A stretch of 30,898 bases of DNA from Clostridia bacterium (GTDB lineage Bacteria > Bacillota > Clostridia > Monoglobales > Monoglobaceae): contig JAZLIC010000099.1 in assembly GCA_045617225.1 (NCBI GenBank), forward strand, positions 1-30,898, written 5' to 3'. How positions within the stretch are numbered: position 1 is the first letter of the stretch; every line of letters begins with the position of its first letter. Below the pieces are notes generated by a model, which was given only the letters and a program-made list of their open reading frames with translations, was not told the DNA's origin and did no database searches. Of the stretch, positions 1 through 30,898 are shown piece after piece. The position numbers and the translations under genes were made by a program.

Positions 1-595
1 TCATATACCCTGCGACAGGACTGTCAATACCGCCGCTTAAAAGAAGTGCCGCACGGCCGCTTGAACCGACAGGCATACCACCTGCACCAAGCACCTTTTC
101 GGTATATACATACGCATCTTTTCTAATCTCAATTTGCACTAAAATATCAGGATTATGCACATCGACTTTAAGGCAAGGATATGCGTCTAAAATTCGTCCG
201 CCCATCTCCATACACAGCTGCGGAGAATTGAGAGGGAACTGCTTATCCTCTCTCTTTGCTTCAACTTTAAAAGTCTTACCCTTTAAATCCATATCAGAGA
301 GGCACTCTATCGCAGTTTTCTCTATCTCGTCCAAGTCCTTTTCGCACCGTGCAACAGGACAGATATTTACTATACCGAAAACCTTTTTAAGGCGCTTAAC
401 CGCCTCTTGCATATCAATGTTATCTTCAAGAGGCTCTACATAGATTGTAGATTGAGAACGCTTTATGCTAAATCTGCCTATCTTGGATAATGCACTTGCA
501 ATATTATCGGTAAGTTTCCTTTCAAACAACGGTCTGTTGAGTCCTTTTAAGGCAATTTCACCATACTTTAATAATACCAAATCGCATTTTTTCAT
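1..595 (-). CDS. thiI: tRNA 4-thiouridine synthase ThiI, N-terminal ~198 aa (runs off the left edge; not in the ORF track)
   Basis: Manual translation from ATG at 595 (SD AAGGAG at 605-610): MKKCDLVLLKYGEIALKGLNRPLFE...GAGGMPVGSSGRAALLLSGGIDSPVAGYM. Has the ThiI N-terminal KYGEIALKG motif, a THUMP region and the PP-loop SGGIDS. Lies directly downstream of a cysteine desulfurase. Confidence 0.95.
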   Translation of the reverse strand, partial: MKKCDLVLLKYGEIALKGLNRPLFERKLTDNIASALSKIGRFSIKRSQSTIYVEPLEDNIDMQEAVKRLKKVFGIVNICPVARCEKDLDEIEKTAIECLSDMDLKGKTFKVEAKREDKQFPLNSPQLCMEMGGRILDAYPCLKVDVHNPDILVQIEIRKDAYVYTEKVLGAGGMPVGSSGRAALLLSGGIDSPVAGYM

Positions 596-610
596 TTGTA
601 CTTTCTCCTT

Positions 611-1759
611 TTAGTCAATTCCAAGCTTTCTTAAACGGCTTACGATACTTGTAAGCGCCGAAACGGTTTTATCTATCTCCTCCGGAGTTGTAAATTCCGA
701 CAAGCTAAACCTTATACTGCTTCCTATCTTCTTTTTGTCAAGTCCTATTGCCTCTAAAACATGGCTCGGCTCGCCCTTTTTATGACTGCTGCACGCACTT
801 CCGCTTGAAACATAGATATTTTCCGCTTCCAAGGAATGAAGCAGTACCTCTGCTCTGACGCCTGTAAATGAAACATTTAAAATATGAGGCGCGCATATAT
901 TTGGCGTGTTTATGGTTACGCCGGATATATTGCTTAAAATCCCCTTCGCAAGCCTGTTCCTGAGTGCGTTCATTTTAGGCACGCTGTCCATCATCTTACT
1001 TTGACACCACTGTGCGGCAACGCCAAAGCCTGCAATACCTGCCACATTCTCCGTGCCCGGTCTGAGGCCGTCCTGCTGACCGCCGCCGTAGCTGACAGGT
1101 GCAATCTTTGTGCCCTTTCTTATATACAATGCACCGACACCGTTCGGCCCGTGAATTTTATGAGCGCTAAGCGATATTAAATCCACATCAAGTTGATTTA
1201 CATTGATAGGCAGTTTGCAATATGACTGCACAGCATCAAGATGAAAATAGGCATTTGGATTTTTCTCTCGCAGCATCTTTATCATCTTTTCAATAGGCTC
1301 TATTGTGCCGATTTCGTTATTTACATGCATTGCGGTAACCAAAACGGTATCATCGCTGACAAGCCTTTCAAAGACCTCCAAGGAAACAGCTCCGCTTTTA
1401 TCAACAGGGAGAATGTCCACCTCATAGCCTCGCTTTTCCATCTCTTTAAGCGTATTCAAAACTGCCGGATGTTCCACCGTGGTGCCGATAATATGCTTAC
1501 CTCGGTTTGCCGCACACACGCCCATTATGGCAAGATTGTCCGACTCTGTACCGCCGGAGGTGAAAAATATCTCGTTCGGGTTTGCCTTTATTGTTGAGGC
1601 AATGTTTTGCTTTGCCTGCTTTACTACCTTCTCCGCATCTATACCGAGCCTGTGAAGTGACGAAGGATTGCCGTAATGATTGCTCATCACCTCTGCAACC
1701 GTATCCACCACACGCTTATACGGTCTTGTAGTAGCACTGTTATCTAAATATATATCCAT
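611..1759 (-). CDS. iscS: Cysteine desulfurase (IscS/NifS family), probable sulfur donor for ThiI
   Basis: YLDNSATT, FTSGGTESDN, DAVQS, SAHKIHGP (PLP lysine) and GSACSS (catalytic Cys). The desulfurase-thiI pair is conserved in Firmicutes. Confidence 0.93.
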   Translation of the reverse strand: MDIYLDNSATTRPYKRVVDTVAEVMSNHYGNPSSLHRLGIDAEKVVKQAKQNIASTIKANPNEIFFTSGGTESDNLAIMGVCAANRGKHIIGTTVEHPAVLNTLKEMEKRGYEVDILPVDKSGAVSLEVFERLVSDDTVLVTAMHVNNEIGTIEPIEKMIKMLREKNPNAYFHLDAVQSYCKLPINVNQLDVDLISLSAHKIHGPNGVGALYIRKGTKIAPVSYGGGQQDGLRPGTENVAGIAGFGVAAQWCQSKMMDSVPKMNALRNRLAKGILSNISGVTINTPNICAPHILNVSFTGVRAEVLLHSLEAENIYVSSGSACSSHKKGEPSHVLEAIGLDKKKIGSSIRFSLSEFTTPEEIDKTVSALTSIVSRLRKLGID

Positions 1760-1786
1760 AAAAAATCTCCATCCTTTTGATTATTT

Positions 1787-1815
1787 AGTATATCACATAT
1801 TTATTAACTTTTCAA
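1787..1815 (-). promoter_or_regulatory. sigma-A promoter for iscS-thiI
   Basis: Minus strand TTGAAA-17 bp-TATACT with extended -10 (TGA-TATACT). Confidence 0.7.
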
Positions 1816-1844
1816 CATTTTATTATATGCAAGTAATAAAGGTT

Positions 1845-1874
1845 TTGACAAAACATAATAGTTGCGTGTATAAT
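1845..1874 (+). promoter_or_regulatory. sigma-A promoter for mutS2
   Basis: Perfect TTGACA-18 bp-TATAAT upstream of SD AAGGAGG. Confidence 0.75.
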
Positions 1875-1909
1875 ATAAAAATACTAATCTGATTTAAGGA
1901 GGAAAGGAA

Positions 1910-4276
1910 ATGGAAGCTAAAACTCTTGAAACCCTTGAATTTAATAAAATCTTAAATATGCTTACAAACTACGCAAAGAATGAGCTGACTGCAAATAAGA
2001 TTTTAAAGCTTGTTCCCTCCTCCTCGTACAAGGTTGCGGAAAAATTGATGGCGGAAACAGATGCGGCAGTTATAACCGTTTTGAAATACGGCACCCCGGA
2101 AATACTCACCGTAGAAGATGTAAGCGGTATTATAAAACGCCTTAAAATGGGCGGCACCCTCTCCGCGGCAGAGCTTTTAAATACCGCACGCCTTTTTAAA
2201 GCGGCTCGTCTGCTCAAAAAATACACTCCCGAACAGGTGGGGGTTCTCTGCGAATACTTTGAGGAGCTTGTTCCAAACAAACGCCTTGAAGAAGAAATTT
2301 GTGCTTCGATTATATCCGATGAAGAAATCGCAGACAACGCAAGTTCCGCACTTTACGATATAAGGCGGAAGATACGCAATGCAGGCAATAAAATCAAGAC
2401 CACCCTTGACGGTATGGTGCGTTCCGCCCACTACCAAAAATTCTTACAGGACGCCATTGTAACGATGCGTAACAATCGTTATGTCGTGCCTGTAAAAGCA
2501 GAGTTCAGGAGCGAAATTGCCGGCATAGTACACGATATGTCATCGTCAGGCAGTACGGTCTTTATTGAGCCTGCCGGCGTTGTAAATGCCAATAATGAAT
2601 TGCACGAGCTTTCAATCAAAGAAAAGGCAGAAATCGAACGGATACTTGCAGAGCTGTCACAAAAGGTTGCAGAAGAATGTGACAACCTTAAATACACTTA
2701 TGATGCACTCATTGACATTGACTTGGTTTTTGCAAAGGCAAAGCTTGCCATTGATATGAAGGGAATTTGCCCGAAACTGAACAATGAAGGAAGGATAAAT
2801 ATTATCAAGGGCAGACACCCTTTAATTGACAAGAAAAAGATTGTACCTGTTGATGTTTCGGTAGGCACAAGCTTTGATACCCTTATCGTAACAGGTCCAA
2901 ACACAGGCGGAAAAACAGTAGTGCTTAAAACTATCGGATTGTTCTGTCTGATGGCACAAGCGGGGCTTTATATACCGGCAAGTGACGAAAGCGAAATCGC
3001 AGTATTTGAAAATATTTTTGCGGATATCGGCGACGAACAGAGCATAGAACAAAATCTTTCAACCTTTTCGTCACATATTAAGAACATCGTTTCCATCACG
3101 GAAAAAGTGGACTCCTCCTCCCTTGTTCTCTTTGACGAGTTAGGTGCCGGCACCGACCCCGTTGAAGGTGCCGCCCTTGCAATGGCTATTATAGAAAATA
3201 TGCGTGCACTTGGCGCACGAACTGTTGCGACCACGCATTACAGTGAGCTTAAACTCTACGCACTTTCGACAGAGGGCGTAGAGAATGCCTCGTGTGAATT
3301 TGATGTAAATACTCTAAGCCCCACCTACCGTCTGTTAATCGGCGTTCCGGGAAAGAGTAACGCATTTGCAATATCACAAAAGCTCGGTCTGTCAAAGCAT
3401 ATAATTGACAGGTCAAAGGAGCTTTTGTCCGATGAGGATATAAAATTTGAAGATGTAATAAGCGACTTGGAGGATAGTCGTATCACTGCCGAAAAGTTTA
3501 AAGATGAGCAAGAGCGTATGCGTCGTGAAATAGCCGACTTAAAAGCAGAGCTTGAGCGTGAGCGTGATAAGATAAATAAGCAAAAGGACAAAATATATGA
3601 CCGTGCCCGTGAAAAAGCGGAAAAGATAATCACCGACGCCCAAGAAGAAGTTGAGGAAATGCTCCTTAAACTTCGTGAGGCGCAGAAAAAGCGAAACGAC
3701 GAAGAAACAAAGCGTGCTATGGAGGAAGTACGCCGAGAGCTTGGGCTTAAAAAGAAAAGCAACGTTCCGCCAAAGAGCCGCACGCAGAAAAATCCGCATT
3801 CAAATGCAAATATTAACACTTTAAAGCTCGGTTCAAATGTCCTGATAATGGACTTAAATGACAAAGGAACTGTTGTAAGCATTAACAAAAAAGACAAGAG
3901 TGCGGTAATTCAAGTGGGGATAATGAAGATAAGTTCTTCAATTGACAATCTTTTGGTTTTAGAGGACGACAAAGGAGTTGCGCCTGACTCTTATATACCG
4001 CCGAAAAAGGGTAGCGGTATCAGGAAAGCTGCACCGAAAACCGAGGTTGACCTTCGTGGTATGATGTGTGAGGAAGCGGAGCTTGAAACCGAAAAGTTTT
4101 TAGACGAATGTGTACTCGGCGGCATTACTACCGCTTCTATTATCCACGGCAAAGGCACAGGCGCACTTAGAAGCAGTATACACGAACTTCTTAGACATCA
4201 CCCACAGGTAAAATCGTACCGCCTCGGCACTTATGGCGAAGGAGAAAACGGAGTAACCATTGTAGAGCTTAAATAA
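1910..4276 (+). CDS. mutS2: Endonuclease MutS2 (ribosome-collision/anti-recombination ATPase with Smr domain)
   Basis: TLETLEFNKI start, Walker A TGPNTGGKT, FADIGDEQSIEQNLSTFSSH, DELGAGTDP, coiled coil, KOW-like region, Smr domain (DLRG...IIHGKGTGALR). Confidence 0.97.
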   Translation: MEAKTLETLEFNKILNMLTNYAKNELTANKILKLVPSSSYKVAEKLMAETDAAVITVLKYGTPEILTVEDVSGIIKRLKMGGTLSAAELLNTARLFKAARLLKKYTPEQVGVLCEYFEELVPNKRLEEEICASIISDEEIADNASSALYDIRRKIRNAGNKIKTTLDGMVRSAHYQKFLQDAIVTMRNNRYVVPVKAEFRSEIAGIVHDMSSSGSTVFIEPAGVVNANNELHELSIKEKAEIERILAELSQKVAEECDNLKYTYDALIDIDLVFAKAKLAIDMKGICPKLNNEGRINIIKGRHPLIDKKKIVPVDVSVGTSFDTLIVTGPNTGGKTVVLKTIGLFCLMAQAGLYIPASDESEIAVFENIFADIGDEQSIEQNLSTFSSHIKNIVSITEKVDSSSLVLFDELGAGTDPVEGAALAMAIIENMRALGARTVATTHYSELKLYALSTEGVENASCEFDVNTLSPTYRLLIGVPGKSNAFAISQKLGLSKHIIDRSKELLSDEDIKFEDVISDLEDSRITAEKFKDEQERMRREIADLKAELERERDKINKQKDKIYDRAREKAEKIITDAQEEVEEMLLKLREAQKKRNDEETKRAMEEVRRELGLKKKSNVPPKSRTQKNPHSNANINTLKLGSNVLIMDLNDKGTVVSINKKDKSAVIQVGIMKISSSIDNLLVLEDDKGVAPDSYIPPKKGSGIRKAAPKTEVDLRGMMCEEAELETEKFLDECVLGGITTASIIHGKGTGALRSSIHELLRHHPQVKSYRLGTYGEGENGVTIVELK

Positions 4277-4292
4277 ACTTAACCAATCAGAA

Positions 4293-4415
4293 TTTGAATA
4301 TTTATTACGGATTTTGCGAAAAACAAATTTTTACATTGCGGTCAGTAGCGGCAGACCGAAACAGGGCTTGGACGATTATTAAGAAAAATTTGTTTTTCGC
4401 ACCTTTCTGTCTGCC
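4293..4415 (+). repeat. Structured intergenic element, copy A (REP/ERIC/MITE-like repeat or ncRNA)
   Basis: Perfect 18-bp outer inverted repeat TGCGAAAAACAAATTTTT / AAAAATTTGTTTTTCGCA encloses an inner hairpin CGGTC-agtagcggca-GACCG. Aligns end to end with the reverse complement of 10418-10538. Confidence 0.85.
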
Positions 4416-4469
4416 TAAACGCATCTTTATATAAATTTTCAAAAAAATGCAAAAACCTTTGAAAAAGTG

Positions 4470-4498
4470 TTGTATTTGCGGAAATTTAGTGTTAAAAT
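4470..4498 (+). promoter_or_regulatory. sigma-A promoter for recJ-rel operon
   Basis: TTGTAT-17 bp-TAAAAT with extended -10 (TGT-TAAAAT). Confidence 0.6.
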
Positions 4499-4553
4499 GT
4501 ATTCAGGGTTTAGTCCTCATAGATTAGTTATCAATAATTTAGGAGATATATTT

Positions 4554-6260
4554 ATGTTAAAAAAGAAGTGGATTTTAAAGGAATTCGACAAAGAACGTGT
4601 GATTGAAATGTCAAAGAAATTCGGCATTTCTCCCCTTACGGCTATCATTATGTATAACCGTGGCATACGAGAAGACGAGGCAATCGAAGCGTTTTTAAGC
4701 CGAGATTTAAGCGTGATGCACGACCCGTATCTTATCCGTGATATGGACAAGGCAGTAAAGCGCATCAAGCAGGCCCTTGAAAAAAAAGAGAAGATTACCA
4801 TATACGGCGATTATGATGTAGACGGTATTACTTCTATTGCCATTCTTTATCAACATTTAAGAGATATGGGGATTGAAGTCGGTTATTATGTGCCTGACCG
4901 TATCCAAGAAGGCTATGGCGTAAACAAAGAAGCTTTGGATAAGATTAAGGCTGACGGTACATCTTTAATCATTACGGTTGATACAGGTATCACCGCTGTG
5001 GAGGAAACCGACTACGCAAAGTCAATCGGTCTTGATGTAATTATTACCGACCACCACGAATGTAAGGAAACAATCCCGACTGCGTATGCGGCCATTGACC
5101 CCAAGCGCAAGGACTGTCCGTATCCTTTTAAAAATCTGGCAGGTGTCGGCGTTGTATTTAAGCTTATACAGGCGCTTGACGGCGGCAATTCACTTCCTGA
5201 TTTAATGGATAAATATGCTGACCTTTTATGTCTTGGTACTGTTGCGGATATTTCTCCGCTTGTTGACGAAAACCGTGTTATTGTCACGGCAGGTCTTAAT
5301 CGTTTTAAAAATACCAAAAATGTCGGACTTAAAGCACTTATAGATGTTTCGACAAACGGTAAGGCAATCACCACATCCACTATCGGATACAGTATTGCCC
5401 CACGCATAAATGCAAGCGGTCGCTTAGGCTGTGCATCAAGCAGTGTTGAGCTTTTCCTGACACAGGACGAAGCAAAGGCGAAGGAACTTGCAGATTCACT
5501 CTGCGAGGAAAATGTTCTCCGCCAACAGACAGAGCAGAAAATGTTTAAAGAAGCTCTTGAATACATCGAAAAACATCCTGAAATCAAAGAAGATAAAGTT
5601 ATCATTATTCCTCACGAAAATTGGCATCACGGTATAGTAGGTATTGTTTCTTCAAAGATTACCGAAAAATTCTATAAGCCGTCTATCCTCTTTGCAATAG
5701 ACGGTGATGAGGCAAAGGGTTCAGGTCGTAGTGTTAACGGTTTTAACCTCTTTGGTGCTTTGGAGAATTGCAGTGACCTTCTTGAAAAATTCGGCGGTCA
5801 CGAGCTTGCGGCAGGTCTTACAATTAAGACTGAAAACATTCCGGAATTCAGACAAAAAATAAACGCATCACCTGCGGCTGTTATTGACGAAAGCCTGCTT
5901 GTTCCCACCATCTCGATAGATGCCGCAATTAAGGTTGCTTACATAACTATCGAAACCGTAAATGATATAAACAAGCTCCAACCTTTCGGCGTAGAAAATC
6001 CTACTCCTGCATTTGCGGTAAAGAACATAAAAATTCACAGAATAAGTGTTATGAGCGAGGGCAAGCATCTTCGTATGACACTCTTTAAAGACGGTAAATA
6101 TTTAGATGCGGTAGGTTTTGGTATGGGAGAATACTTTAATCACCTTAAAGAAGGCGATATGATTGATGTTACATTCTCTCTGGACATCAACGATTATAAA
6201 GGCTTCCAGAATGTACAGTTAATTTTGAAAGATGTACGGCCAACCGAAGTTAAAAAATAA
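4554..6260 (+). CDS. recJ: ssDNA-specific exonuclease RecJ
   Basis: YGDYDVDG, TVDTG, TDHH, GTVAD, GSGRS and FGGHELAAG motifs. Start moved to ATG 4554, which follows SD AGGAG (the ORF track starts at 4467). Confidence 0.97.
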   Translation: MLKKKWILKEFDKERVIEMSKKFGISPLTAIIMYNRGIREDEAIEAFLSRDLSVMHDPYLIRDMDKAVKRIKQALEKKEKITIYGDYDVDGITSIAILYQHLRDMGIEVGYYVPDRIQEGYGVNKEALDKIKADGTSLIITVDTGITAVEETDYAKSIGLDVIITDHHECKETIPTAYAAIDPKRKDCPYPFKNLAGVGVVFKLIQALDGGNSLPDLMDKYADLLCLGTVADISPLVDENRVIVTAGLNRFKNTKNVGLKALIDVSTNGKAITTSTIGYSIAPRINASGRLGCASSSVELFLTQDEAKAKELADSLCEENVLRQQTEQKMFKEALEYIEKHPEIKEDKVIIIPHENWHHGIVGIVSSKITEKFYKPSILFAIDGDEAKGSGRSVNGFNLFGALENCSDLLEKFGGHELAAGLTIKTENIPEFRQKINASPAAVIDESLLVPTISIDAAIKVAYITIETVNDINKLQPFGVENPTPAFAVKNIKIHRISVMSEGKHLRMTLFKDGKYLDAVGFGMGEYFNHLKEGDMIDVTFSLDINDYKGFQNVQLILKDVRPTEVKK

Positions 6261-6271
6261 GGCGTGATTTT

Positions 6272-8452
6272 ATGACAGACGCAGTTTTAACAAAGTTATT
6301 ATCAGATATAAGAGAATATAATAAAGCAAGTGATTTGTCGGTAGTTGAAAAGGCGTATAACTATGCCCTAAGCAAGCACGAAGGACAAGTCCGTAAATCG
6401 GGTGAGCCATATGCGACTCACCCGATTCATGTTGCAGAAACACTTGCGGAAATGGAATTTGATACAGAGTCCGTTGCGGCAGGTCTTTTACATGATGTGG
6501 TTGAGGACACCGATACCACCATTGAAGAAATCGCCGCTGAATTCGGCGACTCCGTAGCCCTGCTTGTTGACGGAGTTACAAAGCTCGGTCGTATTCCCTA
6601 CACCTCTAAAGAGGAACAGCAGATAGAAAATTTAAGAAAAATGTTCTTTGCGATGGCAAAGGATGTGCGTGTTATTGTCATTAAACTTGCAGACAGGTTG
6701 CACAATATGCGCACCCTTAAATATATGCCCGAAAATAAGCAGCGCGAAATCGCAAGAGAAACTCTTGAAGTATACGCCCCTCTTGCACACCGTCTTGGTA
6801 TGTCAAAAATCAAGTGGGAGCTTGAAGATTTGTCGCTTAGATATATAGACCCTATCGGTTATTATGAGATTGTTGATAAAATCGCTCAAAAGCGTGAGGA
6901 ACGTGAAGAATATATACAAGAGATTATTTCCATTATCAAAGATAAGCTTGACTCTATGAACTTAAACGCCCACATTGAGGGCAGAGCAAAACACTTTTAC
7001 AGTATATACAGAAAGATGTTTATGCAGAACAAAACCATTGATGAGCTTTATGACCTTTTTGCAGTCCGTGTTATAGTTGACAGTGTTGCAGAATGTTACT
7101 CCGTTTTAGGCTCTGTACACGAACTTTTTAAGCCTATTCCGGGGCGTTTTAAGGATTATATCGCAATGCCGAAGCCGAATATGTATCAATCCCTTCATTC
7201 TACAATGTTTGGCCCGAACGGTACGCCGTTTGAAATACAGATAAGAACGTGGGATATGCACAACACCGCCGAGAACGGAATTGCCGCCCATTGGAAATAC
7301 AAAGAGGGCAAAAGCGGCGCATCGGATATGGACGAGAAGCTTGCCTGGATAAAGCAACTTTTGGAAATTCAGAAAGATACAACAAACGCAGAGGACTTTA
7401 TGCACACCCTGAAGATAGATATGTTCAGTGATGAAGTATTTGTCTTTACTCCAAAAGGCGATGTAAAGAGTCTGCCTGCCGGCTCTACGCCCATTGACTT
7501 TGCCTATGCTATCCATAGTGCAATCGGCAATAAGACAACAGGGGCAAAAGTAAACGGAAAGATTGTACCTCTTGATACTGCACTTAAAAACGGTGATATT
7601 GTTGATATTATTACCGTAAACGGTCACGGACCGAATTTGGATTGGCTTAAAATTTGTAAGACATCGCAAGCACGAAATAAAATAAACCAATGGTTTAAGA
7701 AAGAGAACCGTGAAGAAAATATCGAAAAGGGCAAAGACTTTTTAGAAAAGGAGCTTAAAAAATCAGGCATACCGCTCAGCATTCTTGATGACGAAAAATT
7801 TGTCACACCGCTCCTTAAAAAGTATGGCTTTAATGCCTTAGATGAGCTTTTTGCCGGCATCGGTTTCGGCAGTTTAAGTGCGTCTCGCTTTGTGACGAGA
7901 TTCAAGAACGAATGCAAAAATAAAATGCTTGAAGAACAGGTGACAAAGCCTGAATCGGTTATACCTACCGTTACAAAGGTTACTAAAAGCCAGAGTCAGT
8001 CCGGTGTCATTGTTGAAGGTATTGACAACTGCCTCATCAGATTTTCGCACTGTTGCAACCCTGTCCCGGGTGATAAAATCGTTGGATATGTTACTCGTGG
8101 CAGAGGCGTTACCATCCACCGTGCCGATTGCCTTAACATTATACAGGCAAACTCTGCCGATAATGATATACAACGCCTAATCTCAGTTCATTGGGCGGAT
8201 ACCCAGGAAAGTGCCTTCCAGACTGTCCTCGGCATTACCGCAACGGACAGAGATTTACTCCTTATAGATGTTATGGGTGTTGTAGGTGAAATGAAACTGA
8301 CCGCTATAAATGTAAACGCACGCCGTGGCAAAAATGATTTGGCACTTATTGAGCTTACATTGGAAATCAGTGACTCCGAACACTTAAAGCGTGCTATCAA
8401 CAATATTCAAAACATTGAAGGCGTTATTTCAGTTACACGACGCCGTCAGTAA
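6272..8452 (+). CDS. relA: Bifunctional (p)ppGpp synthetase/hydrolase (long RSH)
   Basis: Hydrolase motif LLHDVVEDT, KLADRLHNMRTL, synthetase motifs YQSLH and EIQIRT, TGS domain, CCNPVPGD, C-terminal ACT domain. Confidence 0.97.
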   Translation: MTDAVLTKLLSDIREYNKASDLSVVEKAYNYALSKHEGQVRKSGEPYATHPIHVAETLAEMEFDTESVAAGLLHDVVEDTDTTIEEIAAEFGDSVALLVDGVTKLGRIPYTSKEEQQIENLRKMFFAMAKDVRVIVIKLADRLHNMRTLKYMPENKQREIARETLEVYAPLAHRLGMSKIKWELEDLSLRYIDPIGYYEIVDKIAQKREEREEYIQEIISIIKDKLDSMNLNAHIEGRAKHFYSIYRKMFMQNKTIDELYDLFAVRVIVDSVAECYSVLGSVHELFKPIPGRFKDYIAMPKPNMYQSLHSTMFGPNGTPFEIQIRTWDMHNTAENGIAAHWKYKEGKSGASDMDEKLAWIKQLLEIQKDTTNAEDFMHTLKIDMFSDEVFVFTPKGDVKSLPAGSTPIDFAYAIHSAIGNKTTGAKVNGKIVPLDTALKNGDIVDIITVNGHGPNLDWLKICKTSQARNKINQWFKKENREENIEKGKDFLEKELKKSGIPLSILDDEKFVTPLLKKYGFNALDELFAGIGFGSLSASRFVTRFKNECKNKMLEEQVTKPESVIPTVTKVTKSQSQSGVIVEGIDNCLIRFSHCCNPVPGDKIVGYVTRGRGVTIHRADCLNIIQANSADNDIQRLISVHWADTQESAFQTVLGITATDRDLLLIDVMGVVGEMKLTAINVNARRGKNDLALIELTLEISDSEHLKRAINNIQNIEGVISVTRRRQ

Positions 8453-8462
8453 GGAGATTTTT

Positions 8463-9086
8463 ATGAATATTTATACTTTAAAGCTTGGTGCGTTGGAAAC
8501 CAACTGCTATATTATAGCCGACGAAGCGACAAGGGAAGCGATTATTATTGACGCTCCTGACCATCCGGAAAAAATTGTTGATTTTCTCAAAGGTCACGAT
8601 TTAAAGCCTGTCAAAATCATCTTAACGCACGGGCATTTTGACCATATACTTGCTCTCGGCAAGCTAAAAGAGATGCTTAACATTCCTGCTTTTATACACA
8701 AAAACGGAGAAGCATTTTTGACCGACTGCCTGCTTAATTTAACCCATTATGTAAACATCGAATTCACACCGCCTAAGGTTGACGGATTTTTAAACGATGG
8801 TGATATTATCACATTTGGCGATACAAAAATCAAGGTTATTCACACCCCCGGACATACCTCGGATTGTATCTGCCTTAGCTTTGATGATATTTTAATAAGC
8901 GGAGATACACTGTTTTATCGCAGCGTCGGCAGAGTTGACCACCCAACCGGTAATATGCGTGAGGAGATAAACTCCATTAAGGAAAAGCTCTTTGTCTTAG
9001 ATGACAATACAAAGGTATATCCGGGGCACGGACCGTCTACAACAATCGGTGAGGAAAGAAGGGAAAACCCATATCTGATATTTTAA
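8463..9086 (+). CDS. MBL-fold metallo-hydrolase (glyoxalase II/YcbL-like)
   Basis: THGHFDH, HTPGHT, SGDTLF and PGHG motifs. Start at ATG 8463 after SD AAGGAG. Confidence 0.92.
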   Translation: MNIYTLKLGALETNCYIIADEATREAIIIDAPDHPEKIVDFLKGHDLKPVKIILTHGHFDHILALGKLKEMLNIPAFIHKNGEAFLTDCLLNLTHYVNIEFTPPKVDGFLNDGDIITFGDTKIKVIHTPGHTSDCICLSFDDILISGDTLFYRSVGRVDHPTGNMREEINSIKEKLFVLDDNTKVYPGHGPSTTIGEERRENPYLIF

Positions 9087-10249
9087 ACTCAAAAAACCCT
9101 TGGGGAATTTTAACAGGCATACGCCCTGCAAAGCTTGCTACCAAGCTACTTTGTGAGGGTGCAGATGACAATGCGGTCTTAAACTACTTCATCAAAGAAT
9201 GTGTCACAACGGAAAGCAAGGCGAGGCTTGCCCTGAATGTTGCCAAGACTGAAATGCCTATCCGAAAAAGTATATATGATGACGGCGTCAGCCTTTATAT
9301 CGGTATCCCATTCTGTCCCACAAGATGCCTTTATTGCTCATTCGTCACAAATGGTACAAAACAGGCGGCAAAGCTGATACCTGAGTATGTAGAATGCCTG
9401 AAAAAAGAAATCACATATACTGCTGAAATTATAAAGAATAACAGACAAAGGATTGAAACCGTATATATAGGCGGCGGCACCCCCACAACTCTTACGCCCG
9501 GTCAGCTTGCAGATTTGCTCCGCCACGTATGGGACAGCTTTGACTTATCTTATATAAAAGAGTTCACGGTTGAGGCAGGGCGTCCCGATACCATTACGGC
9601 AGAGAAGCTTGCAGTCCTTAAAGATTTTAAGGTTGACCGCATCAGTATAAATCCGCAGACAATGCACGATACAACCCTTCATACAATCGGAAGGGCGCAT
9701 AGTGCAGAGCAGATAAAAGATGCGGTTGTACTTGCAAAAGAGTATGACTTTAAGGCGATAAATATGGATATAATCGCAGGTCTGCCCGGAGAAGATTTGG
9801 AGATGTTTAAATCTACTCTAAGGCAGGTGTGTGACTTAAATCCCGAAAATATAACCGTTCATACCATGAGTATAAAACGCTCCTCTAAGCTTCATGAGGA
9901 TTTGGTAAACTATGACTTAACACAAGGTGAAACCGTGGCACAGATGGTTGACTTTGCGGCAAGCTATTTAGAGGAAAGGGGACTTTACCCCTACTACCTC
10001 TACCGTCAAAAAAACCAACTCGGCAATTTAGAAAATGTAGGCTATGCGAAGGACGGTTTAGAGGGACTTTATAATATCTATATTATGGAGGAAATCCAGA
10101 CTATTATCTCGTTAGGTTGCGGCGGCGTAACCAAAACCGTCGACAGGGAAACCGACCGAATAGAGCGAATATTTAATGTAAAAGAACCAAAGGATTATAT
10201 AGAACGTTTGGACGAAATGCTACACAGGAAAGATATACTGAGAGCGTAA
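9071..10249 (+). CDS. hemZ: HemZ/HemN-like radical SAM protein; start codon uncertain (non-canonical or ATG 9254)
   Basis: YIGIPFCPTRCLYCSF (CxxxCxxC), YIGGGTPT, EAGRPDT, YYLYRQKN. The frame is open from 9053 and encodes PWGILTGIRPAK at 9098-9133, upstream of the first ATG. Confidence 0.88.
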   Translation: MSDILNSKNPWGILTGIRPAKLATKLLCEGADDNAVLNYFIKECVTTESKARLALNVAKTEMPIRKSIYDDGVSLYIGIPFCPTRCLYCSFVTNGTKQAAKLIPEYVECLKKEITYTAEIIKNNRQRIETVYIGGGTPTTLTPGQLADLLRHVWDSFDLSYIKEFTVEAGRPDTITAEKLAVLKDFKVDRISINPQTMHDTTLHTIGRAHSAEQIKDAVVLAKEYDFKAINMDIIAGLPGEDLEMFKSTLRQVCDLNPENITVHTMSIKRSSKLHEDLVNYDLTQGETVAQMVDFAASYLEERGLYPYYLYRQKNQLGNLENVGYAKDGLEGLYNIYIMEEIQTIISLGCGGVTKTVDRETDRIERIFNVKEPKDYIERLDEMLHRKDILRA

Positions 10250-10417
10250 AATGAGTTCAAAATCCATACGAAAACAATCTAAATACGCTTTTATTTAAGT
10301 TTTTTTGCAATTAGAAAATTTTTAAATTGCCCAAACGGAATCTTGGGTCCGTTAAAGCGTGTCCGAATTACTATCGAATGGCTAATTTGGGATACGCAAA
10401 AGTGCCAATTCCCCGCA

Positions 10418-10538
10418 GGCATACGGGAAATGCGAAAAACAAATTTTCTGAATTATCGCCCAAGCCCTGTTCCGACCTGCCGCTCCCGGTCGGCAATGTA
10501 AAATTTGTTTTTCACGAGAGTCGTAATAAATCTTCAAA
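10418..10538 (-). repeat. Structured intergenic element, copy B
   Basis: Reverse complement matches copy A along its length. Outer stem GTGAAAAACAAATTTT / AAAATTTGTTTTTCGC; inner hairpin CCGACC-gggagcggca-GGTCGG. Confidence 0.85.
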
Positions 10539-10554
10539 CTATATTCTGCACACA

Positions 10555-10585
10555 AAAAGAGGCTTCCGAGCAGGAAGCCTCTTTT
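10555..10585. terminator. Intrinsic terminator after rpoC, probably bidirectional
   Basis: AAAAGAGGCTTCC-gagca-GGAAGCCTCTTTT, a perfect 13-bp inverted repeat with T tracts on both strands, between convergent hemZ and rpoC. Confidence 0.88.
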
Positions 10586-10603
10586 AAAGTATCTTTTGAA
10601 GAT

Positions 10604-13600
10604 TTATGCTTCTTCGCCGATGATTAAGTTCTCATCATTTAAAGCGTCTATTGCACCATAGCTTGGGAATACTTCGATATTATTATATGCCATAATACCT
10701 GTACCTGCCGGTACCAGCTTACCGATGATAACATTTTCTTTAAGGCCAAGCAACGGATCACACTTACCCTTAATCGCAGCATCTGTGAGTACACGTGTTG
10801 TTTCCTGGAAGGAAGCCGCAGAAAGGAATGAATCCGTAGCAAGAGCCGCCTTGGTAATACCCATCAATACAACACTGTATTCCGCAGGACGGCCGCCTGC
10901 TTCTACAACCTTGCGATTGATTTCTTCAAGCTCAAATACACTGATAAGTGTACCTGTGAGGATATCGGTATCGCCCGGGTCCTCTATCTTAACCTTGTGC
11001 ATCATCTGACGCACAATAACCTCGATATGCTTATCGTTGATATCAACACCTTGCAAACGATATACACGCTGTACTTCTTGAATAAAGTAATTCTGAACAG
11101 CTGTTTCGCCATTGATTGCAAGAATATCGTGCGGGTTAAGCGAACCTTCTGTAAGCGGGTCACCTGCCTCTAACTCTTGTCCATCTCTTACCTTCATTCT
11201 TGAACCAAATGGTATCAAGTATGTCTGTGCCTCGCCGTTTTCCTGATTTGTAACCGTGACTTCTCTCTTTTTATTTGTATCACTGATGGTTACCTTACCG
11301 GCAATCTCAGTAACAATAGCAACACCCTTAGGCTTTCTTGCTTCAAACAATTCCTCGACACGTGGAAGACCCTGTGTAATATCGTCACCTGCGACACCGC
11401 CGGCATGGAAGGTACGCATTGTAAGCTGAGTACCCGGCTCACCGATTGACTGTGCGGCAATGATACCTACTGTTTCACCAACATTTACAAGCTTTCCGTT
11501 TGCAAGGTTCTGTCCGTAACACTTTGCGCAAACACCAACCTTACTGTGGCACTTAACAACCGAACGGATTTTAACTTCTTTGATACCTGCATCAACGATA
11601 GCCTTAGCCTGGTCATGTGTAATCATTTCATTGTTAAAGACAAGTATTTCGCCTGTCTTGGGGTTAACTACATCACCGATAACCGTTCTGCCTTCAAGTC
11701 TGTCAAGCATCGGCTCGATAACTTCGTTACCATCCATAATGTCGGATACGATAATACCTTCTGTTGTACCACAATCATCTTCACGAACGATAACTTCCTG
11801 TGATACATCAACCAAACGTCTTGTCAAATAACCTGAGTCCGCAGTACGAAGTGCGGTATCGGTAAGACCTTTACGTGCACCGTGTGTTGAAATGAAGTAT
11901 TCAAGTACTGTAAGACCTTCACGGAAATTAGCCTTAATCGGAATTTCAATGGTACGACCTGATGTATCAGCCATAAGACCACGCATTGCGGCAAGCTGTC
12001 TAATCTGGTTTACGCTACCACGGGCGCCGGAGTTAGCCATCATATAAATTGGGTTAAGCTGCTCCAAGTTATTCATAAGTGCGTCTGTAACCTTATCCGA
12101 GGTTTCGTTCCAGATATTGATAACCTGATTATAACGCTCCTCATCGGATAAAAGACCACGGCGGAAGTTCTTGACAATCTTTTCGATTGCTTCGTCTGCT
12201 TCCTTAAGATACTGCTTCTTCTCCTCAGGAATTTTCATATCGGATACGCCGACGGTTATTGCGCCGACTGTCGAGTACTTATAACCCATAGCCTTGATGT
12301 TATCAAGAAGTCCGGCAGTATCGGTGATACCGTTAATCTTAATGCTTGCGTCAATAATCTTACCCAAAATCTTTTTGTCAACGCCCGGCTCTACATTATC
12401 GCCAATCTTTGCCTTAGCGGCAGGACGCTTTAAGATATTGTCGCCGATTTCCAAGTCTAAAATATGTTCAGGGTCTGTTCTGTCAACAAATCCTAAATTC
12501 TGCGGAATCTTCTCATTAAATATCAATCTGCCGACAGTAGCATCAATCAAGCCTGTCTTTTCTTCACCGTTTACAGTTTTGGTTATGCGAACTTTAATAG
12601 GTGCATGCAAACCGACTGCTCCATTGTAATAAGCCAAAGTAGCCTCATTGAATGAGCCAAACACTTTGCCTGTACCGATTTCACGGTCATCTTTAAGTGT
12701 AAGATAATAACTGCCGAGAACCATATCCTGTGTAGGAACGGTAACAGGCTTACCATCCTGCGGCTTTATAAGATTGTTTGCAGAGAGCATCAAAAATCTT
12801 GCTTCTGCCTGAGCCTCTGCTGAAAGCGGAAGGTGAACAGCCATCTGGTCACCATCGAAGTCCGCATTAAATGCAGTACATACAAGCGGATGAAGTTTAA
12901 GTGCCTTACCTTCTACCAAAACAGGTTCAAACGCCTGAATACCAAGGCGGTGAAGTGTTGGCGCACGGTTAAGAAGTACCGGATGTTCTGAAATAACATC
13001 CTCTAAAACATCCCAAACCTCAGGCTTTACACGCTCTACCATACGCTTTGCAGACTTGATATTGTGTGCCAAGCCATCGTTTACAAGCTTACGCATAACG
13101 AATGGCTTGAAAAGCTCCAATGCCATCTTCTTAGGAAGACCGCACTGATAGATTTTAAGTTCAGGGCCTACAACGATAACAGAACGGCCTGAATAGTCAA
13201 CACGTTTACCCAAAAGGTTTTGACGGAAACGTCCCTGCTTACCTTTAAGCATATCCGAAAGGGATTTAAGCGGTCTGTTTCCGGGACCTGTAACCGGTCT
13301 GCCACGTCTGCCGTTGTCAATTAACGCATCTACTGCTTCCTGGAGCATACGCTTTTCGTTTCTGACAATAATTTCAGGTGCGCCCAAATCCAAAAGACGC
13401 TTTAATCTGTTGTTTCTGTTTATAACTCTGCGGTACAAATCGTTAAGGTCGGAAGTTGCAAATCTGCCGCCGTCCAACTGAACCATAGGACGGATTTCCG
13501 GCGGAATAACAGGAATAACTGTCATAATCATCCACTCCGGCTTATTGCCTGAATGTCTGAACGCTTCAACTACCTCCAAACGACGGACTGTACGGATTTT

Positions 13601-14206
13601 CTTCTGTCCTTTTGCACCGTCTAAATCAGCTTTAAGTTCCTCATACAATGCGTCAAGGTCGATATCTCTAAGCATTTCAAGAATAGCCTCTGCACCCATT
13701 CCGGCACGGAACATATCACCGTACTTTTCGGTATACTCACGATACTCCTTCTCGGAAAGTATCTGATTTTTCATAAGTGATGTTCTGCCCGGGTCTATTA
13801 CCACATAAGCGGCAAAATAGAGGACCTTTTCAAGCGCACGAGGTGACATATCAAGTATAAGTCCCATTCTGCTTGGGATACCCTTAAAGTACCAAATGTG
13901 TGAAACAGGTACTGCAAGCTCTATATGTCCCATACGCTCACGACGCACCTTACTGCGTGTTACTTCAACGCCGCAACGGTCACAAACAACACCCTTGTAG
14001 CGGACACGCTTATACTTACCGCAGTGACACTCCCAGTCCTTCTGCGGACCAAATATTCTCTCACAGAACAAACCGTCCTTTTCGGGCTTTAATGTTCTGT
14101 AATTTATTGTTTCAGGCTTCTTTACCTCGCCTCTTGACCACTCCCTGATTTTTTCGGGAGAAGCAAGTCCAATTTGTATTGCCTCAAAATTTTGATATTC
14201 GCTCAT
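10604..14206 (-). CDS. rpoC: RNA polymerase beta' subunit
   Basis: N-terminal Zn finger (CHCGKYK...CDRC), NADFDGDQM catalytic loop, [13 protein letters not shown]. Probable start MSEYQNF at 14206 (SD GGAAAGG). Confidence 0.99.
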
Positions 14207-14294
14207 AATGACCATGCCTTTCCAACTCACAAATTTTCATCTTTCGCCTGCTGTGAGCTCCACAGACAAATATAACGCCTAATATCAACGAAGC

Positions 14295-17200
14295 TTAGAA
14301 CATATCGTCATAATCATCTTCGTCATCATCGAAATCTTCTTCCTCTGCAAGTTCATCAATAGAAGCAATGTCATCCGGGTCTTCAAAAACATCAATCTCG
14401 TCATCGGTGACTTCGCCTAATACTTTTGCCAACTCGTCATCTTCATCGCTTTCCAAAAGAATGTCATCAAGATCGTCATCATCGTCATCTTCCTCAAAAC
14501 GAGGCATATTGACTTTGTCATCATCGTCTTCTTCAACGCCTGCAATGTTAACCGGGAGTTCGTCCGGCTCATCGTCCATAGACTCACGAAGGATAACCTC
14601 GTCACCGTTTTCGTCCAATACCTTGATATCAAGAGCCAAACTTTGAAGTTCCTTTATCAAAACCTTAAACGACTCCGGTACACCCGGCTCAGGTACATTA
14701 TCACCTTTAACGATTGCTTCATAAGTCTTAACACGTCCTACAACGTCATCAGACTTTACCGTCAATATTTCCTGGAGGGTGTAAGCCGCACCGTATGCTT
14801 CAAGAGCCCAAACCTCCATCTCACCGAAACGCTGACCGCCGAACTGTGCTTTACCACCAAGAGGCTGCTGCGTAACAAGTGAGTATGGACCTGTTGAACG
14901 TGCGTGGATTTTATCATCAACCAAGTGAGCAAGCTTCAAATAATGCATATAACCAACTGTAACCTTATTATCAAAAGGTTCGCCGGTACGACCATCATAG
15001 AGAACTGTCTTACCGTCACGGTCATAGCCTGCCGCCTCTAAGGCATCCATAATATCTTCCTCGTTTGCGCCGTCAAACACAGGTGTCGCAATCTTCCAGC
15101 CGAGAGCCTTCGCCGCATATCCCAAGTGAACTTCAAGAACCTGTCCGATATTCATACGAGAAGGAACACCCAATGGATTAAGAACAATCTGAAGCGGTGT
15201 ACCGTCAGGAAGGAATGGCATATCCTCCTCAGGCAAAATTCTTGAAATAACGCCTTTGTTACCATGACGGCCTGCCATCTTATCGCCGACTGAAATCTTT
15301 CTCTTCTGAGCGATATAACAACGCACAACCTGATTTACACCCGGAGGCAACTCATCGCCATTGGCTCTTGTGAATACTTTTACATCTACGATAACACCGT
15401 ATTCACCGTGAGGAACACGGAGTGATGTATCACGCACTTCACGAGCCTTCTCACCAAAGATTGCACGGAGCAGTCTTTCCTCGGCGGTAAGTTCTGTTTC
15501 ACCCTTAGGTGTAACCTTACCTACAAGAATGTCACCGCTCTCTACCTCTGCACCGATGCGGATAATACCGCGCTCATCCAAGTTGCGAAGGGCATCTTCG
15601 CCTACGTTCGGAATATCACGGGTAATCTCCTCTTGACCGAGCTTTGTATCACGAGCTTCAATCTCGTATTCTTCAATATGGATAGATGTGAATACATCTT
15701 CCTTAACCAACTTTTCGTTAATCAGAATAGCATCCTCGTAGTTATAACCTTCCCAAGTCATAAATCCGATAAGGATATTTCTGCCAAGTCCGATTTCACC
15801 GTTTGATGTAGAAGGACCGTCTGCGATAATATCGCCTTCCTCTACCCTCTCACCATGTGAAACGATAGGACGCTGGTTAACACAGGTACACTGGTTACTG
15901 CGTGTAAATTTGATGAGCTTATAATTATCAAGTTCACCGTCATCGTTGCGGATAACGATTTCCTTAGCGGAAACCTTCTCTACAACGCCGCCCTTCTTGG
16001 CAAGAACACAAACGCCCGAATCACGAGCCGCTTTATATTCCATACCTGTACCGATAATCGGTGATTCCGGCATCAAAAGCGGTACCGCCTGACGCTGCAT
16101 GTTTGAGCCCATGAGCGCACGGTTAGCATCGTCGTTTTCAAGGAACGGTATCATCGCTGTTGCGATTGACATAACCTGTCTTGGTGATACGTCCATATAG
16201 TCAACACGGTTTGTAGGAATTTCGATAAATTCATCTCTGTGTCTTGTAACAATCTTCTTATTTATAAATTTATCATTCTCGTCCAAAGGCTCATTCGCCT
16301 GTGCAACATAATATCTGTCCTCTACATCGGCAGTCATATAAACAACTTCGTCGGTAACCTTTCCGTTCTCCTGGTCAACCTTGCGATAAGGTGTTTCAAT
16401 GAAGCCGTATTCATTTACACGAGCAAAACCGCTGAGCGAGTTGATAAGACCAATGTTAGGACCTTCAGGTGTTTCAATAGGACACATTCTGCCATAGTGT
16501 GAATGGTGAACGTCACGAACCTCAAAACCTGCACGCTCTCTTGAAAGACCGCCCGGGCCCAATGCAGATAATCTGCGCTTATGCGTCAGCTCACCAAGTG
16601 GGTTAATCTGGTCCATAAACTGTGACAACTGCGAGGAACCGAAGAATTCCTTAATAGCCGACGTCACCGGCTTGATATTTATAAGTGTCTGCGGTGCGAT
16701 TACATCTAAATCCTGGATTGTCATACGCTCACGCACTACACGTTCCATTCTTGCAAGACCGATACGGAACTGATTTTGCAAAAGCTCACCAACACTTCTG
16801 AGTCGTCTGTTGCCCAAGTGGTCGATATCATCAACATCACCCACACCTGCTGCCAAGTTGCCGATATAAGAAATTGAAGCGATAATATCATCAATTAAAA
16901 TATGGCGTGGCATCAAGTCATCTCGTCTGTCATTTAACTCTGTCTTAAATTCCTCTGAGTTGGGGTCAGGATACTTTTCTAAGATTTCGTCCAAAATACT
17001 GTGACGCACACGGTCAGTAATGCCGCAAGTGCGTGGATTATATTCCAACTCCTTGCCTGTTCTTACCAACAAGTAATCAGCAAGGTCTACCATAGCATTT
17101 GCAATAACCTTTGTCTTTGTACCGTCAACATCAAGTACGATAGTATTTACAGCGTGTGCTTCAAGAGTCATTGCGATTTCTTCTGTAACAACATCGCCTG

Positions 17201-18140
17201 CGGCAAGCAAAACCTCGCCTGTTGCTTCGTCAACAACATTTTCCGCACTTGTAAAGCCTACAATACGGTTGAGCATTCTAAGCTTTTTATTAAACTTATA
17301 ACGGCCTACCTTAGCAAGGTCATAACGTCTTGGGTCAAAGAAAAGATTTGTAATCAAAGACTGAGCACTCTCAACCGTAGGCGGTTCGCCCGGGCGGAGC
17401 TTTCTGTATACTTCAAGCAAGCCTTCCTCTTCCGAAGTGGTAGTATCCTTAGCCATTGTAGCAAGCAATCTTTCATCTTCACCGAAAAGTTCGGTAATTT
17501 GTGCGTTAGTGCCAAAGCCCAAGGCACGAATCAAAACCGTTACCGGGATTTTACGGTTACGGTCAATGCGAACATAATAAACATCGTTGCTATCGGTTTC
17601 ATATTCAAGCCAAGCACCACGGTTAGGTATAACCTGTGATGAAAAGAGCTTCTTGCCGACCTTGTCATAGTCCTGCGCATAATATACGCTTGGAGCACGA
17701 ACAAGCTGAGATACAATTACACGCTCAGCACCGTTTATGATAAATGTGCCCGACGGTGACATTATAGGGAAATCGCCCATAAAGATTTCCTGCTCCTTAA
17801 CCTCACCTATCTCCTTATTTATCAAACGGACTTTTACACGAAGAGGCGCCGCATATGTAGCATCCCTTTCCTTACACTCCTCAATATCATACTTAGTCTC
17901 TGAATCGAGCCTGTAATCAATAAACTCAAGGATTAAGTTTCCTGTATAATCCGTAATGGGGGAAACATCGTGAAAGACCTCTTTAAGTCCTTCTTCCAAA
18001 AACCAATTATAGGAATTCTTCTGGATTTCGATTAAGTTAGGCATATCCAAAATCTCATGGATTTTGCCATAACTCATACGTGTGTTTTTCCCCAGATGGA
18101 TCTCATGTACTCCCAAATCGCTTTTCGTTGGATGTGCCAT
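14295..18140 (-). CDS. rpoB: RNA polymerase beta subunit
   Basis: [16 protein letters not shown], rifampicin cluster [54 protein letters not shown] 18140 follows SD GAGGTG. Confidence 0.99.
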
Positions 18141-18222
18141 AAAATCGATCACCTCGTTAAAATTTTATTTATAATATTATCACACTGTTTTAATTAAATT
18201 TCCGGAAATTTTTTACCTGCCC

Positions 18223-18251
18223 TTGCGAAGCCCGTTTTTTTGTGATATACT
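18223..18251 (+). promoter_or_regulatory. Candidate sigma-A promoter for the SLH protein gene
   Basis: TTGCGA-17 bp-TATACT with extended -10 (TGA-TATACT). Confidence 0.6.
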
Positions 18252-18335
18252 ACTTCAAAAACAGTCCAAAAAGACGCATAAAATCAATACTTCGTTCCAA
18301 AAATACGCAAAAAACTGCATGATAAACAGATAGGT

Positions 18336-18364
18336 AGTATATCATATAAATATGGGTTTGTCAA
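18336..18364 (-). promoter_or_regulatory. sigma-A promoter for rpoBC
   Basis: Minus strand TTGACA-17 bp-TATACT with extended -10 (TGA-TATACT). Confidence 0.78.
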
Positions 18365-18389
18365 TACATTTCGAAAGGATTTTTTAAAA

Positions 18390-20987
18390 ATGAGCAAAAA
18401 TATTTTCAGACAGATTACTTTACGGATTTTAGCTGTTTTGTTAATTATATCCGTTTTGTTACCAATAAATACAAGTGCCGCCGTTTTAGGAACGCAAACA
18501 GAGCATAATGAGATGGAATTTGCACAAGGCACAGTTTATATAAGAAATACATTTATAAGCGACCAGGCAAGTGTCGGAAAACAGACTGAAAACATCTTCT
18601 CATATACACCGAACAGTGATGTTATACCCATTATATATAACGGTACATCGGTTTACGGAAAGCGCACCCTGACTCAGGCAGAGAGCATTTTAAACTCTGC
18701 AGGGATTAACACTGCAATGGGTATGAATGCGGACTTCTTTTCATTTAAGACAGGCGTGCCTATGAGTAATACAATCATTGATGGCGAAATACTGACAAAA
18801 GATACAAGTTGTCTTTCGTCTGTGGGATTTAATGATGACGGAACCGCCTTTATATCGCCCCTTTCAATTAAAACAACTCTTACAACCGACACAAATTCAT
18901 TCCCTGTTGAGTGTATAAACAAATTCCGTCAACCGTACTTTGTCTACCTCTTTGACAGTCGTTACGGAGATAAAACAATGTCAGAGGGCTGGGGCATAAA
19001 TGTTACCTTAGGCAATGTAAGCGGCTCGTTTAAGCTAAACAGCAATATGACCGCCGTTGTAGAAGACGTATCGGAAGGCGACAATTCCGTGCCTATACCA
19101 AACGGGAAAATAATCCTCAGCGTTTCTGCCGATGCTCCGCAAGAGCTTAAAGACAGGCTTTACAGTCTTTCTGTGGGGCAAAATGTAACGCTAAACACTT
19201 GCCTTGCATCCGATGACACCCGTTGGCTTAATGCCGGGTACGGTATCGGTTGCACAGGCGGCACACTTATAACAAACGGAGAGCTGAACTTCACCGAGGA
19301 GAGTGCCGCTCCTCGTACCGCACTCGGAATCAAAGCGGACGGAACAATCATATTATACACATTGGATGGAAGGCAAAGCGGTTATAGCTTTGGCGCAAGA
19401 AAAGAAACTCTGGCACAGCGTCTTTTGGAGCTTGGCTGCGTTGATGCGGTGAATTTAGACGGCGGCGGCTCTACCACTATCGGCGGCGTTTATCCCGGGA
19501 CAACGGATTTTAAGGTTTTGAACTCTCCGTCGGAAGGAAGCCTCAGAGCCTGCGCAAACTTTATCTTCCTTAAAAAGCAAAACCCATACACAGGCGTACC
19601 GTACAAGATGTTTGTATCTCCATATGGCAAGTGGCTGCTCTCGGGGGCAACGACACAAATTACCGCAGAGCTTGTAGACTCTGCCTACGGTAAGGCAAAC
19701 GCCGTTTCGCCTGTTATATACTCCATCGCAGACGGCACGACAGCAAGCGGAAGCACAATAGACAGTTCGGGCTTTTTGACCGTCGAGGGTGATGGCGATA
19801 TTTATATTTCGGCAGTATCGGGCGATATAAACGGCGGAACACTCATACACTCCGTAAAAACCCCTGACAGTATCGCAGTAATAAGCGAAGATACAGGCAA
19901 CGGTTTGAACACAATCACTATAAAGCGCGGTGAGAGCATAAACCTTACCGCAACAGCATATTTAAACGGTGTGAGCTTATCGGCAAACGATTACTGCTTT
20001 AATTGGTCGGTTGCTAATAATGATGGTGAAATCGGTACTATTGATAATGTCGGCTTCTTTACGGCTTCAAATATGAAAGACGCAAAAGGACTTATTTCTG
20101 TAAGCGCCGGCGGCTTTAAAAAGGATATTCCCGTTTCCGTTGTTGATGAAGAAATCGACGCAAATGACGGTATGTACCCCAAAATTGAAGGCGGCTTTGA
20201 AAACGGAGTTTTCTCTGCAACGATTACAGGTATAAGAAGTGAAATCAAAAAACAAAATATAACGCTCCGCATCGACGGAACGGATACGAAATTCGACTTT
20301 GACACAGACACAAATACATTAACGTATGCATTTTTGGACGAAGATGAGCCGCACAGGATTGCGGTAGCCGTAACAGATGATTTGGGTTACAGTACCCTCT
20401 CGCATTTTGACGCAGGGGATATTTCAAGTTTAGGCAATGCCTTTCCGGACACCCAAAATCATTGGGCAAAGCAATATATTTCTTACCTTGCACAACACAA
20501 TATTGTAAAAGGACTTCCAAACGACTTCGGTCAGATAGAGTTTATGCCCGGAAAGAGTATGAACAGAGCAGAGCTTGCTTGTATGCTTTGCAATTATTTA
20601 AAGATTGATATTTCAAAATACAGTGATGTAAACCTCCCGTATGCAGACCTTGGTGACATACCGTCCTGGGCGTTGGGACAAGCGAAAGCACTGTACTCAC
20701 TCGGGATAATGAAGGGACAGTTGATAGATGACAAAACATATTTCAGTCCCGGAGCCTCACTCAGCAGACTTGAATTTGCCATTGCGGTGTCAAGGCTTAT
20801 GCCAAAAGGTTTAAACCCTGCCGAAATAAACTTTACCGATGCTTCGGAAGTACCGTGGTGGGCAGTAGAAAATATGCAAACCGTTATTGGTCAAGGTGTA
20901 ATGGGCGGATACCCGGACGGAACTTTAAGACCGCAACAGAGTGTCACCCGTGCCGAAGCCTGCAAGATGCTATATTTTATATTCTGA
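18390..20987 (+). CDS. Secreted, S-layer-homology-anchored phosphodiester glycosidase (NAGPA family) protein
   Basis: Signal peptide. NAGPA motifs NADFF, PRTALG, DGRQ and NLDGGGST. Ig-like middle region. C-terminal SLH repeats (FPDTQNHWAKQYI...; ...GYPDGTLRPQQSVTRAE). Confidence 0.85.
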   Translation: MSKNIFRQITLRILAVLLIISVLLPINTSAAVLGTQTEHNEMEFAQGTVYIRNTFISDQASVGKQTENIFSYTPNSDVIPIIYNGTSVYGKRTLTQAESILNSAGINTAMGMNADFFSFKTGVPMSNTIIDGEILTKDTSCLSSVGFNDDGTAFISPLSIKTTLTTDTNSFPVECINKFRQPYFVYLFDSRYGDKTMSEGWGINVTLGNVSGSFKLNSNMTAVVEDVSEGDNSVPIPNGKIILSVSADAPQELKDRLYSLSVGQNVTLNTCLASDDTRWLNAGYGIGCTGGTLITNGELNFTEESAAPRTALGIKADGTIILYTLDGRQSGYSFGARKETLAQRLLELGCVDAVNLDGGGSTTIGGVYPGTTDFKVLNSPSEGSLRACANFIFLKKQNPYTGVPYKMFVSPYGKWLLSGATTQITAELVDSAYGKANAVSPVIYSIADGTTASGSTIDSSGFLTVEGDGDIYISAVSGDINGGTLIHSVKTPDSIAVISEDTGNGLNTITIKRGESINLTATAYLNGVSLSANDYCFNWSVANNDGEIGTIDNVGFFTASNMKDAKGLISVSAGGFKKDIPVSVVDEEIDANDGMYPKIEGGFENGVFSATITGIRSEIKKQNITLRIDGTDTKFDFDTDTNTLTYAFLDEDEPHRIAVAVTDDLGYSTLSHFDAGDISSLGNAFPDTQNHWAKQYISYLAQHNIVKGLPNDFGQIEFMPGKSMNRAELACMLCNYLKIDISKYSDVNLPYADLGDIPSWALGQAKALYSLGIMKGQLIDDKTYFSPGASLSRLEFAIAVSRLMPKGLNPAEINFTDASEVPWWAVENMQTVIGQGVMGGYPDGTLRPQQSVTRAEACKMLYFIF

Positions 20988-20995
20988 TACCAAAC

Positions 20996-21028
20996 AAAAA
21001 ATCTGCCGGATTATCCGGCAGATTTTTT
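20996..21028. terminator. Bidirectional intrinsic terminator
   Basis: AAAAAATCTGCCGGA-tta-TCCGGCAGATTTTTT, a perfect 15-bp inverted repeat between the convergent SLH gene and holin. Confidence 0.92.
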
Positions 21029-21029
21029 A

Positions 21030-21434
21030 TTACTGTTTTTCGTTTTTGTCACGGAGCTGCAAAAGAAGCTCTCTTAAACAATTTGGAACGATTGTGCCTA
21101 TCGCACTGATATTCTCTAAAATTGATAAGCTTTCGTTAGCAATAAAAAACATCAGGACTATCTCACGGATTGCTATTGAGTTGCCAAGCACACCCTCTAT
21201 AACATTTGCGACCGCTACCACCAAAAGTACCATTATCTTTTTAAGAAGCCCGTAAAAGCCGATTTCAGACGATAGTTTTTTAAGATACACTCCCTTTACC
21301 ACTCCTGACACATAGTCGCCGCACATCAAAAATATCAATCCGCACAGAAGCATATCCCAACCTCCAAGAGCCTTAGCGAAAATCCCGCCCAAGAAGGCAA
21401 ACACTAAGCTTATGGTATTGAATAACTTTTCCAT
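21030..21434 (-). CDS. Phage holin family protein (toxin secretion/phage lysis holin type)
   Basis: 134 aa, hydrophobic, with GGWD...DYVSG, GLLKKI and ANESLSILEN motifs of clostridial holins. SD AGGAGG overlaps the upstream stop codon. Confidence 0.88.
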   Translation of the reverse strand: MEKLFNTISLVFAFLGGIFAKALGGWDMLLCGLIFLMCGDYVSGVVKGVYLKKLSSEIGFYGLLKKIMVLLVVAVANVIEGVLGNSIAIREIVLMFFIANESLSILENISAIGTIVPNCLRELLLQLRDKNEKQ

Positions 21435-21445
21435 AGCAATGCCTC

Positions 21446-23035
21446 CTATATAAAGATTTGGATATGCTCGCTATCCAATCTTTTTATTACATAATACGGT
21501 GTCTTTTCCGCACTTTTTGTAGCGGTACCACTATCCGTAACAGTGCAATATCCGTCTGCTACGCAAGTACCGTCATCATTTACAATCAAAATACCGTCAT
21601 GCCCTACAACAGCATATTCAGGTCTGTTGGCACGGGAAACATACGGACGGCTTGGGTCATAGTCAGGGTTTAACACTCGGTTTTTAATTGTACGAGATGT
21701 TTCTTCCCCTGTTTCAGGGTCCGTTTCGGTGACGGTTTCATCCTCGGTCACATAACCGCCGTATACATCTTTTAAATACATACCGTGCCAGTTTTCACTG
21801 TAATCATTGGCAACAAAAGAAGCATTATCGGACACAACACCCAAAATCTTTTCATCACTGCTGTTTGCGATACGCACCTTACCATCCTCAAAAGTGACAA
21901 AATATCCACGCCTGTCCTCACCATCTTCATTACCGTCTGACCATTCAAAGACATGGGCAAGGTCGGCTCCGGAAGTATGAAAAGCGCCCGTGCCATATAC
22001 CGAACCGTCATAATCTACACGAAAGGCGTTTCCCCTATACTGTGCAGTGCCATTACCTATAAGCAAAGCATTTCCCGTCGTTCCGCTATCGCTTCCAATC
22101 ATTGAGTAGCTATATGTATTGTAGTGTCCGAAAGTTGCAGCATATCCGTTCGCTATAAGACAGTTTCCTGCAGCCACAAGGCCGTTATCACCATATATGG
22201 TATTTGCATTACCTCCGATTATGGCAGAATTTACGCCTCTTGCCGCATTTCCGACACCGCCTCCGACAAAGCTTTGTTCTTCCTCGGTCGAGTTAGACCA
22301 ACCGCCTATAATTGCAGAGTTGTCTGCATAAGCATCGTTTTCGATGCCCATTAGCGCAATCGCGCCATCGCCGGATATGGTATTTGATGTGCCCATAAAT
22401 CGCTCAGGCGGTATCTGACCATCAGCGTCAAGAAGTTGATAGTCATACACCTGCAAGGTATTCTCATTTTCGTTTGTGCCTTCGCCAAGTTGAATGGCAT
22501 CTACTACAGCTCCGTCTTCCGTGGCTGTTTTTGCATTTTTCCCGCCTGAGAAACCGTTGCCTGCAACACTGTTTTCGCCTATTGCAACACCGCCATTGCA
22601 AAAGGCTCTTTTTCCTATGGCAACTCCATCATATGACATAGCCTGAATTCCCACTACCGTAGCGTCATCCGATGATATAGCAGATTTGCCGACAGCAACG
22701 CCATTTTCCGCCTCTGCATACTGTCCCACTGCAAATCCGCCTCTTGGATTAGGTCCGTCCACCTTGTAATTAAGTGCTGTTTGCATTGCCGAGGACAAAG
22801 GCTTGTTACAGTCAGCTGTGTTGTCCACATTTCCTAAGCCAAGTTGCGCTTTGGTTACATTATGCGGATTTGCCTCATCTGCCAAATGTGCATTGTGTGC
22901 GGTTGCACGAGTTAAAGTTTCCGCATCTAAATCGGCGGAAAGAGTCCCTGTCAGCTTTTCGATATAGTGTTTAAGCCAACCGCTGATTCCATCAAAGGCA
23001 TACTCTTGGTTCTTTTTATCAAACCATAATGACAT
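21446..23035 (-). CDS. Phage tail-spike/fibre-like protein with beta-roll repeats and a C-terminal peptidase G2-like (intramolecular chaperone) domain
   Basis: NPHNVTKAQLGLGNVDNTAD tail-fibre motif. YadA-head-like repeats (FAVG, VAVG, VAIG, VAIG). 15-residue SAIIGGxxN repeats. GADLAHVFEWSDGNEDGEDRRGYFVT resembles the start of the phi29 gp12-type autocleavage domain. ATG 23035 follows SD AAGGAG. Confidence 0.78.
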   Translation of the reverse strand: MSLWFDKKNQEYAFDGISGWLKHYIEKLTGTLSADLDAETLTRATAHNAHLADEANPHNVTKAQLGLGNVDNTADCNKPLSSAMQTALNYKVDGPNPRGGFAVGQYAEAENGVAVGKSAISSDDATVVGIQAMSYDGVAIGKRAFCNGGVAIGENSVAGNGFSGGKNAKTATEDGAVVDAIQLGEGTNENENTLQVYDYQLLDADGQIPPERFMGTSNTISGDGAIALMGIENDAYADNSAIIGGWSNSTEEEQSFVGGGVGNAARGVNSAIIGGNANTIYGDNGLVAAGNCLIANGYAATFGHYNTYSYSMIGSDSGTTGNALLIGNGTAQYRGNAFRVDYDGSVYGTGAFHTSGADLAHVFEWSDGNEDGEDRRGYFVTFEDGKVRIANSSDEKILGVVSDNASFVANDYSENWHGMYLKDVYGGYVTEDETVTETDPETGEETSRTIKNRVLNPDYDPSRPYVSRANRPEYAVVGHDGILIVNDDGTCVADGYCTVTDSGTATKSAEKTPYYVIKRLDSEHIQIFI

Positions 23036-23184
23036 AAAATCACTCCTTATAAAAATTTCAACCGACAAATGGCGAGGTCTTATCGGTTGTGATTTGATTG
23101 TAACAGAGTATAAATGCCGTGGCGTGCCAAATGGAAAAAGGGATGTTAAAAAGTTTTTTAGCTATGAACAAACCTAACCCCTTG

Positions 23185-23227
23185 AAAAAAAGAGAGCTGT
23201 TTAAAAGCAACGGCTTTTAAACAACTC
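23185..23227 (-). terminator. Intrinsic terminator after rsmE-membrane protein operon
   Basis: Minus strand GAGTTGTTTAAAAGC-cgtt-GCTTTTAAACAGCTC (one G-U pair) followed by TCTTTTTTT. Confidence 0.85.
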
Positions 23228-23247
23228 TAATTCATTTTTAACATCAC

Positions 23248-23739
23248 CTATTTTCTTGATACCTTTATAAGATACCAAACAAATGCAACAACTAAGTATG
23301 CTATAATTCCAATCAAAGGAATTCGAATATTCCAATAAGATGTTATGTGTAAAGCATTATTGCCCGTAATAAGTTGAGCCAACTTTTCAATAAGAGGGCG
23401 AAGCTTGTTATAAAGTGCAAGCCACAGGGTTACAACGCCGCATACGATAGAGAACGTGCCGTAATTATACGCTCTCTTTGCGTTTTTTATCTTACCAATT
23501 TTACCTAATACAAAAAGTACAATGGCAGTAGCCGCAAATACACCTGTCAGAATATAATTTATAAGGTTCATATGCACAAGGACACTTGCATTGACATAAC
23601 AACCACGCAAGTATATAAGCACCAAAATGCCGAGTATTCCCCAGCAAAGATTTATCATATACCAATTTGTCAGTCTTTCATTTCTCTCTACTCTTGAAAT
23701 CTTTGCTTCAAGATTTTTTTCTTTCTTTTGTTTTGCCAT
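23248..23739 (-). CDS. Hypothetical membrane protein (about 4 TM helices)
   Basis: Basic N-terminus followed by four hydrophobic segments. ATG 23739 follows GGAG. Downstream of rsmE. Confidence 0.75.
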   Translation of the reverse strand: MAKQKKEKNLEAKISRVERNERLTNWYMINLCWGILGILVLIYLRGCYVNASVLVHMNLINYILTGVFAATAIVLFVLGKIGKIKNAKRAYNYGTFSIVCGVVTLWLALYNKLRPLIEKLAQLITGNNALHITSYWNIRIPLIGIIAYLVVAFVWYLIKVSRK

Positions 23740-23774
23740 TTTTAATTCTCCATTCCGCCGCCTTTGCGGCAATA

Positions 23775-24521
23775 TTAAAATTCATCATTTTCGTACATTA
23801 TTGCGGAAAGCAATGTGCTTGCCACCGTTTCTGTCCTCAGGATACGCCTGCCTAAACCGACTGCCTTTATACCCTCGCTCATTGCAAAGCTTGCCTCACC
23901 ATCGGAAAAGCCCCCCTCAGGGCCTATCAATATGCCGATACTTTTTATCCCTTTGTTTTCTTTAAGGACACTCTTTAAATCGCATCTGCCTTCATGACCT
24001 AAAACTTCATACGGCATAAGGGCAAGGTCAAAGTTTTTCATTTCGCAAATAACCTCCGAAAAGCTGTGCGGCATTTTAATTTGGGGGATTATTCCCCTGC
24101 CGCATTGCTTTGCGGCAGAAACCGACACTTTTTGGTATCTGTCAATCTTCTCTTTTCCCTTACGGTCACTCGGAATTTTCGCAACGCACCTGTCCATCTG
24201 CACAGGAACTATGGCATATACGCCAAGCTCAACCGCCTTTTGAATTATCTGCTCCATCTTTCCGGATTTAGGGACGCCCTGATAAACGGTTACCTGAACA
24301 TTCGGCTCATATAAAGAATAGGACACATCGGTAATTCTTGCCTTGCAGCACTTCTGGTCAACTTCCTCCAAAACGCAGGTATATTCTCTGCCCTTTCCAT
24401 CAAAGACACAGACCTCATCACCGACGGACATCCTGAGTACACGCGTGATATGTGGCGCATCTTCGGTGATAACAGCATAGTCTTTATTGATATTTTCAGG
24501 CTCCGTAAAAAATCTTCTCAT
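23775..24521 (-). CDS. rsmE: 16S rRNA (uracil1498-N3) methyltransferase
   Basis: HITRVLR, KAVELGV, IGPEGGFS and LGRRILRTET motifs. Confidence 0.95.
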   Translation of the reverse strand: MRRFFTEPENINKDYAVITEDAPHITRVLRMSVGDEVCVFDGKGREYTCVLEEVDQKCCKARITDVSYSLYEPNVQVTVYQGVPKSGKMEQIIQKAVELGVYAIVPVQMDRCVAKIPSDRKGKEKIDRYQKVSVSAAKQCGRGIIPQIKMPHSFSEVICEMKNFDLALMPYEVLGHEGRCDLKSVLKENKGIKSIGILIGPEGGFSDGEASFAMSEGIKAVGLGRRILRTETVASTLLSAIMYENDEF

Positions 24522-24545
24522 AGCTTACCTCCGCCAACACAGTTT

Positions 24546-24574
24546 ATTTTACCAAAACTATCCCCTACTGTCAA
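24546..24574 (-). promoter_or_regulatory. sigma-A promoter for rsmE
   Basis: Minus strand TTGACA-17 bp-TAAAAT with extended -10 (TGG-TAAAAT). Confidence 0.75.
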
Positions 24575-24585
24575 TTACAAAATAA

Positions 24586-24614
24586 TTGACTGACGCACAT
24601 ATTTATGTTAATAT
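24586..24614 (+). promoter_or_regulatory. sigma-A promoter for the kinase-like gene
   Basis: TTGACT-17 bp-TAATAT with extended -10 (TGT-TAATAT). Confidence 0.55.
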
Positions 24615-24634
24615 TTAGTGGGAGGTTAATATTT

Positions 24635-25483
24635 ATGAAATACATTAACAGAAGTAAAGAATATGGGATTGATATTGACCCACTTCGCATGATTTACCAC
24701 GCAGTAGACTCGGAAATACGAGAACACGACCCTAAGCTTCAATTTATTTTAACGACTGCAAATTTAGCTCCCGAACATTTTTCGGCTCTGTCACAGACAA
24801 AACTCCGTTATTTAGCACTCGGTGGAAAGCTTCGCCGTTTTACCACACTCTATGGTAAAGATGACGAAACTACAATTCCCAAACCGGCAACCTATAATTT
24901 GTCGCAATATCTGAGCAGTATTGCAGACCTTATAGATACCCAGCTTGGACAGCATATAAACGGACAGGTTACCTTTAAGACAAAACTTGATAATAACTCA
25001 TCTGCCTCCTTTGATGCCGATATGGTAAGCACCATACTTTTTAACCTGGTGGATAATGCTCTGCGTCACGGCGGAACAAGTAATAAAAATGTATATATCA
25101 GTCTTACAGAAGATGCAAAGTCATATATAATATCCGTAAAAGATAAGGGCAGAGGTATGCCGGATAAGGTTTTAAACTCCTTCGTCACCGGTGAACCTGT
25201 ATTACCTGACCTGGCTACCGTTTACCCATCACGCATGGAGGGACTTGGGCTATTGCTCTGTCATAAATATTCAAGGCTTCTTCACGGTACTCTTACCATT
25301 GAAAACCAAAAGGTAGGCACAAAAGTGAATTTGCATCTGCCGAAAAATCCGCCGTATGAATATAAAACTCTGCAAGAACCGCAAAGCTATTATCCTGACA
25401 AAACGACGCTTCTTTTGTTTATGGCAACAACTTTGCTGACGCCTTCTCTGCTTTGCGGCAACGATACACTTATCGAAAATTGA
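24635..25483 (+). CDS. Histidine-kinase-like ATPase (HATPase_c), soluble, atypical N-terminus
   Basis: N box LFNLVDNALRH, G1 box VKDKGRGM, G2 box GLGLLLC, terminal GTKV. No TM segment. ATG 24635 follows SD GGAGG. Confidence 0.75.
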   Translation: MKYINRSKEYGIDIDPLRMIYHAVDSEIREHDPKLQFILTTANLAPEHFSALSQTKLRYLALGGKLRRFTTLYGKDDETTIPKPATYNLSQYLSSIADLIDTQLGQHINGQVTFKTKLDNNSSASFDADMVSTILFNLVDNALRHGGTSNKNVYISLTEDAKSYIISVKDKGRGMPDKVLNSFVTGEPVLPDLATVYPSRMEGLGLLLCHKYSRLLHGTLTIENQKVGTKVNLHLPKNPPYEYKTLQEPQSYYPDKTTLLLFMATTLLTPSLLCGNDTLIEN

Positions 25484-25493
25484 GGTGATAAAA

Positions 25494-26096
25494 ATGGCAA
25501 TTACTTATGAACTCGGAAAATCTCTTTATGTTAATATCACAAACCGTTGCAGTAACGCTTGCACCTTTTGCGTACGCAACAAACACGACGGCGTAAACGG
25601 AAAGGATAACCTTTGGCTTGACAGAGAGCCGACCGTTGATGAAATAAAAGCCGACTTTCAAAAGTGCGACCTTTCAAAATATGATGCGGTAGTATTCTGC
25701 GGTTACGGCGAGCCGACGGAGCGTATAGGCGACCTTTTAGAGGTTGCACGGTGGATAAAATCGTTTAGTAATATAAAAATCAGGATAAACACCAACGGAC
25801 AAGGGAATTTAATTGCAGGCCGTGATATTACCCCTGATATGGAAGGTGTAATCGACTGCGTTTCGATAAGCTTGAACGCCGAAAACGCCGAAAAATATCA
25901 GGAGCTTTGCCGAAGCAAGTTCGGAGGTAAGGCGGCGTTTGACGGATTGCAGGAATTTGCCTCTCTATCCAAGAGATATATCGGTGAGGTTGTATTCACC
26001 GTTGTGGACTTGATGAGCAAAGAGGAAATTGAAAATTGCAGAAAAATCGCCGAGGAATGCGGCGTAGACTTTCGTGTGCGTGAAATGATAAAATAA
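25494..26096 (+). CDS. Radical SAM protein of the TatD-associated family
   Basis: LYVNITNRCSNACTFCVR (CxxxCxxC), VVFCGYGEPT, RINTNGQGNL, SISLNA. ATG 25494 follows SD GAGGTG. Confidence 0.88.
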   Translation: MAITYELGKSLYVNITNRCSNACTFCVRNKHDGVNGKDNLWLDREPTVDEIKADFQKCDLSKYDAVVFCGYGEPTERIGDLLEVARWIKSFSNIKIRINTNGQGNLIAGRDITPDMEGVIDCVSISLNAENAEKYQELCRSKFGGKAAFDGLQEFASLSKRYIGEVVFTVVDLMSKEEIENCRKIAEECGVDFRVREMIK

Positions 26097-26099
26097 AAC

Positions 26100-26128
26100 T
26101 AATATTTGTCCCACCTTTTACATATATA
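26100..26128 (+). promoter_or_regulatory. Candidate sigma-E sporulation promoter for bofA
   Basis: taATAtt -35, 16 bp after ATA, then CATATATA -10 (consensus ATA-16/18-CATAcaHT). bofA is sigma-E controlled in B. subtilis. Confidence 0.45.
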
Positions 26129-26147
26129 TGTAGCAGGTGGTGATAAA

Positions 26148-26414
26148 ATGGTTTTCGATTTCGGAACAATAGGTGCATATACTATTGGGTTATTTTTGCT
26201 CTATGTCTGTTGCTGGATATTTTTAAGACCGATAAAATGGTTTTTAAAGATTATCTTAAACTCTCTGTTTGGCGGTGTATTTATATTTATTATAAACTTA
26301 ATCGGAGGCTATTTTAACCTCCACATTGCACTTAATCCGCTTAATGCGCTTATAACGGGAATCCTTGGCATACCGGGAATAATCCTTACATATATTTTGC
26401 AGACATTCATATAA
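26148..26414 (+). CDS. bofA: Pro-sigmaK processing inhibitor BofA family
   Basis: 88 aa hydrophobic protein with NSLFGG..LIGG...IALNPLNALITGILGIPG signature. ATG 26148 follows GGTGGTG. Confidence 0.88.
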   Translation: MVFDFGTIGAYTIGLFLLYVCCWIFLRPIKWFLKIILNSLFGGVFIFIINLIGGYFNLHIALNPLNALITGILGIPGIILTYILQTFI

Positions 26415-26468
26415 ATGTGGGCTGTTTAAAAAGTCCAAAACAAATTTTTGAATTTGCATTACTTATTA

Positions 26469-26506
26469 ACAAAGAGCGACCATATATGGCCGCCCTTTGT
26501 CTTTTT
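26469..26506. terminator. Intrinsic terminator between convergent bofA and gatD
   Basis: Minus strand ACAAAGGGCGGCCAT-at-ATGGTCGCTCTTTGT (two G-U pairs); T tract CTTTTT on the plus strand. Confidence 0.75.
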
Positions 26507-26511
26507 ATTGT

Positions 26512-27243
26512 TTATTTTTCGCAAAATCTTTCTATTATGCTATGATTTGCAAGTGCTTCAAGCTCGTCATTAAGGGGTGCAAGATATCCAAAGCCATCAT
26601 ACTTTCTATTCATTGCACGTGTCAAGATAAAGTCACAAAGCTCCGGATTTTTAGGGAGCAGAGGCCCATATAAATAAGTTGCAATCACATTCTTATAAAG
26701 TACACCCTCATATCCGCCGTCACCCATATTTCCACCGCCGCAGATAACCTTGCCAAGTGGTGTATGCTCGCCGATAAAGGTTTGACTCCGGTGATTTTCA
26801 AAGCCTACGATTTTACTGCTAAAATCATCATTTTCCAAAACAACATTTCCGCTTAAACGCTTTTTGCCCGGCTCGGTATATATATTAAGGATATCAAGAG
26901 CCTGAACTGTCTTATCCCCTGTTTTATAGTATCTGCCGAGCATAGGATAGCCGCCGCAGGTTGCAATAAGAGCGCCGCCGCTTTCCACATATTTTTTAAA
27001 TTCTTCCTTTTGGGGCATAAGTTGATTCAGAGCTATCTCCTCTTCGCTTTCATCGCCGCCGCCCAGGAAAATTATATCCGCATTTTCTAAATCAAGTGTC
27101 GGATTTTCCATTGTACATTCAATCACATTTGCCTGAATTCCGCGCCATTCAAGGCGTTTTTTAAGGGCATAGATATTCCCTTTATCGCCGTAAAGGTTTA
27201 AAATATCAGGATAAAGATGTATAATATTAAGCTCTTGCATCAT
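26512..27243 (-). CDS. gatD: GatD (CobQ-like class I glutamine amidotransferase subunit) with degenerate active site
   Basis: LYPDILNLYGDKGN, FLGGG, CGGY, GFENH, GPLLPKNP. Overlaps the end of murT. Catalytic His position reads Tyr. Confidence 0.9.
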   Translation of the reverse strand: MMQELNIIHLYPDILNLYGDKGNIYALKKRLEWRGIQANVIECTMENPTLDLENADIIFLGGGDESEEEIALNQLMPQKEEFKKYVESGGALIATCGGYPMLGRYYKTGDKTVQALDILNIYTEPGKKRLSGNVVLENDDFSSKIVGFENHRSQTFIGEHTPLGKVICGGGNMGDGGYEGVLYKNVIATYLYGPLLPKNPELCDFILTRAMNRKYDGFGYLAPLNDELEALANHSIIERFCEK

Positions 27244-28588
27244 TCTTCGGCTCCTCTAATCTACGATTTTTTTGTTCCTTTTGAATTTCCAACATAAGCT
27301 TTTGTGTCGGAAATACAGCGGTATAATTTGCCAGAACATAGCAAACCTCAGCTTCGCTTTCCATAGCCTTGTTTATTGCACTGCGCATATTTTTGGTCAC
27401 ATGACTTACGGGAATATCGAAATACTTAAACCTGAGTGCCAAATCGTAAAGTCTGTCGCCTGATACCGAAAGGGTATTTAAGGTACCGTCACTTAACTTT
27501 TCAAAATCAACATCCCAAATCCAAGACACATCTCTGCCGTCATTCTCGGTATCGTTTATTGCCAAAATTATATCCTTTCTGCGCTTGTCCAATTCTACCG
27601 TCTGAATAGCCTGATTAAAGCCGGCAGGGTTTTTGGCAAGGTTTAAAATAAAAGGCTTTCCTAAATCAATAAGCTCCATACGACCAATCTGCGGCTTATA
27701 ATCACTTAAAATCTCATTGATATCATTTATCTTTATATCCATAACTTTAAGTGTGGAATAGAGTGCCAAAATATTATAGATATTATAAAAGCCACGGTAA
27801 TTTACTGCGATATTATCGGAATTCACTCTAAAACGCATAACTTCCGTAAGGTCAACATTATCTGCCGCAAAGTCAAGATTCGGCCGCTTATTTCCGCAAG
27901 CAGGACAATAGTAGTCCCCAAGTTGATTGTAATGCAGATAATTATACTCCTGTGGGTTACCGCACTTGATACAGAAACGGCCCTCAGGTGATTTTTCCAA
28001 ATCGGGTAAAACCTTTTCATTTACGCCAAAGTAGTGTGCATCTCTACCCTCACCAAGCGTAGAACTGATTGGGTCGTCGCCGTTTAGCACAAGCTTAATG
28101 CCCGGAACTTTCCTGATGGCTTCATCAATAAGCTGCAATGTCATTTCAATTTTGCCATATCTGTCAAGCTGGTCACGGAAAAGATTTGTAACAACCATAC
28201 AGGTCGGCGTAAGGTGGTCAAAAACATATCTTGCGTATGCTTCATCAACCTCAAACACACCATAGTCAGCTTTAAACTTACCAAGCAGATTACATTCCTG
28301 AATAAACGCAGTTGCAACACCGCTTGTCATATTTGCGCCTATACTGTTGCAAACCGTTTTAAATCCGCTTTTTTTAAGAGTAGTATTTATAAGGTTATTA
28401 GTCGTGGTTTTTCCGTTTGTTCCGCAAACTATAATAATCCCCTTTTCAATCTCCTTTGACATATCACGGATTAAATCAGGATAAATCTTCATAGCAAGTA
28501 CGCCCGGTGTGGCGGTGGACATCTTTCCCATTAACAAACCTACAAAGCTTGCAAGCTTTGCCACCCAGACTGCAACTAATCTTTTCAT
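27227..28588 (-). CDS. murT: MurT, lipid II isoglutaminyl synthase ligase subunit
   Basis: GTNGKTTT, FEVDE, TNLFRDQLDRYG, Cys4 zinc finger (CIKC...CPAC), LAKNPAG, NDTENDGRDVSWIWDVDFE. Confidence 0.93.
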   Translation of the reverse strand: MKRLVAVWVAKLASFVGLLMGKMSTATPGVLAMKIYPDLIRDMSKEIEKGIIIVCGTNGKTTTNNLINTTLKKSGFKTVCNSIGANMTSGVATAFIQECNLLGKFKADYGVFEVDEAYARYVFDHLTPTCMVVTNLFRDQLDRYGKIEMTLQLIDEAIRKVPGIKLVLNGDDPISSTLGEGRDAHYFGVNEKVLPDLEKSPEGRFCIKCGNPQEYNYLHYNQLGDYYCPACGNKRPNLDFAADNVDLTEVMRFRVNSDNIAVNYRGFYNIYNILALYSTLKVMDIKINDINEILSDYKPQIGRMELIDLGKPFILNLAKNPAGFNQAIQTVELDKRRKDIILAINDTENDGRDVSWIWDVDFEKLSDGTLNTLSVSGDRLYDLALRFKYFDIPVSHVTKNMRSAINKAMESEAEVCYVLANYTAVFPTQKLMLEIQKEQKNRRLEEPKNDARA

Positions 28589-28618
28589 TTTATCTGCCCC
28601 TCTCGTATAACTATTACT

Positions 28619-28647
28619 ATTATATACGCTCTCTTATATATTTTCAA
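28619..28647 (-). promoter_or_regulatory. sigma-A promoter for murT-gatD
   Basis: Minus strand TTGAAA-17 bp-TATAAT. Confidence 0.72.
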
Positions 28648-28684
28648 GGGGTTTATAAAAATTAAATTTACATTTTTTCACATT

Positions 28685-29866
28685 TTAATTTATCAAAAAA
28701 TCTGCCAAACACTCGGAAAATCGCTCTGCGCCGTTTACAGCTTCGCTTAAACTGTTTCCACTCGTTCCTACCTCGACGATTATGCTCGCCCTTGTGGTAT
28801 GTCCGTTAAAGCGTTCCTTACGCAGATTTATATAACGCATAAGCTTCGGATAGCGTTTGTTTATGGCATTTTGGAGCTTTATGGCAAACTTCATATTCTC
28901 CTGCCAATTCGGGTGGTACAGACCGCCCTCATCAGTTCCTACCACAAACATAAGCTGAGCGGTCTGCTCTCCGTCAATTTCCGTCACCGTCTTTGCCTTT
29001 GTACCGTCATCATAAACTATGGAGTCCCTGTGGATATCAAGCACCATTTGTATTGACGGATATTTTTCAAGGTATTCTTCCACCGTTTTAAGCGAGCTTG
29101 CATACGCACCGTTAAAAGACGGTTGGTCATGAATTTTGTCACTGTGCAAGGTTTCTATTCCCCTGTTGTTTAAGCTCTCGGCTATAACATTTCCTATCTT
29201 TACAACATTTACATTTGGGTCGTTTGAGCGGTCACTTTCCTCCCTGTTATACACCTCTGCTCCCTCGGGGGAATAGGCTTCCGTAGTATGTGTATGTACT
29301 ATCAAAATTTTAGGTCCATCTCCGTCAAAATTGAGGTTTAAGGGCGATACCAGCATTTCACCGATGTTTATAGGATATGAGGTCTGATTACCTATGGTAA
29401 TTTTTGCGGTATCACTATCCTTTGGCGACGCATCTATTGCTTTGATATCGCCCAAATTCTCCGCATCAATGTTTTTTTGTGCTTCGGTTGCAGTCGGTAC
29501 AGGCACTGTATTATCCCCTCTTTCGGCTAAGGAAAGGCGTACCAATCCGCTCTCGCTTATTGTCCGAAGGGCCGGCATTTGTGAGGACAAAATATCACAC
29601 ACATTAAATGGGTTAAAAGATACCAATATTTTTTGTGTTTCGGTTGCCACACGCTTTGCGCCTCTTTTAATTTGAGAAGGGCGTCCTTCCGAGGCTCCGA
29701 TTACAGGAAGTGTCTGCTTCATAATCTCTATGGGCAGGTCGGTCGAATTATATCCTCCGATAATATTACTGCCCAAAATTATTACTGATACACATAACAA
29801 TAAAATAATAGCATTACGCTTAACTTTTCTGCCGTTTATAACAACGGTCTTATATCTCTTTCGCAT
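28685..29866 (-). CDS. spoIIP: Stage II sporulation protein P (amidase/endopeptidase)
   Basis: N-terminal TM segment, ILIVHTHTTEAY, LDIHRDS, VGTD and IIVEVG motifs. Confidence 0.92.
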   Translation of the reverse strand: MRKRYKTVVINGRKVKRNAIILLLCVSVIILGSNIIGGYNSTDLPIEIMKQTLPVIGASEGRPSQIKRGAKRVATETQKILVSFNPFNVCDILSSQMPALRTISESGLVRLSLAERGDNTVPVPTATEAQKNIDAENLGDIKAIDASPKDSDTAKITIGNQTSYPINIGEMLVSPLNLNFDGDGPKILIVHTHTTEAYSPEGAEVYNREESDRSNDPNVNVVKIGNVIAESLNNRGIETLHSDKIHDQPSFNGAYASSLKTVEEYLEKYPSIQMVLDIHRDSIVYDDGTKAKTVTEIDGEQTAQLMFVVGTDEGGLYHPNWQENMKFAIKLQNAINKRYPKLMRYINLRKERFNGHTTRASIIVEVGTSGNSLSEAVNGAERFSECLADFLIN

Positions 29867-29970
29867 ATACTTCCTCCGAGCTTGTCTTGGGCAGAGGGAA
29901 GCAATATAAGCACGCTTTAACCTAAGTTAAAGTTCTTCGGATTACTTTCGTCTGCTTAAAGTGATATAAA

Positions 29971-29999
29971 AATATATGCGTCAAAATTTTTATTTATGC
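29971..29999 (-). promoter_or_regulatory. Candidate sigma-E promoter for spoIIP, overlapping the amidase stop codon
   Basis: Minus strand gcATA-16 bp-CATATATT. Confidence 0.45.
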
Positions 30000-30820
30000 A
30001 TATCATATATTCCTGCTCTGTCATTTATAACAAGTATTCTAAGCAGGTCATCAGTCAGGGCGAGTCCGCTTCCGTCACCTTTTAAATAACCTTTATCGCA
30101 TAACTTTTTAACTGTATCATACGCCCAACTCGGTAAGTTTTCGTCAATATAGTTATACAGGACAGGGTTTTTAAGATTTGCTACATCTGTTGCTAAAATT
30201 TTTACGGTTTCGGTAATGTTTTTAAGTTCGTTCTTTAAATCCATATTATCATCTCCTTTAAAATCCATATTCAAATATGTTAGTATACCCTTGGCAATAC
30301 CTGTGGCAATCCTTTGTCTGCCCTCTTGACTTCCCAATACCTTTGCATCATCCAGGTTGTCTATAAATGCAGTTTCAACCAAAACGGACGGCATATTTGT
30401 ATGCTTTAAAACATATAGGGCAGGGTTAATTTTTACCCCTCTGTCAAAGAGTTCCGTTTCCGAAATCAAGTTACTCTGCACAAGCTTTGCAAGCTTATAT
30501 CCGGGAGAAATACCTCCGGAATAGCAATATGTTTCCGCTCCCCGGCCCCCTCCTGCATTACAATGGATTGATACAAACAAGTCTGCACCGCCATTATTCG
30601 CAAGGCGAACACGAGTGGCTAAACTGTTACTTACAGAGCCGTTTGAAATATTTTCATTTAATGAATTTCTGGACAATATAACTTCTAAATTATTTGCCGA
30701 TAAAATTGTTTTAAGCTTATCCGCAATATAATAAGTTATGTCCTGTTCCCTAAGTCCGTTGCCTGTTGCACCTGTATCACTGCCGCTGTAATTATGACCT
30801 GCATCAATAAATACTTTCAT
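29990..30820 (-). CDS. N-acetylmuramoyl-L-alanine amidase (Amidase_3), no signal peptide, endolysin-like C-terminus
   Basis: Zn motifs DAGH, REQD, SIHCNA, LVETAF. The protein starts directly with the catalytic domain. C-terminal module NLPSWAYDTVKKLCDKGYLKG...LLRILVINDRAG. Confidence 0.92.
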   Translation of the reverse strand: MKVFIDAGHNYSGSDTGATGNGLREQDITYYIADKLKTILSANNLEVILSRNSLNENISNGSVSNSLATRVRLANNGGADLFVSIHCNAGGGRGAETYCYSGGISPGYKLAKLVQSNLISETELFDRGVKINPALYVLKHTNMPSVLVETAFIDNLDDAKVLGSQEGRQRIATGIAKGILTYLNMDFKGDDNMDLKNELKNITETVKILATDVANLKNPVLYNYIDENLPSWAYDTVKKLCDKGYLKGDGSGLALTDDLLRILVINDRAGIYDMHK

Positions 30821-30898
30821 AAAATCCTCCTTTAAATATTTTTATCGGTCCGATGATACAAAGATAGCATTAAGAAAGTGACAAAACGTGCCATAAGG

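Follow-up and report, generated by a model that had tools for sequence, protein, structure and literature searches.

A dispersed hairpin repeat with a conserved core inside a shape-only outer stem in genomes of uncultured Clostridia

Copies A and B in the analysed window

The window (the whole stretch of DNA that was analysed, 30,898 nt) carries two hairpin-forming repeats, copy A at mutS2 and copy B at rpoC, which are mutually inverted and lie 6 kb apart on either side of a recJ-rel-hemZ block. The following features were identified at the two sites.

4293 to 4315, + strand: left flank of copy A (TTTGAAnATTTATTACG...), outside the common unit and seen in the flank listing of copies only in the subfamily of A, B, C144 and C40
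4316 to 4400, + strand: copy A, whole unit of the ~85-nt hairpin repeat (covariance-model match of 97.6 bits, E 1e-19; also an nhmmer match)
4316 to 4332, + strand: 5' arm of the outer stem (P1) of copy A, GCGAAAAACAAATTTTT, forming 17 bp with 4384-4400 (sequence and single-sequence fold)
4339 to 4358, + strand: inner hairpin (P3) of copy A, CGGTC - AGTAGCGGCA - GACCG (stem covariation among copies)
4384 to 4400, + strand: 3' arm of P1 of copy A, AAAAATTTGTTTTTCGC (sequence and single-sequence fold)
4401 to 4428, + strand: degenerate start of a ~330-nt neighbouring repeat behind copy A, with TGCC at 4412-4415 (8-locus alignment)
10290 to 10431, - strand: shortened copy of this separate ~330-nt repeat, holding the 'terminal TGCC' discussed below (8-locus alignment; blastn-short census, 7 copies)
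10432 to 10515, - strand: copy B, whole unit of the hairpin repeat (covariance-model match of 101.7 bits, E 1e-20)
10432 to 10447, - strand: 3' arm of P1 of copy B, AAAATTTGTTTTTCGC (sequence and single-sequence fold)
10472 to 10493, - strand: P3 of copy B, CCGACC - GGGAGCGGCA - GGTCGG (sequence; stem covariation among copies)
10500 to 10515, - strand: 5' arm of P1 of copy B, GTGAAAAACAAATTTT, with a T·G wobble at position 2 (sequence and single-sequence fold)
10516 to 10538, - strand: copy B equivalent of the subfamily-specific left flank (flank listing of copies)
10551 to 10584, - strand: terminator-like rpoC hairpin, AAAGAGGCTTCC-TGCTC-GGAAGCCTCTTT followed by a T run, between the rpoC stop codon and copy B (read from the sequence)

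The regions containing A (+ strand, 4293-4415) and B (- strand, 10418-10538) were found to align end to end as the initial annotation had described, and ACATTG, AGCGGCA and AACAGGGCTTGG are the same in both. The outer stem is longer than had been noted, at 17 bp in A and 16 bp in B, and the differences reported for it were correctly read, one A-T pair having been lost from B as a pair and a T·G wobble added. The inner stem, CGGTC/GACCG in A and CCGACC/GGTCGG in B, retains its pairing through two fully compensated pairs and gains one additional closing pair in B. Single-sequence folds gave -31.1 kcal/mol (z -2.8) for A and -32.8 kcal/mol (z -1.8) for B.

The element had been described as ~122 nt long. 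However, the extent shared by all copies is only ~85 nt (4316-4400 and 10432-10515), and the remainder of 4293-4415 consists of neighbouring subfamily-specific repeats. The similarity between A and B outside the unit is due to these neighbours, as the left flank is present in four copies and the ~330-nt repeat lies behind six. The terminal TGCC, which had been taken for a conserved part of the element, sits in the neighbouring repeat that is found beside 6-7 copies only, and was kept in three of the seven copies of that repeat.

The rpoC hairpin precedes copy B, which is therefore situated beyond it; this hairpin is visible by eye and was not listed by a simple terminator scanner. A promoter-like site was sought at copies A and B and found at neither. 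The radical-SAM HemZ-like ORF at 9254-10249 (+ strand) encodes 331 aa from the first ATG, compared with ~364-418 aa in most homologues; the actual start could be further upstream, or the gene could be a shortened one. In a relative with an 87%-identical hemZ, the next gene is an AraC gene and not rpoC, and the hemZ-rpoC arrangement seen at copy B is thus not a conserved one. Strain-level empty sites for A and B were not obtainable, the adjoining HemZ protein being recorded only for the genome that contains the window.

Copy number, structure and distribution of the repeat

The genome containing the window (G000) is a 1.37-Mb MAG of 155 contigs with 41% GC, and is 86% complete. A BLAST search of this genome using copy A gave 30 strong places, and iterated nhmmer recovered 29 full copies, together with degenerate ones, on 24 contigs. 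The description of a two-copy element was thus superseded, as nhmmer and the covariance model together give at least 29 full copies in this genome in addition to truncated ones, and solo-arm remnants were also found. All 29 full copies are intergenic, though the genome is 90% coding by a crude ORF tiling. About half of them lie no more than 100 nt past a stop codon, and some are at contig ends, as for assembly-breaking repeats.

The unit of ~78-90 nt consists of a ~52-nt core with the GC-rich hairpin P3, enclosed by the AT-rich outer stem P1 of 15-19 bp (independent single-sequence folds gave an outer helix averaging 15.2 bp). The core, with the consensus ACATTGCC-G.CC / GGG...GGCA / GG.CGG-AAC.GGG..GGCRAT.ATTCA, is near-invariant in sequence across genera, whereas the P1 columns are nearly information-free. 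P1 is unrelated between subfamilies (e.g. GCGAAAAACAAATTTTT, ATCCGAAATAATTTTT, AAAAGTATAAAATATT, GCTAAAAACAGC and TCGGCAAGATATTG) but always forms a near-perfect inverted repeat. Several P1 types occur with one core type inside a single genome, and one P1 type was also found with different cores.

Among 28 aligned copies from the window's genome, P1 is 91.5% and P3 92.5% paired. Two P3 pairs alternate between A-U/C-G (16 copies) and G-C/U-A (11-12 copies), and a third alternates among C-G, U-A and U-G. The loop GGGAGCGGCA and the segment AAC.GGGCTTGGGC are almost invariant in these copies, and ~10 nt ahead of the 3' arm vary freely. In a wider alignment of 105 copies from 30 genomes, which was fitted to the covariance model and with which per-sequence folds and raw sequences agree, 95.2% of cells were paired compared with 64.4% in shuffles. 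Changes on both sides were seen in all 16 P1 pairs and in five of the six P3 pairs (21 of 22 pairs), and P3 pair 29-59 was distributed almost evenly (GC 26, UA 26, AU 25, CG 23), bearing out the original proposal that the structure is under selection. An all-against-all mutual-information scan recovered P1 and P3 only, with no P2 and no pseudoknot, and the pseudoknot that had been suggested between the loop and TGCC was not upheld, as the loop has no covarying partner. A candidate P2 helix, ATTG/CRAT, was rejected, being 66% paired without real covariation.

Of 121 genomes from the same bacterial family (Monoglobus/Ructibacterium kin), 34 were found with the covariance model to carry the element; these belong to 6 of 14 genera, with between 1 and 36 copies in each carrier genome and hundreds over the 34 genomes. 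The distribution by genus is patchy, with carriers making up 18 of 21 genomes in g4, 7 of 17 in g7, 6 of 24 in g10 and 0 of 33 in g12. No copy was detected in 30 genomes that represent six other families in the order. The exact core pattern was present only in records of uncultured Clostridia, 'Monoglobus sp.' and rumen RUG MAGs, and relatives of the MutS2 and HemZ proteins of the window come from uncultured Clostridia, Ructibacterium, Ornithomonoglobus, 'Monoglobus sp.' and rumen RUG MAGs. The core pattern was not found in viral contigs, and a full copy had no match in plasmid and phage collections.

The initial annotation could not match the element to a named family, and this still holds: a search of the whole window against Rfam 15 at the gathering score gave no hit, and ten copies (A and nine from several subfamilies) searched on both strands at E<=10 gave chance-level hits only. 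No description of this hairpin repeat family was found in the literature searched. The element was absent from all 80 mutS2 loci examined in relatives, and the genes that recur beside it belong only to ordinary families (BspA LRR, AraC, Tex), with no recurring transposase. A role for the repeat as a dedicated regulator of mutS2 or rpoC is not supported.

Associated repeats, candidate mobilisers and gain and loss

The genome of the window also contains a REP family of the classical GTAG type (GTAGGGGCGnCCCTGTGTGGnCGCCCG; 26-31 copies, e.g. G000 C84:1350-1379, C35:8843-8872 and C146:5481-5510) and a second REP family (GTAGGGCAGGGGCTTGCTCCTGCC) with about 10 copies. A REP directly adjoins P1 with zero gap in 5 of the 29 hairpin copies, and lies <=30 nt away in 6 of the 29, where 1.1 were expected (maximum of 4 in 300 trials). 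REPs are nested within the element at C143, C149 and C40. Inverted doublets, in which units of two different subfamilies are separated by a spacer of ~15 nt, recur in G003, G079, G021, G009 and G016 and are REPIN-like.

Several further repeats were recorded beside these. Weak P1-arm remnants (26437-26449 and 26511-26528) lie on either side of a REP-like terminator hairpin in the window (26469-26500), and this region may be a third, REP-disrupted copy like those at C143 and C149. Tandem arrays of an exact 26-nt REP are present in G048, with six at 42-nt spacing (C21:44583-44909) and three at 275-nt spacing (C15:40684-41259). The ~330-nt repeat is non-coding, occurs in 6-7 copies and is located directly behind the hairpin unit in six; the copy in the window is without ~190 nt of the middle, and full copies are found at G000 C144:17674-17960, C119:5036-5330, C54:3973-4270 and C74:6239-6520. 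It contains two internal hairpins (GGCACTTTTG...CAAAAGTACC and GCAGGGG-AGCGAC-CCCCTGC), and gave chance-level hits only against Rfam at E<=10. A short repeat, GCATAAAGATTTCGTTCTAAATCCCCTCCGTC, was found at 13 places in G000 (e.g. C26:9619-9654 and C84:1466-1501), immediately behind the hairpin element in about 8 copies and alone in others.

A link to RAYT or IS200 genes, which had been put forward as something to look for, was searched for and fails as a simple rule, and none of the searches for a transposase turned up a mobilising enzyme. RAYT-like genes do not track the element, as 21 genomes carry both, 13 (including G016 and G003) carry only the element and 32 carry only RAYT. The ends of IS200-like genes are unlike the element. 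Y1_Tnp was not found in G003, G134 or G135, of which G003 (98% complete) carries 36 little-diverged copies of the element with no Y1 transposase; the absence of a transposase weighs little, as MAGs often miss multi-copy IS elements. IS110 showed no correlation with the element over five genomes, the search of G003 giving only a single match, located in a 1433-aa open frame, that scored 20.6 bits and fell short of the cut-off of 29. A search for IS91 was silent in all control genomes and is uninformative.

The RAYT-like Y1 transposase gene (G000:C76:10662-11150, the same as L202:1342-1833; also G006:C1:130913-131404) was found to contain the REP of its own genome twice within the ORF, in frame, in inverted orientation and flanking the HUH motif on both sides. 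The REPs within the ORF in the window's genome encode IVGATLCGRP and KTGDHTGSPL. In G006, the 26-mer within the ORF (GTAGGGGACGGCGCCCTCGACGTCCC) is an exact REP with 64 occurrences in G006, 55 in G018 and 50 in G048, compared with 0 for the reversed control. RAYT homologues from other genera align gap-free at these positions, indicating that (I/V)VG, encoded by GTAGGG, and PLQ, encoded by CCCTACAG, are conserved codons. The REP papers examined place REPs on the flanks of RAYT genes, and a description of REPs within a RAYT ORF was not found in them.

Gain and loss of the hairpin element was apparent between close species. G048 carries at least 32 copies, whereas the covariance model found 0 copies in G006 and G018, which are 88-97% identical in the flanking genes; in G018, a single stretch of 82% identity was picked up by blastn. 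At five orthologous intergenic regions, the length is 31-55 nt in the species with empty sites and 160-490 nt in G048. The surplus DNA in G048 follows the stop codon, precedes the terminator and combines GTAG-type REPs, whole and partial copies of the element and other repeats in a mosaic. In the cleanest filled/empty pair, a 160-nt unit seems to have taken the place of a 45-nt segment with a REP, which does not resemble a simple insertion, and no clean single-unit insertion junction was recovered among the filled/empty pairs compared. Within genus g4, no empty sites could be read at the DNA level, as the flanks are too diverged.

A hypervariable slot between a stop codon and a conserved terminator was also observed in these species (G048:C13:34198-34359, G018:C10:30668-30715 and G006:C6:75650-75792), where flanks that are 93-97% identical enclose different repeat cargo in each of the three.

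Interpretation and comparison with known systems

The repeat is dispersed, patchily distributed, and gained and lost, and acts at the DNA level. Of the two options in the initial annotation, that of a mobile ERIC/RUP/REP-like family agrees with the multi-copy, patchy and intergenic occurrence and the gain and loss between close species, whereas that of a functional motif in the form of a discrete RNA of mutS2 or rpoC does not fit the empty mutS2 loci, the lack of orientation bias or the lack of a clear wobble asymmetry. The favoured reading is a previously undescribed, mobile hairpin repeat family with no named match, and it is probable that A and B are two of about thirty copies of a new small non-autonomous selfish DNA repeat of the REP/BIME/ERIC kind.

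We infer a single-stranded DNA intermediate and recognition of the core by an enzyme. The unit would fold into a hairpin once the DNA is single-stranded, and a trans-acting enzyme would recognise the clamp formed by P1 by its shape and the core by its sequence. The unit, often with neighbour modules such as GTAG-type REPs, would then be copied without target-site duplication, landing between a stop codon and a terminator or the next gene. If amplification occurred only from masters with an intact hairpin, with single copies decaying afterwards, this would account for the pairing of P1 and P3 being kept between subfamilies.

That unpaired core positions are near-invariant across genera could be explained just as well by a function for the host. 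A structured RNA module that serves the host was also considered; it might stabilise 3' UTRs, be processed by RNase III or act as a small RNA. In such a module P1 would be a sequence-independent dsRNA clamp, the core would bind protein or RNA and the multiple copies would be incidental. The strong covariation of P1 and P3 together with the conserved core would be consistent with such a module, as would the many copies situated 18-100 nt behind a stop codon; those in G048 lie ahead of the terminator and would be transcribed. Of the two strands, the sense strand gave the better fold in 89 of 105 copies, and the G·T wobbles kept on the 'sense' strand across several genomes in one subfamily (TCGGCAAG.../...CTTGCTGA) would suit an RNA. 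However, G·T to A·C mismatches numbered 27:15 in P1 and 12:13 in P3 (32:18 by a second method), far below the excess in true RNAs.

A location in sense just downstream of a gene, as noted for A and B, is not the rule among the copies. In tandem intergenic regions 6 copies are oriented with the genes and 6 against, and among copies <100 nt from a gene 3' end 10 are sense and 5 antisense, indicating no preference, while inverted doublets make one unit antisense by construction. The position of copy B past the rpoC terminator, the lack of promoter-like sites at A and B, the absence of conserved context, of an Rfam family and of any further covarying pairs or pseudoknot, the lack of the element at 80 mutS2 loci and in near-identical sister species also argue against an RNA module, which is an unlikely, though not negligible, explanation.

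It is conceivable, if speculative, that the element is the substrate of an undescribed mobilisation system. The sequence-free AT-rich clamp and the 52-nt core would be recognised by an enzyme that reads structure, or perhaps by replication or repair functions of the host, and the unit would be copied with no target duplication and independently of RAYT, IS200, IS110 and IS91; alternatively, the core itself may be a nucleic-acid motif with catalytic activity or one that recruits a protein.

A classical MITE, a deletion derivative of a DDE-type IS in which the transposase would bind the terminal inverted repeats, appears doubtful. Units of ~85 nt that are multi-copy and intergenic, with AT-rich ends and 15-19-bp terminal inverted repeats in nearly every copy, resemble MITEs, as do the truncated copies and solo arms. 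However, the target-site duplications that the initial annotation had proposed to look for were not seen, as flanking direct repeats of 3-9 nt were not above control in 104 copies, 2-nt flank matches were not clearly above control and the flank is not TA. The inverted repeats are also the least conserved part and the interior the most conserved, the reverse of a MITE, and the flanks hold neither a recurring transposase nor a longer element with the same ends, within the limits set by MAG incompleteness.

Equally doubtful is a host chromosomal double-stranded DNA site bound by a protein with a role in the nucleoid, replication or segregation, and homogenised in each genome by gene conversion. 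The alignments reveal two similar GGG-N3-GGCA motifs ~two helical turns apart in the core, and the lack of strand bias would fit such a site, but complementarity kept through sequence change points to a folded single strand and not to half-sites. Close species with no copies or nearly none, a copy number ranging from 1 to 36 and the tolerance of truncated and REP-disrupted copies also do not agree with this role. Finally, A and B could be an incidental two-copy hairpin, or could form the inverted ends of a composite transposon around the recJ-rel-hemZ block, for which their inverted arrangement 6 kb apart would be suitable. Neither can hold as the only explanation given the copy census, with at least 29 copies on 24 contigs and hundreds of copies in 34 genomes, and the outer flanks carry no duplication.

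REP, ERIC and BIME palindromic repeats have been known for forty years, and how most of them move is still unclear. The hairpin family described here provides an unusually clean split between a core kept as sequence and a clamp kept as shape, with hundreds of natural variants, and includes sister species, 88-97% identical in the compared flanks, that contrast in having at most one degenerate copy or more than 30. Recognition by the enzyme could therefore be approached using comparative genomics and binding or cleavage assays. In practical terms, assemblies of these gut and rumen MAGs are interrupted at the repeat, and its copies should not be labelled as a riboswitch or small RNA of mutS2 or rpoC.

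The ERIC/IRU, RUP, BOX, Correia/NEMIS and bcr1 repeats are long imperfect palindromes of ~100 nt, with an unknown or indirect mobiliser, that are often co-transcribed in 3' UTRs. The family resembles these as a long intergenic hairpin repeat of similar size but shares no sequence similarity with them, and is confined to a single family of uncultured Clostridia. It lacks the TA duplications and the conserved inverted repeats that characterise Correia and RUP. Integron attC sites, which are 57-141 nt with a long stem that is conserved in structure and free in sequence, are thought to act as folded single-stranded DNA. They are similar to the present unit in length and in the character of the stem. 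However, R''/R' core sites (RYYYAAC / GTTRRRY) are not found at the stem ends of the unit, the interior is conserved, and the copies do not form same-orientation cassette arrays but are dispersed beside housekeeping genes.

The Y1 enzymes of IS200/IS605 read a hairpin and adjacent conserved single-stranded bases and insert without duplication (Quentin et al. 2018, PMC6006769), and both IS200/IS605 and palindrome-associated transposable elements carry a pair of subterminal hairpins in like orientation and are without a terminal inverted repeat (PMC6006769). A hairpin with conserved neighbouring bases and no duplication is shared with the IS200/IS605 ends, but the family has no likeness to the ends of Y1 genes in these genomes, and Y1 is missing from some genomes with high copy numbers.

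REPs, REPINs and BIMEs are, respectively, repetitive extragenic palindromes, their inverted doublets and mosaic clusters (Bertels & Rainey 2011, PMC3116915; Di Nocera et al. 2013, PMC3733652). Like these, the family is multi-copy, intergenic, mostly downstream of genes and hairpin-forming, with no target-site duplication, with a stem sequence that differs by lineage while pairing is kept, and with both singletons and inverted doublets. As in BIMEs, it forms mosaics with other repeats in the G048 regions, and it adjoins genuine GTAG-type REPs. It differs from REPs in that the unit is about 85 nt (78-90 nt) and not 20-40 nt, has no GTAG or CGTC tag at either end, and contains an asymmetric conserved 52-nt interior with its own hairpin inside a sequence-free clamp, and in that its presence does not track RAYT genes. 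The hairpin family therefore lacks the defining characters of a MITE, of a REP proper, of attC and of any Rfam family; in its behaviour it is closest to a REP/BIME-type module, from which it is distinguished by a conserved core inside a shape-only clamp.

Follow-up and report, generated by a model that had tools for sequence, protein, structure and literature searches.

A murT-gatD operon of a Clostridia bacterium in which GatD has lost its catalytic histidine and may persist as a scaffold for ammonia-dependent lipid II amidation

The murT-gatD locus described here, which lies in a window of 30,898 nucleotides (the whole stretch of DNA that was analysed), combines an intact lipid II amidating subunit, MurT, with a GatD protein in which the catalytic histidine is replaced by tyrosine. 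The explanation that we favor, with a probability of about one half, is that GatD is a pseudo-glutaminase that serves as a scaffold, and that MurT amidates lipid II with free ammonia. Under this scheme, the two genes would form an operon whose products amidate the D-Glu of lipid II at the expense of ATP. GatD would have lost glutamine hydrolysis through the replacement of the general-base histidine and the remodeling of the surrounding pocket, and would be retained by purifying selection because MurT needs a structural partner. MurT, in turn, would amidate the acyl-phosphate intermediate with free cytoplasmic ammonia rather than with ammonia channeled from glutamine, in an uncultured organism of the ammonia-rich gut. 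The MurT/GatD system is essential in Staphylococcus aureus, Streptococcus pneumoniae and Mycobacterium tuberculosis, and work on it as a drug target assumes that it is a glutamine amidotransferase whose Cys-His-Asp triad spans the two subunits.

The features of the locus are listed in Table 1. The murT gene is located immediately upstream of gatD in one operon, with a 17-nt overlap between gatD and the murT stop. The hairpin that follows gatD has a predicted stability of -23.3 kcal/mol (z -6.5), which none of 200 shuffled sequences equaled (0/200); a T-run comes after it on the plus strand, and it may end both the bofA and the gatD transcripts. The neighbors of the two genes are spoIIP, bofA, a radical-SAM gene, a gene for a HATPase-domain protein and rsmE. 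Given that murT-gatD is flanked by bofA (26106-26414, plus strand) and spoIIP (28685-29866, minus strand), the organism is a spore-former. The HATPase-domain protein (292 aa; 24605-25483, plus strand) contains only HATPase_c (residues 137-248), with no HisKA or sensor domain detected in it, and its reading frame ends just before the radical-SAM gene begins at 25485.

Table 1. Features of the murT-gatD locus, with positions in the window
Feature	Position	Strand	Remark
Promoter-like TTGAAA-17-TATAAT	28619..28647	minus	30 nt 5' of murT start; 11/12 matches, consensus match only
murT, 453 aa	27227..28588	minus	Mur-ligase-type lipid II amidating subunit, apparently intact; PF08245 and PF08353
MurT ATP-binding loop GTNGKT, residues 56-61	28406..28423	minus	
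MurT four-Cys zinc ribbon, Cys206, 209, 228, 231	27896..27973	minus	CxxC...CxxC
MurT Asp353 codon in DGRDVSW	27530..27532	minus	S. aureus Asp349, third member of inter-subunit triad; kept
gatD, 243 aa	26512..27243	minus	GATase_3 fold without catalytic His
GatD codons 61-68, GGGDESEE	27040..27063	minus	Family consensus GGGSDREQ; oxyanion glycines 61-63 kept
GatD Cys96 codon	26956..26958	minus	Nucleophile kept (S. aureus Cys94)
GatD Pro100 codon	26944..26946	minus	Replaces Gln of CGGYQ (S. aureus Gln98); not diagnostic
GatD Arg129 codon	26857..26859	minus	S. aureus Arg128 equivalent, glutamine capture; kept
GatD codons 151-154, HRSQ	26782..26793	minus	Consensus H-A/G-G-R
GatD Tyr192 codon TAT	26668..26670	minus	Replaces catalytic His (S. 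aureus His189); CAC in sister P0002
15-bp hairpin	26468..26501	minus	Directly 3' of gatD stop; probable terminator, common to convergent bofA

By their domains, fold, synteny and phylogeny, the two proteins are orthologues of MurT/GatD. GatD matches the GATase_3 family (PF07685) with an E-value of 2.5e-33 and S. aureus GatD (5n9m/6gs2), to which it is 41% identical, with an E-value of 1e-49 in a HMMER alignment; MurT matches S. aureus MurT (7q8e/6gs2) with an E-value of 2e-81 over residues 1-428. The fold of GatD is intact in the AF2 model, which has a mean pLDDT of 95.8 and aligns with 6gs2_A at a TM-score of 0.91 and an rmsd of 1.9 A. The HMMER alignment to S. aureus GatD bears out what the first-pass annotation of this DNA had read from the letters, namely that Cys96 is kept and that the TYLHGP motif has become TYLYGP. 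In the segment of codons 61-68, the changes are Ser64Asp, Asp65Glu, Arg66Ser and Gln68Glu, with Asp64-Glu65 corresponding to Ser62-Asp63 of S. aureus, and Arg152-Ser153-Gln154 stand in the place of Gly150-Gly151-Arg152, next to the retained His151. All five GatD changes cited in that annotation are present, although its reference motifs were a mix of those of S. aureus and S. pneumoniae, and two of the five, Gln100Pro and Arg154Gln, turned out not to be diagnostic.

With the catalytic histidine replaced by tyrosine and the pocket altered around it, glutamine hydrolysis is not expected. Complexes of S. aureus GatD C94A, H189A and R128A show no glutaminase activity and yet assemble 1:1 with MurT (PMC5871853). 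By analogy with the inactive His189Ala mutant (PMC5871853), glutamine hydrolysis coupled to lipid II amidation is predicted to be absent here, and the earlier suggestion that this GatD is dead as a glutaminase is well supported. Among the features of the glutamine-hydrolysing lipid II isoglutaminyl synthase (EC 6.3.5.13), the Cys, the Arg and the MurT Asp are found in this system and the His is missing. The locus also has the traits of a pseudo-glutaminase GatD, that is, loss within the Cys/His pair in an intact gene that is adjacent to an intact murT, with no second copy found in the genome. We infer from the S. aureus mutants that glutaminase activity has been lost, and the automatic label 'glutamine amidotransferase' is probably wrong for this protein.

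The MurT partner is intact, as had been claimed: the P-loop, the four-Cys ribbon and the Asp of DGRD are all kept. MurT departs from its relatives at 8 of the 147 columns that are conserved among 28 of them, mostly by conservative replacements and never in a known catalytic motif. One of the eight, Glu146Lys, reverses the charge (codon 28150-28152; Lys in YGK, Glu or Asp in 27 of the 28 relatives) and is located in a loop that faces GatD; the equivalent residue of S. pneumoniae is Glu143, and its Ala mutant is fully active. This replacement is unique to the genome under study, and co-variation with the dead GatD was ruled out, since the MurTs encoded beside other Tyr-type GatDs keep the Glu. 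The Asp of DGxD is likewise kept in the MurTs that are paired with Cys/His-less GatDs.

The changes in GatD fall mainly in a few stretches. This protein departs from the consensus at 20 of the 116 columns with a conservation of 93% or more, the highest number among 120 sequences; 13 of the 20 fall in the stretches 64-76, 95-101 and 153-154 plus position 192, and the other seven (14, 26, 113, 115, 120, 131 and 235) are scattered. Positions 193-210 show no deviation in their conserved columns; within them lies the short hydrophobic segment, C-terminal to the GatD His, that contacts MurT in the structure of the S. aureus complex (PMC6113224), so this interface segment is unchanged. When the changes at conserved sites were polarised with outgroups, 15 were assigned to the branch of the query, including H192Y, D65E, Q68E and R154Q, compared to 5 on the branch of its sister, P0002.

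These changes differ in how closely they follow the loss of the catalytic residues. Glu65 is present in 10 of the 20 homologues that lack Cys or His and in 9 of the 399 that have both (these are related, not independent, sequences), and it accompanies four of the five His-to-Tyr lineages. In comparisons of supported independent pairs, a change at position 65 tracks Cys/His loss in about 4.9 of 6 cases and never the reverse, in an underpowered test (p ~0.06). The combination of Glu65 with Glu68 is found in only 3 of the 419 homologues, one of which is the other Tyr192-bearing GatD of the family. Conversely, Gln100Pro was rejected as a marker of inactivity because Pro100 is also found in His-bearing relatives (P0002, P0014, P0021, P0053 and P0068) and is uncoupled from Cys/His loss in independent pairs, and Arg154Gln was rejected because the site varies across the family (R in 70, K in 22 and Q in 20 of 136 cluster representatives). 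On these sequence comparisons, Asp65Glu is the more telling change. Two homologues (P0165 and L123) have Glu65 and Glu68 (TEREE) together with Arg100 and yet retain both Cys and His, a state that may precede the loss of His.

Similar gene pairs have arisen elsewhere. A 98%-complete genome from a different genus of the same family (G011) encodes a GatD with YLYGP, Glu65 and Glu68 beside an intact murT gene; a further murT/gatD copy was not found there. In the maximum likelihood tree, the query groups with P0002 (SH-aLRT 99) and then with P0003 (95) inside the clade of canonical GatDs of the family, and the GatD of G011 belongs to another supported clade (97), which implies at least two independent His-to-Tyr events. 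The gatD gene studied here is therefore a young example of a variant that keeps recurring, one of independent origin inside a canonical clade, and replacement of His by Tyr along with Asp65Glu appears in these sequences as a repeated path. More broadly, 19 of the 136 representatives of 50%-identity clusters lack Cys and/or His, and 18 changes of state are required to explain the dead forms across a 149-sequence tree. The His-to-Tyr representatives (P0144, P0148 and P0163) are all encoded directly downstream of murT, and pairs of a Cys/His-less GatD with murT come from gut, rumen and digester Clostridia. The proposal of a new route of peptidoglycan modification has to be tempered accordingly, given that dead GatD/MurT pairs are recurrent.

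Several observations on these relatives deserve mention in their own right. Three of the loci, L060 (G022:C15:75250-76150), L043 (G028:C5:7240-8160) and L029 (G011:C42), belong to one genus with genomes of 1.2-1.8 Mb. Pocket erosion extends across this genus: one species has CDGFA along with Lys129 and Glu65, a second has Asn65, and a third has the full His-to-Tyr change. In the species other than that with Tyr the pockets are eroding and the His is kept, so that the genus could represent successive degrees of loss. In the P0163 lineage (L035:2620-6144 and L036:1045-3756), murT and a Tyr-type gatD are followed by genes for a HisH-like GATase and a HisF-like protein with overlapping stops and starts, which places an active glutaminase directly behind the dead one. 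Finally, nine proteins of 700-820 aa (P0122, P0127, P0156, P0196, P0206, P0209, P0210, P0228 and P0246) probably represent natural fusions of MurT and GatD in a single chain, with a C-terminal GatD domain (residues 470-707 of 709 in one of them).

That Cys96, Arg129, the GGG strand and MurT Asp353 have all been kept is also compatible with a glutaminase reaction that persists in a weakened or modified form. In such a case, GatD would still work, perhaps more slowly, with Cys96 helped by Tyr192, Glu65 or MurT Asp353, and amidation would have remained Gln-dependent; His151 is kept as well, and the recurrent Asp65Glu could be compensation rather than decay. We nevertheless regard a working glutaminase as rather unlikely. 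We know of no class I amidotransferase that tolerates loss of the catalytic His, and the Cys itself is missing in 14 of the 136 cluster representatives, which argues that the chemistry is dispensable in the GatD family. The test on position 65 lacks power, and the His189Ala variant of the S. aureus protein is completely inactive (PMC5871853).

Loss of the histidine is rare. Among 419 pooled unique GatD homologues, the His is absent from 12, the Cys from 14 and one or the other from 20. The nearest homologues (119 at a clustering identity of 90%) all keep the His, and of 48 GatDs from genomes of the same family and order a single other one is without it. A scan of genome and metagenome contigs yielded 160 further loci, none of them more than 61% identical, and both Cys and His are present in all those that cover the respective sites (158/158 for His, with two loci ending before it). 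The nearest relative of the query, P0002, which is encoded on a contig of 1,054 nt, is 77% identical and keeps the His (CAC), and no closer relative was found in the genome and metagenome contig scans.

The Tyr192 codon rests on one metagenome-assembled genome (MAG). This GatD sequence is carried by a single assembly (P0001: 1 member, 1 contig), and the search for read support returned one public run that shared words with the region (share 0.06), with contigs that span 180 nt of murT but do not reach gatD. As the exchange of His for Tyr requires a single first-position change, Tyr192 might be an assembly error or a minority allele, with the real gene encoding an ordinary, His-bearing, if somewhat divergent, GatD. 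We consider this quite unlikely. The codon differences from P0002 span several nucleotides (CAC to TAT, AGT to GAT, CGC to CAA and CAC to AGC), so a single base error cannot explain the whole set, and the other changes on the query branch are separate events of several nucleotides. Furthermore, the Glu65/Glu68 signature is shared with G011, and Glu65 is enriched where Cys or His is absent. The earlier judgment that a sequencing error is improbable in view of several changes therefore stands for the set as a whole.

The gatD gene is under purifying selection and is not decaying. Compared to P0002, its dN/dS is 0.13, a value that averages both branches and cannot date the loss of His, at a dS of ~1.1 that is near saturation. 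For the same pair, dN is 0.149 for GatD and 0.135 for the 100 C-terminal codons of MurT, and GatD has diverged 1.08 times as much as MurT in the query, compared to 1.05-1.15 times across 28 relatives; gross relaxation of GatD is ruled out by this normal ratio and by the MurT-equal dN. The dN/dS comparison, which had been suggested as a check, hence gave no sign of gross relaxation. Together with the unchanged contact segment, the fold, and the finding that S. aureus MurT by itself shows no activity, whatever the donor (PMC3266927), these values support the proposal that GatD is kept as a scaffold.

The MAG consists of 155 contigs with a total of 1.37 Mb and is 86% complete. A search of it turned up no additional murT or gatD: there is a single match to MurT_C and a single full match to GATase_3, and the other GATase_3 match was ruled out as a second gatD because it belongs to a his operon as a canonical hisH. 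As points against ammonia as the donor, the MAG encodes glutamine synthetase, so that glutamine should be available, and an ammonium transporter was not found, which weighs little at 86% completeness.

The small size of this genome, the branch of the query GatD, which is about twice as long as that of its sister (0.34 vs 0.18), and the charge reversal in the MurT loop that faces GatD could all point to an ongoing loss of the whole MurT/GatD system, with amidation no longer needed and both genes early in decay. Such loss is very unlikely, however, because both reading frames are full length, the dN/dS is low and the known MurT motifs are all kept, and the same state persists with intact genes in the separate lineage of G011. 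The idea that the remodeled pocket accepts or passes on another amine or nitrogen donor, which was also raised in the first-pass annotation, and that MurT thus makes a different stem-peptide modification, would fit the altered pocket positions but is highly improbable, given that no gene for an amine-supplying enzyme or an alternative nitrogen donor is present among the neighbors (spoIIP, bofA, the radical-SAM gene, the HATPase-domain gene and rsmE) and that MurT is a close orthologue of canonical MurT with unchanged acceptor-side motifs.

With respect to the donor, the use of free ammonia by MurT has an in vitro precedent. The S. aureus C94G GatD/MurT complex loses Gln-dependent amidation and keeps NH3-/NH4Cl-dependent amidation of lipid II at pH 8.5 (PMC3266927). 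At pH 7.5, the S. aureus enzyme shows no NH3-dependent activity (PMC3266927), which makes ammonia use in vivo uncertain. The earlier suggestion of free ammonia is thus backed by the activity at the higher pH and weakened by its absence at the lower one, and ammonia is the donor that we infer for the present system.

A further, tentative possibility is that the His-to-Tyr change, usually with Asp65Glu, reflects a convergent adaptive switch from glutamine to ammonia in small-genome Clostridia of the gut and rumen, with the present locus caught early in this process (the Cys, Arg129 and also the Asp of MurT still kept), or else that the Tyr/Glu pair builds a new catalytic arrangement with Cys96. 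If the scaffold interpretation is correct, the structural role of GatD for MurT would be separable from catalysis in vivo, and amidation of peptidoglycan in gut anaerobes could be linked to the ammonia of the surroundings instead of the glutamine pool. The locus adds a His-bearing sister as a comparison for the loss of His in GatD, and the changes on the query branch relative to this sister point to candidate residues of the glutamine site, in particular Asp65, which is not discussed in the published GatD work that we examined.

Compared to the canonical MurT/GatD systems of S. aureus (6gs2/6h5e/5n9m), S. pneumoniae (6fqb) and Streptococcus pyogenes (9sq9), the present one has the same operon order, overlap and domains, along with the P-loop, Zn ribbon and DGRD Asp of MurT and the Cys, the Arg128 equivalent and the GGG strand of GatD. 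The difference is that the catalytic His is a Tyr and that Asp65, Gln68, Gln100 and Arg154 are altered. The engineered S. aureus C94G and H189A proteins (PMC3266927, PMC5871853), in which a dead GatD still forms the complex and supports NH3-dependent amidation, resemble the state that we propose. Those proteins are laboratory point mutants with NH3 activity only at pH 8.5, whereas the change described here is natural, is accompanied by further changes in the pocket and has been maintained over a long divergence. Beyond the mutant data of 2012, we found no description of a natural GatD without catalytic residues or of an ammonia-dependent MurT, although our coverage of the literature is incomplete and this is not proof of absence.

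A more distant parallel is mammalian carbamoyl-phosphate synthetase I, an ammonia-using enzyme with a catalytically dead glutaminase-like domain. There, too, a class I amidotransferase module that lacks a catalytic residue is kept structurally and free ammonia is used, as would be the case here; in contrast, the synthetase is unrelated, the domain is fused to it, and the nucleophile rather than the His has been lost. The closest counterparts are the natural gene pairs of P0144, P0148, P0163 and G011, which share with the present locus the same arrangement and the same His-to-Tyr change, often with Asp65Glu. Unlike these, the gatD gene analysed here belongs to a canonical GatD clade, has a His-bearing sister and still encodes the Cys, so that it appears to represent a younger and less complete loss than the other Cys/His-less GatDs.
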